This document shows positions 1-64,000 of a stretch of 64,000 nt of DNA, piece after piece; the first letter of the stretch is position 1, and each line of letters opens with the position of its first letter. The stretch lies in NCBI GenBank assembly GCA_002733545.1, contig NVVX01000001.1, forward strand, positions 45,099-109,098. The letters run 5' to 3'. A program made the translations under genes and the position numbers. A model generated the notes under the pieces. That model did no database searches. It was not told the DNA's origin and saw nothing but the letters and a program-made list of their open reading frames with translations. This DNA comes from Alkaliphilus sp. Its GTDB lineage: Bacteria; Bacillota; Clostridia; Peptostreptococcales; NVVX01.

Positions 1-759
1 TATGATATAGAAAACAACGTAAGAATGCCGAGGAATGAACTACAAGCACTAAGACGAGATATGCAGATAATCTTTCAAGATCCTTATGCTTCACTAAACC
101 CAAGAATGAACGTTGGAACAATTGTTTCAGAAGGTTTAGTTAAACACAAAATTGCAAATAAAAAAGAAGCAATAGAAAAAGCTAAGGAATTACTAGAGTT
201 ATGTGGGCTTAGCGCTGACAACGTTGTTAAATATCCTCATGAATTTAGTGGAGGGCAGAGACAGCGTATAGGTATAGCACGTGCTTTAGCATTGCAACCG
301 AAGTTTATTGTTTGTGACGAGCCAATAGCTGCTCTAGACGTGTCTATTCAAGCACAAGTTCTAACACTAATGCAAGAACTAAAAGAGAAGTTTAAGTTAA
401 CATACTTATTTATATCTCATGATTTAAGTGTAATTAAGTATTTTTGTGATAGGATTGCGGTTATGTATTTAGGATCTTTTGTAGAGTTAACAACTACAAA
501 GAGGTTGTTTGAAAAGCCACTGCATCCTTATACACAATCATTGCTTTCCGCAACTCCAAAATCTGATCCAACAATTACTAAAGAAAGGATTATTCTTAAG
601 GGAGATGTACCAAGCCCTGCAAATCCACCAAAAGGGTGCAAGTTTCATACGAGATGCCCACAAGTGATGGAGATGTGTAAGACTGTTGTTCCTGAATTTA
701 AGGAAGTTGAGCCGGGGCATACGGTATCTTGCCACCTAATGGATTTGGACGCACGATAG
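1..759 (+). CDS. oppF: Oligopeptide/dipeptide ABC transporter ATP-binding protein, OppF-type; 5' end outside window
   Basis: Frame is open from base 1 with no stop before the track Met at 25. Contains FQDPYASLNPR, ABC signature FSGGQRQR, Walker B FIVCDEP, H-loop ISHD and the Cys/His C-terminal oligopeptide-ABC tail. Clearly paralogous to the ORFs at 8700 and 14717. Confidence 0.9.
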   Translation, partial: YDIENNVRMPRNELQALRRDMQIIFQDPYASLNPRMNVGTIVSEGLVKHKIANKKEAIEKAKELLELCGLSADNVVKYPHEFSGGQRQRIGIARALALQPKFIVCDEPIAALDVSIQAQVLTLMQELKEKFKLTYLFISHDLSVIKYFCDRIAVMYLGSFVELTTTKRLFEKPLHPYTQSLLSATPKSDPTITKERIILKGDVPSPANPPKGCKFHTRCPQVMEMCKTVVPEFKEVEPGHTVSCHLMDLDAR

Positions 760-869
760 CACTCAAATTGCTGCGTTCCACCTTATTTGCTCAATCTTCA
801 CGTACAAGTGCGTACGCTTCATCAATCGCAAATCGGCGCGCCTTGCAATTTAAGCACTATCGTGCGTCC
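747..869. repeat. MITE-like foldback element: 25-bp terminal inverted repeats (747-771 / 845-869, 22 of 25 complementary) around a ~73-bp core; left TIR contains the oppF stop codon
   Basis: Reverse complement of ggacgcacgatagcactcaaattgc is gcaatttgagtgctatcgtgcgtcc; the sequence at 845-869 is gcaatttaagcactatcgtgcgtcc. The region is visibly more GC-rich than its surroundings. Confidence 0.6.
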
Positions 870-969
870 AAACGGATGAAAGGATAGCACTCAAATTGTT
901 GCGTTACACCTTTATGCTCAATCTTCACGTACAAAAGCGTACGCTTCATCAATCGCAAATCGGCGCGCC
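755..969. repeat. Tandem direct repeat, two copies of ~88 nt (755-842 and 883-969), period 128 bp
   Basis: Hand alignment of the copies gives about 5 differences in 88 positions, including a 1-nt indel. Both end in cgcaaatcggcgcgcc. Confidence 0.85.
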
Positions 970-1012
970 CCCTCGTGGGTACCCGGAATTATCTTTAAAA
1001 AGAGTGGTGTTT

Positions 1013-1156
1013 ATGATGGATGATGAAAACAGAATATCGTGGAGGGATGCTGTTGCTATTTGGATAGCTACATTTAAAATAATTGGTCCACGAATATTAA
1101 CGATTATATTTGGGTTTATTTTAGCGCATGTTCTGCTTAGAATACTGTTTTCTTAG
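1013..1156 (+). CDS. Hypothetical small membrane peptide (47 aa, acidic N-terminus plus one TM)
   Basis: Internal ATG-ATG of track ORF 896..1156. The portion upstream of 1013 reads through the repeat and is probably not coding. Hydrophobic stretch AIWIATFKIIGPRILTIIFGFILAHVLL. The RBS is weak (agagtggtg). Confidence 0.3.
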   Translation: MMDDENRISWRDAVAIWIATFKIIGPRILTIIFGFILAHVLLRILFS

Positions 1157-1326
1157 AGCGTGTAAAATAAATAGTAACTAAGCTGTAGGCGTAGTAATTT
1201 TTTGCTAGTCTATCAAGTAAATTAGTGTTTCTTGATTATGCACTTGTTTTTGATAGATAAACTTTACTTACCCTACAGTTTTTCTGCAATATTGGGTAAT
1301 AATATTCAAAATTTGGGGGAGATTAA

Positions 1327-3498
1327 ATGCATTTATTAAAAAAACACAAATTAGTAGTGTTGAAGATACTTATAATTTTTATTGTTTTAAGCTTAGCACT
1401 ATTAGGGTGCGAAAGCAAAGAAGATCTGGCATTTAGAGAGATAAATACTACAAGAGTCAAAGAGCATATCAAAGTTTTAACATCAGACGAATTTGAAGGA
1501 AGAATGATTGGAACAGCTGGAAATGAGAAAACAGTAGAATACATAGTGAATCATTTTAAGGAAATTGGGTTAGAACCTCATATTGAAAACGAATACATAA
1601 CTACTTTTAACGCGATTAAACCCGTACTAGGTCATCCTGTAATTTTTAATGTTGTTGATAGTGATGGCAATGTCGTTAGAGAATTTATACAGGGAGCAGA
1701 ATTCTTAGTTAGGGTTGATGATTTTGCAATGGGAGGTAAGTTTAGGGGGAGCATCTATCATATTAGCACGGACGAAGCCCTTAATAGCAAGGATGATTTA
1801 TTTGAAGGGTTAGCTATTCTTGCAGATTTTGATGATAAGAGCATTATGCCAACAGGATTTACGCAGAGTGATGCTTTACGTAGGCTGAGGCGTGAAAATG
1901 CGGAAGTAATAATTTATAGAGAAAATAGAGCAGCAAATAGCAGAAATATTAATTTAGGCAGAAAAAACCAGGTTAGAACTACTACTGGACCAATTATCAT
2001 AGGAGTAAGTGATGATGCATATGATGAATTAATAGAGTTTTACAATCAAGGCTACAAAATTACAATCGACTCAAGTCTTAAATTTATAGACGTCAAAGCA
2101 AACAATGTATTTGGTGTTATCCCAACTATAAATACTACTTATGAAAATTATATAATGATTGCAACTTCTTTTGACGGTTTAGGAATTGATGAACAAGGAA
2201 AGATGCATAAAAGTAAAACTGATAATGCTTCGGGGGTAGCGACTGTATTAGAACTTGCTAGTTATATCAAAGAAAATAATATGGAATTTGATTCTACAAT
2301 TATCTTTGCAGCATTCAATGGAAAACATACAGGACATGTGGGAGTGTCGCATTATAACACTTTTTCTCTGTATCCGCCTGATAGAACACAAGTAATATTT
2401 GTTGACAATATTACAGGAGTTGATGAAGCTCTCTTTACGCTTGGGAGTTACGAGTCTAGGAATTCGCAAAGAGGATTTAAGCACTCAACAATACAAACAA
2501 AGCGACTTTCAAGTATCGCGAATGAGCTACACATTGATAGCGTTGTAGATATGAATCATTTTAGAGCAGAGCACTCAGCATTTAGAAATAATGGAATCGT
2601 TGCTACTATTATTAGCACTATGCATGTAGAAGATTACTTGGCAAACGAGCCTGACCTAAATGCAATTGCAAATAATTCGGAGCATGTGTCTAGCATTATC
2701 ATAAACTTCTTAAATCAGCATTCGGGATTAATGATAATGAGCGAGTTAGCTTATCCACTTCGTAAATTCGCATGGTTTTTCGTGATAATTGTAGTTATTG
2801 CGCTTTTAAAGCACAGATATTTCATAAAGAACAACATGAGCGACAACAAATACAAGTTTGATATCTATAAAGGAAAAAGTAGTATAGATAAAATAATGAT
2901 GCAACCTATAGTAAGTGGTTTAAGCGTAGCTTATATATTGTTGATGATTAGCACATTAAGTGCTAGACATGTTGTCTCAAACACTATGGGGGTACCACTT
3001 GAAGAAGCATACACTAATTTTTCATCATTAATGCATCAGCTTTTAACAACTATTTTTACTGCTCCAGTACTTTTATATATGCTAGTTTTCACGTACCCAT
3101 TATTTATAGTTTTATTTATGGCGCTGATAATTAAGTATGTATTTAACAAATCAGGTGTATTGGTACATTCTTTGCTAGTAGCTTTAGCTATAGGAATACC
3201 ATTTTACTTCTATACTACTAAAACCATAGTAAAAGAATACGCAATGTTGTTCCCAGATATATTATCAAAAAGCAATGCTCCACTATTTGTAGTTGTATGC
3301 TTGATTCTACTCTCAGTTGGATTAAGCCTGTTGTATTCTTATGAATATACAATTAAGAGGGGGCACGGGTTTAAGAGCAGAATTCTAATAAGTACTTTAA
3401 TAATCTTTTTGGCTTTCTATTTAATGCTATTAGGACCCAATTTATTTTCAGCAGACATGATTAAACTTTTCAGACTTGGGATAAGAGTAAGATTATAG
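1327..3498 (+). CDS. Lipoprotein with M28-peptidase-like ectodomain (apparently degenerate active site) fused to a polytopic C-terminal membrane domain
   Basis: RBS GGGGGAG. Signal peptide with lipobox LLGC. M28-like blocks NVFGVIP, TDNASGVATVLELA and FAAFNGKHTGHVG. About 7-8 hydrophobic helices in the last ~260 aa. Paralog at 19264. Confidence 0.75.
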   Translation: MHLLKKHKLVVLKILIIFIVLSLALLGCESKEDLAFREINTTRVKEHIKVLTSDEFEGRMIGTAGNEKTVEYIVNHFKEIGLEPHIENEYITTFNAIKPVLGHPVIFNVVDSDGNVVREFIQGAEFLVRVDDFAMGGKFRGSIYHISTDEALNSKDDLFEGLAILADFDDKSIMPTGFTQSDALRRLRRENAEVIIYRENRAANSRNINLGRKNQVRTTTGPIIIGVSDDAYDELIEFYNQGYKITIDSSLKFIDVKANNVFGVIPTINTTYENYIMIATSFDGLGIDEQGKMHKSKTDNASGVATVLELASYIKENNMEFDSTIIFAAFNGKHTGHVGVSHYNTFSLYPPDRTQVIFVDNITGVDEALFTLGSYESRNSQRGFKHSTIQTKRLSSIANELHIDSVVDMNHFRAEHSAFRNNGIVATIISTMHVEDYLANEPDLNAIANNSEHVSSIIINFLNQHSGLMIMSELAYPLRKFAWFFVIIVVIALLKHRYFIKNNMSDNKYKFDIYKGKSSIDKIMMQPIVSGLSVAYILLMISTLSARHVVSNTMGVPLEEAYTNFSSLMHQLLTTIFTAPVLLYMLVFTYPLFIVLFMALIIKYVFNKSGVLVHSLLVALAIGIPFYFYTTKTIVKEYAMLFPDILSKSNAPLFVVVCLILLSVGLSLLYSYEYTIKRGHGFKSRILISTLIIFLAFYLMLLGPNLFSADMIKLFRLGIRVRL

Positions 3499-3701
3499 AA
3501 AAAAATTTAAGTGTCAGATAAAATATTTAATATATAAAAATAAAGGATATTACAATTACATGTCGAATAATTAAAAATAGGTAACAAAGACACAATAGAG
3601 ATATCTGAGATTTGAAATTACGGAAATATTTTGAGGGGAGGAAATAATAGTTCGTTTTTTGTAGTTTTATAATTAATACTATATAAAAGGAGGATTTATT
3701 A

Positions 3702-5438
3702 ATGAAAAAAAGTTTGTTATTATTATTGGTTTTTACTCTAATGGCATCAGTATTTTTAGTAGGGTGTCAACCTGCAGAAACTGATGAGCCAGCTGTCGCA
3801 GATGAACCTGCAGCAGACGCAAAAGCAGAACCAGCACCAGAGCCTGTTGATGATAATCCAGCGCTTGCAAGAGGAAATGTTTTAACAGTTGCAACTGGAA
3901 GTTTAGATGGAAGATTCAATCCAATATTATCTGGAAATGTATACGACACATGGGTTGTTAACCTTATTTTCGACTCTTTAATATCTGGAGATCCTGCAGG
4001 TAACGTTATTCCTAATGCAGCACATAAGTGGGAAGTTTCTGAAGATAAGTTAACATATACTTTCTTTTTAAAAGAAGGCATGAAGTTTCATGACGGTGTA
4101 GAAGTTACAGCGGAAGATGTAGCGTTTACTTATTACACAATAGCGCATCCTGATTATACAGGATCACGTGGTAGTGTAGTCAATGACATCGTTGGGGCAC
4201 AAGAGTATAGAAAATTAAACGGCGATGATGATGATGATAATGATATTGAAAAAATTGAAGGAATCAATGTTATTGACGATTACACTATTTCATTTACTAT
4301 TATTGAACCAAATGTTAAGAAAATTAGAGATTTTTGGCCAGGAATTATGCCGAAACATTATTATGACTTTACAGATTATGATGATTTCATTATGTTAATG
4401 CAAAATCCTATGGGTTCAGGAATGTTTACATTCCATAGATACCTTGTAGGTCAATATGCAGAAGTTAGAAGATTTGAAGATTATCATGGCGATAAACCAG
4501 AAGTTGAGGGAGTTATTATTAGATTAATGCCTTCTGAAACACAAGCTGCTGCTGTTGCTGCAGGAGTAGTAGATTTAGCAAATCCTTCAGCGAACTTAGA
4601 AAATTATGAAATAATGATGGAAAGTGGATTTGCCAATGTACAAGAATTTTTAGGAAACTCATATAGATATATTGGTTTTAATCTAAGATTAGATAAATTC
4701 CAAGATAGAAGAACTAGACAAGCTTTATTTTATGGTCTAAATTTAGTTGATTTTATTGAAGCAGAATGGGAAGGCTTTGCATCACCAGCGTTTTCACCTA
4801 TTTCTCCAGTATCTTGGGCTGCTCCGGAAGAAGGCGTATTAACGGAGTACCATTTCAATCCTGAAAAAGCTAAAGAATTGTTAGCAGAAGCTGGTTGGAA
4901 GGACACTGACGACGACGGATATCTTGACATGAATGGCGAGAGATTTACGATTACATGGACAGCATATGATGATGTTTCATGGCCAGTTAATTTAATTGCG
5001 GTTGCTAAAGAAAACTGGGGAGACTTAGGTATTGAACTTATAGCAAACTTAATGGAATTTAACGCAGTTGTTGAATTAGTTTATGACAATCAAGACTTTG
5101 AAATTTATAACATGGGTTGGTCTTTAGCAATTGATCCGGATCCAACTTCAATATTTGGACCGGCAGCTGATGTGCCAGGTGGATTTAACAGTATTGGATT
5201 CCACCATGAAAGAGCTCACGAAATCTTTAAACTTGCGTTACTAGAATACGATCAAGATAAGAGAGCGGAACTATATAGAGAGTGGGCTGAAATTGCAAAC
5301 TATGAACTTCCATACTTATTTGTTTCTATTGGAAATAGAACTTGGGGAGTTAATAGAAGAGTTCATGGAATGGAACTTGGACCTTATTATACATGGGTGA
5401 GCAATATAGACAATATAAAACTAGATTATACTGAATAA
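3702..5438 (+). CDS. oppA: Oligopeptide ABC transporter substrate-binding lipoprotein (family 5 SBP)
   Basis: RBS AAAGGAGG. Lipobox LVGC followed by an Ala/Pro/Glu-rich linker. Length and sequence typical of family 5 SBPs. First gene of an A-B-C-D-F ordered operon. Confidence 0.88.
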   Translation: MKKSLLLLLVFTLMASVFLVGCQPAETDEPAVADEPAADAKAEPAPEPVDDNPALARGNVLTVATGSLDGRFNPILSGNVYDTWVVNLIFDSLISGDPAGNVIPNAAHKWEVSEDKLTYTFFLKEGMKFHDGVEVTAEDVAFTYYTIAHPDYTGSRGSVVNDIVGAQEYRKLNGDDDDDNDIEKIEGINVIDDYTISFTIIEPNVKKIRDFWPGIMPKHYYDFTDYDDFIMLMQNPMGSGMFTFHRYLVGQYAEVRRFEDYHGDKPEVEGVIIRLMPSETQAAAVAAGVVDLANPSANLENYEIMMESGFANVQEFLGNSYRYIGFNLRLDKFQDRRTRQALFYGLNLVDFIEAEWEGFASPAFSPISPVSWAAPEEGVLTEYHFNPEKAKELLAEAGWKDTDDDGYLDMNGERFTITWTAYDDVSWPVNLIAVAKENWGDLGIELIANLMEFNAVVELVYDNQDFEIYNMGWSLAIDPDPTSIFGPAADVPGGFNSIGFHHERAHEIFKLALLEYDQDKRAELYREWAEIANYELPYLFVSIGNRTWGVNRRVHGMELGPYYTWVSNIDNIKLDYTE

Positions 5439-5455
5439 TTTTTAAACTAGATATA

Positions 5456-5493
5456 AGTTATATAGCCTAGCTATGAAGCTAGGCTATATAACT
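5456..5493 (+). promoter_or_regulatory. Perfect 16-bp stem / 6-nt loop hairpin between SBP and permease genes (intra-operon attenuator or mRNA stabiliser)
   Basis: agttatatagcctagc tatgaa gctaggctatataact. No strong T-tract follows. Confidence 0.5.
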
Positions 5494-5555
5494 GTAACAA
5501 ATAATTTTAATGGACAAACAATTGATGAAAACATAGTATTTTAGGAGGTAATATA

Positions 5556-6524
5556 ATGAAGAATTATCTCATAAGGAGATTAATACAAACTCTACCCGTT
5601 TTGTTAGGTATAACGATAATTGTATTCACACTAGCAAACGCTGCTCCAGGAAATCCTACTTCTAATATGATGGATCCCACAATGACAGCAGCAGAGAGAG
5701 CCCGTATTTTAGAAAGATTTGGTATGAATCAGAGTGTTACTGTAAGGTATGTAAACTGGCTTAGAGAAATAGTTTTTCATAGAAATTTGGGTCATTCAAC
5801 AACTTTTATAGTACCAGTTGCGCAGGTAATAGGGGCCCATATGTGGAATACTTTCTATTTATCAGCAGTGGCACTAGCCATTAGTTTGTTAATAGGTATC
5901 CCCGCGGGGGTAATCTCTGCTACTAAGCAGTACTCAATAAGAGATGGAGGTTTGACAATCTTTTCTCTAATTGGAATTTCTATGCCATCTTTCTTTTTTG
6001 CTTTACTTCTTATTAAATGGTTTGCAATTGACCGGCAAATACTACCTATGGCTGGTATGAGCCAACCTGGCATGATTGATATTGGAGGTTGGGAGTATAT
6101 AAAAAATGTAATGTTGCATACCGTGTTACCAGCTATTGTACTAGGATTAGGATCAACCGCTGGATTCATGAGGTATACAAGATCTAGTATGCTTGAAGTT
6201 ATAAGACAAGATTATATAAGAACAGCAAGAGCCAAGGGTTTGGGTGAAAGAATTGTAATATATAAGCATGCTCTAAGAAATGCAATGATTCCTATAATCA
6301 CACTTTTAGGGTTCTGGATACCTGGTTTGTTTTCAGGAGCATTCATTGTAGAGAGCATATTTGCATGGCCTGGAATGGGGACTATTGGACTAAGAGCAAT
6401 AAGCGATAGAGATTATTCTCTGTTGATGGGAGTGTCTTTCTTCCTATCTTTTTTAACACTTTTAGGAAACTTAACTGCCGATATTTTATATGGATTTGCT
6501 GACCCGCGAATTAAGTACGATTAA
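5556..6524 (+). CDS. oppB: Oligopeptide ABC transporter permease OppB
   Basis: RBS AGGAGG. N-terminus MKNYLIRRLIQTLPVLLGITIIVF and the block YIRTARAKGL are typical of OppB/DppB permeases. Confidence 0.92.
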   Translation: MKNYLIRRLIQTLPVLLGITIIVFTLANAAPGNPTSNMMDPTMTAAERARILERFGMNQSVTVRYVNWLREIVFHRNLGHSTTFIVPVAQVIGAHMWNTFYLSAVALAISLLIGIPAGVISATKQYSIRDGGLTIFSLIGISMPSFFFALLLIKWFAIDRQILPMAGMSQPGMIDIGGWEYIKNVMLHTVLPAIVLGLGSTAGFMRYTRSSMLEVIRQDYIRTARAKGLGERIVIYKHALRNAMIPIITLLGFWIPGLFSGAFIVESIFAWPGMGTIGLRAISDRDYSLLMGVSFFLSFLTLLGNLTADILYGFADPRIKYD

Positions 6525-6535
6525 GGAGGAAGACC

Positions 6536-7699
6536 ATGAGTTCAGATATGAAAACTAGAAAACAAGATGAAGGTAATATAACTAATGAAAAAACTAGAAT
6601 TGATTCCCCGACGAGAGTAGCTTTTAGAAGATTAAAGAAAAGCAAAATGTCTATGGTAAGTCTTGTTGTTATAGCACTTTTCATGCTAATGGCAATATTT
6701 GCACCTTTTGTTACACCAGTTGGATACAATGACCTTAATATGAGAGGTAATGAGATTTCTGCTAATTTAGTTACTTTCCAAATCGATGAGGACAATTTTG
6801 TTCTATATAAACTGAAAGATCACTCTTTTCATGCAATTACAGAAGATGCTAGATATATTGAAAGGGTTGATCCTTTAAAAAGGAATAGGAAAGAAAGATA
6901 TAATATTTACGATTTTAATGGCAAAGAAGTGATTATGGATTATACTAATGCTAGAGCGGTTGGGTTCCCTATTGTCACTATAGACGGACAAGCAGTAACT
7001 ATGGAAAGAAGATGGAACAGATCAAACATACTTGGAACTGACAACTTAGGACGCGATGTGTACACACGTATTGTTTATGGTGCTAGAATTTCACTTTCAG
7101 TTGGATTGGTCGCTGTTGCAATTAGAGTCTTTTTAGGAATACTAATTGGTAGTATCGCTGGGTATTATGGAGGAAAAATAGATAATATTTTAATGCGCTT
7201 TGCAGACATGGTAATGTGCTTTCCGCAGCTTCTAATTATAATAACGATTATTGTAATTGTAGGACCAAGTATTTTTAACGTAATGATTGTACTAGGGATT
7301 CTAGGTTGGCCAGGTATTGCAAGGATTGTTCGTGGTCAGATTCTGTCCTTAAGAGAACAAGAATTTATGGAAGCGGCAGAAGCACTAGGACTAAGCGACT
7401 TTAGAAAAATATTTAGGCATCTTTTGCCAAATATTATGGCTTCGGTTGTTGTTTTTGCTACTATTGGGATTGCTGGTGCAATATTGACTGAGGCAGCATT
7501 AAGTTTTCTAGGCCTCGGAGTTCAACCACCTACTCCTAGTTGGGGAAATATGATTCAAGCAGCTAGAAGCATATATGCTTTGCAGAGACAATGGTGGTTA
7601 TGGGTACCGCCTGGGCTAGCAATTTTTATTACAGTTATGAGCTTTAATATCTTAGGTGATGGATTAAGAGATGCTCTAGATCCTAAGTTGAAAAAATAG
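6536..7699 (+). CDS. oppC: Oligopeptide ABC transporter permease OppC, with an enlarged first external loop
   Basis: RBS AAGGAGGAAG. C-terminal LGDGLRDALDPKLK and the block EFMEAAEALG are typical of OppC/DppC. At 387 aa it is about 100 aa longer than the paralog at 12839. Confidence 0.9.
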   Translation: MSSDMKTRKQDEGNITNEKTRIDSPTRVAFRRLKKSKMSMVSLVVIALFMLMAIFAPFVTPVGYNDLNMRGNEISANLVTFQIDEDNFVLYKLKDHSFHAITEDARYIERVDPLKRNRKERYNIYDFNGKEVIMDYTNARAVGFPIVTIDGQAVTMERRWNRSNILGTDNLGRDVYTRIVYGARISLSVGLVAVAIRVFLGILIGSIAGYYGGKIDNILMRFADMVMCFPQLLIIITIIVIVGPSIFNVMIVLGILGWPGIARIVRGQILSLREQEFMEAAEALGLSDFRKIFRHLLPNIMASVVVFATIGIAGAILTEAALSFLGLGVQPPTPSWGNMIQAARSIYALQRQWWLWVPPGLAIFITVMSFNILGDGLRDALDPKLKK

Positions 7700-7718
7700 G
7701 CAGACAGGAGGTATCTAC

Positions 7719-8699
7719 ATGGCTAAAAAAGTGATTGAAGTTAAGAATTTAAAAACATATTTTTTTACTGAAATGGGTACAGTTAAGGCTGTTGATGGAG
7801 TGGATTTTCATGTTAATGAAGGCGAAACGTTAGGGATAGTAGGAGAGTCAGGATGTGGTAAAAGTGTTTCATCAATGTCAATTCTAAGACTTATTCCAAA
7901 CCCGCCAGGCAAAATTGTAGAAGGTGAGATATTTTTCAATGACGTTAATTTGTTAGACTTAAGCATAAGTGACATGAGGAAAATTAGAGGAAATGACATT
8001 GCTATGATATTTCAGGAACCTATGACTTCATTGAATCCAGTGTTTACTATTGAAAAACAAATTGCCGAAGTGTTAATGATGCATAGAGGTATGAGTAAAG
8101 AGGAAGCTAGAATTGAAATTATAAGGTTATTAGATATTGTTGGAATACCAAGATCTGATGAAGTTATAAAGGATTATCCTTTTGCTTTAAGCGGTGGAAT
8201 GAAACAAAGAGCTATGATTGCTATGGCATTGGCATGTAACCCTAAACTATTAATTGCTGACGAGCCTACAACAGCGCTAGATGTTACAATTCAAGCACAA
8301 GTACTTGAATTAATGAAAAAACTACAAAGAGATTTTAACACCTCTATTATGTTCATAACACATGATTTAAGCGTTATTTCAGAGATGGCAGATAGAGTTA
8401 TAGTAATGTACTCAGGAAGAGTTGTGGAAGAAGCAAGTGTTTACGATATTTTTGAAAAACCATTGCATCCTTATACGGAAGGTTTGTTAAATTCGAAACC
8501 AGATTTGAATCTTGGCACCGAGAAATTACACGTAATACCTGGAGCAGTGCCAAATCCACTTGATCGTCCGGATGGATGTCAATTTGCCCCAAGGTGCGAG
8601 TATGCGATAGATATTTGCAGAGAAAAAGAACCTACACTAGTACAAATTGAGCCAGCAAGAAAAGTTAGATGTTGGCTTAGAGATGGGAGTGTGACATAG
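7719..8699 (+). CDS. oppD: Oligopeptide ABC transporter ATP-binding protein OppD
   Basis: Walker A GESGCGKS, signature LSGGMKQR, Walker [14 protein letters not shown]-terminal Cys-rich oligopeptide-ABC domain. Confidence 0.93.
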   Translation: MAKKVIEVKNLKTYFFTEMGTVKAVDGVDFHVNEGETLGIVGESGCGKSVSSMSILRLIPNPPGKIVEGEIFFNDVNLLDLSISDMRKIRGNDIAMIFQEPMTSLNPVFTIEKQIAEVLMMHRGMSKEEARIEIIRLLDIVGIPRSDEVIKDYPFALSGGMKQRAMIAMALACNPKLLIADEPTTALDVTIQAQVLELMKKLQRDFNTSIMFITHDLSVISEMADRVIVMYSGRVVEEASVYDIFEKPLHPYTEGLLNSKPDLNLGTEKLHVIPGAVPNPLDRPDGCQFAPRCEYAIDICREKEPTLVQIEPARKVRCWLRDGSVT

Positions 8700-9674
8700 A
8701 TGAGAAATGAACCTATTGTAAGAGTAGAAGGACTAAAAAAGCATTTCCCAATTAAGTCAGGAGTAATGAGAAAAACTGTAGGATATGTAAGAGCCGTAGA
8801 TGGTTTGGATTTTGAAATAAAAGAGGGAAGAACATTAGGATTAGTAGGCGAATCAGGATGTGGAAAATCAACCACCGGTCGAACTATTATTAAATTGCTA
8901 GAAGCAACTGCAGGTAAAATATATTTTGAAGGACAAGATATTACATCTTTGTCTAAAAAAGAAATGCGTAAGTTAAGAACTAAAATACAAATTATTTTTC
9001 AAGATCCGTATAGTTCACTAAACCCAAGAATGACGGTAGGTGAAATTGTAGGGGAAGCACTGAAAGAGCATGGAATTGCATCGGGTAAAGAATTAGAGAA
9101 AAAAGTAATTGAAACTATTGAAAAATGCGGTTTAAGTTCTTATCATATTAGCAGATACCCGCATGAATTTAGTGGTGGGCAAAGACAAAGAATTGGAATA
9201 GCTAGAGCATTAGCACTAGATCCAAAATTTGTTGTATGTGATGAAGCGGTGTCAGCGCTGGATGTTTCTATTCAGGCGCAAGTTATTAATTTATTAAAAG
9301 AACTACAAAAGGAAATGGGTTTAACTTACCTGTTTATTTCGCATGATTTAAGTGTAGTAAATTATATTTCCGACGAAGTAGGAGTAATGTATTTAGGAAA
9401 TATAGTTGAACTAGCAGAAAAAAACGAACTATTTAACAATCCTAAACATCCGTATACACAAGCTCTTCTAGAAGCTATACCAAGCTCTAACCCTAGAGAG
9501 AGAAAGGAAGTAGTGCCACTAGAAGGTGAAATTCCATCGCCATCTAATCCACCATCTGGGTGCAAGTTTAGAACGCGTTGTCCTAAAGTAATGGATATTT
9601 GTTCGGAACAAGCTCCAGAATTTAAGGACATTGGAAATGAACATTTTGTAGCTTGCCACTTGATGGATATGTAG
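8700..9674 (+). CDS. oppF: Oligopeptide ABC transporter ATP-binding protein OppF
   Basis: ATG abuts the oppD stop. Walker A GESGCGKST, signature FSGGQRQR, Walker B FVVCDEAVSALD. Confidence 0.93.
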   Translation: MRNEPIVRVEGLKKHFPIKSGVMRKTVGYVRAVDGLDFEIKEGRTLGLVGESGCGKSTTGRTIIKLLEATAGKIYFEGQDITSLSKKEMRKLRTKIQIIFQDPYSSLNPRMTVGEIVGEALKEHGIASGKELEKKVIETIEKCGLSSYHISRYPHEFSGGQRQRIGIARALALDPKFVVCDEAVSALDVSIQAQVINLLKELQKEMGLTYLFISHDLSVVNYISDEVGVMYLGNIVELAEKNELFNNPKHPYTQALLEAIPSSNPRERKEVVPLEGEIPSPSNPPSGCKFRTRCPKVMDICSEQAPEFKDIGNEHFVACHLMDM

Positions 9675-9675
9675 C

Positions 9676-9843
9676 ATGTACGATATGTATGATAATAAAC
9701 AAAAAGAGAGCGACGAAAAGTTTAAAAGCACAGATATACTTGCTATGTGTCTAGCAGCCTTATGGATTGTTATACCATATGCTTTAGGTATTCTTGCAGT
9801 AATTTGGATCTTCTTTATATTATTTTCTGTGTTGTTTATATAA
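9676..9843 (+). CDS. Hypothetical small membrane peptide (55 aa), not in the supplied ORF track
   Basis: ATG 2 nt after the oppF stop. MYDMYDNKQKESDEKFKSTD followed by a ~35-aa hydrophobic tail. No obvious RBS; translational coupling is possible. Confidence 0.3.
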   Translation: MYDMYDNKQKESDEKFKSTDILAMCLAALWIVIPYALGILAVIWIFFILFSVLFI

Positions 9844-9906
9844 GCTAAACAGCTAAATAGGAGTATAAGAAAGAAATTAATTTAATAATCGCAGAATAGT
9901 TTAATA

Positions 9907-9946
9907 ATAGAGCAGTTATATTACATGTGTAATATAGCTGCTCTAT
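9907..9946 (+). terminator. Long hairpin (19-bp arms, one G-U) ending the opp operon
   Basis: atagagcagttatattaca tg tgtaatatagctgctctat followed by ttt. The T-tract is short. Confidence 0.5.
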
Positions 9947-10194
9947 TTGAATAAAAATAGAATTAATCAAGCAAATATTGATAAATATAACTATTAATAA
10001 TTGTCAACAATAAAAGTGGAAATATTAATTAATATTCAGAATTGGCTATTTTGCTTGATTATAGAGAATTTAAGTATTATAATACTTTTGTAGATAGAAA
10101 TTGAAGTGAAGTGAATTGTACTACAAATGAACGTGGCTTAGTTTTCATTATTTTTACCAAAAGGTAAAAATGCTTATAATAGGAGGGAAATAAT

Positions 10195-11757
10195 ATGATT
10201 AAGAACAAAAAGATTTTAGTATTATTGAGTTTGGTATTAGTATTTTCTTTATTTGTTGTCGGATGTGGAAAAACTGAAGACACACCTGGTACTGACCAAC
10301 CAGCTGACAAAGCACCAGAAGTAAGAGACACTTTGATTGTTGGACAAGGTGCAGATGCAAAGATTTTAGACCCACATGCAACAAATGATCAACCATCTTC
10401 AAGAGTTATGAAACAGATTTATGAAACTCTTATTACACAAAACGAACAAATGGAATTAGAACCTGGCTTAGCAGTATCTTGGGAAAAAGTTGATGATTTA
10501 ACTTTTGAATTCAAGTTAAGACAAGGTGTTAAATTCCACAATGGCGAAGAATTTAAAGCAAGCGATGTTAAATTTACACTATTAAGAGCAGTAGAATCGC
10601 CAACAATTGGACATATTGTTGGAGCGATTGACCCAGAGTCAATTGAAATAATTGATGACTACACTATTAGAATTTCTACAAAGAATCCATTTGCTCCTCT
10701 ACTTGCACATTTAGCTCATGGAGCATCAAGCATGCTTAATGAAAAAGCTGTAGCTGAAGGTGGAGATGACTACGGGCAAAACCCAGTAGGAACTGGACCA
10801 TTCAAACTATATGAATGGAAATCAGGAGATTCTATCGAACTAGTTAGATTTGAAGATTTTCATGGTGCTCAACCAAAAATCGAAAGAATTATTATGAGAA
10901 ATATACCAGAAGGAACTAATAGAGCAATTGAATTAGAAACTGGAGCAATTGACATAGCTTTTGATATTGCACCAACAGATGTTAATAGAATTGATGAAAA
11001 CAAAGAGTTAACACTTGTTAGAGACCCTAATTTATCTACAGCATATATCGGTTTTAACGCCGCTAAAAAGCCTTATGATGATGTTAGAGTAAGACAAGCA
11101 ATTAACTATGCAATTGATATGGATTCAATCATCGAAGCTGTATACCTAGGAATAGGCGAACCAGCTATTGGACCTCTAGGTGCTAATGTATGGGCTTCTC
11201 ATAGAGGACTTACACCTTATGGATTTGATGTTGATAAAGCAAAAGAATTAATGAAAGAAGCTGGTCTAGAAGACGGTTTCAAAACTACAATTTGGACTAA
11301 TGAAAACCAACAAAGAATGGATATAGCAGAAATAGTACAAAATCAATTAAAAGCAATTAATATAGAAACTGAAGTAAAAGTACTTGAGTGGGGTTCATAC
11401 CTTGATGGTACAGCTGCTGGAGAACATGATATGTTTATCCTTGGATGGACTACTGTAACAGGTGACCCTGATTATGGATTATATCCTCTATTCCACTCTG
11501 AGCAATATGGTAGTGCAGGAAACAGAACTTTCTGGTCTACACCAAGATCTGATGAGTTATTAACTCTTGGAAGAACAACTGCAGATCCAGAAAAGAGAAA
11601 AGAATATTATATGGAAGCTCAAGAAATTATTAGAGATGAAGCACCATGGGTGTTTACATGGAATGGCGAGAACGTTTCTGGAACAAGAAACAATGTAAGA
11701 GGATTTATGCAACATCCAGCAGGACATCATAAACTATTTACAGTTTATTTTGAATAA
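10195..11757 (+). CDS. Peptide (Dpp/Gsi-like) ABC transporter substrate-binding lipoprotein, family 5
   Basis: RBS AGGAGGG. Lipobox VVGC. Typical family 5 blocks: VKFHNGEEF, GTGPFKLYEW and LGWTTVTGDPDY. Confidence 0.88.
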   Translation: MIKNKKILVLLSLVLVFSLFVVGCGKTEDTPGTDQPADKAPEVRDTLIVGQGADAKILDPHATNDQPSSRVMKQIYETLITQNEQMELEPGLAVSWEKVDDLTFEFKLRQGVKFHNGEEFKASDVKFTLLRAVESPTIGHIVGAIDPESIEIIDDYTIRISTKNPFAPLLAHLAHGASSMLNEKAVAEGGDDYGQNPVGTGPFKLYEWKSGDSIELVRFEDFHGAQPKIERIIMRNIPEGTNRAIELETGAIDIAFDIAPTDVNRIDENKELTLVRDPNLSTAYIGFNAAKKPYDDVRVRQAINYAIDMDSIIEAVYLGIGEPAIGPLGANVWASHRGLTPYGFDVDKAKELMKEAGLEDGFKTTIWTNENQQRMDIAEIVQNQLKAINIETEVKVLEWGSYLDGTAAGEHDMFILGWTTVTGDPDYGLYPLFHSEQYGSAGNRTFWSTPRSDELLTLGRTTADPEKRKEYYMEAQEIIRDEAPWVFTWNGENVSGTRNNVRGFMQHPAGHHKLFTVYFE

Positions 11758-11810
11758 GTAACATAACAGCGAATAACAAAGAAACTCTTTGGAAATACTG
11801 AAACTGACAC

Positions 11811-11841
11811 AATATAGGGTCATATTATATGGCCCTATATT
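11811..11841 (+). promoter_or_regulatory. Hairpin between SBP and permease genes
   Basis: aatatagggtcatat t atatggccctatatt, with one mismatch. Confidence 0.4.
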
Positions 11842-11881
11842 AATGCTTAATCTACAGCAAATCATGGAAGGAGTAGTTTGA

Positions 11882-12811
11882 ATGCATAAGTACATTTTAA
11901 GAAGACTATTATTACTGATTCCTGTAATGCTTGGCGTTGCATTCATTGTATTTACAATGATGTACTTTACACCAGGAGATCCTGCAGCAATTATGCTTGG
12001 AGAAGCAGCATCTGAACACGATGTAGAGAGACTTAGAGAAGAAATGGGATTAGACAGACCATTTATTGTTCAATTCTCTACTTATATTAAGAACTTAGTT
12101 GTTCACCAAGATATTGGTAGATCCTATCAGTCGAAAAAACCTGTTGTTACAGCGATACTAGAACGTTTTCCTACTACGCTTAAATTAGCAGCTTTAGGAG
12201 TGTTAGTAGCCGTGCTACTGGGGATACCGACAGGAATAATTTCTGCTACAAAGCAGTACTCAATATTTGATTCAGCTTCAATGGTAGCAGCTTTACTTGG
12301 AGTATCTATGCCAAACTTTTGGCAAGGATTAATGAGTATTATAGTATTTTCAGTATGGTTAGGATGGTTGCCATCGTCAGGGTTTTCTACCCCTATGCAT
12401 ATGATTTTACCCGCACTGACAATAGGTACAAGTTCAGCGGCTATAATTACTAGAATGACAAGATCTAGCATGTTAGAAGTAATTCGTCAAGACTACATTA
12501 GAACTGCTAGAGCAAAAGGACAAAAAGAGTTTATAGTAATTACTAGACATGCATTAAAAAATGCATTGATTCCTGTGCTCACTGTAGTTGGACTACAATT
12601 TGGATATCTTTTAGGAGGAGCAGTTTTAACAGAAACTATTTTCTCTATACCAGGAGTTGGAAGACTAATGGTTGATGCAATTAAGCAAAGAGATTTTCCA
12701 ATAGTACAAGGTGGAGTGCTTTTTCTTGCAATTACATTTAGTTTTATGAATTTGCTTATTGATATTTTATACGCATTTGTCGATCCTAGAATCAAATCAC
12801 AGTACAAATAG
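11882..12811 (+). CDS. Peptide ABC transporter permease (DppB-like)
   Basis: MHKYILRRLLLLIPVMLGVAFIVF N-terminus and the block YIRTARAKGQ. Confidence 0.92.
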   Translation: MHKYILRRLLLLIPVMLGVAFIVFTMMYFTPGDPAAIMLGEAASEHDVERLREEMGLDRPFIVQFSTYIKNLVVHQDIGRSYQSKKPVVTAILERFPTTLKLAALGVLVAVLLGIPTGIISATKQYSIFDSASMVAALLGVSMPNFWQGLMSIIVFSVWLGWLPSSGFSTPMHMILPALTIGTSSAAIITRMTRSSMLEVIRQDYIRTARAKGQKEFIVITRHALKNALIPVLTVVGLQFGYLLGGAVLTETIFSIPGVGRLMVDAIKQRDFPIVQGGVLFLAITFSFMNLLIDILYAFVDPRIKSQYK

Positions 12812-12838
12812 ATGTTTTTAAGTGAAGGAGGTATATAA

Positions 12839-13699
12839 ATGAATAAACAAGGTCAAAAAAGAGGACCATGGAGAGAAGTATGGAGAAGATTGAAACAAAA
12901 TAAAGCTGCAATGGTTGGATTAGCAATCATTTTAATACTAGTATTCTCAGCAATTTTCGCAGATTTTATTGCTCCATACGGATATGACGATCAAGATTTG
13001 AAAGCAAGGTTACAAGGTCCAAGTATGCAACATTTTTTAGGAACAGATAATTTTGGTAGAGACATTCTTAGTCGTATAATTTATGGTTCAAGAGTTTCTT
13101 TACAGGTAGGATTTATTGCTGTTGGTATAGCGATTGCTGTTGGTGGAACGTTAGGTGCCATTTCTGGTTACTATGGCAAAAGACTTGACAACGTTATCAT
13201 GAGACTTATGGATGTTCTGCTAGCAATTCCGGGTATATTATTAGCTATCTCAATTGTAGCAGCGCTAGGGTCTGGTTTGCAGAATGTTATGATAGCCGTT
13301 GGAATAGGTAGTATTCCAGGATACGCTCGTATAGTAAGATCTTCAGTATTAACAATTAGAGAGCAAGAATTTATAGAAGCTGCAAGAGCAGTAGGTGCGA
13401 GCGATTTTAGGATCATTACAAAGCATATTATTCCGAACGCACTAGCTCCAATTATAGTGCAATCTACATTAGGAGTTGCTGGAGCTATTTTATCAGCTGC
13501 AGGGTTAAGTTTTATTGGATTAGGGTTTCAGCCACCAACACCTGAGTGGGGCGCGATGCTATCAACTGGAAGAAATTTCATTAGGGACCACTGGCACATG
13601 ACAGCTTTTCCAGGACTTGCAATTATGATTACAATTTTTGGTCTGAATCTTTTAGGAGATGGACTAAGAGATGCACTTGATCCTAGGTTAAAGAATTAA
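12839..13699 (+). CDS. Peptide ABC transporter permease (DppC-like)
   Basis: RBS GAAGGAGG. Blocks EFIEAARAVGAS and LGDGLRDALDPRLK. Confidence 0.92.
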   Translation: MNKQGQKRGPWREVWRRLKQNKAAMVGLAIILILVFSAIFADFIAPYGYDDQDLKARLQGPSMQHFLGTDNFGRDILSRIIYGSRVSLQVGFIAVGIAIAVGGTLGAISGYYGKRLDNVIMRLMDVLLAIPGILLAISIVAALGSGLQNVMIAVGIGSIPGYARIVRSSVLTIREQEFIEAARAVGASDFRIITKHIIPNALAPIIVQSTLGVAGAILSAAGLSFIGLGFQPPTPEWGAMLSTGRNFIRDHWHMTAFPGLAIMITIFGLNLLGDGLRDALDPRLKN

Positions 13700-13720
13700 G
13701 TTGAATAGGAGAGTAAAATA

Positions 13721-14692
13721 ATGGATAAAAACAAAAAAATGCTAAGTATAAATAACTTATCGATTCATTATATAACTGAAGAAGGTACTGTTGCAGCTGT
13801 TCAAGATATGAACCTTGAAGTTGCTGAAGGTGAAACGCTTGGACTAGTTGGAGAAACAGGCGCGGGCAAAACGACTACTGCACTTGGAATTATGAGATTA
13901 ATTCCTGAACCTCCAGGTAAAATAGTACAAGGTGAAATTGTTTTCCAAGGCAAAAACTTACTAGATATGACGACAGAGCAAATGCGTGAGATACGTGGGA
14001 ACAAGATTTCAATGATTTTCCAAGATCCAATGACTTCACTAAACCCTGTTATTCCTGTTGGAGAACAAATAGCTGAGGTAATTATACTACATCAAAACGT
14101 TAATGCTAGAGAAGCTCTAGAAAGAGCAGCTGAAATGTTAGAAAAAGTAGGTATCCCGCCTGAGAGAATAAAGGAATATCCGCATCAATTTAGCGGAGGA
14201 ATGAGGCAACGTGTAGTTATTGCTATTGCACTTGCATGTAACCCCAAATTATTAATTGCAGATGAACCAACAACAGCATTAGATGTAACTATACAAGCTC
14301 AAGTTTTAAAATTAATGAACAACTTGAAAAAAGAATTTAATACTTCAATGATTATGATTACTCATGACTTGGGTGTAGTTGCTGAAGTTTGCGATAAAGT
14401 AGCGATTATGTATGCTGGAAACGTTATTGAGTATACCGATAAAAAATCTTTATTCACTGAACCTAGACATCCATATACTTTAGGTTTATTTGGATCGATT
14501 CCTAGTATAGAAGATGATGAAGAACGGTTAAATCCAATTAAAGGGCTAATGCCTGATCCTACAAACATTCCTTCTGGGTGTCCGTTTCATCCGAGATGTC
14601 CTAAGGTTATGGAAATTTGCTCTGAAAAAGTGCCTAAAGATACTGAAGTTTCAAAAGGTCATTTTGTAAAGTGCTTATTGTATGAAGAGTAA
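13721..14692 (+). CDS. Peptide ABC transporter ATP-binding protein (DppD-like)
   Basis: Walker A GETGAGKT, signature FSGGMRQR, Walker [13 protein letters not shown]. Confidence 0.93.
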
Positions 14693-14716
14693 AATAAAAC
14701 GTACTGAGGTGATAAC

Positions 14717-15688
14717 ATGCAAAAAAAATTAATAGAGGTAAAAAACCTTAAAAAATATTTTCCTACAAATAAAGGAATGCTGCACGCAGTGGATGGTGTT
14801 AATTTCTACATTAATGAAGGTGAAACTCTTGGTTTAGTTGGAGAGTCAGGATGTGGTAAATCGACAACTGGTAGAGTTGTTTTAAGACTATTAGAAGCTA
14901 CAGCGGGAGAAATTATTTACGATGGGAAAGATATTTTAAAAGTCGATAAACGACGAATGAGGGAATTAAGAAGAGATATGCAAATTGTATTTCAAGATCC
15001 GTATGCATCACTAAATCCTAGGATGAGCGTGTCTCAAATTATTGCTGAGCCTTTGACTGTTAATAAAGTCTTCAAAAATAAAAACGAACTTGATGCTAGA
15101 GTTAAAGAATTAATGGATACAGTTGGATTAACTCAAAGACTAGTCAACACATATCCACATGAGCTAGACGGTGGAAGGCGACAAAGGATAGGAATTGCGC
15201 GTGCATTAGCACTAAAACCAAGGTTTATTGTTCAAGATGAACCTGTGTCAGCATTAGATGTGTCGATACAAGCCCAAATATTAAATCTTATGTCTGATTT
15301 ACAAAAAGAATTTAGCTTAACTTACTTGTTTATTTCACACGATTTAAGTGTAGTAAAGCATGTAAGTAACCGTATTGCTGTAATGTATTTAGGGAAAATC
15401 GTAGAACTGTCGGAATATGGAACTATGTTTAAGAACCCAATTCATCCATACACACAGGCATTATTATCTGCAATTCCTGTGCCTAGGTTACATTCAACTA
15501 ACGAGAAGATTATTTTAGAAGGTGATGTTCCTAGTCCAATAAATCCACCAGAAGGGTGTAGATTTTATGGTCGATGTATGTATAGACAAGACATATGTAA
15601 TCAAAAAACGCCAGAATTAAAAGATATCGGAGAAAAGCGTTATGTTGCATGTCACTTTGCAGAGAACTTAAAACCTGCAAAAAAATAG
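14717..15688 (+). CDS. Peptide ABC transporter ATP-binding protein (DppF-like)
   Basis: Walker A GESGCGKST, a signature variant LDGGRRQR, Walker B FIVQDEPVSALD. Confidence 0.92.
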   Translation: MQKKLIEVKNLKKYFPTNKGMLHAVDGVNFYINEGETLGLVGESGCGKSTTGRVVLRLLEATAGEIIYDGKDILKVDKRRMRELRRDMQIVFQDPYASLNPRMSVSQIIAEPLTVNKVFKNKNELDARVKELMDTVGLTQRLVNTYPHELDGGRRQRIGIARALALKPRFIVQDEPVSALDVSIQAQILNLMSDLQKEFSLTYLFISHDLSVVKHVSNRIAVMYLGKIVELSEYGTMFKNPIHPYTQALLSAIPVPRLHSTNEKIILEGDVPSPINPPEGCRFYGRCMYRQDICNQKTPELKDIGEKRYVACHFAENLKPAKK

Positions 15689-15708
15689 ATTTTAGTTGAA
15701 TCAAATTA

Positions 15709-15737
15709 AAATAAGGGTGCCCACCCTTATTTTTTTA
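15709..15737 (+). terminator. Rho-independent terminator
   Basis: ataagggtg cc cacccttat followed by a run of T. Confidence 0.8.
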
Positions 15738-15797
15738 GTTGAGTATGTTTTTTGAAAACTATTATGATAGAATAAAAGAAAAAAGGAGTGTGATTCT

Positions 15798-16340
15798 TTG
15801 ATGAAAAATGAAATTGATAGAGTTTTATTTTCAAAAGAAGCAATTGCTTTAAAAGTGAAAGAGATTGGGTTGCAAATAACAGAAGAATACCAAGATGAGA
15901 AAAATTTGGTTGTTGTCGGTATATTAAAAGGCGCAAATATTTTTTTAAGTGATTTGATTAGAGAAATTGATATTCCGCTCTACATTGACTTTATGGCAGT
16001 ATCTAGTTATGGAAATTCTACTGAGAGCTCTGGAGTAGTGAGAATATTGAAAGATATAGAAATAGATTTAACCGGGAAGCATGTCTTAATTGTAGAAGAC
16101 ATTGTAGATACTGGGCTAACTTTAGAGTATCTTACTTCTAACATTCTATCTAGAAATGTTGCATCTCTAAAAGTTTGCACTCTTTTAGATAAGCCTGCTA
16201 AGAGAAAATCTAAGGTCAAAATTGATTATATAGGTTTTGATATACCAGATGAATTCGTTGTTGGGTACGGAATTGATTATGCTGAAAAGTATAGAAATTT
16301 ACCTTACATTGGAGTTTTAAAAGAAGAAGTATATAAGTAA
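15798..16340 (+). CDS. hpt: Hypoxanthine phosphoribosyltransferase
   Basis: PRPP-binding block VLIVEDIVDTGLTL and C-terminal VVGYGIDYAEKYRNLPYIG. The start could be TTG 15798 or ATG 15801. Confidence 0.92.
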   Translation: MMKNEIDRVLFSKEAIALKVKEIGLQITEEYQDEKNLVVVGILKGANIFLSDLIREIDIPLYIDFMAVSSYGNSTESSGVVRILKDIEIDLTGKHVLIVEDIVDTGLTLEYLTSNILSRNVASLKVCTLLDKPAKRKSKVKIDYIGFDIPDEFVVGYGIDYAEKYRNLPYIGVLKEEVYK

Positions 16341-16425
16341 TCGCTGTGTTTTAACTGATTTGTATGTATACATGCATCTTTCTTTACGCATACTAGATGA
16401 TGAATTCAATATAGGAGGTAATAAT

Positions 16426-16599
16426 ATGCGTAATGAAAAGAGTTTTGAACAAATGAAAGAGGAGTTTATTCAAGCAAACTTAGATGCTAAAATTGACATG
16501 TACAAAACAGCAGAAGGACTTTCAGTCGATCAATTTAAGCAACTACTAAAGCATTTTCCCATTCAGCACATTGATAAACTAGAAAGAGCATTGAGTTAG
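16426..16599 (+). CDS. Hypothetical small helical protein (57 aa)
   Basis: Strong RBS TAGGAGGT 7 nt before ATG 16426. The longer track form from 16360 has no RBS. Confidence 0.5.
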   Translation: MRNEKSFEQMKEEFIQANLDAKIDMYKTAEGLSVDQFKQLLKHFPIQHIDKLERALS

Positions 16600-16745
16600 A
16601 ATCAAAATAATAGTATAGCAAATGAAAATGGAGACGCTTCTCTTGACATGCTTTGCTTAGGATTTTGATTTCTACGTATGGAAATATCAAGGGACGTTCC
16701 GTTTCATATGTTATCTGTATAGTTCTTGCAAGCTGGAGGTTTGAT

Positions 16746-17756
16746 GTGAACAAGTCAGAAATTTTTTTAGAAAAAATGATTAAACAAATTAGATGCTATA
16801 AAAAAAACAGATCTAATAGCAGAAGATTTAATGCGTACTACCTGAGTAATAAAGAAGACTTGAGAAATAATATAGCTAGAAAAATTGATTATGTTGTTAT
16901 AAGAGTATTCATTTTACTGTCTATTTTTGTAGTGGTTTTTTTGAGTTTGAAAAATATTGTAAATTCATTTTTTGTTGCCAGTATTTTTCTAAGCATATTT
17001 CAAATTATTACTATAAGAAAACGCAATAAAATGCTATCTTACCAAAAAAAGTATAAGCGAAGACTTGTGGCGAGTCAGAAAGTATATAAAGATATTATAA
17101 ATAAGCCGATGGAAGAGTTAAAAAAATATATAGTAGAAATTTTGCAAAAGAGCGATTTAAGAGATATAGAAGAATTAATGTCAAATAGCAGTAACTTTAC
17201 ATATAATGCGACGTATAAAAATGAAATAATTTCTGTTTCTTTTTTTATCTATAAAGTAGACTATCTTATAGAATTAAAAGAATTGAAAGAATTTCTTTTT
17301 AATTCAAAAAATAATAAGGTAAACAAAGGGATCGTTATCACCACTTCAGATTTTACAAAGGATTGCTACGAATTAACAAATGAAATATCAAAAAACTATA
17401 AGTTGTTACTAATTAATAAGGAAAAATTAATAATGCTAATTGAAAGTGGCGATATGTTTCCGACAGAAGAAGAAATAGACGAAAGCATAGAAGAGATAAT
17501 ACATAAAAAATTTAAAACTCCAGAAAAATACAAAACAGTACTATTTAACGAAACTAAAATAAAAAAATACTTATCTTTGAGCTTTTTTTTATTTATTTTG
17601 TCTTTTTTTACGCCATATATTATCTATTATATGTCAGCAGCGGGTTTTACATTTGGCTTAGCATGTGTTACGTCTATACTTAAAGTAAAAAACATAAGAG
17701 AAAACACAAAAAAATGTTCAGATGAAGATGAAAGACTGCTAGATTTAGACACGTAA
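16746..17756 (+). CDS. Hypothetical membrane protein with a restriction-endonuclease-like (Mrr_cat-like) central region
   Basis: GTG 16746 lies 6 nt after TGGAGG. TM pairs occur near both termini. The central block KGIVITTSDFTKDCYEL resembles the conserved Mrr-type motif. Confidence 0.45.
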   Translation: MNKSEIFLEKMIKQIRCYKKNRSNSRRFNAYYLSNKEDLRNNIARKIDYVVIRVFILLSIFVVVFLSLKNIVNSFFVASIFLSIFQIITIRKRNKMLSYQKKYKRRLVASQKVYKDIINKPMEELKKYIVEILQKSDLRDIEELMSNSSNFTYNATYKNEIISVSFFIYKVDYLIELKELKEFLFNSKNNKVNKGIVITTSDFTKDCYELTNEISKNYKLLLINKEKLIMLIESGDMFPTEEEIDESIEEIIHKKFKTPEKYKTVLFNETKIKKYLSLSFFLFILSFFTPYIIYYMSAAGFTFGLACVTSILKVKNIRENTKKCSDEDERLLDLDT

Positions 17757-17852
17757 GCATCTAATATCTGATTCGACAATTGAGTTGATTTTTACAACGA
17801 AAAAAAGTATAATAGTATAGCTTAGATTGTTTACGAATTGAGGAGGATAAAA

Positions 17853-18428
17853 ATGATTAATAACAAATTACCTATTTCACTGTCAAATAGACATCTTCAC
17901 CTTAAAAAAGAACATATTGACCTTTTATTTGGTTTAGATTATGAACTTACCAAAATGAAAGATTTGTCGCAGCCAGGGCAGTACGCTGCTATGGAAAAAG
18001 TAGATTTAGTAGGAAGAAAAGGCGTTATTAAAGGAGTAAGAGTATTAGGTCCTGCAAGAAACAAAACTCAGGTTGAAATTTCTAAGACCGACAGTTTTGT
18101 ATTGGGAATAGAGACCCCAGTACGTGATTCGGGTGATTTAGATGGAAGTGCAGGGCTTAAAATAATAGGTCCGAAAGGCGAGGTAGTTCTAGAAGATGGT
18201 GTAATCCTTGCTGCAAGACACATACATATGCATACTGAGGATGCTAAACGTTTTGGAGTGACAGACAAACAAGTTGTAAGGATTAAAACTAGTGGTGAAC
18301 GTGCTATTATATTTGAAAATGTTTTAGTAAGAGTTAACCCAAGCTATTCTTTAGAAATGCACGTTGACGTTGATGAAGGAAATGCAGCGCTAATTAATAA
18401 TTATGATTTAGTAGAATTAATTAAGTAG
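17853..18428 (+). CDS. pduL: Phosphate propanoyl/acetyl-transferase PduL
   Basis: RBS GAGGAGG before ATG 17853. Duplicated PduL motifs: SNRHLHL, and ARHIHMH with LEMHVDVDEGNA. Confidence 0.85.
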   Translation: MINNKLPISLSNRHLHLKKEHIDLLFGLDYELTKMKDLSQPGQYAAMEKVDLVGRKGVIKGVRVLGPARNKTQVEISKTDSFVLGIETPVRDSGDLDGSAGLKIIGPKGEVVLEDGVILAARHIHMHTEDAKRFGVTDKQVVRIKTSGERAIIFENVLVRVNPSYSLEMHVDVDEGNAALINNYDLVELIK

Positions 18429-18480
18429 AACCCTCTGCTTAAAAATATAATTATACTCGAAGGTATAGGAGGAAAGTAAT

Positions 18481-19152
18481 ATGAACATATCAAAATATAT
18501 AGATCATACAGTCTTAAAAGCGGAAACAAAGGAAGTTGACGTAAAAAGACATTGTATTGAAGCTAAAGAACATGGCTTTTTTTCAGTTTGTGTTAATAGC
18601 TCTTATGTTGAACTTGTAGCGAAGGAACTAAAAAATAGTGATGTAAAGATAACGGCAGTAGTTGGATTTCCTTTAGGAGCATCAACTTCTGAAACTAAAG
18701 CATTTGAAACTAAAGATGCAATTAAAAAAGGTGCAAGTGAGATCGACATGGTAATAAATGTAGGCGCACTTAAAGATAAAAAATATGATTATATTCTAGG
18801 TGATATTAAAGCAGTTGTTGATGCAGCAGATAAAAAAGCTATTGTGAAAGTAATAATTGAAGCATCACTATTAAACCTTGATGAAAAGAAAAAAGCATGC
18901 GAGATTGCAAAAGAAGCAAAAGCCGACTTTGTAAAGACTTCGACTGGATTTAGTACAGGTGGAGCTACAATAGAAGACATTAAGTTAATGAGAGAAATTG
19001 TAGGTAGCGAGTTAGGAGTAAAAGCTTCAGGTGGAATAAGAGATTATGAAACAGCGATGAAAATGATTAATGCGGGTGCGTCAAGACTTGGTTGCAGTGC
19101 ATCAGTGAGCATTGTTACCGGTGCAAAAGAAAATAATAGTGCAGGGTACTAG
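18481..19152 (+). CDS. deoC: Deoxyribose-phosphate aldolase
   Basis: IDHTVLK, GFPLGA, DMVINVG, and FVKTSTGF carrying the Schiff-base Lys context. Confidence 0.93.
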
Positions 19153-19263
19153 CTTCGTTTTGGAGGAATGCATGAACAAGAAAAAAGTCAATACGTTTTT
19201 GTTAGAGCGAATAAAGTGCTTCTAAATTTAAAAATCAAAGATTGTTAGAACCAAGGGGGATAT

Positions 19264-21387
19264 ATGAGTATATTAAATGGAACTAAGAGGATAAGTATGC
19301 TTTTATTTGTAATACTTGCACTACTAACTACTACTTTTGCTTGTACTAACCAAAATGAAACGACGAACTTATCACTTAATTCGGAAAGAATTAGGGAACA
19401 TTTAAATGTTTTAATTTCAGATGAGTTTGAGGGGAGGATGATTGCTACCAAAGGAAATGCCAAAACCATAAGTTATATTCAGGAGCATTTTAGTGAAATT
19501 GGTTTAATACCTGCAGGGAGTGACGGCTTTTTAACGGATTTCAAAGCCGTAGCGCCATCTCTAAAGTCACCAATTGTTTTTCGGGTACTTGACCATCATG
19601 GGAGTTTAGTGAGAGAACTTGTACAAGGTGAAGACTTTAAAACTAGATTTGACTCTTTTAGTATGGGTGGAAAATTTAGTGGGGAAACACATGTAATAAC
19701 CGAGCATCGAGAATTAGCTGATTTAGAAAAAAAGTTTGACAAGAAGGCAATACTAATTGATATGTCAGACGAGAAAATTACAGCAAATAGATTTGACGAG
19801 GAAGGAATTATCGAGTTACTTAAAATAAAACGTGCTGAAGTTATAATTTACAAGGAATCAGGTCCGTTGAATGTACGTGATATTCGGATAGGACTGAAAA
19901 ACACTTATATACCAGCAAGGGGGGTAATTCTCCTTGGCGTAAAGGAAGAAGTTTTTAATAGTTTGATTGAGTTTTCGAAAAAGGGATATAGTATTGAAGT
20001 TGATTCAGCATTAGCATTTAGTGAAATAGAAACTCACAATGTTTTAGGTGTAATACCAGGGACAAGTAGAAGTCGTAGCAATTATATTATGATTGCAACA
20101 TCATTTGATGGACTAGGAGTAGATGAACAAGGAACTATTCATAGAAGCATTACAAACAACGCAACAGCTGTAGCAACTATGTTAGAAATAGCAGAAACGA
20201 TAAAAGAAAATGATCTTACATTTGACTCAACAATAGTTTTTGCTGCATTTAATGGACAGCATACTGGGTTTGTCGGAATTAATGATTACGCAAGAAATAT
20301 GATTATTCCACATGACAGAACACAGGTAATAGTTTTAGAAAATATTGCAAGCAACGCAGGTAATCCACTAATCATAGGTACATTTGAAAGAGATGAAGCT
20401 ACTAGACAAAGATCAAGGCTACTTGTGAATAGACTCTCAGAAATTGCCATAATAAGTGGAGTAGAGCATACAACTGATTTTGAATATTTTATGTCTCAAC
20501 ATATGGCTTTTAGACATATGGGAACAGTAGCAGGGGTGTTAACTCACGGGCATATACAAGAACCAGCTACAAGTAGCTTGCTAGAGCAGCTAAGTAGTGC
20601 AAAAACAGCAGGGAATATAGCGCTTGGACATATTACTCAATATGCGAATATAGGGGTGATAGGTGACATTATACATCCATTTATGTATATGAGTCCGTTT
20701 ATATTTCTTTTGGCAATCTTATATATGTTAAAGTTCTACAAACGCCCTAAATCTGAAACTATATCTAGCAAGTATATCAATAAGATATTGGATTATCCAA
20801 TTGTTTCTACTACCTCATTATTTGTTGTGATAGGATTAGCGATAATATTACAGGTAAGACATTATGTAGCAGAGACTACAGGTGCGCTACACACAAATAT
20901 TGAGATAACTTTTGAATTAGTAATGATACATTTACTAGAAACAATTCCAGCTATGATACTATTGATATATCCTTTTTTGGTAATTTTAGTAGCAGTTGTA
21001 GTTTTGACCACTATTGCCATGATTGTATTTGCAAAAAAATCTTCAAATATTTACGCAATAATCACAATGATAATCACGTACTTCTCATTTTTGTTTGTAA
21101 TGATGAGTGTGTTTCGTTATGATTATTTAGTTGTCTTACCTAATTTACTTTCGTTTAACAACGCAGGAATAGTTCTACATACTATAATCACTTTAGTTTC
21201 TTTGCTAATTACGTTTATTTGGATGGCTGAAAAAAATAAGATAGAAGGCTACGATATGACTCACATAAAAGTTGCACTTTGTTATACTTTTGTATTTCTA
21301 ACAATTACGTTCATTACAGTTGCACCTTTTTTAAGTACAGACGAAATGTTTCAGTTAATGCAGTCGGGTAGTAGGGTTAGGTTTTAG
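19264..21387 (+). CDS. Paralog of 1327..3498: M28-like ectodomain (more degenerate) fused to a polytopic membrane domain
   Basis: RBS AGGGGGA. Blocks shared with the paralog: SDEFEGRMI, YIMIATSFDGLG, FAAFNG and a C-terminal SRVRF/IRVRL tail. Confidence 0.75.
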   Translation: MSILNGTKRISMLLFVILALLTTTFACTNQNETTNLSLNSERIREHLNVLISDEFEGRMIATKGNAKTISYIQEHFSEIGLIPAGSDGFLTDFKAVAPSLKSPIVFRVLDHHGSLVRELVQGEDFKTRFDSFSMGGKFSGETHVITEHRELADLEKKFDKKAILIDMSDEKITANRFDEEGIIELLKIKRAEVIIYKESGPLNVRDIRIGLKNTYIPARGVILLGVKEEVFNSLIEFSKKGYSIEVDSALAFSEIETHNVLGVIPGTSRSRSNYIMIATSFDGLGVDEQGTIHRSITNNATAVATMLEIAETIKENDLTFDSTIVFAAFNGQHTGFVGINDYARNMIIPHDRTQVIVLENIASNAGNPLIIGTFERDEATRQRSRLLVNRLSEIAIISGVEHTTDFEYFMSQHMAFRHMGTVAGVLTHGHIQEPATSSLLEQLSSAKTAGNIALGHITQYANIGVIGDIIHPFMYMSPFIFLLAILYMLKFYKRPKSETISSKYINKILDYPIVSTTSLFVVIGLAIILQVRHYVAETTGALHTNIEITFELVMIHLLETIPAMILLIYPFLVILVAVVVLTTIAMIVFAKKSSNIYAIITMIITYFSFLFVMMSVFRYDYLVVLPNLLSFNNAGIVLHTIITLVSLLITFIWMAEKNKIEGYDMTHIKVALCYTFVFLTITFITVAPFLSTDEMFQLMQSGSRVRF

Positions 21388-21395
21388 ACTATATT

Positions 21396-21435
21396 AAAGC
21401 TCTCGCAAAGTAAATTTTTATTTTGCGAGAGCTTT
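21396..21435. terminator. Bidirectional rho-independent terminator between convergent genes
   Basis: aaagctctcgcaaa ... tttgcgagagcttt, a 14-bp perfect stem flanked by A/T runs on both sides. Confidence 0.85.
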
Positions 21436-21461
21436 ATGTAAAGATCAAATTAGAGTATTAT

Positions 21462-22556
21462 TTAAACATTAAACCTAAACAAAATAACATCTCCATCTTT
21501 TACGATATAGTCTTTGCCTTCTAATCGAACTAGTCCTTTTTCTTTCGCAACAGCGTAAGTTCCACAGTCATTAATATCGTCATAAGCTACTATTTCTGCT
21601 CTAATAAAACCTCTTTCAAAATCAGTATGAATTTTGCCAGCAGCTTGCGGTGCTTTTAGTCCTTTTTTTAATGTCCAAGCTCTAGTTTCTTTTGGTCCAG
21701 CAGTTAAAAAACTAATTAGGCCCAGTAGTGAATAGGATGCCTTAATTAACTGATCTAAACCTGATTCTTGTAGTCCCAGTTCATCTAAGAACAGTTCTTT
21801 CTCTTCATCAACTAATTCTGAAATTTCAGCTTCTATTTTTGCACTAATAACTACAACTATAGCATCTTCGACTTTAGCATGCTCTCTTAGTTGCTGAACA
21901 TATTTATTGCTTTTTCCATCATCGGCAATATCTTCTTCAGATACGTTGGCTACATATATAACAGGTTTATTAGACAGCAAACTGAAGTTTTTGATAATCT
22001 CTAGTTCTGCTTCATCTAAATTCAAGGTGTATACAGGTTTTCCATTTTCTAACGCATCTTTTAATTTTTTTAGTAATTCAAGCTCTGGCAAAAGACTTTT
22101 ATCGCTTTTTGCTAATTTTCTAGCTTTTAAAATTCTTTTTTCAACTACTTCTAAATCAGAAAAAACTAGCTCTAAATTTATAGTTTCTATGTCACTTGCT
22201 GGATTAATTTTTCCATCAACGTGAATTACGTTAGAATCCTCAAAACACCTTACCACATGTAAAATGGCAGAAACTTCACGTATATGAGAAAGAAATTTAT
22301 TACCTAAACCTTCTCCTTTACTTGCACCTTTGACAAGACCAGCTATATCATAAAACTCTATAGCTGCAGGAATCACTTTTTCTGAATCATATATCTTTTC
22401 CAATCGATTCAATCTGTCATCAGGGACAGCAACTACTCCAACATTGGGTTCAATAGTGCAAAATGGATAATTGGCTGACTCAGCTCCTGCCTGAGTTATT
22501 GCATTAAACAGCGTACTTTTGCCAATGTTTGGCAATCCTACAATTCCTAGTTTCAC
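21462..22556 (-). CDS. ychF: Ribosome-binding ATPase YchF
   Basis: MKLGIVGLPNIGKSTLFNA, TIEPNVGVV, and the C-terminal TGS-like FIRAEIV..DGDVILFRFNV. Confidence 0.95.
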   Translation of the reverse strand: MKLGIVGLPNIGKSTLFNAITQAGAESANYPFCTIEPNVGVVAVPDDRLNRLEKIYDSEKVIPAAIEFYDIAGLVKGASKGEGLGNKFLSHIREVSAILHVVRCFEDSNVIHVDGKINPASDIETINLELVFSDLEVVEKRILKARKLAKSDKSLLPELELLKKLKDALENGKPVYTLNLDEAELEIIKNFSLLSNKPVIYVANVSEEDIADDGKSNKYVQQLREHAKVEDAIVVVISAKIEAEISELVDEEKELFLDELGLQESGLDQLIKASYSLLGLISFLTAGPKETRAWTLKKGLKAPQAAGKIHTDFERGFIRAEIVAYDDINDCGTYAVAKEKGLVRLEGKDYIVKDGDVILFRFNV

Positions 22557-22802
22557 CTATAAATCGTCCTCTCATTTATCTTAATGCCGCTAGTTTTTGA
22601 TTGGCATTACTAATATTATTATCTTAAAAATCAAACAAATACGATTATACATGAAACTGCATATAAAAGCAATAATAACTGTGAGAAAAAAAATAACAAC
22701 TAAAACGCAAAAAAATAAATCTTGTAAAAAAAAACAATAAACGAAAAAGTTAACTAAATAATTAAATTAAATTGTGAGAGAATAGATGTAGGAGGTGTTT
22801 TA

Positions 22803-23357
22803 ATGAGAAAGAAAAAAATCTTGTATTTGATATCTTTACTTGTTTTTGTTTTGCTGCTAAGTGTAGGTTGTAGAGCTCCAGCGAGACCAGCACCACAACC
22901 TGCACCTAGAATTGAAGGAGAAGCACCAGACAGTGAATTAAATGATCGTAACGAGGGTATTATTGATAGAGACAGAAATGTTAACGATCGAGACAGAAAC
23001 ATAGGTGAAGATGCAGGAGATGAAGATTTTGCTAGGAGAGCTGAAAAAATTGCAAGCGAAGTAACGAAATTAAAAGACGTAAAAAGTGCATCTGTAGTTA
23101 TTTCTCAAAACACTGCTTTAGTAGGAGTTAATTTGACAGAAGATACTAAAGCTGAGCTAAACACAGACATAAAAAGCGATATAGAAGATGCGGTGAAAAA
23201 AGCTGATAGAGAGATTGATCGGGTTTCAATCACAGCAGATCCTGATTTATTAAGTAGAATAGAAAATATGGGAAGAGAAATAGGGCGAGGTCGCCCAATT
23301 AGTGGTTTCGGAAGAGAAATAGAAGAAATTGTTAGAAGAATTACACCAGGATCTTAG
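22803..23357 (+). CDS. YlaJ/YhcN-family sporulation lipoprotein
   Basis: Lipobox SVGC. Block VKSASVVISQNTALVGVNL plus the ...DRVSITADPDL pattern typical of the family. Confidence 0.75.
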   Translation: MRKKKILYLISLLVFVLLLSVGCRAPARPAPQPAPRIEGEAPDSELNDRNEGIIDRDRNVNDRDRNIGEDAGDEDFARRAEKIASEVTKLKDVKSASVVISQNTALVGVNLTEDTKAELNTDIKSDIEDAVKKADREIDRVSITADPDLLSRIENMGREIGRGRPISGFGREIEEIVRRITPGS

Positions 23358-23527
23358 ATTTAGAAAATGAAAAAAGGTGGTAAAGTCCATCTTTTTTTCA
23401 TTTTTTGAGTGATGAAAGATTAAAACCTGTTGCATACTTAAAAAAGTGGGAATTATATCAACTTCGATTAAGTTATCAAAGTATAAAATAGCTAAATGAT
23501 TTAACACGAGTAATAATTTAATTAGAT

Positions 23528-23556
23528 TTGACATTTCAAGTATCCTTCACTATAAT
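23528..23556 (+). promoter_or_regulatory. Consensus sigma-A promoter upstream of lgt
   Basis: TTGACA (23528-23533), 17-nt spacer, TATAAT (23551-23556). Confidence 0.6.
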
Positions 23557-23698
23557 TGGCATAGAGTTATTTAAAATTTTACCCATTATAGAGTAATGAA
23601 TGTTTGATGAATAGGATTATTAACCAATTTATTTTGGATTTAAAACCTCGTTGTGTATTTGTGAAATATATGGGTAAATATGAATAGGAGAGATAAAA

Positions 23699-24427
23699 AT
23701 GAATCCGATAGCATTTGAATTGTTTGGTATAAGTATAGGATGGTATGGAATAATTATTTCTTTAGGGATACTGCTAGGGGTAGTTCTTGCTACGTACAGA
23801 GCAAAAAGAGAAAATCTTCCTGAGGATACGATTATTGATTTAGTGCTTTGGGCTGTTCCGATCGCTGTTGTTGGAACTAGGATTTACTATGTGGCATTTA
23901 ACTGGAGTTATTATGGTCAAAATTTGATCGAAATTTTCAATGTACGTCAAGGTGGTCTTGCAATACATGGAGGTATTATTGCTGGAGTATCAGTTGGTTA
24001 TTTTTTCTCTAAAATTAAAAACATTAGTTTTTGGAAACTTGCAGATATTTGTGCTCCAAGTATTATTTTAGGTCAGGCAATAGGTAGGTGGGGAAATTTT
24101 ATAAATCAAGAAGCGTATGGTAGACCAACGGAACTACCTTGGGCAATAGAAATAAACGGTGTTAACGTGCATCCTACTTTTTTATACGAATCTTTATGGA
24201 ATTTATTGGTGTTCGCTTTTCTTCTGTATTTTACCAAAAGAAAAAAATTCGATGGACAGATTTTTTTGCTCTATGTAGGCATGTACTCGTTCGCAAGGTT
24301 TTTTATTGAAGCTTTAAGAGTAGATAGCTTGATGTTTGGTTCATTCAGAATAGCACAAGTAATTAGCGTGGTAACAATTATAGGTGCTATAGGTGTTGGA
24401 CTGTATTTAGATAAGAAATGTGATTAG
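23699..24427 (+). CDS. lgt: Prolipoprotein diacylglyceryl transferase
   Basis: GWYGIIISLG, QGGLAIHGG, GRWGNFINQEAYG. Confidence 0.93.
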   Translation: MNPIAFELFGISIGWYGIIISLGILLGVVLATYRAKRENLPEDTIIDLVLWAVPIAVVGTRIYYVAFNWSYYGQNLIEIFNVRQGGLAIHGGIIAGVSVGYFFSKIKNISFWKLADICAPSIILGQAIGRWGNFINQEAYGRPTELPWAIEINGVNVHPTFLYESLWNLLVFAFLLYFTKRKKFDGQIFLLYVGMYSFARFFIEALRVDSLMFGSFRIAQVISVVTIIGAIGVGLYLDKKCD

Positions 24428-24442
24428 TAAGGAAATTTTTTG

Positions 24443-24471
24443 TTGACAATTTACATTGTTTGCTGTAACAT
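24443..24471 (+). promoter_or_regulatory. Candidate sigma-A promoter for the Spo0E-like small gene
   Basis: TTGACA (24443-24448), 17-nt spacer, TAACAT. Confidence 0.45.
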
Positions 24472-24613
24472 ATATATTGTGTGAAATTTAAATGTTGTAA
24501 TATGACAGGTGAATGTAGAGTCTACAACTCACTGTCGCCTTGTATATGCTTTGAAATATTATGAGATGCTACATTTAGACACGTAAAAGACCAATAATTG
24601 TTGAGGTGACAAT

Positions 24614-24766
24614 ATGTTAATGCAAAAAATTGCTTTTTTAAGAAAAAAAATAAATGAACTTATTGTAACAAATAGAAGCTCAGAAGAATTGCAAGATTTG
24701 AGCAGAGAACTTGATAAGCTAATAATAGAATATTACTCAAATAAAAAAAATACTGCCCTACATTAA
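24614..24766 (+). CDS. Spo0E-family aspartyl-phosphate phosphatase-like small protein (50 aa), absent from the ORF track
   Basis: RBS GAGGTG 6 nt before the ATG. ELQDLSRELDKLIIEYY matches the Spo0E-family S(Q/R)ELDKLI signature. A hairpin with T-run follows at about 24773-24803. Confidence 0.65.
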   Translation: MLMQKIAFLRKKINELIVTNRSSEELQDLSRELDKLIIEYYSNKKNTALH

Positions 24767-24917
24767 GATTATATAACACTCTGAATTCGAGGGTGTTTTT
24801 TTATGTGAAAAAAGCGAATAAAACAACGAATTAGTACTCAAGCACTAATTCAATTTTTATTGCAATATTTTTTTTGAAAAAAGAAGGATTCTATAAAGAA
24901 AGGTAGAAATAATAAAA

Positions 24918-24943
24918 AAGTGGTACAAAGTGGATTGAAGTGG
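24918..24943 (+). promoter_or_regulatory. Three AAGTGG direct repeats with exact 10-bp spacing: candidate MraZ operator
   Basis: aagtgg at 24918, 24928 and 24938, about 30 nt upstream of mraZ. MraZ is known to bind GTGG-type direct repeats spaced about one helical turn apart upstream of its own operon. Confidence 0.6.
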
Positions 24944-24970
24944 GGAATATAACCCTAAGGTGGGATGTAC

Positions 24971-25402
24971 ATGTTTATTGGCGAATATAATCATAGTATT
25001 GATGTAAAAGGAAGAGTGAGCGTCCCTGCAAAATTTAGGGAAACATTAGGCAGTTCATTTATTATTACTAAAGGGTTGGATAACTGTCTTTTTATTTATC
25101 CGCAAAATGAATGGGCAGTATTAGAAAAAAAATTAAAGCAACTTCCTATGACCAATAAAGATGCACGAGCTTTTGTTAGATTTTTCTTTGCAGGCGCATC
25201 AGAATGTGAGCTAGATAATCAGGGAAGAATAAGAATACCAAATAATCTAAGAGAACATGCACATTTAGAAAAAGAAGCGGTAATAATTGGCGTTGCTACA
25301 AGAATTGAGGTCTGGAGTCATGATGAATGGAGAGATTATAACGATAATGCAAACCTCAGTTATGATGAAATCGCTTCAAGAATGGAAGAAATGGGAATCT
25401 AA
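24971..25402 (+). CDS. mraZ: Transcriptional regulator MraZ
   Basis: [23 protein letters not shown] plus a second DxxGR repeat (DNQGRIRIP). ATG 24971 is preferred over 24965 because of spacing to the RBS AAGGTGGG. Confidence 0.93.
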
Positions 25403-25423
25403 AAGGATACATGAGGTGATGAA

Positions 25424-26359
25424 ATGAATTTTGAACATAAACCGGTATTACTAAACGAGTGCCTTGAAAACTTGAATATTGCTCATAACGGAGTCTATGT
25501 GGACGGGACTTTAGGTGGTGCTGGACATTCTATAGAGATAGTAAAATTATTAGGTGAAAATGGAATGCTTATAGGGATTGATCAAGATGAGAATGCAATA
25601 GAAGCTGCAAAAATAAAGCTAACAGACTATTCCGACAAAATCAAAATAGTGCGTGATAACTTTAGCAATTTAGAAAATATATTAAATGACCTAAATGTAG
25701 ATGAAATTGATGGCATTTTGTTGGATTTAGGTGTCTCATCGCATCAATTAGATGAACCAGAAAGAGGCTTTTCCTATAACGAGGATGCACCTTTAGATAT
25801 GCGTATGGACAATCGCGCTAAAGTTTCTGCAAAAACAGTTGTCAATACCTACAGTTTGGCGGATTTAGAAAGAATTATAAAGGAATTTGGCGAGGAGAGA
25901 TGGGCTAGAAGAATTGCTAATTTTATAGTTGAACATAGAGTTGAAAAAGAAATAGCTACAACATTTGAGTTGGTAGATATAATAAAAAAAGCTGTTCCTA
26001 AGAGTGCAAGAAGAGATGGACCGCACCCAGGAAGAAGAACTTTTCAAGCGATAAGAATAGAAGTAAATAAAGAACTTGAAATAATTGAGAAAACTATATA
26101 TACAGCTGTTAAAAAATTAAGGAAAGGTGGAAGAATTTGTATTATAACCTTTCATTCACTAGAAGATAGAATAGTTAAAAATACATATAAAAAATTGTTC
26201 AACCCTTGCACATGTCCGCACAATTTTCCAATATGTAAATGCGGTTTGCAAAGACAGATTAAAATAATAACTAGAAAGCCAATAATTTCAAATGAAGAAG
26301 AATTGCAGTTAAATCCTAGAGCGAGAAGTGCAAAATTAAGAGTTGCTGAGAAAATATAA
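25424..26359 (+). CDS. rsmH: 16S rRNA (cytosine1402-N4)-methyltransferase RsmH
   Basis: [40 protein letters not shown]. Confidence 0.95.
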
Positions 26360-26456
26360 AATAGCCGATGATTCTAGACGTTTGCAAAAGAGCAAGTTTC
26401 TGCCTAAGTCGCTTTAGTTACATATTTGTTCTAAAAAATTAAGGAGGTGAATAAAC

Positions 26457-26954
26457 TTGGAACTAGCAAGGAAAGAATACTACGAATTAGATGCACAACT
26501 ACAGCCTCAAAAACAGATGAAAAATGATAATAAAAAAAATAAAGAAAGCAACCAAAAGTCAATGTTAGTTTCTTGCATTGCTTTGATTTTCTTGATGAGC
26601 ATAACACTATTATTTAGATATTCATCAATTATTGAAGCAAGGCACCAAGTTTATTCCCTTAATAATCAACTTGAACTATTAACAAATCAAAAAAGAATGC
26701 TTAATATTGATATGGAAAGAGCTATAACATCTGAATGGATTGAACAAGAGGCTATGAAGAGATTAGACATGAATTATCCAACTGTTGAGAAAACACATTT
26801 TTTTGCTGTTGATCAAGTTAGACTTGCTAAATTAACAAAGCAAATAGAAAATGAAAATAGAATCGAATTGGTGAAAAAGCCAAAGAACAAAGCAAGTTTA
26901 TTTGCAAGATTCTTTAGTTCGGTTGTTGGATTGTTAGATAACACTGATTCTTAA
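26457..26954 (+). CDS. ftsL: Cell division protein FtsL-like (single TM plus coiled coil)
   Basis: RBS AAGGAGGTG before TTG 26457. One TM, then a coiled-coil region. Conserved position between rsmH and the division PBP. Confidence 0.65.
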   Translation: MELARKEYYELDAQLQPQKQMKNDNKKNKESNQKSMLVSCIALIFLMSITLLFRYSSIIEARHQVYSLNNQLELLTNQKRMLNIDMERAITSEWIEQEAMKRLDMNYPTVEKTHFFAVDQVRLAKLTKQIENENRIELVKKPKNKASLFARFFSSVVGLLDNTDS

Positions 26955-26992
26955 CATTGCTAGTCATCTAAGAAATAGAGGGGGAAAAGAGT

Positions 26993-29155
26993 TTGTCTCA
27001 GCCAAGCATTTCAAGCAAAAGAAGATTGCTTTGGATTTTTATGGTGATAATTATTGTGTTTTTTGCTCTTATTGTTAGACTTGGGTATATACAAATCGTA
27101 ATGGGAGAGAAGTATAAAACATTGGCAAATATACAACAAACTAGGGACATACCGATACCAGCAAAACGAGGGAAAATACTAGATAGAAATGGAAAAGTGC
27201 TAGCAGTAAGTGCTAGCACTAATACTGTTTGGGCAAAGCCTAGAGAGATTAGCAATGTAGAAACAACTGCAAGAAAACTTGCCGCAATTTTGGACATTAA
27301 TGAATTAGAAATTGCTGAGAGAATAGATAATAAGAAACATGGGCTCGTTAGAGTTGCTAAATGGGTAGATGACGAATATGCGCAAATGATTAGAGTAGCA
27401 AATTTACCAGGGGTATGGATTGCAGAAGATAGCAAAAGACATTACCCTTATGGAAGTTTTGCAGCCCATATAATAGGTCATACAACTCACGACGGTAAAG
27501 GGATGGTAGGAATTGAATTAGCATTCGACAGTTATTTAAGAGGAACCCCTGGTAGATGGATTAAAAGCACTGATGGAGCAGGTAGGCAGTTACCATTTGG
27601 CATAGAACAATACTTTCAGCCAGAAGAAGGTGTAAGTATTGTTCTTACAATTGATGAAACTATACAACATTTTTCGGAAAAAGCTGTTCATAGCGCATTT
27701 GAAATTAATTTAGCTAAAAGTGTAACTGCTATTGTAATGGATATTAAATCTGGTGATATTTTAGCAATGGCAATATCTCCTGAATTTGATCCTAACAATC
27801 CTAGAGTGCCTTTAGACGAAATACTATACCAAGAAATGCAAATTATGGAGAATGATGAAAAATTAGACACTTGGTTTGCAATGTGGAGGAATACTGCTGT
27901 TAGTGATATATATGAGCCAGGATCAACTTTTAAACTGATAACAACTGCCATAGCACTAGAACTTAACGAAGTTCAGACAAATAGTCAATTTTATTGTACT
28001 GGTTCAATTCAAGTTGCTGATAGAATAATTAGATGCTGGCGGCACTACAATCCGCATGGAAATCAAACACTGGCAGAGGCTGTTCAGAATTCTTGTAATC
28101 CTGTATTTGTTGATTTAGGGATGAGAATCGGGTTGGATTCTTTTTACGAGTATCTTGATGCTTTTGGTTTTGCAGATAGAACAGGGATTGATTTGCCGGG
28201 CGAGAGTAACTCTTTACTACTGCGAAAATCTTCTGTAGGTCCAGTAGAATTAGCTACAATATCTTTTGGGCAAGGCATAGCAATAACACCACTACAATTA
28301 ATAACTGCAGTTTCTGCAATCGCAAACGATGGAATGATGATGAGACCACGAATAGTAAAAGAACTACTTGACAGTGAAGGAAACAGCATAAAGAATTTTG
28401 AAGAAACATTTGTAAGGCAAGTTGTTTCTAAGAAGACTTCGGAAACGATGTTAGAAATAATGGAGTCGGTAGTTACTGATGGTTCAGGTAGAAATGCATA
28501 TATTCCTGGATATAGAGTAGGTGGAAAAACTGGAACTTCGCAAAAAGTTATAGATGGAGCTTACAAAGAAGGATTTTATGTAGCTTCTTTTATTGGAGTA
28601 GCCCCTTCAAATAATCCTACACTAGCAGTACTAGTTATAGTAGATGAACCAAATGGTGTAAGTAACTTTGGAAGTATAACTGCAGCACCAGTAGTAAGGG
28701 AAATACTAGAAGAAAGTCTAAGATACTTGGATATAAAGCCTAGCTATACTGAAGAAGAGGCTAAGGAACTGTTACTAGAAGACGTAGTTGTTCCAGAGGT
28801 AAGAAAAATGACTTTACAAGAAGCGACGAAAGTCTTAGCTAAAAGCAGTTTAAAATATAACGTGGAAACAATAAATTATAGTGATGAAAATGCAATTATT
28901 GTTGATATGTTCCCTAAGCCAAAGGCTGTGGTGCCAGAAAATTCAATAATTCTATTATACACATCTAATTCTAAAGATGAGTCTTTTGTATCAGTACCTG
29001 ACTTTACAGGTATGACAATAGCAGAGACGAATAATTTACTTAGAAAAATTGGACTTCGCCTAAGAGTGCAAGGTAGTGGGTTTGCAACTAGTCAGTTTCC
29101 ACGAGCTAGCACAAGTGTTACACCAGGAACCATTGTTAGTGTCGAGTTTGAGTAA
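26993..29155 (+). CDS. Class B penicillin-binding protein (PBP2B/SpoVD/FtsI family) with two C-terminal PASTA domains
   Basis: TTG start after the RBS GAGGGGGA. Motifs SxxK (STFK), SxN (SCN) and KTGT (GGKTGTSQK). Confidence 0.92.
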   Translation: MSQPSISSKRRLLWIFMVIIIVFFALIVRLGYIQIVMGEKYKTLANIQQTRDIPIPAKRGKILDRNGKVLAVSASTNTVWAKPREISNVETTARKLAAILDINELEIAERIDNKKHGLVRVAKWVDDEYAQMIRVANLPGVWIAEDSKRHYPYGSFAAHIIGHTTHDGKGMVGIELAFDSYLRGTPGRWIKSTDGAGRQLPFGIEQYFQPEEGVSIVLTIDETIQHFSEKAVHSAFEINLAKSVTAIVMDIKSGDILAMAISPEFDPNNPRVPLDEILYQEMQIMENDEKLDTWFAMWRNTAVSDIYEPGSTFKLITTAIALELNEVQTNSQFYCTGSIQVADRIIRCWRHYNPHGNQTLAEAVQNSCNPVFVDLGMRIGLDSFYEYLDAFGFADRTGIDLPGESNSLLLRKSSVGPVELATISFGQGIAITPLQLITAVSAIANDGMMMRPRIVKELLDSEGNSIKNFEETFVRQVVSKKTSETMLEIMESVVTDGSGRNAYIPGYRVGGKTGTSQKVIDGAYKEGFYVASFIGVAPSNNPTLAVLVIVDEPNGVSNFGSITAAPVVREILEESLRYLDIKPSYTEEEAKELLLEDVVVPEVRKMTLQEATKVLAKSSLKYNVETINYSDENAIIVDMFPKPKAVVPENSIILLYTSNSKDESFVSVPDFTGMTIAETNNLLRKIGLRLRVQGSGFATSQFPRASTSVTPGTIVSVEFE

Positions 29156-29235
29156 AATTGAATTTAAGTGGATATATTCTATATCATGCTATATAATATA
29201 GAATATCATGGTTTGAAAGCTACGGAGGATAATCT

Positions 29236-30774
29236 ATGCAATTAGAAAAATTGTTGAAAAACGTACAAAAAATAAATATAGTTGGAAAAGCCGAAATAAA
29301 CATAGAGAAGATTTGCTATGATTCTAGAAAAATAGAAAAAAACGACATGTTTATATGCATAAAAGGATTCGAGCATGACGGACATTTATTTATTGAAGAG
29401 GCAATAGAAAATGGTGCTACTGTTATTGTTGTTGAAGCAGGGCACAAATGGAAACACAAGGGGACGGTTCTCTTGTGTCTCTCTAAAAGGACACAACAGG
29501 ACACAAGAGAACCGTCCCCTTGTGTTTCTCTTCCTACAATAGTGTATGTAGAAGATACAAGAAAAGCGATGGCAGAGATAGCTAATAATTTTTATGAAAC
29601 TCCTAGTGCTAAGATGAAAATAGTAGGGATAACAGGGACTAATGGAAAGACGTCGGTCTCGTATATGCTTATGGACATACTGAAAAAAAATGGGAACAAA
29701 TCAGGCTTAATAGGAACTATTTCATATACTACAGGCAAAGCTAAACAAACTGCTATGAGGACAACACCAGAATCTATAGACTTGAATAGATTATTAAATG
29801 ACATGGTCGTTAATAATATGGATAGTTGCGTTATGGAAGTATCTTCTCATTCATTAGAGTTGGACAGAGTATGGGGAATTCATTTTAATGTTGGAGTTTT
29901 TACTAATCTCTCATCTGACCACTTAGATTTCCATGGAAATTTAGAAAACTACAAGAATGCAAAGAAAAAACTATTTACTAAAACTGAGCAATTTAATGTG
30001 ATAAATATTGATGACGAAGTAGGAGCAGAAATAGCAAAAGAATTTGACAAATTATCAACACCAGTATTGACGTATGGTATAAATAGTTGTGCTAGTATTT
30101 ATGCCAAGGAGATTAAGCTTACAAACTTGTCAGTGGATTTCGACCTTGTTACACCTACGTTTAATACTAGAGTTAGAATTAATACCCCAGGTTTGTTTAC
30201 AGTATACAATGCGCTTGCTGCTATTTCTAGTGCATACGCCCTAAAGATCTCTGAATCTGCAATTGTTAAAGGCATAACAAGCTTTAGAGGAGTTCCGGGA
30301 AGATTTATGAGAGTGCAAGAATTTAATGAAATTTCTGTAATAGTTGATTACGCACATACTCCCGACGGATTATTGAATGTGCTAAACACAATAAATGCTT
30401 TCAAAAAGAATAGAATTATCACTGTCTTTGGATGTGGTGGAGATAGAGATAAGAAAAAAAGATCTGTCATGGGTAGAATTGCTGGCAAATTGAGCGATTT
30501 TACAATTATAACATCAGATAATCCTAGGTCTGAAAAAGCAGAATTAATAGCATCAATGATAGTAGAAGGAATAAAAGAAACAGATGCTAATTACAAGGTC
30601 ATTCTAAACAGAAAAGACGCAATCAATTATGCAATAAAACATGCAAAAGTAGGAGATACTATTTTAATTGCAGGTAAGGGACATGAAACGACGCAAGTTG
30701 TTGGAGAGAAGACACTCTATTTTAACGATACAGAAACCGCAATTTTAGTGGGTAGAGAAGAGGGTATTATATGA
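29236..30774 (+). CDS. murE: UDP-N-acetylmuramoyl-L-alanyl-D-glutamate--2,6-diaminopimelate ligase MurE, carrying an in-frame repeat insertion
   Basis: GITGTNGKTS; DYAHTPD; and GCGGDRDKKKR followed by DNPR, typical of MurE. The ORF is intact at 512 aa despite the palindromic insertion. Confidence 0.93.
   Translation: MQLEKLLKNVQKINIVGKAEINIEKICYDSRKIEKNDMFICIKGFEHDGHLFIEEAIENGATVIVVEAGHKWKHKGTVLLCLSKRTQQDTREPSPCVSLPTIVYVEDTRKAMAEIANNFYETPSAKMKIVGITGTNGKTSVSYMLMDILKKNGNKSGLIGTISYTTGKAKQTAMRTTPESIDLNRLLNDMVVNNMDSCVMEVSSHSLELDRVWGIHFNVGVFTNLSSDHLDFHGNLENYKNAKKKLFTKTEQFNVINIDDEVGAEIAKEFDKLSTPVLTYGINSCASIYAKEIKLTNLSVDFDLVTPTFNTRVRINTPGLFTVYNALAAISSAYALKISESAIVKGITSFRGVPGRFMRVQEFNEISVIVDYAHTPDGLLNVLNTINAFKKNRIITVFGCGGDRDKKKRSVMGRIAGKLSDFTIITSDNPRSEKAELIASMIVEGIKETDANYKVILNRKDAINYAIKHAKVGDTILIAGKGHETTQVVGEKTLYFNDTETAILVGREEGII
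29442..29528. repeat. REPIN-like palindromic element inside murE: two degenerate 10-mers plus exact 29-bp inverted arms (29451-29479 / 29500-29528) with a 20-nt spacer
   Basis: Left arm gaaacacaaggggacggttctcttgtgtc. The right arm is its exact reverse complement. Each arm is itself a 7-bp-stem mini hairpin: ACACAAG-GGGACGGTTCT-CTTGTGT. Confidence 0.9.
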
Positions 30775-32291
30775 TACAACTAACAATTGAGAGCATTGTA
30801 AATGCGTGTAATGGAATAATAATCCGTAAAGGCGCTAACAACTATATCAAGGGTATTTCAACAGACACACGTAGGATACAACCAGAGATGTTGTTTATTC
30901 CATTAGTAGGTGAAAACTATGATGGACACGACTTTGTTATAGATGCGAGCAAAAAAGGAATTTACGCTACTTTAGTAGAAAAGAACAAGAAACTTACATT
31001 CTTAAATGAATTGGAGAACATCTATGTTATAGAGGTTGAAAACACACTTAAAGCTCTAAAAGACATCAGTAAAAAGTATAAAGAGCGTTTTCAAATACCA
31101 TTCATTGCCGTAACAGGCAGCAATGGCAAGACATCTACTAAGGATATGATTAGCGCAGTTTTGTCTTCAAGATACAAAACTCTTAAGAGTGAAGGCAATT
31201 TTAATAATCAAATAGGTTTACCTCTAACATTGTTTAATTTGGATAAATCTCATGAGTTCGCAGTTTTAGAGATGGGAATGTCGTCATTTGGAGAAATAGA
31301 AGGTCTAGTTGACATAGTTAATCCAAATATAGCTGTGGTTACAAACATTGGCATGGCACATATTGAAAACTTAGGAAGTAAAGAGAACATAATGAAAGCA
31401 AAAATGGAAATATCTAAAAATCTATCAGAAGAAGATATTCTATTATTTAACGGAGATGATGAGTACTTAAAGTCTATACAACACAAGGAACACATGGAAC
31501 ACATGGAACACATGGGGACGGTTCTTCTGTGTTGCTCTGAACTTGATTGCAACAACACAGAAGAACCGTCCCCGTGTGTTCAACAGAACGACACAGAAGA
31601 ACCGTCCCCTTGTGTTCCAAGATATAAAGCTATCAGTTTTGGAATGGATAAAACTAATGACTTTTATCCTGAAAAAATATATGATTTAGGGGATAAAGGA
31701 GTTGCTTTTGATATACTCATTAATAGGGAGACAGAAAAATTCTACATAAAGCAACCCGGATTACATAATGTTTATAATGCCTTAGTTGCAATTTGGGTAG
31801 GGCTGTTTTATGAAATTACACCTAAAGAAATAAACAAATCCCTACATTCATATATACCAACAAAAATGAGAATGGAAATAATAGAAAATAACAATTGTAA
31901 AATTATTAATGATTGCTACAACGCTAGCCCCAATTCTATGAAAGCAGCTTTGTCTGTATTAGCAAACTCAGTTGGAAAAAGAAAAATAGCAATTTTAGCT
32001 AATATGTTAGAAATGGGAAGATTTTCTGAAAAAGGACACCGATTTGTAGGAAAATGTGTAGCTGAGAATAAGATTGATATTTTGATAACTGTCGGCGAAG
32101 AAGCTAAATGGATAGCTGACGAAGCGAAAAACGCTGGACTTGATAAAAGAAATATATTTAAGGTTGGCAAAATTCAAGAAACAAACCTACTCTTACTAGA
32201 AATTATCAAGCAAGGGGATACTATATTAGTCAAAGGTTCAAGAGGTATGCAAATGGAAAATATTGTCCAACTTTTACTAGAGAGGTGCTAA
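30771..32291 (+). CDS. murF: UDP-N-acetylmuramoyl-tripeptide--D-alanyl-D-alanine ligase MurF, carrying an in-frame repeat insertion
   Basis: Start overlaps the murE stop by 4 nt. VTGSNGKTSTKDM, NFNNQIGLPLTL, DCYNASPNSM, VKGSRGMQME. Confidence 0.93.
   Translation: MIQLTIESIVNACNGIIIRKGANNYIKGISTDTRRIQPEMLFIPLVGENYDGHDFVIDASKKGIYATLVEKNKKLTFLNELENIYVIEVENTLKALKDISKKYKERFQIPFIAVTGSNGKTSTKDMISAVLSSRYKTLKSEGNFNNQIGLPLTLFNLDKSHEFAVLEMGMSSFGEIEGLVDIVNPNIAVVTNIGMAHIENLGSKENIMKAKMEISKNLSEEDILLFNGDDEYLKSIQHKEHMEHMEHMGTVLLCCSELDCNNTEEPSPCVQQNDTEEPSPCVPRYKAISFGMDKTNDFYPEKIYDLGDKGVAFDILINRETEKFYIKQPGLHNVYNALVAIWVGLFYEITPKEINKSLHSYIPTKMRMEIIENNNCKIINDCYNASPNSMKAALSVLANSVGKRKIAILANMLEMGRFSEKGHRFVGKCVAENKIDILITVGEEAKWIADEAKNAGLDKRNIFKVGKIQETNLLLLEIIKQGDTILVKGSRGMQMENIVQLLLERC
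31480..31618. repeat. Same repeat family inside murF: four tandem 9-mers (AACACAWGG), one forward core unit (31506-31534) and two reverse core units (31553-31581, 31590-31618)
   Basis: gaacacatggggacggttcttctgtgttg pairs with caacacagaagaaccgtccccgtgtgttc with one G-U. A third unit is gacacagaagaaccgtccccttgtgttcc. Confidence 0.9.
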
Positions 32292-32297
32292 AAAAAC

Positions 32298-33290
32298 ATG
32301 CAGTTTAAACAACTACTATACATAATAATAATTGCTTTTATAATAACTATGGTTTTAGGTCCGTTAATTATTCCGCATTTAAAAAAACTCAAAGTAGGGC
32401 AAATGATTCGAGAAGATGGGCCTAAGAGTCATAAATCCAAAAGAGGAACTCCTACAATGGGAGGGATAATAATAATTGCTTCAATTTTTGCAACTTCACT
32501 TACCGCAGGAATCATAGATAATGACTTGATTATCGCTCTTGTAGCAACATTGGCTTTTGGTCTAATTGGATTTATAGATGATTTTATTAAAATAGTATTA
32601 AAGCGATCGCTTGGTCTACGAGCATATCAAAAAATGGCATTGCAATTGATAGTTGCTTCCGTATTAGCAATATACCAAGCAAATTCTTCAATAATTGGCA
32701 CAAGAATTATTATACCATTTATTCAGGGGAGTATAGAGATTGGAAATATTGTAATTCCTCAATATTTTGACTTAGGAGTATTTTTTGTTCCTTTTACAGT
32801 GCTAGTTGTTGTTGCAATAGTGAATGCTGTTAATTTAACGGATGGACTAGATGGTTTAGCAACAGGGGTAACACTGATTGTTGCAGCATTTTTCACGTTA
32901 ATTGCATTTAACTGGGGATATACGAGTTTAGCAATATTTGCTGGGGCTCTTACAGGGTCATGTTTAGGCTTTTTAAGATATAATTCGCATCCAGCTCAGA
33001 TTTTTATGGGAGACACTGGATCTCTAGCTTTAGGAGGCGCAATTGCAGCAGTTGCAGTACTAATGAATATTACATTAATTATTCCTATTGTAGGTGGCAT
33101 ATTCTTTGCCGAAACAATATCAGTCATTATCCAAGTTATTTCATATAAAACAACAGGAAAGCGTGTATTTAAAATGAGTCCACTACATCATCACTATGAA
33201 TTAAGTGGGTGGGCAGAAACAAAAATAGTAGTTGTATTTTGGATTATAACAGTTGTGCTTTGTTTATTAGGAGTAATAGCGTTAAGTTAA
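32298..33290 (+). CDS. mraY: Phospho-N-acetylmuramoyl-pentapeptide transferase MraY
   Basis: GTPTMGG, NAVNLTDGLDGLA, MGDTGSLALGG, PLHHHYE. Confidence 0.95.
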   Translation: MQFKQLLYIIIIAFIITMVLGPLIIPHLKKLKVGQMIREDGPKSHKSKRGTPTMGGIIIIASIFATSLTAGIIDNDLIIALVATLAFGLIGFIDDFIKIVLKRSLGLRAYQKMALQLIVASVLAIYQANSSIIGTRIIIPFIQGSIEIGNIVIPQYFDLGVFFVPFTVLVVVAIVNAVNLTDGLDGLATGVTLIVAAFFTLIAFNWGYTSLAIFAGALTGSCLGFLRYNSHPAQIFMGDTGSLALGGAIAAVAVLMNITLIIPIVGGIFFAETISVIIQVISYKTTGKRVFKMSPLHHHYELSGWAETKIVVVFWIITVVLCLLGVIALS

Positions 33291-33313
33291 CGAATAGGAA
33301 AGTGGGTAAAAAA

Positions 33314-34699
33314 ATGTTTTTAGCAGATAAAAGAATACTGATTATAGGATTAGCAGTAACTGGGGTGCCATTGGTGAAAGTATTAAGTAAACTAGGTGCA
33401 AAAATAGTAGTAAATGATATGAAATCTAGAGAAAAGTTAGAAGAATCAATTTTGGAACTCGAAGACTATAAAATAGAATATATTCTTGGAAAACACCCAG
33501 CCAGTCTCGATGAAATTGGTCATATTGACTTAGTAGTTGTTTCTCCAGGAATCCCACTAGAGATTCCTTTCATCAAAAATATTATTAATAATCAAATTGA
33601 GATTATAGGAGAAATTGAACTTGCATATAGATTAACAAAAGCAAGTATAGTAGCCATAACCGGTACTAATGGAAAAACAACTACAACTGCATTGATTGGA
33701 GAAATTTTCAAAAAAGCAAACTTGAAAGCGCATATTGTGGGAAACATTGGAGTTGCAGCTATTTCAAAGGCACTAGAATCTAAACCTGAGGACGTTATGG
33801 TTATGGAAGTGAGTAGTTTTCAACTAGAGACCATAGTAGAATTTCATCCTAAGATATCAGTTTTGCTTAATATAACATCTGACCACCTAGATCGACATAA
33901 GACTATGCAAAATTACAAAAATGCGAAAGCTAATATATTTAATAAGCAAAATAGTAATGATTATGCTGTAATTAATTTTGATGATCCTTTAGTTAGAGAA
34001 ATGAGCAAAAAAATTACTGCAAAGAAAGTTTTTTTTAGTAGAAAGAAGATATTAAATGAAGGGATTTATGTTGAGGACGACAATATCGTAATTTTTTTCG
34101 GAAAAAAAGTAAGGGTAATACAAATTGACAAACTAAAAATACTAGGAAAACACAATCTAGAAAATGCCTTAGCTGCTACAGCTATTGCATATATAATGGG
34201 TATTGAAGCCAGCGCAATTAAAGATACATTAGAAACTTTTGAAGGAGTTAAGCATAGACTTGAATTTGTTGACACTATAAATGGTGTTAAGTTTATTAAT
34301 GACTCAAAAGGTACTAACCCGTGTGCATCTATTAAGGCAATTGAAGCTGTAAAAAAACCAATTATATTAATAGCTGGAGGGATGGATAAAGGTGGAGAGT
34401 TTAGAGAGTTCGTCAAAGCATTCGCTGGTAAAGTAAGTAGGATGTTAGTTTACGGAGAAACTACAGATAAATTATACTGTGCAGCATTAGAAGAAGGTTT
34501 CATAAAAGTGCAGAAAGTATGTGATTTAGAAAAGGCAGTGCGTGTTGCTTTCGAAAATTCTACTTCTGGAGATACAATATTACTTTCACCAGCGTGCGCT
34601 AGCTGGGATATGTATTCGAATTTTGAAAAAAGGGGAGAACATTTCAAAGAAATAGTTTCATCAATAAGGGGTGCTGTAATTGAAGAAAAAAAATCCTAG
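33314..34699 (+). CDS. murD: UDP-N-acetylmuramoylalanine--D-glutamate ligase MurD
   Basis: ATG 33314 gives MFLADKRILIIGLAVTG (Rossmann N-terminus). The track start at 33209 overlaps mraY. ITGTNGKTTT and DSKGTN. Confidence 0.92.
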   Translation: MFLADKRILIIGLAVTGVPLVKVLSKLGAKIVVNDMKSREKLEESILELEDYKIEYILGKHPASLDEIGHIDLVVVSPGIPLEIPFIKNIINNQIEIIGEIELAYRLTKASIVAITGTNGKTTTTALIGEIFKKANLKAHIVGNIGVAAISKALESKPEDVMVMEVSSFQLETIVEFHPKISVLLNITSDHLDRHKTMQNYKNAKANIFNKQNSNDYAVINFDDPLVREMSKKITAKKVFFSRKKILNEGIYVEDDNIVIFFGKKVRVIQIDKLKILGKHNLENALAATAIAYIMGIEASAIKDTLETFEGVKHRLEFVDTINGVKFINDSKGTNPCASIKAIEAVKKPIILIAGGMDKGGEFREFVKAFAGKVSRMLVYGETTDKLYCAALEEGFIKVQKVCDLEKAVRVAFENSTSGDTILLSPACASWDMYSNFEKRGEHFKEIVSSIRGAVIEEKKS

Positions 34700-35798
34700 T
34701 GACTCAACAATAACTCTTGTAGTAGCTTCTCTTGTAGCTATAGGCGTGATAATGGTTTTTAGTTCAAGTTTTGCGTATGCACTAGTTAATATGAATGACG
34801 GATACTTTTTTTTAAAAAGAGTTAGTATGTGGGCAGTTATAGGCTCTATATCAATGTATATTTGTGCTAAAATTCCATACCGCCAATGGAGCAAATTTGC
34901 TAATTTGATACTACTTATTAGCATAGGACTGCTAATAACCGTTTTAACACCAATAGGTACAGAAATCAACGGAGCCAGTCGGTGGATAGTCATAGGTGGA
35001 ATTTCTATTATGCCTTCTGAAATTGCTAAATTTGCTGTAATTATATTTATTCCAATAAGTATTCATAGAAAAAAAGAAACAATCAGGACTTTTTCAAAGG
35101 GAGTAATGCCATATTTACTTATAATTGCTGTTTTTTTCATATTAATATACGAGCAACCAGATTTGAGTACTGCTTTTGTAGTGGCAGTAGTAATAATGTC
35201 AATGCTTTTCGTTGGCGGAATGAGAATGCTGCATTTTGTAACATTGGCTGGTATAGGATTAACGAGTATAGGTGCTATGGTTACATATTTGCTAATGAGT
35301 GGTGATGGGCATATTGCAAGGAGAATAACTTCATTTCTAGATCCTTGGGCAGATCCTCTAGGAAGTGGATTTCAGGCAATACAATCATTACTAGCTTTGG
35401 GAGCGGGAGGTTTGTTTGGTAGAGGGCTTGGCAGAAGTGTTCAAAAACAATTTTACTTGCCAGAACCACAAAATGATTTTATCTTTGCAATTATAGGTGA
35501 AGAACTAGGCTTTATAGGCTGCGTAACGATTTTATTGTTATTTGTTTTATTAATTTGGAGAGGAATAAGAATTGCAATAAATGCTCCTGATTTAGTAGGA
35601 TGCCTAATGGCAACTGGGATTGTTACAATGATAACGGTTCAAGTTATAATTAATGTAGCAGTTGCAACTTCTTCAATGCCTGTTACAGGAATGGCATTAC
35701 CGTTTATAAGTTTTGGAGGGAATTCTCTAGTAATATTCATGGCATTGATAGGAATTTTACTAAACATATCCAAGTATTTGACTAGCGAAGGTGGGTAA
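34680..35798 (+). CDS. ftsW: SEDS-family peptidoglycan polymerase FtsW/SpoVE
   Basis: TTG start overlapping the murD end. About 10 TM helices. GASRWI, PSEIAKF, LPEPQNDFIFA, PFISFGG. Confidence 0.9.
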   Translation: MKKKNPSDSTITLVVASLVAIGVIMVFSSSFAYALVNMNDGYFFLKRVSMWAVIGSISMYICAKIPYRQWSKFANLILLISIGLLITVLTPIGTEINGASRWIVIGGISIMPSEIAKFAVIIFIPISIHRKKETIRTFSKGVMPYLLIIAVFFILIYEQPDLSTAFVVAVVIMSMLFVGGMRMLHFVTLAGIGLTSIGAMVTYLLMSGDGHIARRITSFLDPWADPLGSGFQAIQSLLALGAGGLFGRGLGRSVQKQFYLPEPQNDFIFAIIGEELGFIGCVTILLLFVLLIWRGIRIAINAPDLVGCLMATGIVTMITVQVIINVAVATSSMPVTGMALPFISFGGNSLVIFMALIGILLNISKYLTSEGG

Positions 35799-35889
35799 AG
35801 TGTAACACCTGTGAAGTTTACTCATATTATAACTATGTATTTCATTATACTTTTTCTTAATATGAACAATATTTTGGAGGTGTTTGCAG

Positions 35890-37143
35890 ATGAGCAAGTA
35901 CATTATTGTTGGTGGAAACAAAATTGAAGGAGAATTAAGTATACAAGGGGCAAAAAACGCGGTGTTGCCGCTAATTGCTGCTACTGTGTTAAATAGCAGT
36001 ACGAACATAATACATGACATACCTGAAATAACAGATGTTGAAATAATGATAAAAATATTAGAATCGCTAGGATGTACTGTGAAAAGAGAAAACAAAACGC
36101 TAATTGTTGATTCATCTAGGCTACATAATTATGAAATACCAGAAGTGTACGTAAGAGAAATGAGATCGTCAATAGTATTTTTAGGTGCGATGCTATCAAG
36201 ATTTGGAAAAATAAAAGTAAGCTATCCAGGAGGATGTGAAATTGGTTCAAGACCAATTGATTTACACTTAAGAGCTTTAAAGCAAATGGGTGCAGTTATT
36301 GAAGAAAAACATGGTTTTATAGTATGTGAAACTGTAAACTTAAGAGGATGTGAAATTCAATTAGATTTTCCTAGCGTTGGAGCAACTGAAAATATAATGC
36401 TAGCAGCAGTGCGTTCTCGTGGAACAACAGTAATTAGAAATGCGGCTAGAGAACCTGAAGTCATTGAGTTAGGCAATTATATTAATGCTATGGGAGGAAG
36501 AGTGTTCGGTGCAGGAACCGCAACTATTTTCATACATGGCGTAGAAAAATTACATGAGATTGAATACAAAATCATCCCAGATCGCATAGTTACAGGCACA
36601 TATTTGATTGCTGCAGCTATAACTGGTGGAGAAATTCTTCTCAAAAACGTTGTTCCTGATCACTTACAGTCTGTTGTTTCGAAGCTAAGAGAGACCGGAT
36701 GCATAATTAGAAGTGATAAAAATTCGATTGAATTAAAAACACCTAGAAAGCTTAATTCCCTCGAATCAATTAAAACACTTCCATATCCCGGTTTTCCGAC
36801 TGACATGCAGTCACAAATGATGGCATTAACAACAATTTGTGATGGAACAAGTCTATTTATTGAAAATATTTTTGAAAGTAGATACAAACATGTGAATGAA
36901 CTAATAAGAATGGGTGCAAACATTATACTAGATGGCAGAGTCGCATTAGTTAAGGGTGTGAAAAAATTAACTGGTGCAAGTGTCACTGCAAGAGATTTGA
37001 GAGGGGGGGCATGTCTACTTTTAGCTGGGTTAGCAGCAGAAGGAGAAACAGTTTTAGAAAATGCTCATCATATTGAAAGAGGATACGACAACATACACAA
37101 AGACATTTCAAAAGTTGGAGGAAATATAGTTAAAATACAATAG
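35890..37143 (+). CDS. murA: UDP-N-acetylglucosamine 1-carboxyvinyltransferase MurA
   Basis: RBS GGAGGTG before ATG 35890. GAKNAVLPLIAA, GGCEIGSRPIDLH (catalytic Cys loop), GFPTDMQ. Confidence 0.93.
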   Translation: MSKYIIVGGNKIEGELSIQGAKNAVLPLIAATVLNSSTNIIHDIPEITDVEIMIKILESLGCTVKRENKTLIVDSSRLHNYEIPEVYVREMRSSIVFLGAMLSRFGKIKVSYPGGCEIGSRPIDLHLRALKQMGAVIEEKHGFIVCETVNLRGCEIQLDFPSVGATENIMLAAVRSRGTTVIRNAAREPEVIELGNYINAMGGRVFGAGTATIFIHGVEKLHEIEYKIIPDRIVTGTYLIAAAITGGEILLKNVVPDHLQSVVSKLRETGCIIRSDKNSIELKTPRKLNSLESIKTLPYPGFPTDMQSQMMALTTICDGTSLFIENIFESRYKHVNELIRMGANIILDGRVALVKGVKKLTGASVTARDLRGGACLLLAGLAAEGETVLENAHHIERGYDNIHKDISKVGGNIVKIQ

Positions 37144-37164
37144 CTTAGAAAGATGTGAAGGAAT

Positions 37165-37932
37165 ATGAACAATAAAATTATTAGAAAAAAATTATTACTT
37201 AGAAGAATAACCACAATCTTTCTATTTTTCATTTTGTTTGTTTTATGGACATATTACTATTTTATGCAATCAGATTTTTTTGAATTGCGCGAAGTTCTAG
37301 TTAGTGGGAATAGTATTATAGAAGAAAATGTAGTTGTAAAACTATCTGAATTAGAATTTGGAAGAAACATTTTAAAATACAATCTAACCAATATTGAAAA
37401 TTCAATTTCTACACATCCGTATGTAAAAAATGTAAACGTTAGAAGAAAACTATTTAATACAATTATTATAGATATAACAGAAAGGCTAGAATATGCTATA
37501 ATTATATATATGGGATCAAATATTTATATTGATAAAGATGCTAAAATATTAAAAGCTGATGATAGCTACTTCAAACAAAATCTTCCTCTTATTACTTCAG
37601 TAGAGTTGCTAGATTTTAGCGTAGGCGAATATCTTGTTCTATCTAATGAGAATAAATTAGAAAGAGCATTACAAATAATTCAAGCAGCTAAAGCAACTGA
37701 AATAATAAATTTGATATCGGAGATAAGCCTAAGAGAAGAGAATATTAGAATAATCACTGTAGATGGGATTGAAGTAATAGTTTCAGAAACTGAGTGTCCT
37801 GTCTACATGATGCTAGCACTAGAAGAAATATTAAGCGAGTTAGAATCAATAAACAGAAAAAATGTTATTGTTGATATGAGAAATGATGGGGTTGTTACTG
37901 TAAGAGAAAGAGACGTGCAGGAGGAAGACTGA
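37165..37932 (+). CDS. ftsQ: Cell division protein FtsQ/DivIB (POTRA-containing)
   Basis: N-terminal TM followed by a POTRA-like region (VLVSGNSIIEENVV...HPYVKNVNVRRKLFNTIIIDITER). Conserved position in the dcw cluster. Confidence 0.75.
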   Translation: MNNKIIRKKLLLRRITTIFLFFILFVLWTYYYFMQSDFFELREVLVSGNSIIEENVVVKLSELEFGRNILKYNLTNIENSISTHPYVKNVNVRRKLFNTIIIDITERLEYAIIIYMGSNIYIDKDAKILKADDSYFKQNLPLITSVELLDFSVGEYLVLSNENKLERALQIIQAAKATEIINLISEISLREENIRIITVDGIEVIVSETECPVYMMLALEEILSELESINRKNVIVDMRNDGVVTVRERDVQEED

Positions 37933-38642
37933 TGATAGATTTAAAAGGAAAAATCGCAATTATTATACTGTGCGCAATACTGGGATTTGTAATTGCTATG
38001 CAAATTCAAGCTGTAAGACAAGCAACCGGAGGAAACAAATTCCTCAATCAAAGAGCACAGCACATGGTAAGTGAACTTAGAAGTCTACGTAATGAAAAAG
38101 AAAAACTTAATCAAGAATTGGACGATATTGAAAATAGATTGCGTGAATATGAAATTAGTGAAGCTGATGAGAGTATTATTGTAAGAAATTTAAAAAAGGA
38201 TCTTAGTAAATACCATATATTCACAGGATTTGTTCCTGTTCAAGGACCAGGTATTACAATTACACTCGATGATAAACAATCTGAAGGGGTTAGTTTTCTT
38301 ATGTATAATTATGAAATACTATTGGATTTAGTTAATGAACTAAACGCAGCTGGTGCTGAAGCTATTGCTATTAACGATCAAAGACTTCTATCTACGACAG
38401 GTATTCATTATTTTTCAAATGCAGTAATGATAAATTCTATACCAACTACCCCACCTTTTGTGATTACTGCAATAGGTAATCCGCAGGCGTTAGAAGCATC
38501 TGTAAACATGAGGTTTGGAATAATATGGAATATAAGGCAAGAAAATAATTTGACAGTGATTACAAAGGAAGAAGAAAACATAACTTTACAAATATATAGT
38601 GAAACAATACAGTTTAAGTATGCGAGACCTATTGAAAATTAG
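37932..38642 (+). CDS. DUF881-family division/sporulation-associated membrane protein (YlxW-like)
   Basis: N-terminal TM, coiled coil, and the block ELNAAGAEAIAINDQRL. Start overlaps the ftsQ stop. Confidence 0.75.
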   Translation: MIDLKGKIAIIILCAILGFVIAMQIQAVRQATGGNKFLNQRAQHMVSELRSLRNEKEKLNQELDDIENRLREYEISEADESIIVRNLKKDLSKYHIFTGFVPVQGPGITITLDDKQSEGVSFLMYNYEILLDLVNELNAAGAEAIAINDQRLLSTTGIHYFSNAVMINSIPTTPPFVITAIGNPQALEASVNMRFGIIWNIRQENNLTVITKEEENITLQIYSETIQFKYARPIEN

Positions 38643-38748
38643 CACTAATTTGTGGTATCATATGAAGTTGTTTTTAATCACTACTTGCTTTGTTTTGAGT
38701 TATAGTTTTAATGTTCACTAAAGAGAAGATTTTAGCAGGAGGACACAA

Positions 38749-39471
38749 ATGAGAAAAACAGCCTCGGCATTTATTATTATAATTACATTTGTTGTTTTAG
38801 GATATTTTATTACATTCCACTTTAGAAATATTTCTGAAGAGTATTCTTTTGTTAGCATAAGAAATATTACAGAATTACAGAATGAAATAAATAGAAAAAA
38901 AGAGGAAATAAGAAGTATTAATGGTATAATAGTAAAGAAAAGAGACCAGCTTAAGCAATATGAGGTTGCAATAAAAGAAGAAGGAACAATAAAAGAAGTT
39001 TTACGTAGCAAAATAGAAATCGCGAGAATTCATGCTGGGTTTGTCGACATTGAAGGTACTGGTGTAATAATTGTATTAAGAGATAGTGAACGTGACCTTT
39101 ATAAAAATGAGGACCCTAATAATCTAATTGTACATGAAAGTGATATTTTAGTTCTTTTAAATGAATTGAAAGTTGCAGGAGCTGAAGCATTGTCTGTAAA
39201 TGGACAAAGAGTATTATTTATGACAGGCGTTAAATGTACGGGACCTACTATAACAATAAATGGTTTTACATATGGACAACCATTTATTATTAAAGCTATT
39301 GGTAATACTACTGCCTTAAATGCTGCTATAATGTCTCCTAACGCGTCTGTGGTTATTTTAAAAGAAGTTTTTGGCTTAGACATTAAGTCAAGAATAAGCC
39401 CTCGAGTAAGGATTGCAAAATTTAGTGAGAGTACAAGCTTTAAACACCTCACAGTAAAGGAAGGTTATTAA
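38749..39471 (+). CDS. DUF881-family protein, second copy (YlxX-like)
   Basis: Same architecture as the copy at 37932. Block ELKVAGAEALSVNGQRV. Confidence 0.75.
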   Translation: MRKTASAFIIIITFVVLGYFITFHFRNISEEYSFVSIRNITELQNEINRKKEEIRSINGIIVKKRDQLKQYEVAIKEEGTIKEVLRSKIEIARIHAGFVDIEGTGVIIVLRDSERDLYKNEDPNNLIVHESDILVLLNELKVAGAEALSVNGQRVLFMTGVKCTGPTITINGFTYGQPFIIKAIGNTTALNAAIMSPNASVVILKEVFGLDIKSRISPRVRIAKFSESTSFKHLTVKEGY

Positions 39472-39472
39472 T

Positions 39473-39811
39473 ATGTTAATTGCTCTACTTGGACTAGCTA
39501 TAGGGATATTTTTGGGATTTTACCTACCCATAACATATCCAATCGCTTTTTCGTTGTATATTTCAATTGCAATTTTAGCAGCGCTAGATTCTGTGTTTGG
39601 TGCATTAAAAGCTAGTTTAGAAAAAACGTTTAATACTGCAATATTTGTATCAGGTTTTTTTGGAAATGCTATTCTTGCTGGCGGATTGGCATATATTGGA
39701 GACAGAATGGGTATTCCACTGTATTACGCAGCAATTTTCGCTTTCGGGAATAGGTTGTTTAATAATTTTGCAATAATAAGAAGACATATGTTAAATATTA
39801 AGAGTGATTAA
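39473..39811 (+). CDS. sbp: Small basic protein Sbp (DUF1290)
   Basis: 112-aa membrane protein. Conserved position directly downstream of the DUF881 pair and upstream of ftsZ. Confidence 0.65.
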   Translation: MLIALLGLAIGIFLGFYLPITYPIAFSLYISIAILAALDSVFGALKASLEKTFNTAIFVSGFFGNAILAGGLAYIGDRMGIPLYYAAIFAFGNRLFNNFAIIRRHMLNIKSD

Positions 39812-39915
39812 CAAAAAGTATAGAAGGAACTTAAGTTGCTATGTTGAATAATAAAGGTAATAGACTAGAATACGAAATTGAAAAGGCTTCGTATTACATA
39901 ATAGGGGGTTATAAA

Positions 39916-40986
39916 ATGTTAGAATTTGATATAGAAATGGAAAGATTTGCACAAATCAAAGTTATTGGAGTTGGAGGTGGCGGGAGTAACGCTGTCAATA
40001 GAATGATTGATTCGGGCTTGAAAGGGATAGAATTTATTGCCATTAATACTGATAAACAAGCTTTGCTTAGTTCAAAGGCTGAGTATAAAATACAAATCGG
40101 AGAAAAACTAACAAAAGGGTTAGGTGCAGGAGCCAACCCAGAAATAGGAAAAAAGGCAGCAGAAGAAAGTAGAGAAGAAGTACATAATTATTTGCAGGGA
40201 GCAGACATGATATTTGTTACTGCTGGAATGGGAGGCGGAACAGGTACTGGAGCAGCCCCTATAATTGCAGAAATGGCTAAAGAAATGGGAGTTCTAACCG
40301 TAGGCATTGCGACTAAACCGTTTACATTTGAAGGAAAAAGAAGAATGCTACATGCAGAACAAGGAATCCAGGAATTAAGAAAAAGTGTCGATACACTAGT
40401 GACTATTCCAAACGACCGATTATTGCAAGTTATAGAAAAAAAGACAACTATGTTAGATGCTTTTAAAATAGCTGATGACATATTGAGGCAAGGAGTGCAA
40501 GGTATTTCTGATCTAATAGCAGTACCTGGTCTTGTCAACCTAGATTTTGCAGATGTTAAGACAATTATGCTTGAGCAAGGTTTAGCACATATGGGTATTG
40601 GTAGAGCAAGCGGTGAGAATAGAGCCGTAGATGCTGCAAAACAAGCGATACAAAGCCCGTTGTTAGAAACTACAATTGTAGGAGCGAAAGGTGTGTTGTT
40701 AAACATTACAGGAGGAGAGGGACTAGGGTTATTTGAAGTAAATGAAGCTGCAGAGATAATTACTCAAGCTGCTGATCCTGATGCTAATATTATTTTTGGT
40801 GCAGTTATTAACGAAGAATTAAATGATGAAATTGTGATCACTGTAATAGCAACTGGATTTGAAAAGGACAAAACAAAAAGCAAACAAACTGAACCACTGT
40901 TTAGCAAAGCAAAGCAGGAAGCCTGCGCAGAACAAGAAACAGAGGAGCTAGATATTCCAGTATTCTTGAGAAGGAAAAAACAGTGA
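39916..40986 (+). CDS. ftsZ: Cell division GTPase FtsZ
   Basis: RBS AGGGGG before ATG 39916 (MLEFDIEME...). [13 protein letters not shown], the tubulin signature [17 protein letters not shown], and the C-terminal peptide DIPVFLRRK. Confidence 0.96.
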
Positions 40987-41043
40987 TACTAATTTACTAG
41001 ACAAACCAACTATATAGAATATCACACAATTACATTAACGATA

Positions 41044-41092
41044 AAAAAATATAAAAAGAGACTCAATTAAGAGTCTCTTTTTATATTTTTTT
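41044..41092 (+). terminator. Rho-independent terminator after ftsZ
   Basis: aaaaagagactc aattaa gagtctcttttt embedded in extended A/T palindromic flanks. Confidence 0.85.
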
Positions 41093-41208
41093 ATTTTTAC
41101 TACAATAAGCGACAAAAAAATTTGCTTTTATCTTATATACTAATCATATAAGTTTGTCAACATGAATAATTCTATAATAAGAATATGTCCTCTTTAGGAG
41201 TGGGTAGA

Positions 41209-42114
41209 TTGATTATTTATGCAGAGTACGTGTTCATTGAAAATTTTATAATGAACTTTATAATACTTTCATTAACGGCGAAGCTAGGTAAAGCAAAATT
41301 TAAGACTGGACAATTAATAATTGCCTCTACTATAGGTACAATGTATTCATTTATTATTTTTTTTCCAACGCTATATTTTCTTTTTACAACTTTAATGAAA
41401 ATCTCTTTCTCAATTTTGTTAATTGTAATTGCTTTTAGTCCATACAAATTTAAAGAGTTTTTTAAGCTGTTAGTTACTTTTTATCTAATAACATTTGTCT
41501 TTGGAGGTGCTGGTTTTGCAATATTTTATCTGACAAATTTTTCAGGTATAATAGGAAATGGGATATTTTACATAGTTGACTTATCTGCAAAACAAGTGTA
41601 TCTTTCATGCGGTTTAGCTTATATTTTAATACATATCAGTTGGAATTTTATACAAAGGCAGATTGTCAAAGAGAGAATTTTTATGAAGGTTAAAATTGAA
41701 ATGGAGGGCAAAAAAATCTCTTTTAATGGAATGGTAGACACAGGCAATAGTCTGACAGATCCTATTACTAAATATCCAGTGATAATAGTTGAATATGACA
41801 CATTAGTAGATTTGTTTCCAGACGATATAATAAATGCTTTTGAAAACAGCAAGCCGCTAGATTTCGAGAAAATAATAGCTGTTTTAAGTGGTACAACTTG
41901 GTTAAAAAGATTTCGTGTAATACCATTTGAATCAATAGGAATTGAAAAAGGGATGTTAGTGGGCTTTAGGCCAGATTTTGTAGTTGTCGAAAAAGAAACA
42001 AAAACAAGCAACATAAAAAATGTAATTATAGCAATGTATAGTAAAAAGCTTTCTACCACAGGAGAGTACAGCGCGCTACTGCATCCAGATATAATGTTTT
42101 ACGAGAAACTTTAA
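41209..42114 (+). CDS. spoIIGA: Sigma-E processing peptidase SpoIIGA
   Basis: TTG 41209 after GGAG gives MIIYAEYVFIENFIMNF, typical of SpoIIGA. The catalytic block is VDTGNSLTDP. Located directly upstream of sigE. Confidence 0.88.
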   Translation: MIIYAEYVFIENFIMNFIILSLTAKLGKAKFKTGQLIIASTIGTMYSFIIFFPTLYFLFTTLMKISFSILLIVIAFSPYKFKEFFKLLVTFYLITFVFGGAGFAIFYLTNFSGIIGNGIFYIVDLSAKQVYLSCGLAYILIHISWNFIQRQIVKERIFMKVKIEMEGKKISFNGMVDTGNSLTDPITKYPVIIVEYDTLVDLFPDDIINAFENSKPLDFEKIIAVLSGTTWLKRFRVIPFESIGIEKGMLVGFRPDFVVVEKETKTSNIKNVIIAMYSKKLSTTGEYSALLHPDIMFYEKL

Positions 42115-42135
42115 ATAAATTTTAGGAGGAAAAAA

Positions 42136-42849
42136 ATGAAGTATTCAATTAAATATTACGTGACCAAAATACTGCTATTTTTAAAAATTACAAAAAGAGA
42201 AAAGATTTTTTATATAGGCGGAAGCGAAGCCTTACCGCCTCCACTATCAAGAGAAGAAGAAGTTACTCTATTAGCTAAGTTAGGAAAAGAGGAAAATTCA
42301 GTAAGAAGCACCTTGATTGAGAGAAACTTACGTTTAGTTGTATATATTGCACGAAAATTTGAGAACACTGGAGTAAATGTAGAGGATCTAATCTCAATTG
42401 GTACAATAGGCTTAATTAAGGCTGTAAACACTTTTAAACCTGATAGAAACATAAAGCTAGCTACATACGCGTCAAGATGTATTGAAAATGAAATTCTAAT
42501 GTTTTTAAGAAGAAACAACAAAAAAAGATCAGAAGTATCGTTCGATGAACCGTTAAACACAGATTGGGATGGAAATGAGTTGCTTCTCTCAGATATTCTA
42601 GGTACCGCAAATAACGTGATTTCTTTAGAAATAGAAAAAAAAGTTGACAGAGAACTTTTGCTACTAGCATTAAATAGGTTGTCAAAGAGAGAGAAGAAGA
42701 TAATGGAGTTGCGATTTGGACTTATATTTGGGAATGAGAAAACGCAAAAAGAAGTCGCAGACTTATTAGGCATTTCACAGTCCTATATATCACGATTAGA
42801 AAAAAGGATATTTCAGAGATTAAAAAAAGAAATGAAAAAAATGATATGA
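42136..42849 (+). CDS. sigE: RNA polymerase sporulation sigma factor SigE (with pro-sequence)
   Basis: [32 protein letters not shown], and region 4 [20 protein letters not shown]. Confidence 0.95.
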
Positions 42850-42938
42850 AGTAGAATATAATCTACAAAATTGTTAATAATTAAATTGTACAGCTTTGCA
42901 CTTAAAGGGGTAATTCAAAGTGAGAGGATTGTTGATTT

Positions 42939-43712
42939 ATGTATATTAACAAAGTGGAAATCTGCGGCGTAAACACATCGGAATTACCAGTATTGACAGA
43001 CAAAGAAATGAAAAAATTATTTGTGAGAATTGATAATGGCGATGAAACTGCAAGAGAGGAATTTATTCAAGGTAATCTAAGACTAGTACTAAGTGTAATT
43101 AAAAGGTTCAACAATAGAGGAGAACATGTTGACGACCTGTTTCAAGTAGGATGTATAGGACTTATCAAAGCAATTGATAATTTTGATCTAAGCCACGGAG
43201 TGCGGTTTTCTACTTATGCAGTACCCATGATTATTGGGGAAATTAGAAGGTACTTAAGAGATAACAACACTATAAGAGTTAGTAGATCCTTAAGAGATAC
43301 TGCATACAAAGCACTTCAAGTAAGAGATCAATTAACTAAATCAAAGGGTAGAGAACCAACAGTCGCAGAGATAGCAGAAAATTTAAACATGAAAAGAGAA
43401 ACTATAGTTTTTGCCCTTGATGCGATTCAAGATCCGGTTTCGTTGTTTGAACCTATATACCACGATAGTGGTGATGCGATTTTTATTATGGATCAAGTGA
43501 GTGACAATAAAAACGCTAGCGAAATGTGGGTAGATGAAATTGCAATAAACGAAGCTATGTTAAGATTAAACGAAAGGGAAAAACATATAATATCATTAAG
43601 ATTTTTTGCGGGGAGAACACAAATGGAAGTTGCAGATGAAATAGGAATTTCGCAAGCACAAGTTTCTAGACTAGAAAAAACTGCACTCAGACAAATGAGA
43701 AAGCATATCTAA
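42939..43712 (+). CDS. sigG: RNA polymerase sporulation sigma factor SigG
   Basis: VEICGVNTSELPVL, GNLRLVLSVIKRF, QMEVADEIGISQAQVSRLEK. Located immediately after sigE. Confidence 0.93.
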   Translation: MYINKVEICGVNTSELPVLTDKEMKKLFVRIDNGDETAREEFIQGNLRLVLSVIKRFNNRGEHVDDLFQVGCIGLIKAIDNFDLSHGVRFSTYAVPMIIGEIRRYLRDNNTIRVSRSLRDTAYKALQVRDQLTKSKGREPTVAEIAENLNMKRETIVFALDAIQDPVSLFEPIYHDSGDAIFIMDQVSDNKNASEMWVDEIAINEAMLRLNEREKHIISLRFFAGRTQMEVADEIGISQAQVSRLEKTALRQMRKHI

Positions 43713-43736
43713 AATAATTGTATACATTGCTTAAAA

Positions 43737-43762
43737 ATAAAACACCAGAAATGGTGTTTTAA
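43737..43762 (+). terminator. Rho-independent terminator after sigG
   Basis: aaaacacca gaaa tggtgtttt. Confidence 0.8.
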
Positions 43763-43840
43763 ATTATTGAGTAATAAAGTGTAGGTTAAGTTTATAAATA
43801 TAGTATTATGCACAAATACTAGAAGAAAGGTGTGGTGAAC

Positions 43841-44161
43841 ATGATAAAAGCCTCAGAATTAACTCAAAAAGAAGTTATAAATGTTATAGACGGGAAAAAA
43901 ATTGGTATTATAACAGATGTTGAAATAGATCTTAGTAAAGGATTGATTACCGCAATAATAGTACCAGAAAACGAACGATTTATGGGAGTGTTTGGGAAAG
44001 AGTATGATTATGAAATTAGCTGGGAAGAGATAAAAAAAATTGGGGAAGATGTCATTCTTGTAGAAACTAACGCAAGTGTTGAATTAAATCACCAAAGGCT
44101 TGAAGGTCAAAAGCATAGTATAATTAAGCCAGAATTTATTGAGAAAAACAAAATAGTGTAA
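43841..44161 (+). CDS. ylmC: YlmC/YmxH-family PRC-barrel sporulation protein
   Basis: MIKASELTQKEVINVIDGKKIGIITDVEIDL. ATG 43841 is preferred over the GTG at 43832. Confidence 0.8.
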   Translation: MIKASELTQKEVINVIDGKKIGIITDVEIDLSKGLITAIIVPENERFMGVFGKEYDYEISWEEIKKIGEDVILVETNASVELNHQRLEGQKHSIIKPEFIEKNKIV

Positions 44162-44265
44162 AAAATAAAGGGTTTTTATTTTTAAGAGAGAAGTAAGACT
44201 TAGAAAGGTTGAAATATTACGATACTATGAAAAGATAAAACGATAGATTAACTGGAGGAGATTTA

Positions 44266-44727
44266 ATGAATTGCCCGTTTTGTTCATATGCAGACAGTAG
44301 AGTTATTGATTCAAGACCAACAGATGAAGGGTATGTAATTAGGAGAAGAAGAGAGTGTAACTCATGCAATAAAAGATTTACAACATATGAGAAAATAGAA
44401 GAAATCCCTTTGCTTATTATAAAAAAATCTGGTAATAGAGAGCCTTTTGATAGAAACAAAATATTAAAAGGTATAGTTAGATCATGTGAAAAAAGACCAG
44501 TCGCGCTTTCGGATATAGAAAAAATTGTTGATGACATCGAAAAAAACCTATATAATTCAATGAAAAAAGAAATAGCAGCTGAATGTATTGGAGAAATTGT
44601 TATGGAGCGAATAAAAGAACTTGATGAAGTTGCATACGTACGGTTTGCTTCGGTATACCGTGAATTTAAAGACATTAACACATTTATGAGTGAACTTAGT
44701 AAAATACTTAGCGAGAAAAAACTTTAA
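44266..44727 (+). CDS. nrdR: Transcriptional repressor NrdR
   Basis: MNCPFC...CNSC zinc ribbon followed by an ATP-cone ([10 protein letters not shown]). Confidence 0.95.
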
Positions 44728-44746
44728 GTCGTAGGGAGAGATATGG

Positions 44747-45442
44747 ATGACAAGACAGAGAATACTAGTTGTTGACGATGAAGAGCATATATTAGAACTA
44801 ATCAAATTCAACTTAGACAAAAATGGGTTTGAAGTTGTCACGTGTGATAACGGAGAAGAAGCTATAAATTTATTAAATAACGATCTGTTTGATTTAGTGA
44901 TACTCGACTTAATGCTTCCAGGAATTGATGGCATAGAAGTATGCAAATATGTACGGAAAATTGATGGATTAGAAAAACTACCTATAATCATGTTAACAGC
45001 GAGAAGCGAAGAAACTGATCGTGTCCTCGGACTAGAATTAGGTGCTGATGATTATATGGTAAAGCCTTTTAGCGTGCGAGAATTGGTAGCTAGAATAAGA
45101 GCTGTACTAAGAAGAAGTGAAGATAAAAAAGAAAATACATACAAAATATTAAAAGTCAATGATTTAACTATAGATACTGAGAAGCATGAAGTTAAAGTGA
45201 AAGGAAGAATGCTTGAACTTACTCTAAAGGAGTTTGATTTGCTTAGAATACTAACTATAAACAGAGGAAAAGTGCTTTCTCGAAACTATTTGTTAGACGA
45301 AGTTTGGGGATATGATTTTTTTGGTGAAACAAGAACTGTAGATGTTCATATAAGACATTTAAGAAAAAAGATAGAAGATGCCAATGGCAACCCAATTGAT
45401 TACATCTCTACCATTAGAGGAAGAGGTTATAAAATGAAGTAG
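44747..45442 (+). CDS. OmpR-family response regulator (PhoP-like)
   Basis: ILVVDDEE, DLVILDLMLPGIDG, KPFSVRELVARI, winged helix TIRGRGYKM. Confidence 0.9.
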   Translation: MTRQRILVVDDEEHILELIKFNLDKNGFEVVTCDNGEEAINLLNNDLFDLVILDLMLPGIDGIEVCKYVRKIDGLEKLPIIMLTARSEETDRVLGLELGADDYMVKPFSVRELVARIRAVLRRSEDKKENTYKILKVNDLTIDTEKHEVKVKGRMLELTLKEFDLLRILTINRGKVLSRNYLLDEVWGYDFFGETRTVDVHIRHLRKKIEDANGNPIDYISTIRGRGYKMK

Positions 45443-45450
45443 GTGTTAGA

Positions 45451-46857
45451 ATGAAAAGAAAGATACTAATTATATTTTGTTCAATTTTGCTTGTTGGAAT
45501 CTTGCTAACAGGTTTTTTGTCGTTAAGTCTTATCAAAGCTAACTACAGCAATTTGTTAGATGATAAAATATACACAATAATTGGGTTGTCGATAATTATA
45601 GGATTGTTAGCATCGTTTGTACTAGCATATCGATTCATTAATAAAATGGTTGGACCATTAGTAGAGATGACAGAAGCCACTAAACAAATATCTGATGGTG
45701 ACTTAACAAAAAGAATCTCAGTTAATTCTTCTGATGAAATAGGGAAACTTGCTACCAATTTCAATAATATGGCAATAAGACTTTCAGAAACTATTAAAGA
45801 ACTATCTGAAAGCAATATAAATTTGAGTGCAGTATTAACAAGCATAATAAATCCAATTATTGCTGTTGATAATAATCACAGGATTGTGCTAATTAATCCT
45901 GCTGCAGAACAGTTATTCGAAGTAAGTGCAGAAGAAGCGAAAAACAAGCATATTTTAGAAGTGTTTAGAAATAATATTTTAGATGAAGAGTTAACTCATA
46001 TATTGGAAAACAAAATTGAAAGACAAATTGAAATATTCGTCAAAATACCACAAGAAAAAATATTGAAAATCTACACGAATTTAATAAAACCTAAAAACCA
46101 GCCAGATAAAATAATTGGAGTTGTAGTATTGATTCAAGACGTAACAGAAATCAGAAAATTAGAAAAAATGAGATCTGGCTTTGTAGCAAATGTATCACAT
46201 GAGCTAAGAACCCCACTAACATCAATTAGTGGGTTTATCGAAACTCTAAAGTCGGGAGCTATTGATGATGAGAAAACAAAAAGAAGATTTTTAGACATTA
46301 TTGATATAGAAACAGAAAGATTAACGAGGTTAATCGATGATATATTAACTTTATCTGACATTGAAAATACAAAACATAGAGATACTAGGCAAAAAATCTT
46401 GACTAGCGATTCAATTATAGAAGTAGAAGAGATTATGAAATCTGTAGCTAAGGCTAAAGGAATAGAAATACTATCAGAAATCGAATCAAATCTACCAGCG
46501 CTATATGGCAATAGAGATTGGTTTAAACAAATGATGATTAACTTACTTGACAATGCTATAAAGTACACAATAAGTGGTGGTAAAGTTCATATTTACGCAT
46601 ACGAAAAATATAATAAAATATTTATTTCAGTGAAAGATTCTGGAATAGGAATTCCAAAGAGTGATCTTCCAAAATTATTTGAAAGATTTTACCGAGTTGA
46701 TAAAGCAAGAAGCAGAAAAGTTGGGGGAACAGGACTTGGACTTGCAATAGTTAAACATATTGTCTTATCTTTTGATGGAAAAATAAAAGTTAGTAGTGAA
46801 AAAGGAAAAGGAACGGAATTTACTGTGATAATACCTATAAATAATGCAGTAAAGTAA
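45451..46857 (+). CDS. Sensor histidine kinase (PhoR-like: 2 TM, HAMP, PAS, HisKA, HATPase)
   Basis: H-box VSHELRTPLTSISGFIETL, N-box LLDNAIKYT, FYRVDKARSRKVGGTGLGLAIVKHI. Confidence 0.9.
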   Translation: MKRKILIIFCSILLVGILLTGFLSLSLIKANYSNLLDDKIYTIIGLSIIIGLLASFVLAYRFINKMVGPLVEMTEATKQISDGDLTKRISVNSSDEIGKLATNFNNMAIRLSETIKELSESNINLSAVLTSIINPIIAVDNNHRIVLINPAAEQLFEVSAEEAKNKHILEVFRNNILDEELTHILENKIERQIEIFVKIPQEKILKIYTNLIKPKNQPDKIIGVVVLIQDVTEIRKLEKMRSGFVANVSHELRTPLTSISGFIETLKSGAIDDEKTKRRFLDIIDIETERLTRLIDDILTLSDIENTKHRDTRQKILTSDSIIEVEEIMKSVAKAKGIEILSEIESNLPALYGNRDWFKQMMINLLDNAIKYTISGGKVHIYAYEKYNKIFISVKDSGIGIPKSDLPKLFERFYRVDKARSRKVGGTGLGLAIVKHIVLSFDGKIKVSSEKGKGTEFTVIIPINNAVK

Positions 46858-46941
46858 GCGATTTCAATTAACAATTCTATGCGTCAAACATAAAACCAAC
46901 AAGTAAGTGTAAAAAAGCAAGAGAGAGGATGTGGAGAAAAC

Positions 46942-47667
46942 ATGGGTGTTTCAAGTAAAGGCAAGAAGCCATTAGCTAATAAGTACGTAATGTTAGTAAT
47001 TGTACTGATGATTTTTTCGGTGCTTTACTCATTATACAACGAGTTGAGGATGGAGCGTGTAGTTATTTTTGTAGGTGAAAACACAGAATCTATCGAAAGA
47101 AGAATTACGAGAAAGGTTGAGGATTTTAGCGACATTTTTATGAACAACCCACAAAATTACGTTGCAGAGACTAAGAAACCGACTAGAGGACAAGGCGCTT
47201 TTTTTACATCACTAGATGAGGTGCAATCAACATACACTTCACTATCTTATCATAACTCTTGGTTGTTAAATAGAATTTTAATAATTATCATGAGTAGAGG
47301 GCAAGTCTATATGGTTTTTGTTGGAATTTTGCTGGCGACTGCAGTATACACTAATAAAGAAAGTTTGAATAGCGATAAATATAAACCTGCTAAAAGTATT
47401 ATAAAAAAACAAATGTATAAAATTCTCGCTATTATAATGTGTATTTTAATTGTAGGGCTTGTCTTAGGGCTAATCTTAGGAAATGTTATGTACTCTGCCT
47501 CGTTAAATGAAACGGAACAAATTAAGTATTTAAACAATCTCTTTATAGAGAAAAATATATGGAATCCTGATTTAATCTATACAGCTATATCTATTTTGGG
47601 TGGCATGATATACCTCTTCACATATGCTGTTTGGGGGATTATTTATTGGTCATATATTAAAAGATAG
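46942..47667 (+). CDS. Hypothetical membrane protein, N-terminal part; probably one gene with 47624..47914, interrupted by a frameshift
   Basis: RBS GGATGTGGAGA. N-terminal TM, a ~90-aa loop, then TM helices. Terminates 30 nt after a T3G5 tract. Confidence 0.6.
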   Translation: MGVSSKGKKPLANKYVMLVIVLMIFSVLYSLYNELRMERVVIFVGENTESIERRITRKVEDFSDIFMNNPQNYVAETKKPTRGQGAFFTSLDEVQSTYTSLSYHNSWLLNRILIIIMSRGQVYMVFVGILLATAVYTNKESLNSDKYKPAKSIIKKQMYKILAIIMCILIVGLVLGLILGNVMYSASLNETEQIKYLNNLFIEKNIWNPDLIYTAISILGGMIYLFTYAVWGIIYWSYIKR

Positions 47668-47914
47668 AGTGTTTGCATTGTTGCTTACTTTCTTAACGGC
47701 AAACCAGTGGTTTTTATATGCAATTACAACACCTATAGCTCCAATGTACTTTTTGCATCGTATTATATCTAAATTTATTTTTATACCTGGTGGCATGTTG
47801 ATAACTGTGCCAGACTTTAAGTACTATTATATTTTTATTTTGCTTACTTTCTTGGCTCTTATGTTACTGCTTTCTCAAAAGCTATTGCACAAAAGATTTG
47901 CTAGAGCAGAGTAA
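47624..47914 (+). CDS. Hypothetical membrane protein fragment (+1 frame continuation of the preceding ORF)
   Basis: Overlaps the upstream ORF by 44 nt, has no RBS of its own and is strongly hydrophobic. Removing one G from 47633-47637 fuses the two ORFs. Confidence 0.45.
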   Translation: MLFGGLFIGHILKDRVFALLLTFLTANQWFLYAITTPIAPMYFLHRIISKFIFIPGGMLITVPDFKYYYIFILLTFLALMLLLSQKLLHKRFARAE

Positions 47915-47930
47915 TCTATTAAACATTGGA

Positions 47931-47975
47931 AAAGTTACAAAAACTGTACTAACAGTTTTGTGACTTTTTTTGTTT
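47931..47975 (+). terminator. Rho-independent terminator
   Basis: gttacaaaaactg tactaa cagttttgtgac followed by a T-run. Confidence 0.7.
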
Positions 47976-48096
47976 TTTTGTATCTCTGAATAATCTTCTT
48001 TAACAAAGGAAACGATAGTTATATTAACTATATAATTGCAGCATATTTACTAAAAAACCTACAATTAATAAAAATGGATTCAAAAGGAGGAATATC

Positions 48097-48777
48097 ATGA
48101 CAATAGGATTGATTGTGTTAATAGGAATTACTGCTCTAGTATTTATGGGAGTTGCTGAAAGAGCATTAGATAGAATAAGATTAAGTGATAAAACAGCTGT
48201 TTTAGTATTGATAGCAATAATTGTCACAACATTATTCATACCTAATCTTTATATAACAAAAAACGTAGCTATAAATATTGGAGGATTCGTTATTCCAATG
48301 TTGCTTGTTGTTTACTTATTTTCTAAAGCTGGTACTACTAAAGAGAGAATAAGATGCATTGTTGCATCACTAATAACTGGAGTCGTTATTTACATTACAC
48401 AAAGATTTGTATTACCAGTAGAACCAGAGCAACTTAATGTAGATCCTAACTTTGTGTATTCGATTTTGGCAGGATTAATAGCATACTTAGCAGGTAGATC
48501 AAGAAGAACTGCATTTATTGCAGGTATTACAGGAGTAGTTCTCAGCGACATCATTCAACTAGTTGAAAACATAATTTATGAAATCCCTTCACCAACATTA
48601 TTTGGTGGGGCAGGTGGAGCAGATACAACCTTTATGGCAGGCATAATTGCACTACTATTAGTGGAAGTAATAGGAGAAATTCGCGAGAGACTACAGGGTG
48701 GTACAGAGAAAAAAGACTTATTTGTTAAAGAAGGTCAATTTATAAAAAAGAATGAAAATATAAAAAAAAGAAAATAA
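48097..48777 (+). CDS. Integral membrane protein, DUF1614-like
   Basis: RBS AAGGAGG. Multi-TM protein with a Gly-rich FGGAGGADT block. The family assignment is from memory only. Confidence 0.5.
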   Translation: MTIGLIVLIGITALVFMGVAERALDRIRLSDKTAVLVLIAIIVTTLFIPNLYITKNVAINIGGFVIPMLLVVYLFSKAGTTKERIRCIVASLITGVVIYITQRFVLPVEPEQLNVDPNFVYSILAGLIAYLAGRSRRTAFIAGITGVVLSDIIQLVENIIYEIPSPTLFGGAGGADTTFMAGIIALLLVEVIGEIRERLQGGTEKKDLFVKEGQFIKKNENIKKRK

Positions 48778-48807
48778 GTGAATTTGACGAAAAGAGGCAT
48801 AAAACAT

Positions 48808-49929
48808 ATGAAAACTAAAATGAGAATAATCATGCTTTGCATATTGGTTTTAATATTTTCTTCTTCAGTTGCTTACGCTGATGATTGGAATACTGAATAT
48901 GGAAAATATTTTGAAGTATATGATATAGAAAATGAAGAAATTTTATTTGTTACTGCAATGTTAGTAACAAAAGGAGACCAATACTTAAGTGGTGACAATA
49001 GAATGTATAAAGTAGTCGAAGTAGACGTGGACAATTGGAGAGCATATGCCGAATTTATTAACGAAGTCTCACTACCAGTAATTGATGAAGTGGCTTTTAG
49101 TGAAATAAGACTTAATTTAGAAAATGGATTGGGACTTGCAACCATGGTGGCTCAAAAAGAAAATAAAAAGATTGCGATTTATACAACACATACGGCAGAA
49201 TCCTATATTCCTTCAGATGGTAAATACAGCATAAAAGGAGCAGGTGGGATAGAAAAAGTTGCAGAAGTATTACGTGCAAACTTAGAGAAGCTTGGTGTTG
49301 ATGCTACCTATGATTCAACAAATCATGACCCACATGATGCAGGTTCGTATAAACGTTCAAGAAGAACCGCTGTACAAATGATGAGAGAAAAACAACCAAC
49401 TGCAATCATTGATGTACACCGCGATGCAACTCCTGCAAAACCTTATCTTACCGAAATTAATGGAAAGCCTGCTTCTAAGGTACGGCTTGTCGTTGGAAGA
49501 AGAAATCAAAATTTTAAATCTAATGAAGAAATGGCTTGGAAGATAAAAGCAGTTGCGGATAAAATGCATCCAGGTTTAATTAAAGATATTTTTTATGCCA
49601 AAGGGAACTACAATCAAGACTTAAGCCCTAAAGCAATGCTAGTAGAAATGGGAACATACAAGACATCGCGTGAGCGTGCAGAAAAATCAACAGTTTTTTT
49701 ATCAGAGGTACTTACTACAGCATTATTTGGAGGAACTTTCAAGGAACAAAAAGATCAGGCGGCCAAAGGAGAAGAGGGAGAAGCAGAGAAAGGCAGAGCT
49801 GAAGAAACTAAGGAAAACAAAGTTGAACCAATGAAGCCAGCAAGTAAAGGCATGGGAACAGGAGTTATCTGGTTGGTTTTAATTGCAGGTGGAGGATTAG
49901 CAGCCTTTGCGTTATTAAGAAAAAAATGA
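48808..49929 (+). CDS. spoIIP: Stage II sporulation protein P (SpoIIP)
   Basis: IAIYTTHTAESY, AIIDVHRDA, RLVVGRRN, MLVEMG. ATG 48808 is preferred. There is an unusual C-terminal charged linker plus TM. Confidence 0.85.
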   Translation: MKTKMRIIMLCILVLIFSSSVAYADDWNTEYGKYFEVYDIENEEILFVTAMLVTKGDQYLSGDNRMYKVVEVDVDNWRAYAEFINEVSLPVIDEVAFSEIRLNLENGLGLATMVAQKENKKIAIYTTHTAESYIPSDGKYSIKGAGGIEKVAEVLRANLEKLGVDATYDSTNHDPHDAGSYKRSRRTAVQMMREKQPTAIIDVHRDATPAKPYLTEINGKPASKVRLVVGRRNQNFKSNEEMAWKIKAVADKMHPGLIKDIFYAKGNYNQDLSPKAMLVEMGTYKTSRERAEKSTVFLSEVLTTALFGGTFKEQKDQAAKGEEGEAEKGRAEETKENKVEPMKPASKGMGTGVIWLVLIAGGGLAAFALLRKK

Positions 49930-49940
49930 TTTGTATATTT

Positions 49941-49978
49941 AAAAAGGTGAGAGGATTATACAATCTCTTGCCTTTTTG
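49941..49978 (+). terminator. Rho-independent terminator after spoIIP
   Basis: aaaaggtgagagg ...cctcttgccttttt with G-U pairs, followed by a T-run. Confidence 0.65.
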
Positions 49979-50094
49979 AATATAGACCGTTGCAAATTAT
50001 AATTCTATGTAAATTTGCTTATTTATATGTTACAATAACAATGTAGAAATCTAGCAACTCAAAAATAAGAAGAATTTTAAAAGCAGGTGTTTAA

Positions 50095-51411
50095 TTGAAA
50101 AAAAGTAATAATGTAATAAGCAGTGTACATACTAACAGCATAGCCGAGGAATTAGGTATAGAAGTTGGGGATATATTAATTAGTATCAACGACCATGAAG
50201 TTGAAGATATTATAGAGTATAAATACCTCTTGACTGAAGAATACCTAGATGTAGAAATAAAAAAATCTGATGGAGAGACATGGATATATGAAATTGAGAA
50301 AGATTATGACGAAGACTTAGGAATTGAATTTGAAAATCCAATACTCTCACATATGAAATCTTGCACAAATAAGTGCATATTTTGCTTTATAGATCAACTA
50401 CCTCCTAACATGAGAAAAAGCATGTATTTTAAAGACGACGACTCTAGAATGTCTTTTTTACATGGAAATTATATCACACTTACAAATATGTCTGAAGATG
50501 ATATTAATAAGATTATCAAGTATAGAATTAGCCCTATTAACGTATCTGTACATACGACAGATAGCGAACTAAGAAAAAAAATGCTAAACAATAAATTTGC
50601 GGGTGATATTCTAAGTAAACTTAAAAAGTTTGCAGAGAATCAGATTGCAATTAATTGTCAAATTGTTCTGTGCAGAGGAGTAAATGATAGTCAAGAGCTA
50701 GATAAAACAATAGAAGATTTGATGAAGTTGAGTTATGCCATTAGAAGTGTTGCAGTAGTTCCAGCTGGGCTAACTAAATATCGTGATGGTTTACATAGCT
50801 TGATTGCTTATGATGCTGTTTCGGCAAAAGAAGTAATTAAGAAAGTAGAAAAATGGCAAAAAGAATTTCAAGTAAAATTAAAGCGTAGTTTTATTTATAT
50901 AGCAGATGAATTTTACATATTAGCTGATCACGCATTTCCAAGTTATAAATCTTATGACTCTTTTCCGCAGTTAGAAAATGGAATAGGGATGATGGTAAAT
51001 TTTCAACAGGAATTTTATCAATGCTTAAATAAACTAACAGTAAGACTAATGCAACAAAAAAAAGTAACAATAATTACAGGTGAATTATCTTACGGATATA
51101 TTCTAGAAATGTGCGGTGATTTAGAAAAAAAAGTAGGTAATTTAGAAATTAATCTAGTACGTGTAAAAAACGAATTTTTTGGTGGTCATGTATCAGTATC
51201 AGGATTAGTTACAGGAACTGATATATTTAGAGCCGTAGAAAATATTGAAGTAGGTGACAAGATAATTATTCCGAAAAATATGTTGAAATCAGATGAAGAT
51301 ATTTTTTTGGATGACTTTAAAGTAGTCGACTTAGAAGCACTAAAAGAGAAACCAGTTGTCATTAGTGAAGTTGATGGAAAAAAGTTCATATTAAGCATTA
51401 TAGAGAATTAA
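50095..51411 (+). CDS. PDZ plus DUF512 protein with a radical-SAM-like CxxxCxxC motif
   Basis: TTG start after AGGTG. CTNKCIFC followed by YFKDDDSRMSFLHGNYITLTN. From memory, this gene sits upstream of der in Clostridia. Confidence 0.7.
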   Translation: MKKSNNVISSVHTNSIAEELGIEVGDILISINDHEVEDIIEYKYLLTEEYLDVEIKKSDGETWIYEIEKDYDEDLGIEFENPILSHMKSCTNKCIFCFIDQLPPNMRKSMYFKDDDSRMSFLHGNYITLTNMSEDDINKIIKYRISPINVSVHTTDSELRKKMLNNKFAGDILSKLKKFAENQIAINCQIVLCRGVNDSQELDKTIEDLMKLSYAIRSVAVVPAGLTKYRDGLHSLIAYDAVSAKEVIKKVEKWQKEFQVKLKRSFIYIADEFYILADHAFPSYKSYDSFPQLENGIGMMVNFQQEFYQCLNKLTVRLMQQKKVTIITGELSYGYILEMCGDLEKKVGNLEINLVRVKNEFFGGHVSVSGLVTGTDIFRAVENIEVGDKIIIPKNMLKSDEDIFLDDFKVVDLEALKEKPVVISEVDGKKFILSIIEN

Positions 51412-51454
51412 TAGGTAAAAAAGAATTGAAAATCGAGAATGGAGAATGAAAAAA

Positions 51455-52780
51455 ATGTCAAAACCAATTGTAGCAGTAGTAGGCAGACCAAACGTTGGAA
51501 AGTCAACTTTTTTTAATAGAATAGCAGGGAAGAGAATATCTATTGTAGAAGATACACCGGGAGTTACAAGAGATAGAATATATACTGAAGTTGAATGGCT
51601 AAATCACAATTTTATTTTAATCGACACAGGTGGAATAGAACCTATGTCAGAAGATAAAATACTAATTCAAATGCGTTTGCAAGCTGAAATAGCAATAGAA
51701 ACAGCAGATGTAATTGTATTTATGGTAGACGGGAGAGACGGATTAACATCTACGGATAGAGAAGTATCTACTATGCTTAGAAAATCTAAAAAACCTGTGA
51801 TACTTGTAGTAAATAAAGTTGATACAAAAGAACCATCAGAATTCTTTTATGAATTTTATGAACTTGCTATGGGAGATCCAATAGAAATATCTTCAGCGCT
51901 TGCACTAAATTTAGGAGATTTACTGGATTCCATCGTAGATTATTTTCCAGAAAAACATGAGGAAGACGATAATGACGAAACAATAAAGGTTGCAATTATT
52001 GGAAAACCAAATGTAGGAAAATCATCTATTTTAAACAAAATACTAGGAGAAAACAGAGTAATCGTAAGTGAAGTTGCAGGAACAACTAGAGACGCAATTG
52101 ACACTCCTTTTACTGATGGAGAAGATGAGTATATACTAATTGATACAGCAGGACTAAGAAGAAGATGCAAAATAAAAGAGAACATAGAAAGATATAGCAC
52201 AATTCGCTCTATAACAGCAATTGAAAGAGCAGATGTATGCTTATTAATCATTGATGCAACTGAAGGAGTAACAGAACAGGACAAAAAAATTGCTGGCTAT
52301 AGTCATGAAAACGGTAAGGCAATTGTAATAGTTGTTAACAAATGGGATTTAATAAAAAAAGATACTAAAACAATGAAAGAGTTTACTAAGAATTTTCGTA
52401 ATGATTTAGCTTACTTAGAATATGCACCACTTATATTTATTTCTGCTTTAACAGGACAAAGATTGAACAAGTTGTTAGAAGTTACCAAATTTGTTGCTAA
52501 TCAAAATTCAATGCGTGTAGCAACTGGGACATTAAATGAAGTTATTGGTGAAGCGACTTTGCTAAATCAACCACCAAGTGATAAAGGAAAGAGATTGAGA
52601 ATTTATTACACAACTCAAGTATCAGTTAAACCGCCTACATTTATATTGTTTATTAACGATAAAAAACTAATGCATTTTTCATATCAAAGATATTTAGAGA
52701 ACAAAATTAGAGAAAACTTTGGGTTTGAAGGTACGCCATTAAGATTTATTTTACGCGAGAAAAAAGGGGATGATAAGTAA
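51455..52780 (+). CDS. der: Ribosome-associated GTPase Der (EngA), double GTPase domain plus KH-like domain
   Basis: GRPNVGKST and [10 protein letters not shown]-loops, DTGG and DTAG, NKVD and NKWD. Confidence 0.95.
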
Positions 52781-52782
52781 TC

Positions 52783-53352
52783 ATGACTTATTTTGTTATT
52801 GTTATTGCTTATATACTTGGGAATTTTACAACATCGTATATTGTTGGTAAATTAATGGGAAACATTGATATAAGAAAGCATGGTAGTGGCAATGCAGGAT
52901 CTACAAATGTTTTTAGAACATTAGGAAAAAAAGCAGGAGCTTTAGCATTTGCAGGCGACGCCCTTAAGGGCGTTTTGGCGGTGTATTTGGGCATGCTTGT
53001 AGGAGGGCAAATTCTTGCAATGGTATGTGGAGTTGTTGTTGTAATAGGGCATAACTGGCCTGTTGTTTTAAAATTTAAAGGCGGTAAAGGAATGGCAACT
53101 TCAATTGGAGTGGGATTAATGTTATATCCGATACCTGCATCGATATGCATTATTTTTGCTGTGGCACTAATAGCTATATTTAAAATGGTTTCGCTTGGGT
53201 CGGTTGTCTCTATGGCCCTACTACCATTTGCTTTAATAATTTTTGAAGATAGAAATGCTGTTATTTTCGGTGCAATTCTTGGAACAATGGCTATTTATCG
53301 ACATAAGGCGAATATATACAGAATATTTAAAGGCGTTGAGAGGAAAATTTAG
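52783..53352 (+). CDS. plsY: Glycerol-3-phosphate acyltransferase PlsY
   Basis: GSGNAGSTNVFR, and HNWPV followed by FKGGKG. Confidence 0.93.
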   Translation: MTYFVIVIAYILGNFTTSYIVGKLMGNIDIRKHGSGNAGSTNVFRTLGKKAGALAFAGDALKGVLAVYLGMLVGGQILAMVCGVVVVIGHNWPVVLKFKGGKGMATSIGVGLMLYPIPASICIIFAVALIAIFKMVSLGSVVSMALLPFALIIFEDRNAVIFGAILGTMAIYRHKANIYRIFKGVERKI

Positions 53353-53393
53353 GGATGTCACCCTGAGAATTGTAAAAAACAAGGAGTGAAATA

Positions 53394-54422
53394 ATGCAAA
53401 AATCACCTATTGCAGTTATAGGCGCTGGAAGCTGGGGAACAGCTCTTAGTTTGTTATTACATAATAAAGGGCACGATGTGAGACTATGGATGCGGAGTCC
53501 TGAACAATTTAATGCTTTAGTGAAAACGAGAGAAAACAAAGACTATTTATCAGGGATACATCTTCCTAAGGAACTAAAAATATTTAACGAAATTGAAAAA
53601 GCTATTAAAAAAACTAATATAATCTTATTAGCGGTACCTACGCAATCGGTAAGAAACATATTAAATATACTTGAGCCATATATTAAACCTAATCAAATTA
53701 TTGTAAATGCATCAAAAGGACTGGAATTAAACAGTTATTTAAGAGTCTCTCAAATAACAAAGGAGATACTACCAGGAAACAATTTCGTCGCTCTTTCTGG
53801 CCCATCACATGCTGAAGAAGTGTGTAAAAAAATACCGACAACTATCGTAGTATCAGGAGAAGATAAAGAGTCTACAGAATATGTACAAGATGCATTTATG
53901 ACTAAAGAATTTAGAGTATATACTAATCCAGACTTAATTGGGGTGGAACTTGGTGGAGCATTAAAAAATATTATTGCTTTTGGTGCAGGAGTATCTGATG
54001 GCTTAGGCTACGGAGATAATGCTAAAGCAGCGTTAATGACCAGGGGGCTTAGTGAAATGTCAAGACTAGGTAAAGCTATGGGCGCTAACCTATCTACGTT
54101 TGCAGGACTAACAGGGATTGGAGACTTAATAGTTACATGCACAAGTATGCACAGCAGAAACCGTAGAGCAGGAATTTTAGTTGGACAAGGTAAAAACTTA
54201 GAAGAAGCAATAAAAGAAATTGGAATGGTAGTAGAAGGGATTACAACTACTAAAGCTGCTTATGAACTTTCAAAAAAATACGAAGTTGAAATGCCTATTA
54301 CTGAGGAGATATATAAAATATTATATGAAAATGATAGTGCAAAAGATGCAGTTACAAGATTGATGACAAGAAGTAAAAAACATGAAATAGAAGAAATTGT
54401 TGATTTAAACTTCTTTAACTAA
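53394..54422 (+). CDS. gpsA: NAD(P)H-dependent glycerol-3-phosphate dehydrogenase GpsA
   Basis: IGAGSWGTALS, SKGLE, GPSHAEEV, LKNIIA, SRNRRAG. Confidence 0.95.
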   Translation: MQKSPIAVIGAGSWGTALSLLLHNKGHDVRLWMRSPEQFNALVKTRENKDYLSGIHLPKELKIFNEIEKAIKKTNIILLAVPTQSVRNILNILEPYIKPNQIIVNASKGLELNSYLRVSQITKEILPGNNFVALSGPSHAEEVCKKIPTTIVVSGEDKESTEYVQDAFMTKEFRVYTNPDLIGVELGGALKNIIAFGAGVSDGLGYGDNAKAALMTRGLSEMSRLGKAMGANLSTFAGLTGIGDLIVTCTSMHSRNRRAGILVGQGKNLEEAIKEIGMVVEGITTTKAAYELSKKYEVEMPITEEIYKILYENDSAKDAVTRLMTRSKKHEIEEIVDLNFFN

Positions 54423-54451
54423 TACGTGACTAGTGAACTTCTGACTTGCAC

Positions 54452-54640
54452 GTGAAATAAAAAATGCACACGGAACTACTTTAGATTCTGACAATTCAAC
54501 AACTCTTGAGAAGCAAAAATCCTAAAACTTGCGAACTCGCTATGCTCAAACAGCGCAAGTTTCTAAACAGATTTTAACTTCTCAATCGTTAAGAATTATA
54601 GCAAAATCTACAGATGTTCCGTGTGCATTTTCTATTTCAC
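54452..54640. repeat. 189-nt imperfect foldback: near-perfect 25-bp terminal inverted repeats (gtgaaataaaaaatgcacacggaac / gttccgtgtgcattttctatttcac), internally palindromic with bulges, 20-nt apex
   Basis: Hand alignment of the left half with the reverse complement of the right half. Outer arms match 24 of 25. The inner blocks tagatt, aattc, ttgagaag, aaaatc and aacttgcg are all mirrored. Confidence 0.75.
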
Positions 54641-54780
54641 TAAACGTTGTTGCGACTTTTGTCATATTTGTTGACTAGGTTTTTGTTTTTTTGATATTGC
54701 TATGTCATATTCTATTGCCATACTCATATATTTATAAAGTAGACATGTGTATAAAGATTATTCATAGAGGAGGTATAGAG

Positions 54781-56250
54781 TTGGAAATTTATAAAGATAT
54801 TGCCAGTCGAACTCAGGGGGATATTTATATAGGGATAGTAGGCCCTGTTAGAACTGGAAAATCGACCTTCATTAAGAGAGTTATGGACCTGTTCGTATTG
54901 CCTAATATGGAAAACGAGTTTAAGAGAGAAAGAACAATAGACGAACTGCCTCAAAGCGGAGCGGGTAAAACAATTACAACTACAGAACCAAAATTTGTTC
55001 CTAGTGAAGCTGTAGAATTGCATTTGAAGGATAATGCATCGTTTAGAATGCGCATGATTGATTGTGTAGGCTACTTAGTTAAAGGTGCAATTGGGCATGA
55101 TGAGGATGGAAAACCACGCATGGTAAATACACCGTGGTTTGAACAACAAATTCCATTTGAAGAAGCAGCTGAAATTGGTACTAGAAAAGTTATTAAAGAG
55201 CACTCAACGATAGGATTAGTAGTTACAACAGATGCTTCAATAACAGAAATAGAAAGAGAAAACTACATAGAGGCAGAAGAGAGGGTCATTAGAGAGTTAA
55301 AAGATATTAATAAACCTTTCGTCATTATACTAAATACGCTAAACCCATATGATGAGTCTACAGAAGAATTACGTAAAGAATTAGAATTAAAATACGAAAT
55401 TCCTGTTCTAACAAAAAATTGTGCAAAGATGGATATGAACGATATTCACGAAATATTAGAAAAAGTGCTATTTGAGTTCCCTATTATTGAAATTAATGTT
55501 AATCTCCCGGGTTGGTTAGAAAGGATAGACTCAGATCATTATGTTAAAAAGGATATGATAAGTGAAATTTTTGATTTTGTGAAAAAAATGAAAAAAATAA
55601 GTGACATGGAATTAGCAATTAAAAATTTAAGCGAAATCAACAAAATTTCCTTGGCAGTTTCAAAGAACATAAAAATGGGGGAAGGCTCTGTATTGATTGA
55701 AATCGCTACTGAAGAAGATTTGTTCTATCAAGTGTTAGAAGAAATGACTGGTTTTTCAATTACGGGAGAGCATCAATTATTTGGCTTGATTATTCAATTA
55801 GCACAATCTAAAAAGGAGTATATTAAAGTAGAAAATGCTCTTAAAGATGTATTAGAGATTGGTTACGGTCTTGTTCCGCCAGCATTAGATGAGTTAACAT
55901 TAGAAGAACCAGAAATTTTTAGACAAGGGAATCAATTTGGAATAAAACTCCGAGCTAATGCGCCATCTTTGCACTTTATTAGAGCTGACATCTCGACGGA
56001 AATTTCGCCTATAATTGGTACAGAAAAGCAAAGCGAAGAACTAATAGATTACTTAATGAAAGAATTTGAGAACGACCCAAGCAAAATATGGAATTCTAAC
56101 ATGTTTGGAAGATCACTACATGACTTAGTTAAAGAACAGCTGCAAAACAAGTTATACAGAATGCCAGATGATACAAGAATGAAGTTGCAAAAAACAATAC
56201 AAAAAATTGTTAATGATGGCTCTAGTGGTATAATAGCTATAATTATTTAG
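54781..56250 (+). CDS. spoIVA: Stage IV sporulation protein A (SpoIVA)
   Basis: RBS GAGGAGG 7 nt before TTG 54781. IYKDIASRTQGDIYIGIVGPVRTGKSTFIKR carries the Walker A motif. The track start at 54691 adds a non-homologous extension. Confidence 0.93.
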   Translation: MEIYKDIASRTQGDIYIGIVGPVRTGKSTFIKRVMDLFVLPNMENEFKRERTIDELPQSGAGKTITTTEPKFVPSEAVELHLKDNASFRMRMIDCVGYLVKGAIGHDEDGKPRMVNTPWFEQQIPFEEAAEIGTRKVIKEHSTIGLVVTTDASITEIERENYIEAEERVIRELKDINKPFVIILNTLNPYDESTEELRKELELKYEIPVLTKNCAKMDMNDIHEILEKVLFEFPIIEINVNLPGWLERIDSDHYVKKDMISEIFDFVKKMKKISDMELAIKNLSEINKISLAVSKNIKMGEGSVLIEIATEEDLFYQVLEEMTGFSITGEHQLFGLIIQLAQSKKEYIKVENALKDVLEIGYGLVPPALDELTLEEPEIFRQGNQFGIKLRANAPSLHFIRADISTEISPIIGTEKQSEELIDYLMKEFENDPSKIWNSNMFGRSLHDLVKEQLQNKLYRMPDDTRMKLQKTIQKIVNDGSSGIIAIII

Positions 56251-56276
56251 AATTTAGAAAAGATTTCGAAAATGTG

Positions 56277-56305
56277 TTGACATATTACTTTCCATAGATT
56301 ACTAT
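56277..56305 (+). promoter_or_regulatory. Sigma-A promoter for the leader ORF and ABC exporter operon
   Basis: TTGACA (56277-56282), 17-nt spacer, TACTAT (56300-56305). Confidence 0.6.
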
Positions 56306-56342
56306 ATAGAAGTAGTTAAAAATCAAGAAGGAGGTAGGAATT

Positions 56343-56438
56343 ATGATTAAACGAGATTGCGTAACAATAAACAGTAATAAAACTAAATTAAACAAAGAAA
56401 TCCTGCCTTTTTTGAGTGTACTGACCTATAAATATTGA
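56343..56438 (+). CDS. Candidate leader peptide (31 aa: MIKRDCVTINSNKTKLNKEILPFLSVLTYKY)
   Basis: Strong RBS GAAGGAGG 7-8 nt upstream. It sits between the promoter and a hairpin-rich leader about 230 nt before the ABC exporter genes. Not in the ORF track. Confidence 0.5.
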   Translation: MIKRDCVTINSNKTKLNKEILPFLSVLTYKY

Positions 56439-56473
56439 TTTTCATTTTGTGAAAATAATATTACTTGTATATA

Positions 56474-56531
56474 AAGCCATGGATTTCTAATCCATGGCTT
56501 AAATTATAGCCATGGTGAACCCATGGCTTTT
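56474..56531 (+). promoter_or_regulatory. Twin hairpins with interchangeable AGCCATGG/CCATGGCT arms; the second is followed by TTTT (attenuator/terminator candidate)
   Basis: aagccatgga tttctaa tccatggctt (56474-56500). agccatgg tgaac ccatggct tttg (56508-56532). All four arms are mutually complementary. Confidence 0.5.
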
Positions 56532-56669
56532 GCTATGCAAAGAGACCTTTGCTACACTGGTAATTTGTAAGGGGCCTCTCGTGGGTACCTGCAGTGCAGC
56601 TGACAGGTCTATCTAGAGTATGCTTAAAAAAGGGACGAAAACAGATACAGAATATAAGGGGGAAACAAC

Positions 56670-58412
56670 TTGAAGAGAATTTTAAAGTACGTAATGGAAT
56701 ATAAATTTCGATTTATCATACCAACAATTTCCATGATAATAATAGTGGCGTTAGCTATGTATACGCCGCATGTGATGAAACTAATAATTGATAAAGTGGT
56801 AATTGGAAGAGAGTATGACTTGCTTACAAATCTTTTAATTGGTTTGTTAGCAATTACAGTAGGAAGATCAATATTCGGGTTTATACAAGAATATTTGTTT
56901 GATATTGTAGGTGCTCAGATTGCACAAGACATTAGGAGGGATTTATTTACTCATATACAAAACTTGTCATTTGGTTTTTTTGATAAAACTAATACAGGTG
57001 AAATCATGTCAAGGACTACAGGAGACATAGGGAATATATGGATGGTAACGGGATTTGTTGCAGTTTTTTTTACGCAACAAATATTATATTTCACTTTAGG
57101 AGCTATAATGATTTTTTCAACAGAATGGAGATTAGCTACTATAACACTAGCTTTCATGCCTATTATTGCTTATCTAGCAATTAAACTTGATAAAGAAGTA
57201 GGTAAAGTATACGAAGAGATAAGCGACCAAGATGCAGCTTTAAATACCACTGCACAAGAAAATATTGCGGGAGTTAGATTAGTGAAAGCATTTGGTAGAG
57301 AAAAGCATGAAGTAAGTAAATTTTTAAAAGAAAACAAACAAAAATACAAGCTAAATGTCAAACGAGTTAAAACATGGGTGAAATATCAACCAATTATTGA
57401 GCTGATAACTAACGTAGTTATAATCATAGTTGTCTGTTTTGGTGGAGTAATGGTAATTAGAAATGAACTGACATTAGGCAGTCTAGTAGCGTTTTATGGA
57501 TATGTTATGCTAATGATATGGCCAATGAGAATGTTAGGCTTCCTAATAAATAACCTAGCACAATGTAATGCTTCAGCAAAAAAAATATTTAAGATTATGG
57601 ATATTAAGTCAAGCATTACTTCGCCTCAGAATCCTCTTTTTCCTAAAGAAGAAGTTGGAAACATTGTATTTGACAGAGTATCGCTAAAATATGATAATAG
57701 CGTAGTTTTAAATGATGTTAGTTTCGAAGTGAAAGCAGGTAAAACAATTGCTATTATGGGGACTACGGGTTCTGGTAAATCTTCTATTGCTAACTTAATT
57801 GCAAGATACTATGATTGCACCGAAGGCGAAATTTTAGTAGACGGAATTAACATAAAACAAAGAGAACTAGCTAATCTAAGATCACAAATATCAGTTGTTA
57901 TGCAGGATACTTTCCTTTTTTCTGACACTATTTCAGCAAACATTAAATTTGGTCACAATGAAATTGGCGACGAAGAAATGATTAATGTATCTAAATTAGC
58001 GAAAGTGCATGGTTTTGTAGAAACTATGAGCGATAAATACGATACAGTAATAGGAGAGAGAGGAGTAGGGTTATCAGGTGGGCAAAAGCAAAGAATCGCT
58101 ATAGCTCGTGCTTTATTAAAAGAAGCAAACGTACTTATTTTAGACGACGCTACATCATCCTTAGATACTGAAACTGAATTTGATATTCAAAAAGGACTTG
58201 TAAAGTTAAAAACTCTTACAAAAGTTATAATTGCACATAGAATATCAGCTGTAAAGGATGCAGACGAAATAATTCTACTTGAAAATGGCGAAATTATTGA
58301 AAGAGGTAATCATAAAAGTCTTTTGAAAAAGCAAGGACGTTACCATAATATTTTCAAAGAACAATACGGAGACATTGAAGTTATAAAAAATGAGGTGATA
58401 TTATGCCAGTAA
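56670..58412 (+). CDS. ABC exporter half-transporter (TMD-NBD), subunit with the degenerate catalytic position (Walker B followed by D)
   Basis: TTG after the RBS AAGGGGGA. Six-TM domain, Walker A GTTGSGKSS, signature LSGGQKQR, Walker B VLILDDATSSLD. Confidence 0.9.
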   Translation: MKRILKYVMEYKFRFIIPTISMIIIVALAMYTPHVMKLIIDKVVIGREYDLLTNLLIGLLAITVGRSIFGFIQEYLFDIVGAQIAQDIRRDLFTHIQNLSFGFFDKTNTGEIMSRTTGDIGNIWMVTGFVAVFFTQQILYFTLGAIMIFSTEWRLATITLAFMPIIAYLAIKLDKEVGKVYEEISDQDAALNTTAQENIAGVRLVKAFGREKHEVSKFLKENKQKYKLNVKRVKTWVKYQPIIELITNVVIIIVVCFGGVMVIRNELTLGSLVAFYGYVMLMIWPMRMLGFLINNLAQCNASAKKIFKIMDIKSSITSPQNPLFPKEEVGNIVFDRVSLKYDNSVVLNDVSFEVKAGKTIAIMGTTGSGKSSIANLIARYYDCTEGEILVDGINIKQRELANLRSQISVVMQDTFLFSDTISANIKFGHNEIGDEEMINVSKLAKVHGFVETMSDKYDTVIGERGVGLSGGQKQRIAIARALLKEANVLILDDATSSLDTETEFDIQKGLVKLKTLTKVIIAHRISAVKDADEIILLENGEIIERGNHKSLLKKQGRYHNIFKEQYGDIEVIKNEVILCQ

Positions 58413-60181
58413 ATACTGTAAGAGAAGATGAAGTACTAAAAGATAGTATTAATATCAACATTATTAAAAGACTAGCAAAATACTTAAGTAAATATACAAA
58501 AGAAATCGTATTAACACTTTTACTTATGCCAATTGTTATAGGAGTTACTCTATTTAATCCTTACCTTCTTAAAATAGCTATAGATAGTTTTATTGAAGAT
58601 AGTAATGTACGAGGGTTAATAATTTTGGCAGTGGCTGCGATTTTTGTAAACTTGGTAGGGGTGTTAGCCTCAAGAGTGGTTACGGTCACTATGTCAGTAG
58701 TTGCAAGCAAGATACTTGTTACTATTCGCCAGGAAATGTTTCATCACATTCAAAAACTATCATTTTCATTTTTTGATAGTCGACCAGTCGGAAAAGTTTT
58801 AACAAGAATAATTGGAGATGTAAATTCATTAAATGCATTATTCATTGACAGTGTAACAGTGTTAATTCCTGATTTTATCACAGTAATTGCTATAGCTTTA
58901 GTAATGATATCAATAAACTACAAACTAGCAGTAGTTGCATTAATTACTCTGCCATTTTTAATAATTTTCATGTTTCTAATAGAAACAACTCTTAGGAAAA
59001 GGTGGCAAGTATTTAGAAAAAAACAATCTAATATGAATGCATATATTCATGAAAGCTACTCTGGAATACGAATAGTGCAGAGTTTTACTAGAGAAAAAAG
59101 AACACGTGGTGTTTTTATAGAAACAATGAATGACATGTTAAACTCGTTTAAATCTGCAATTGTTATTGCAAATAGTTTTTGGCCATTAGTGCAGTTAGCT
59201 GAAGGTATTGGAACTATAATAGTTTTTTGGTATGGAGTTACACTCCTAAGAGCTAATGAAATATCTGTAGGGACATTAGTTGCATTTATAAGTTACCTAG
59301 CACTCTTTTGGTTTCCAATAATGAAACTGAGTAATTTCTATAATATACTTGTTACTAATGTAGCAGGAGCTGAAAGAATATTTGAAATCTTAGACATTGA
59401 TCCTGAGATAGTAGATAATGATAAGGCGATTGAACTGCCTAAAATTAACGGAACAGTAGAGTTTAAAGATGTAACTTTTTCATACGGAAACGGAGTAGAC
59501 GTTCTAAAGAACGTAAGCTTCAAAGTTGAACCTGGCAAAACTATTGCATTAGTAGGTGAAACAGGAGCAGGTAAAACTACAATAGTAAGCCTTATTAGTC
59601 GTTTTTATGACATTGAAAAAGGGAAATTGCTTATTGATGGACATGACATAAAAGATGTTACAGTAGAATCTTTAAGAGGACAAATGGCAATAATGACACA
59701 AGAGACTTTTCTTTTTTCAGGAACAATAAAAGAAAACATTCGTTATGGAAGACTAGATGCAACTGACGAAGAAGTAATTGAAGCTGCAAAAGTTGTAAAC
59801 GCACATAGTTTTATTATGAAGCTAGAAAAAGGATATGATACAGACGTAAACGAGCGTGGAGCGAGACTTTCTGTAGGGCAAAGACAGCTAGTGGCACTAT
59901 CAAGAGCAGTTTTAGCAGACCCAAGGATACTAATACTTGACGAAGCTACTTCTAGTATAGACACAGAAACTGAAAAACTCGTTCAAAAAGGAATTAGCAA
60001 CTTACTATCAGATAGAACAGCCTTTGTAATTGCACATAGACTATCTACAATTAAAAATGCCGACAGAATTATGGTAATAGGTGACGGAAGAATTATTGAA
60101 GAAGGAAGCCATAATGAACTCCTAAAAAAACGGGGAGAATATTACAACTTGCATATGGCACAGTTTAAGTTTTTGGATTAA
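58403..60181 (+). CDS. ABC exporter half-transporter (TMD-NBD), subunit with the canonical catalytic Glu and a variant signature
   Basis: Overlaps the upstream gene by 10 nt. Walker [10 protein letters not shown], signature LSVGQRQL, Walker B ILILDEATSSID. Confidence 0.9.
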   Translation: MPVNTVREDEVLKDSININIIKRLAKYLSKYTKEIVLTLLLMPIVIGVTLFNPYLLKIAIDSFIEDSNVRGLIILAVAAIFVNLVGVLASRVVTVTMSVVASKILVTIRQEMFHHIQKLSFSFFDSRPVGKVLTRIIGDVNSLNALFIDSVTVLIPDFITVIAIALVMISINYKLAVVALITLPFLIIFMFLIETTLRKRWQVFRKKQSNMNAYIHESYSGIRIVQSFTREKRTRGVFIETMNDMLNSFKSAIVIANSFWPLVQLAEGIGTIIVFWYGVTLLRANEISVGTLVAFISYLALFWFPIMKLSNFYNILVTNVAGAERIFEILDIDPEIVDNDKAIELPKINGTVEFKDVTFSYGNGVDVLKNVSFKVEPGKTIALVGETGAGKTTIVSLISRFYDIEKGKLLIDGHDIKDVTVESLRGQMAIMTQETFLFSGTIKENIRYGRLDATDEEVIEAAKVVNAHSFIMKLEKGYDTDVNERGARLSVGQRQLVALSRAVLADPRILILDEATSSIDTETEKLVQKGISNLLSDRTAFVIAHRLSTIKNADRIMVIGDGRIIEEGSHNELLKKRGEYYNLHMAQFKFLD

Positions 60182-60237
60182 ATAGCAATCACTATTAAAA
60201 CATTACGGTTAATTAACAACAGATTGCAGAAACTTAC

Positions 60238-60280
60238 TTGACATGACAATGATAATCCATTACACTTATCATTGCAATGA
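60238..60280 (+). promoter_or_regulatory. Sigma-A-type promoter (TTGACA-17-TACACT) overlapped by a Fur-box-like sequence, followed by a perfect 12-bp palindrome
   Basis: gacaatgataatccattac (60245-60263) resembles the GATAATGATAATCATTATC consensus in its first 13 nt. tcattgcaatga (60269-60280) is self-complementary. Confidence 0.4.
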
Positions 60281-60311
60281 AAGTTGTTATCACATCAATG
60301 GAGGTTAATAA

Positions 60312-61355
60312 ATGACAAGACAGACAAAAACATTAATTACAGTACTTTTAATTTCACTTTTTTTACTTTCAGGTTGTACAACGCCTAAAGTAGAAAAAGA
60401 AGCACAAGTGGTAAATTTGTACACGGACAGACATTATGACACTGATGCAGAATTGTATGAGTTGTTTACAAAAGAGACGGGAATCGTGGTTAATGTTGTA
60501 AAAGCAAAGTCAGACGAACTTATTGAACGACTAGATAGAGAAGGCGAAGACACCGAGGCTGATCTTTTGATTACTACCGACGCCGGAAGATTGTTTAGAG
60601 CAAAAGATAAAAACTTGTTGCAAGTTGTAAACAGTAGCATTTTGGAAGAAAACGTACCAGCTAATTTAAAAGATATTGACAATGAGTGGTTTGGGCTTAC
60701 AGTAAGAGCAAGAGTTTTCGTTTACGCAAAAGATAGAATTTCACCAGAACAGTTTTCTACTTATGAAAACCTAACAGAGTCAGAATGGAATGGCAAAATA
60801 TTAGTAAGGACTTCAGGAAACATCTACAACCTTTCGTTAATAGCATCATTTATTGAAATTATGGGCGAAGAAGCAACGCTTGAATGGGCAAAAGGCATAG
60901 CGAACAATTTAGCAAGAGTTCCAGCAGGAAATGATAGAGCTCAAGCAAAAGCAGTTGTAGCAGGTGAAGGCGATGTAGCTATTATGAACACATACTATAT
61001 TGGTAAAATGCTTAACTCTGCTGATGAAGAAGAGGTTAAAGTAGCAAAAGCAGTGGGAGTATTCTTTCCAAATCAAGAAACAACTGGTACTCATATTAAC
61101 GTAAGCGGTATCGGATTAACAAAGTATGCAAACAATACAGAAAATGCTATAAAGCTTATGGAATTTCTTTCAGGAAAAGAAGCACAAAAACAATATGCTG
61201 AGGCAAACTTTGAATACCCAGTTAACCCTAATGTAGAACCAGCAGAACTACTAAAATCGTGGGGCGAGTTTAAGGCACAAGATATTAACCTTACTAAATT
61301 GGGAGAAAATAGCGAGAGAGCAGTACAATTACTATTGAAATCAGGATGGCAATAA
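60312..61355 (+). CDS. Iron(III)-type ABC transporter substrate-binding lipoprotein (FbpA/AfuA-like)
   Basis: Lipobox LSGC. Size and context (fused double permease plus ATPase) are typical of the Fbp/Afu/Sfu family. Confidence 0.75.
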   Translation: MTRQTKTLITVLLISLFLLSGCTTPKVEKEAQVVNLYTDRHYDTDAELYELFTKETGIVVNVVKAKSDELIERLDREGEDTEADLLITTDAGRLFRAKDKNLLQVVNSSILEENVPANLKDIDNEWFGLTVRARVFVYAKDRISPEQFSTYENLTESEWNGKILVRTSGNIYNLSLIASFIEIMGEEATLEWAKGIANNLARVPAGNDRAQAKAVVAGEGDVAIMNTYYIGKMLNSADEEEVKVAKAVGVFFPNQETTGTHINVSGIGLTKYANNTENAIKLMEFLSGKEAQKQYAEANFEYPVNPNVEPAELLKSWGEFKAQDINLTKLGENSERAVQLLLKSGWQ

Positions 61356-61357
61356 AC

Positions 61358-61379
61358 AGAAGCAGCTTACGCTGCTTCT
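61358..61379 (+). promoter_or_regulatory. Hairpin after the SBP gene
   Basis: agaagcagc ttac gctgcttct. Confidence 0.45.
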
Positions 61380-61394
61380 AATTCTTTACTTAGG

Positions 61395-63056
61395 ATGTTG
61401 ACAAATATGAAACTGCGAAATTTTAAAATTCATTTTAATGCATGGTCTGTTTCGAGTACTATTTTTGTTTTATTAGTTTTGCTTCCGAACCTAAGCATTT
61501 TAGGATACTTAAACCACAGTCCAAGTGAAAACTGGTATTATGTAAAGGAATACATGCTGAATAAATACGTCATAAATTCAACTTTGATGGTTTTGTTTAC
61601 AGCATTTTTTACAATTACAATTGGAATAAGTCTTTCCTGGCTTGTGGTAGCTTATGATTTTCCAGGAAGAAAGTTATTGAATTGGGCACTAGTATTACCT
61701 ATTGCAATACCACCATATATAGGTGCCTACGCATACAATGGGATTTTTGACTATACAGGAGTCGTGCAGGTATTTTTAAGAGAAGCTTTTAATTTTGAAA
61801 AAGGTATAAAATTTTTTAACATCATGAATATTCGAGGAGCAATTTTCATATTTACTATCTTCCTCTTTCCTTATATCTTTATTGTTACGAAATCTTTTTT
61901 AGAAAAACAGTCGTCATCAATTGTTGAAAGCGCAAAAATTTTGGGTAGAGGGTCTGTAGACATTTTCTTTAATATTGTAATACCAATATCTAGAGTTGCA
62001 ATAATTGGAGGTGTTAGTCTTGTAATCCTAGAAGTGCTTAATGACTACGGAGTTGTAAAATACTTTGGAGTGCCAGCATTTTCAACAGGAATATTTCAGA
62101 TTTGGTTTTCCATGGGGGATATTAACTCAGCTATTAGGTTAGCTGCTGTTTTAATGATTTTTGTTATAGCAATCCTATTTTTTGAAAGAATTATTAGAGG
62201 CAGAAAAAAATACAGCAATACTAACAGCAAAGTAACTCCTCTAAGCAGGTCTAAATTAAAAGGCAAGTTAGCTTTTTTTGCGTCTTTTTATGGGTTTAGT
62301 ATATTATCTCTTGGGTTTTTTATTCCTGTAGCGCAGCTGTTTAGGTGGTTGAGTATGACTATAAATAGAAATGTTCGTCTTGACTTGCTAGAATTAACTA
62401 TGAATTCACTGCTAGTTGCATTTATTGCAACTATTTTAATTGTTATTAGTGCATTGATAGTTGCCAATTTTACTAGAATTACAAACAATAGCATATCAAA
62501 ACTTTATGCAAAAATAACCATAGTTGGATATTCGATACCAGCATCAGTGATTGCGCTAGGTGTTATTGTATTTTTCTTATATTTAGACAGGAATCTACAC
62601 GGCTTTTTAAGAATATTAAGCCCAGATGTAAAAAAATTATTCTTGAGCTCGAGTTTAGCTATGCTTATATTTGCGTACTATATACGTTTCTTAGGTATTG
62701 GGTTTAATGCGATAGAGGCTGGATATGAAAAAGTGGGCAACAAATTTTTTGAATCATCGCGAATGTTAGGTGAAAGCATTTTTAAAACTTTTTATAAAGT
62801 AGATATGCCTATGATTAAAGGAGCAATTATTAGCGGATCAATTCTTGTGTTTGTAGATATTCTTAAAGAATTACCACTAACACTAATTTTAAGACCATTT
62901 AATTTCGATACTTTTTCTACCAGAGCGTTTGAATACGCTAACGACGAAATGTTACAAGAAGCTTCAGTTGCTTCTTTGATTATTATTTTCATCAGTACAA
63001 TTGCAATTTATCTTTTCTATAAAATAGGAAGTAAGGGTGATGAAAAATGGAACTAA
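61395..63056 (+). CDS. Iron(III)-type ABC transporter permease (duplicated 2 x 6 TM, FbpB-like)
   Basis: 553-aa polytopic protein with two permease halves. The exact start is uncertain: ATG 61395 or 61407. Confidence 0.8.
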   Translation: MLTNMKLRNFKIHFNAWSVSSTIFVLLVLLPNLSILGYLNHSPSENWYYVKEYMLNKYVINSTLMVLFTAFFTITIGISLSWLVVAYDFPGRKLLNWALVLPIAIPPYIGAYAYNGIFDYTGVVQVFLREAFNFEKGIKFFNIMNIRGAIFIFTIFLFPYIFIVTKSFLEKQSSSIVESAKILGRGSVDIFFNIVIPISRVAIIGGVSLVILEVLNDYGVVKYFGVPAFSTGIFQIWFSMGDINSAIRLAAVLMIFVIAILFFERIIRGRKKYSNTNSKVTPLSRSKLKGKLAFFASFYGFSILSLGFFIPVAQLFRWLSMTINRNVRLDLLELTMNSLLVAFIATILIVISALIVANFTRITNNSISKLYAKITIVGYSIPASVIALGVIVFFLYLDRNLHGFLRILSPDVKKLFLSSSLAMLIFAYYIRFLGIGFNAIEAGYEKVGNKFFESSRMLGESIFKTFYKVDMPMIKGAIISGSILVFVDILKELPLTLILRPFNFDTFSTRAFEYANDEMLQEASVASLIIIFISTIAIYLFYKIGSKGDEKWN

Positions 63057-63727
63057 AGATAAAAGAACTATCGTTTAGATATCGAAATTCAAGCGAGAAA
63101 GTACTAGATCAGTTTCACCTAAGCGTCAGTAAGGGGGAAATTGTATCTATACTTGGTGATAGTGGGAGTGGGAAAAGTACTGTTCTAAGATTAATTGCAG
63201 GTCTTGAAATTCCGAAAATAGGTACTATCACACTAAAAGAATCTATTTTAGTTGACGCTAAAAACTTCATATTGCCAGAAAAGCGCGGTATAGGTATGGT
63301 TTTTCAAGATTACGCGCTATTTCCACATCTTACAGTTGCTAATAATGTTTTGTTTGGAATAAAACATCTTAGAAAAGCTGACCGCTTTAAACGTATGGAT
63401 GAAATGCTCGAACTTGTAGAAATGGGGGAGTATAAAAAAAGATATCCTTACGAACTTAGCGGTGGGCAACAGCAAAGGGTAGCGCTAGCTAGAGCCATTG
63501 CTCCGAAACCTTCGATTTTACTTTTAGACGAACCTTTTAGCAACTTGGATACAGCTCTGCAAATGAAAATTAGAAGAGATGTCAAAAATATATTAAAAAA
63601 AGCGAATATGACTTCCATTTTTGTAACTCACGATAGAGAAGATGTTTTGGATATTGCAGATAGAGTAGTCGTCTTAAAACATGGAAAAATAGTTAAAAGT
63701 GGCGCACCGAAAGATATACTTGCGTAA
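63047..63727 (+). CDS. ABC transporter ATP-binding protein (FbpC-like, short form)
   Basis: Walker A GDSGSGKST, Q-loop VFQDYALFPHLTV, signature LSGGQQQR, Walker B LLLDEPFSNLD. Confidence 0.9.
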   Translation: MELKIKELSFRYRNSSEKVLDQFHLSVSKGEIVSILGDSGSGKSTVLRLIAGLEIPKIGTITLKESILVDAKNFILPEKRGIGMVFQDYALFPHLTVANNVLFGIKHLRKADRFKRMDEMLELVEMGEYKKRYPYELSGGQQQRVALARAIAPKPSILLLDEPFSNLDTALQMKIRRDVKNILKKANMTSIFVTHDREDVLDIADRVVVLKHGKIVKSGAPKDILA

Positions 63728-63811
63728 GCTCAAACATAGAAATCAAGTAGAGAGCAACACTAATTTATACAAACTAGTGCTGATTTTTGTTATGTTTAGA
63801 AGTAAATATTA

Positions 63812-63958
63812 GTGGTTTTGGTCAGCCAGAGAGATTGGGAAGACATGCAAGAAACGATTTTTTTATTGTCGCAAAAAGATTCTAGAGAAACAATTCTAGC
63901 TGCAAAAAATCAACCAATTGAAGAAGGGGTTGAAATCGATTGGAGAAATGGAAATTAG
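63812..63958 (+). pseudogene. C-terminal remnant of a Phd/YefM-type antitoxin
   Basis: VVLVSQRDWEDMQETIFLLSQ matches the conserved VLxS..(Y/W)E.(L/M)QET.(Y/F)LL region. An in-frame stop at 63803 removes the N-terminal half. A possible N-terminal trace (NLYKLV) lies in another frame at 63762-63779. Confidence 0.4.
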
Positions 63959-64000
63959 TATTTTCAAAACGCGCAAAAAAAGATTGGACTTTTATAAATG
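63940..64000 (+). CDS. Possible start of a RelE/YoeB-superfamily toxin gene, running off the window
   Basis: TTG overlapping the antitoxin remnant end. MEKWKLVFSKRAKKDWTFIN resembles the KLxFSxxAxKD toxin N-termini. Only 20 codons are visible. Confidence 0.3.
   Translation, partial: MEKWKLVFSKRAKKDWTFIN

Follow-up and report, generated by a model that had tools for sequence, protein, structure and literature searches.

An in-frame cluster of hairpin-forming repeats in Alkaliphilus murF: probable REP-like units of a Y1 transposase-linked family

Repeat units inside murF and murE

The 64-kb stretch of Alkaliphilus DNA analysed here (the window) carries two adjacent genes, murE and murF, each of which contains copies of a short repeat in its reading frame (Table 1). 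The 506-aa ORF is MurF: it matches MurF proteins in the PDB with E-values down to 4e-56, the alignments being interrupted between query residues 231 and 308, and Pfam recognises Mur_ligase, Mur_ligase_M (in two stretches) and Mur_ligase_C in its product. As stated in a preliminary description of this DNA, the ORF is intact across the repeats; the minus strand, also described as open, is so in two of its three frames throughout 31480-31618.

Table 1 Positions of the mur genes and of the repeat features in the window
Feature	Position	Strand	Remarks
murE, host of the sister element	29236..30774	+	512 aa; ORF and Pfam
Sister element in murE	29451..29528	+	Forward unit 29451-29479, 20-nt spacer, reverse unit 29500-29528
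murF (UDP-MurNAc-tripeptide--D-Ala-D-Ala ligase)	30771..32291	+	Intact ORF of 506 aa; host of the insert
Four tandem 9-mers, AACACAWGG	31480..31515	+	Tandem Repeats Finder
Unit 1, forward	31506..31534	+	GAACACAT-GGGGACGGTTCT-TCTGTGTTG; core 31514-31525
Spacer separating units 1 and 2	31535..31552	.	18 nt; hairpin loop
Unit 2, reverse	31553..31581	-	Core 31562-31573; partner of unit 1 over 29 bp, one G-U
Unit 3, reverse	31590..31618	-	Core 31598-31609; possible alternative partner of unit 1

The cluster in murF comprises one hairpin doublet, one additional reverse unit and three additional copies of the outer flank. A 12-nt core, GGGGACGGTTCT, is present in exact form at 31514(+), 31562(-) and 31598(-), the last of these lying in the second reverse unit that had been proposed from the letters alone. 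The proposed pairing of units 1 and 2 likewise holds (97% complementary over 29 nt), and a wider pair of outer arms, 31504-31539 and 31584-31619, is 92% complementary over 36 nt. Tandem Repeats Finder recovers the four 9-mers described earlier as a tract of period 9 with 4.0 copies, 96% matches and the consensus AACACATGG; the tract corresponds to the flank of unit 1 plus the three additional outer-flank copies and translates in the murF frame, as had been noted, to HKEHMEHMEHM. The predicted peptide within the translated insert is EHMEHMGTVLLCCSELDCNNTEEPSPCV. As RNA, the segment 31470-31630 folds with a predicted energy of -73.1 kcal/mol (z = -9.9).

The arms of the murE element are 29 bp long and 100% complementary, with cores at 29460(+) and 29508(-), the only copies in the window outside murF. 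The element is read in frame as KHKGTVLLC...REPSPCV and has a predicted RNA fold of -57.8 kcal/mol (z = -10.9). The common 12-nt core bears out the earlier view that the murE and murF repeats belong to one family. With up to two mismatches allowed, the core is matched seven times in the 64-kb window against 0.68 expected, a count reached in none of 100 shuffles. All five units in the window lie inside these two adjacent mur genes, compared with a figure of ~80% extragenic for the family as a whole. A scan of 29300-31750 against Rfam at a permissive E-value returned only generic miRNA-precursor hairpins, scoring 18-45 bits against gathering thresholds of 73-180.

The mur loci in related species and in the source population

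In the closest relative, whose MurF is 91% identical, the murF site is empty and of ancestral length: KLQKL occupies the position of the 47 residues found in the window, giving a protein of 464 aa and a net difference of 42 aa, near the ~46 aa estimated previously. The insert is likewise absent from every MurF with an identity of 58% or lower. To judge from these comparisons, the murF segment is an insert and not a native linker, in line with the preliminary description, which had argued against an ancient fixed linker. Copy-number variation between close species was also borne out, with the units at the murF site numbering 0, 2, 2 and 3 across related species (the window having three). An AlphaFold model of MurF, a step suggested earlier for placing the insert, has a mean pLDDT of 89.7 and is confident everywhere outside the insert, residues 242-279 being the sole stretch below 50. 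The insert lies in the central domain, where translation presumably adds a disordered, ~47-residue loop to the protein.

Other mur loci show related features. The murE copy of the closest relative is degenerating within a gene that looks undamaged, a murG gene in a relative also carries units and the murE gene of locus L003 contains a nested insertion. The murE, murF and murG units of the Alkaliphilus clade share one reading frame (GTVLLC...EPSPCV), and the position of the insert differs among the three genes. When the window is compared with the orthologous murF site of locus L002, two 27-nt arm stretches are identical at 53 of 54 positions, the 18-nt spacers, equal in length, at 11 of 18, and third codon positions in the flanks at 60%. 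On the comparison of DNA-level with protein-level conservation proposed in the preliminary description, the arms are conserved as DNA and not as protein. A possible 3-nt direct repeat (GAA) is present at the L002 murF site.

Within the source population, an identical 506-aa MurF is encoded on eight contigs, all of one population, and the 90% cluster consists of a single sequence; strain-level length polymorphism, suggested earlier as a test of expansion, was not seen among these contigs. The DNA is 100% identical over 3.5 kb in JGI 3300033049, JGI 3300029216 and an independent Logan assembly of SRR5988125, and the locus in JGI 3300033047 differs solely by a scaffold gap in murE. An apparent difference in the L202 contig proved to be a scaffold gap only.

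A dispersed repeat family and its Y1 transposase

Further genomic copies of the motif had been predicted, and they are numerous: exact copies of a 17-base motif are found in more than 118 genome stretches among the matches listed, mostly from Bacillota, with several assemblies contributing 4-6 separate contigs to those matches. The family consensus is (R)ACACAR-GGGGACGGTTCT-NNTGTGT, a unit of ~29 nt whose 12-nt core is invariant, among the matches listed, across many Bacillota families and a few other phyla; the consensus for the bases preceding the core is G-A-A-C-A-C-A-A and for those following it T-T-T-G-T-G-T. Units are found singly, as inverted doublets and in clusters, same-orientation arrays being common. 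A single unit is, as DNA, a weak imperfect palindrome (-2.4 to -7.4 kcal/mol), and in 33 of 36 doublets the variable dinucleotide matches between the arms, against 8.9 expected with shuffled partners. An iterated outer flank, most often with a spacing of 9-10 nt, precedes 41 of 217 units from unrelated taxa, compared with 8 of 217 control windows: iteration of the outer flank is a family trait. The preliminary suggestion of ongoing slippage or unit duplication stands in so far as unit number varies between species, but the 9-mers are not simply a product of local slippage, flank iteration being family-wide.

No long ORF extends over 188 of 235 units (~80%), whilst ~10% lie in frame within real genes. 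The unit is free of stop codons in all frames. In-frame copies elsewhere are found in genes for an MFS transporter, a Peptidase_U32 protein, an M20 protein, an amidase, OMP decarboxylase, LD-carboxypeptidase and MurG; the six besides murG are Pfam-confirmed, and the units in these genes are read in different frames, with GDGSFV, KNRPLV and GGRFSCV among the readings in other taxa. Carriage by phage is unlikely, since a search of 2.9 million viral contigs gave just two matches. When the 10-mer of the core was sought in full-text literature, together with its complement and in DNA as well as RNA letters, unrelated primer sequences alone came up, and keyword searches of the literature found no paper on the repeat family in Clostridia.

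Units of the family lie, in inverted orientation, on either side of a gene that encodes a RAYT-like Y1 (HUH) transposase. At unit-bearing loci, all Y1_Tnp genes with both flanks in sequence have a core on the gene strand 20-150 nt upstream and a core on the opposite strand 9-184 nt downstream (255 nt once). For a reciprocal test we took 80 metagenome loci, the sole criterion being that they encode a relative of the transposase. A core was found upstream in 30/66, downstream in 28/68 and on both sides in 21/55, with the wrong orientation seen 3 + 3 times and chance expectation being ~0.01 per flank. The link between unit and transposase is not universal, with 36 of the 66 loci lacking a recognisable upstream core.

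Pfam Y1_Tnp is detected in six out of six of the proteins (E about 1e-14 to 1e-16), and the NCBIfam model for the REP-associated tyrosine transposase (REP_Tyr_transpos) gives a score of 78.8 bits, below its cut-off of 80. The HUH motif and the YxHxNP tyrosine motif are invariant. A C-terminal extension of ~120 residues ends in ...GLSIRQI.RLTG.S...RK and gives weak HTH matches (E 0.05-0.2); relatives of the protein carry the name 'RayT' in public sources. There is no transposase gene within the 64-kb window and no Alkaliphilus protein among the best 120 homologues of the Desulfotomaculum transposase, which include those of Clostridium aceticum, Maledivibacter and Paramaledivibacter. In the complete genome of C. 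aceticum (CP009687.1) the gene is flanked by variant cores, with two further doublets within 20 kb, and an Alkaliphilus MAG contig (L058) opens with the C-terminus of the transposase followed by two reverse units. Many of the transposase homologues are on contigs of ~1 kb that end at repeats.

Origin of the murF cluster and relation to known systems

Elements of the IS200/IS605 type, such as IS608, move by single-strand 'peel and paste' transposition, with seamless excision and without target duplication. They too have a Y1 HUH superfamily transposase and hairpin ends, but the end hairpins of IS608 have the same orientation on one strand whereas the repeats described here are inverted. Seamless excision of this type would fit the empty murF site of exactly ancestral length in the closest relative.

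REP, REPIN and BIME elements with RAYT transposases were reportedly treated by Nunvar in 2010, Bertels and Rainey in 2011 and Ton-Hoang in 2012. Such elements (Bertels 2017; PMC5581495) resemble the present family in being short (20-40 nt) imperfect palindromes that occur in clusters and as inverted doublets forming long hairpins and in flanking a Y1 transposase gene. REP elements are mostly extragenic; family-wide this holds for 188 of 235 units, but the copies in the window, five out of five, are inside genes. Classical REP units have a conserved GTAG (or CGTC) at one end; the present unit lacks a terminal GTAG, and CGTC is found solely within its core, as read on the complementary strand. 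A REP sequence is as a rule confined to a single species, whereas the core described here is shared across families. A likeness in behaviour only is seen with the Rickettsia palindromic elements (RPEs; Ogata et al. 2000, as cited in PMC3733652), palindromes that have entered the reading frames of working genes, essential ones included, which tolerate them as extra peptide loops. Their sequence and host are different, and the passage of PMC3733652 concerned with these CGTC-tagged elements gives them no associated transposase, whereas here a candidate has been identified.

TIRtrons have TIRs that share the motif GGGGWSAS, and some of these TIRs form repeat families (Di Nocera, De Gregorio and Rocco 2013; PMC3733652). 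REPs within genes were already known at that time, and Firmicutes go unmentioned in the paper (PMC3733652). The family described here is like the TIRtron/TIRYT type in having a Y1 HUH transposase that is RAYT-like and carries an HTH tail at its C-terminus, in the location of the gene between inverted repeats starting GGGG(A)(C) and in the dispersal of the repeats as singles, dimers and clusters. It differs in that the core GGGGACGG agrees with GGGGWSAS at only 7 of 8 positions, with G for A at position 7, in that the 12-nt core is invariant across many Bacillota families and a few other phyla and in that the outer flank is often iterated, with 9-10 nt spacing. HTH or DnaA_C-like tails characterise TnpA-Y1 subclass 2.1 (Quentin et al. 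2018; PMC6006769), for which that survey found no REP-like repeats, in contrast with the family documented here. The repeats are of a known kind, and the literature searched does not describe the family for Bacillota.

We consider it probable, at roughly three chances in four, that the murF cluster consists of REP-like units of a TIRYT/TIRtron-type, transposase-linked family that moved as non-autonomous copies. The unit flanks a RAYT-like Y1 (HUH) gene with a C-terminal HTH tail, an arrangement of the TIRYT/TIRtron type and TnpA-Y1 subclass 2.1, and the dispersed units and doublets would be non-autonomous copies by analogy with REP/RAYT and IS200/IS605. The transposase would recognise, cut and move the units as single-stranded DNA hairpins, a mobility that we infer from the same analogy. 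Since the unit contains no stop codon, in-frame copies in tolerant surface loops can persist, even in essential genes. The mur copies of the Alkaliphilus lineage (murE, murF and, in a relative, murG) would then be old and inherited yet still undergoing remodelling, with units gained, lost or nested and flank copies added, and the murF copy would have been lost cleanly in the closest relative. The copies in the window may be inactive relics.

Four 9-mers of perfect period, an odd number of units and differences in unit number between related species at the murF site could all be taken to mean that tandem duplication or slippage confined to murF made a private, expandable tract, which might act as a contingency-type length switch and would not derive from a mobile element. 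We regard this as very unlikely: core and flanks recur, adjoining a Y1 gene, in unrelated genomes, with more than 118 stretches among the matches listed, flank iteration is seen family-wide and there is no length variant in the eight contigs, the 90% cluster being one-membered. The repeat census refutes local slippage as the whole explanation, although it may still account for the additional 9-mers. Slightly less likely again is a conventional MITE, the deletion derivative of a DDE-transposase IS moved by cut-and-paste with target-site duplication. Inverted arms of 29 nt do enclose a short variable centre, and the GAA repeat at the L002 murF site might be such a duplication, but 3 nt is within chance, single units and same-orientation arrays are common and the sole gene found between or adjoining inverted units is Y1 (HUH), not DDE. 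That the repeats were mis-joined or collapsed during assembly is scarcely credible, even though the source is a MAG, repeats break assemblies and many transposase homologues are on ~1 kb contigs; the identical sequence was obtained from four samples, including the independent Logan assembly, the frame is intact and other species carry related inserts at the murF site. Identification as a CRISPR repeat, integron attC, intein or intron, or group II intron domain V was unsupported, and these readings were dropped in view of the perfect hairpins, the core shared with non-coding copies and the lack of associated genes.

Two further explanations invoke selection in the host. The units might be a host-adopted cis-acting DNA or RNA element of the dcw operon (perhaps recognised by RNase III, causing translation or transcription to pause, or binding a protein) under nucleotide-level selection, as the near-identity of the arms (53/54, against 60% at third codon positions and 11/18 in the spacer), the very stable hairpins of 29-31 bp and the occurrence of copies in murE and murF, and in the murG of a relative, would suggest. 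We think this unlikely, however: in the closest relative the murF copy is gone and the murE copy degenerating, with neither gene visibly damaged; location differs gene by gene; no Rfam family matches, generic hairpin models falling far under threshold; and equal conservation would arise if the transposase system corrected or replaced the copies time and again. Selection for a Cys/Pro/His-rich protein loop (HMEHMEHM..CC..C..C), for example in metal binding or protein contacts, would agree with the His- and Cys-rich peptide and with the one frame shared by the murE, murF and murG units of the clade. This is as improbable as the MITE, with the arms conserved even at third codon positions and the spacer not, units read in other frames in other taxa (GDGSFV, KNRPLV, GGRFSCV), ~80% of units non-coding, the closest relative without the insert and the insert itself modelled as disordered.

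A related possibility, to which we also give little credence, is that the mur hairpin units, far from being passive relics, are kept by nucleotide-level selection or by repeated Y1 action, perhaps being inserted and excised seamlessly by the transposase. Three observations would fit it: the closest relative has an empty murF site of ancestral length, the murE of L003 contains a nested insertion and the arms are far better conserved than synonymous sites. If true, it would mean that in this lineage essential cell-wall enzymes bear reversible, transposase-written peptide loops or mRNA hairpins.

If the murF cluster is indeed made up of REP-like units linked to a Y1 transposase, the perplexing insertion found in two essential genes of the cell wall would become ordinary genome-parasite or symbiont biology and not a new protein domain. 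For annotation, peptides such as GTVLLC...EPSPCV, GDGSFV...KNRPLV and GGRFSCV in clostridial proteins derive from the repeat, as do many short 'hypothetical proteins'; for assembly, it is relevant that the transposase genes are often on ~1 kb contigs ending at repeats. For enzymology, the family offers a simple, highly conserved 12-nt target with which to probe the HTH-tailed Y1 transposases.

The murF repeat cluster and its sister element

The repeat cluster inside murF of the window is a REP-like repeat of the RAYT/TIRYT-associated kind, lying in frame in essential genes. The host ORF encodes MurF, matching PDB MurF structures (E down to 4e-56) and carrying the Pfam domains Mur_ligase, Mur_ligase_M and Mur_ligase_C. 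Repeat finding, complementarity and these ORF matches bear out the 9-mers, paired units and intact reading frame described from sequence alone; the segment has no stops in the murF frame, and the minus strand, said to be open, is free of stops in two of its three frames. An exact 12-nt core, GGGGACGGTTCT, is shared by the three murF units and the two in murE (core at 29460 on the plus and 29508 on the minus strand), confirming that both genes carry the same repeat family. At up to two mismatches the core is matched seven times in the window against 0.68 expected; elsewhere in the 64 kb, besides the murF and murE copies, nothing similar was found. Predicted RNA folds reach -73.1 kcal/mol (z = -9.9) for the murF segment and -57.8 kcal/mol (z = -10.9) for the murE element.

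Positions of the repeat units and related features (window numbering unless a locus is named)
Feature	Position	Strand	Remarks
murF ORF, 506 aa	30771-32291	+	Contains segment 31480-31618
Four 9-mers, consensus AACACATGG	31480-31515		Tandem Repeats Finder
Forward unit	31506-31534	+	Last 9-mer of the tract leads into it
Reverse unit	31553-31581	-	Reverse complement of 31506-31534: 29 nt, 97% complementary
Second reverse unit	~31590-31618	-	Complementary to forward unit, 36-nt arms, 92%
murE copy, L001	L001:5310-5385		Decayed; core GGGGAATGTTCT; 3' arm truncated
murF site, L001	L001:7325-7345		Empty, exactly ancestral length
Nested murE doublet, L003	L003:2381-2500		Second complete hairpin doublet between arms of older element
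murG doublet, L002 (GCA_053577075.1)	L002:15706-15780		In frame, EHKGTVLLCCAEPDHDNTKEPSPCV; murG confirmed by Pfam
Variant-core doublets, C. aceticum CP009687.1, AGGGACAGTTCT / AGGGACGGTTTT	L208:7020-7068, L208:13531-13579		Intergenic

An assembly accident was rejected as the source of the murF repeats, since three loci (two from JGI samples, one from an independent Logan assembly) match the window at 100% over 3.5 kb of DNA; the sole difference in a fourth locus (JGI) is a scaffold gap. The 506-aa protein occurs in identical form on 8 contigs. In L202, a locus of the window's population (JGI 3300033047), a run of N at L202:218-264 splits the murE gene call, a difference rejected as biological because it is a scaffold gap. 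Strain-level copy-number variation, which the preliminary description proposed to look for, did not appear: contigs carrying murF, all from one population, show no length variants.

Gain, nesting and decay in related species

Gain, nesting and decay of units, and probably clean loss, separate related species at orthologous sites. The window derives from an Alkaliphilus MAG whose closest relative is the mur locus L001 (92% nucleotide identity). There MurF (P0002, 91% identical to that of the window) reads ...KSIKLQKL-RYRAISFG and has the length of distant MurF proteins, 47 residues in the window protein standing in place of KLQKL. That the segment is an insert, as proposed, follows from its absence in L001 and in all MurF proteins ≤58% identical to that of the window. 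Unit number does vary between species, with none in L001, one doublet (HKGTVLLCCSESEYGNTEEPSPCV) in L002 (P0003, 74% identity to the window), two reverse units in L003 (P0004, 72%) and three in the window. Pairwise MurF identity is 0.91 between window and L001 and 0.72-0.76 among that pair, L002 and L003.

The murE element is found in all four relatives in differing states, being intact in L002. In L003 the nested doublet, read in another frame (GDGSFV...KNRPLV), is a case of the family inserting into itself. In the L001 lineage, repeat maintenance may have been lost. All five window units lie within two adjacent mur genes and a third mur gene is affected in a relative, GCA_053577075.1 (L002) having copies in murE, murF and murG, all within the dcw cluster. 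Neutral in-frame copies that were retained for a long time, or a preference for targets in this neighbourhood, may account for the clustering.

The murF spacers of the window and L002 are equal in length and identical at 11 of 18 positions (P ~0.006 to 0.02), which favours orthology of the two inserts. In the simplest history, murF received the insertion long ago and L001 later lost it cleanly; two independent insertions at this one site, which would take the same number of events, could also have produced the pattern. The arms are identical at 53/54 positions between window and L002 against 60% at flanking third codon positions, which points to conservation at the level of DNA and not of protein. 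It could result from selection, from replacement or from units being corrected against other copies.

A dispersed family and an associated Y1 transposase gene

Further genomic copies, as had been predicted, were found by an exact-match scan for GGGGACGGTTCTNNTGTGT in one genome per species: at least 118 genome stretches carry it. Among the matches listed, nearly all are from Bacillota (Oscillospiraceae, Acutalibacteraceae, Syntrophomonadaceae, Pelotomaculum, Desulfotomaculum, Acetobacterium, Tissierella, Halanaerobiales and Paenibacillus), with three Alkaliphilus genomes including the isolate A. pronyensis; the few listed from outside belong to Coriobacteriales, Prevotellaceae and PVC-group MAGs, and several assemblies supply 4-6 listed contigs apiece. 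Phage carriage is negligible. In the contig L179 (WBZS01000076.1, GC 67.5%) a transposase gene of the type described below is preceded by three exact cores spaced 34 nt apart and followed by two, one exact and one with one mismatch. The family extends, with L179, beyond low-GC Bacillota.

The unit consensus is G-A-A-C-A-C-A-(A/G), the core and N-N-T-G-T-G-T, arranged singly, as inverted doublets of highly variable spacer length or in same-direction arrays. As DNA, one unit alone is a weak imperfect palindrome; arms share the variable dinucleotide in 33 of 36 doublets (8.9 ± 2.5 with shuffled partners). Extra outer-flank copies (ACACA[AGT][GA]) lie just upstream of 41/217 units against 8/217 control windows, most commonly at 9-10 nt spacing (for example in L103, L035, A. 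pronyensis L042 and the Maledivibacter locus L210). The 9-mer tract of the window is therefore a family trait: the tract is real, but its attribution to purely local slippage did not hold.

Most units (188/235) lie outside long ORFs and ~10%, excluding the Alkaliphilus mur loci, lie deep in ORFs. Copies can sit in frame within real genes: Pfam domains are present in 8/9 deep-unit ORFs tested, with units read in various frames. Two separate in-frame doublets lie in a gene for an MFS transporter (Pfam E = 2e-57) in a Coriobacteriales MAG (L004:4757-6700). Essential genes can tolerate units because these have no stop codon in any frame, the insert is a low-confidence loop in the AlphaFold MurF model and all invariant residues lie outside it. 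That model (mean pLDDT 89.7, pTM 0.87) is confident throughout save residues 242-279, the insert, which in the central domain separates helix 235-244 from strand 286-290.

Downstream of a unit, several loci have a TTGACA-like box and then an ORF whose product begins MPR.PR..S..GIYH. TGACA directly follows the unit in 13/165, giving a -35-like TGTGT-TGACA (loci L009, L012, L022, L023, L030, L064, L066, L088, L115 and L117); wherever identified, the gene downstream is a Y1 transposase, whose promoter the unit may carry. The protein matches Pfam Y1_Tnp (IS200-like, E ~1e-14) and scores 78.8 bits against NCBIfam 'REP-associated tyrosine transposase', just below the 80-bit cut-off; public sources name close homologues 'REP element-mobilizing transposase RayT'. 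Six aligned homologues have invariant HUH and Y-x-H-x-N-P motifs and a common C-terminal extension of ~120 residues with an HTH-like end (...GLSIRQI.RLTG.S...RK). Among the homologues listed (P0122-P0240), many lie on contigs of only ~1-1.5 kb, the pattern that assembly breaks at flanking multi-copy repeats would produce.

The units form inverted flanks of this Y1 HUH transposase gene and are also dispersed in the same genomes. Upstream of every such gene whose flanking sequence was covered lies at least one core on the gene's strand, 20-150 nt away, and downstream of the stop an opposite-strand core at 9-184 nt, or at 255 nt in a single instance. A reciprocal test used 80 metagenome loci chosen solely for encoding a transposase relative (33-70% identity), an upstream core being one with ≤2 mismatches, in the right orientation and within 300 nt. 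Cores were found upstream in 30/66, downstream in 28/68 and on both sides in 21/55, and in the wrong orientation only 3 + 3 times, where we estimate a chance expectation of ~0.01 per flank. In Clostridium aceticum, whose genome is complete, the gene lies between variant cores (AGGGACGGTTCT), and two more doublets occur within 20 kb. Contig L058 of Alkaliphilus sp. CROMO_A_126 starts with the last 37 transposase codons, 80% identical to a Desulfotomaculum protein (E = 6e-14), followed by two reverse units. No transposase gene lies within the 64-kb window.

Known systems and a proposed mechanism

RAYT-like genes flanked not by GTAG REPs but by long inverted repeats are termed TIRtrons and encode TIRYTs (Di Nocera et al. 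2013, PMC3733652). GGGGWSAS is common to many of the TIRs. Some TIRs make up repeat families of moderate abundance, present as singles, dimers and clusters; the same paper reports intragenic REPs in several species and makes no mention of Firmicutes (PMC3733652). Most TIRYTs fall in TnpA-Y1 subclass 2.1, with HTH or DnaA_C-like tails, a subclass for which the authors report finding no REP-like sequences (Quentin et al. 2018, PMC6006769). The repeat family found here fits the TIRtron/TIRYT description, an identification that the preliminary description had not made, and lacks the GTAG of classical REPs. Its core GGGGACGG agrees with GGGGWSAS at 7/8 positions. To Rickettsia RPEs, the classical source of in-frame palindromic inserts (cited in PMC3733652), the likeness is one of behaviour, in-frame insertion, and not of sequence. 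A DDE-type MITE was rejected as the repeat's identity, no Rfam family was matched, and our literature search found no description of a repeat family with core GGGGACGG.

By analogy with REP/RAYT and IS200/IS605, we infer that the transposase would recognise the hairpin that the unit forms in single-stranded DNA, cutting and joining without target duplication. Such joining would allow both insertion and seamless excision, the latter of which would explain the ancestral-length empty murF site in L001. The HTH tail may bind the outer-flank copies, repeated at intervals of one helical turn, as an array; alternatively, these copies could have arisen incidentally through repeated cutting or slippage.

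The repeat is useful for annotation, and C. aceticum provides a cultured relative with a complete genome suitable for a full census. With this family, HTH-tailed Y1 transposases gain a well-defined candidate substrate.
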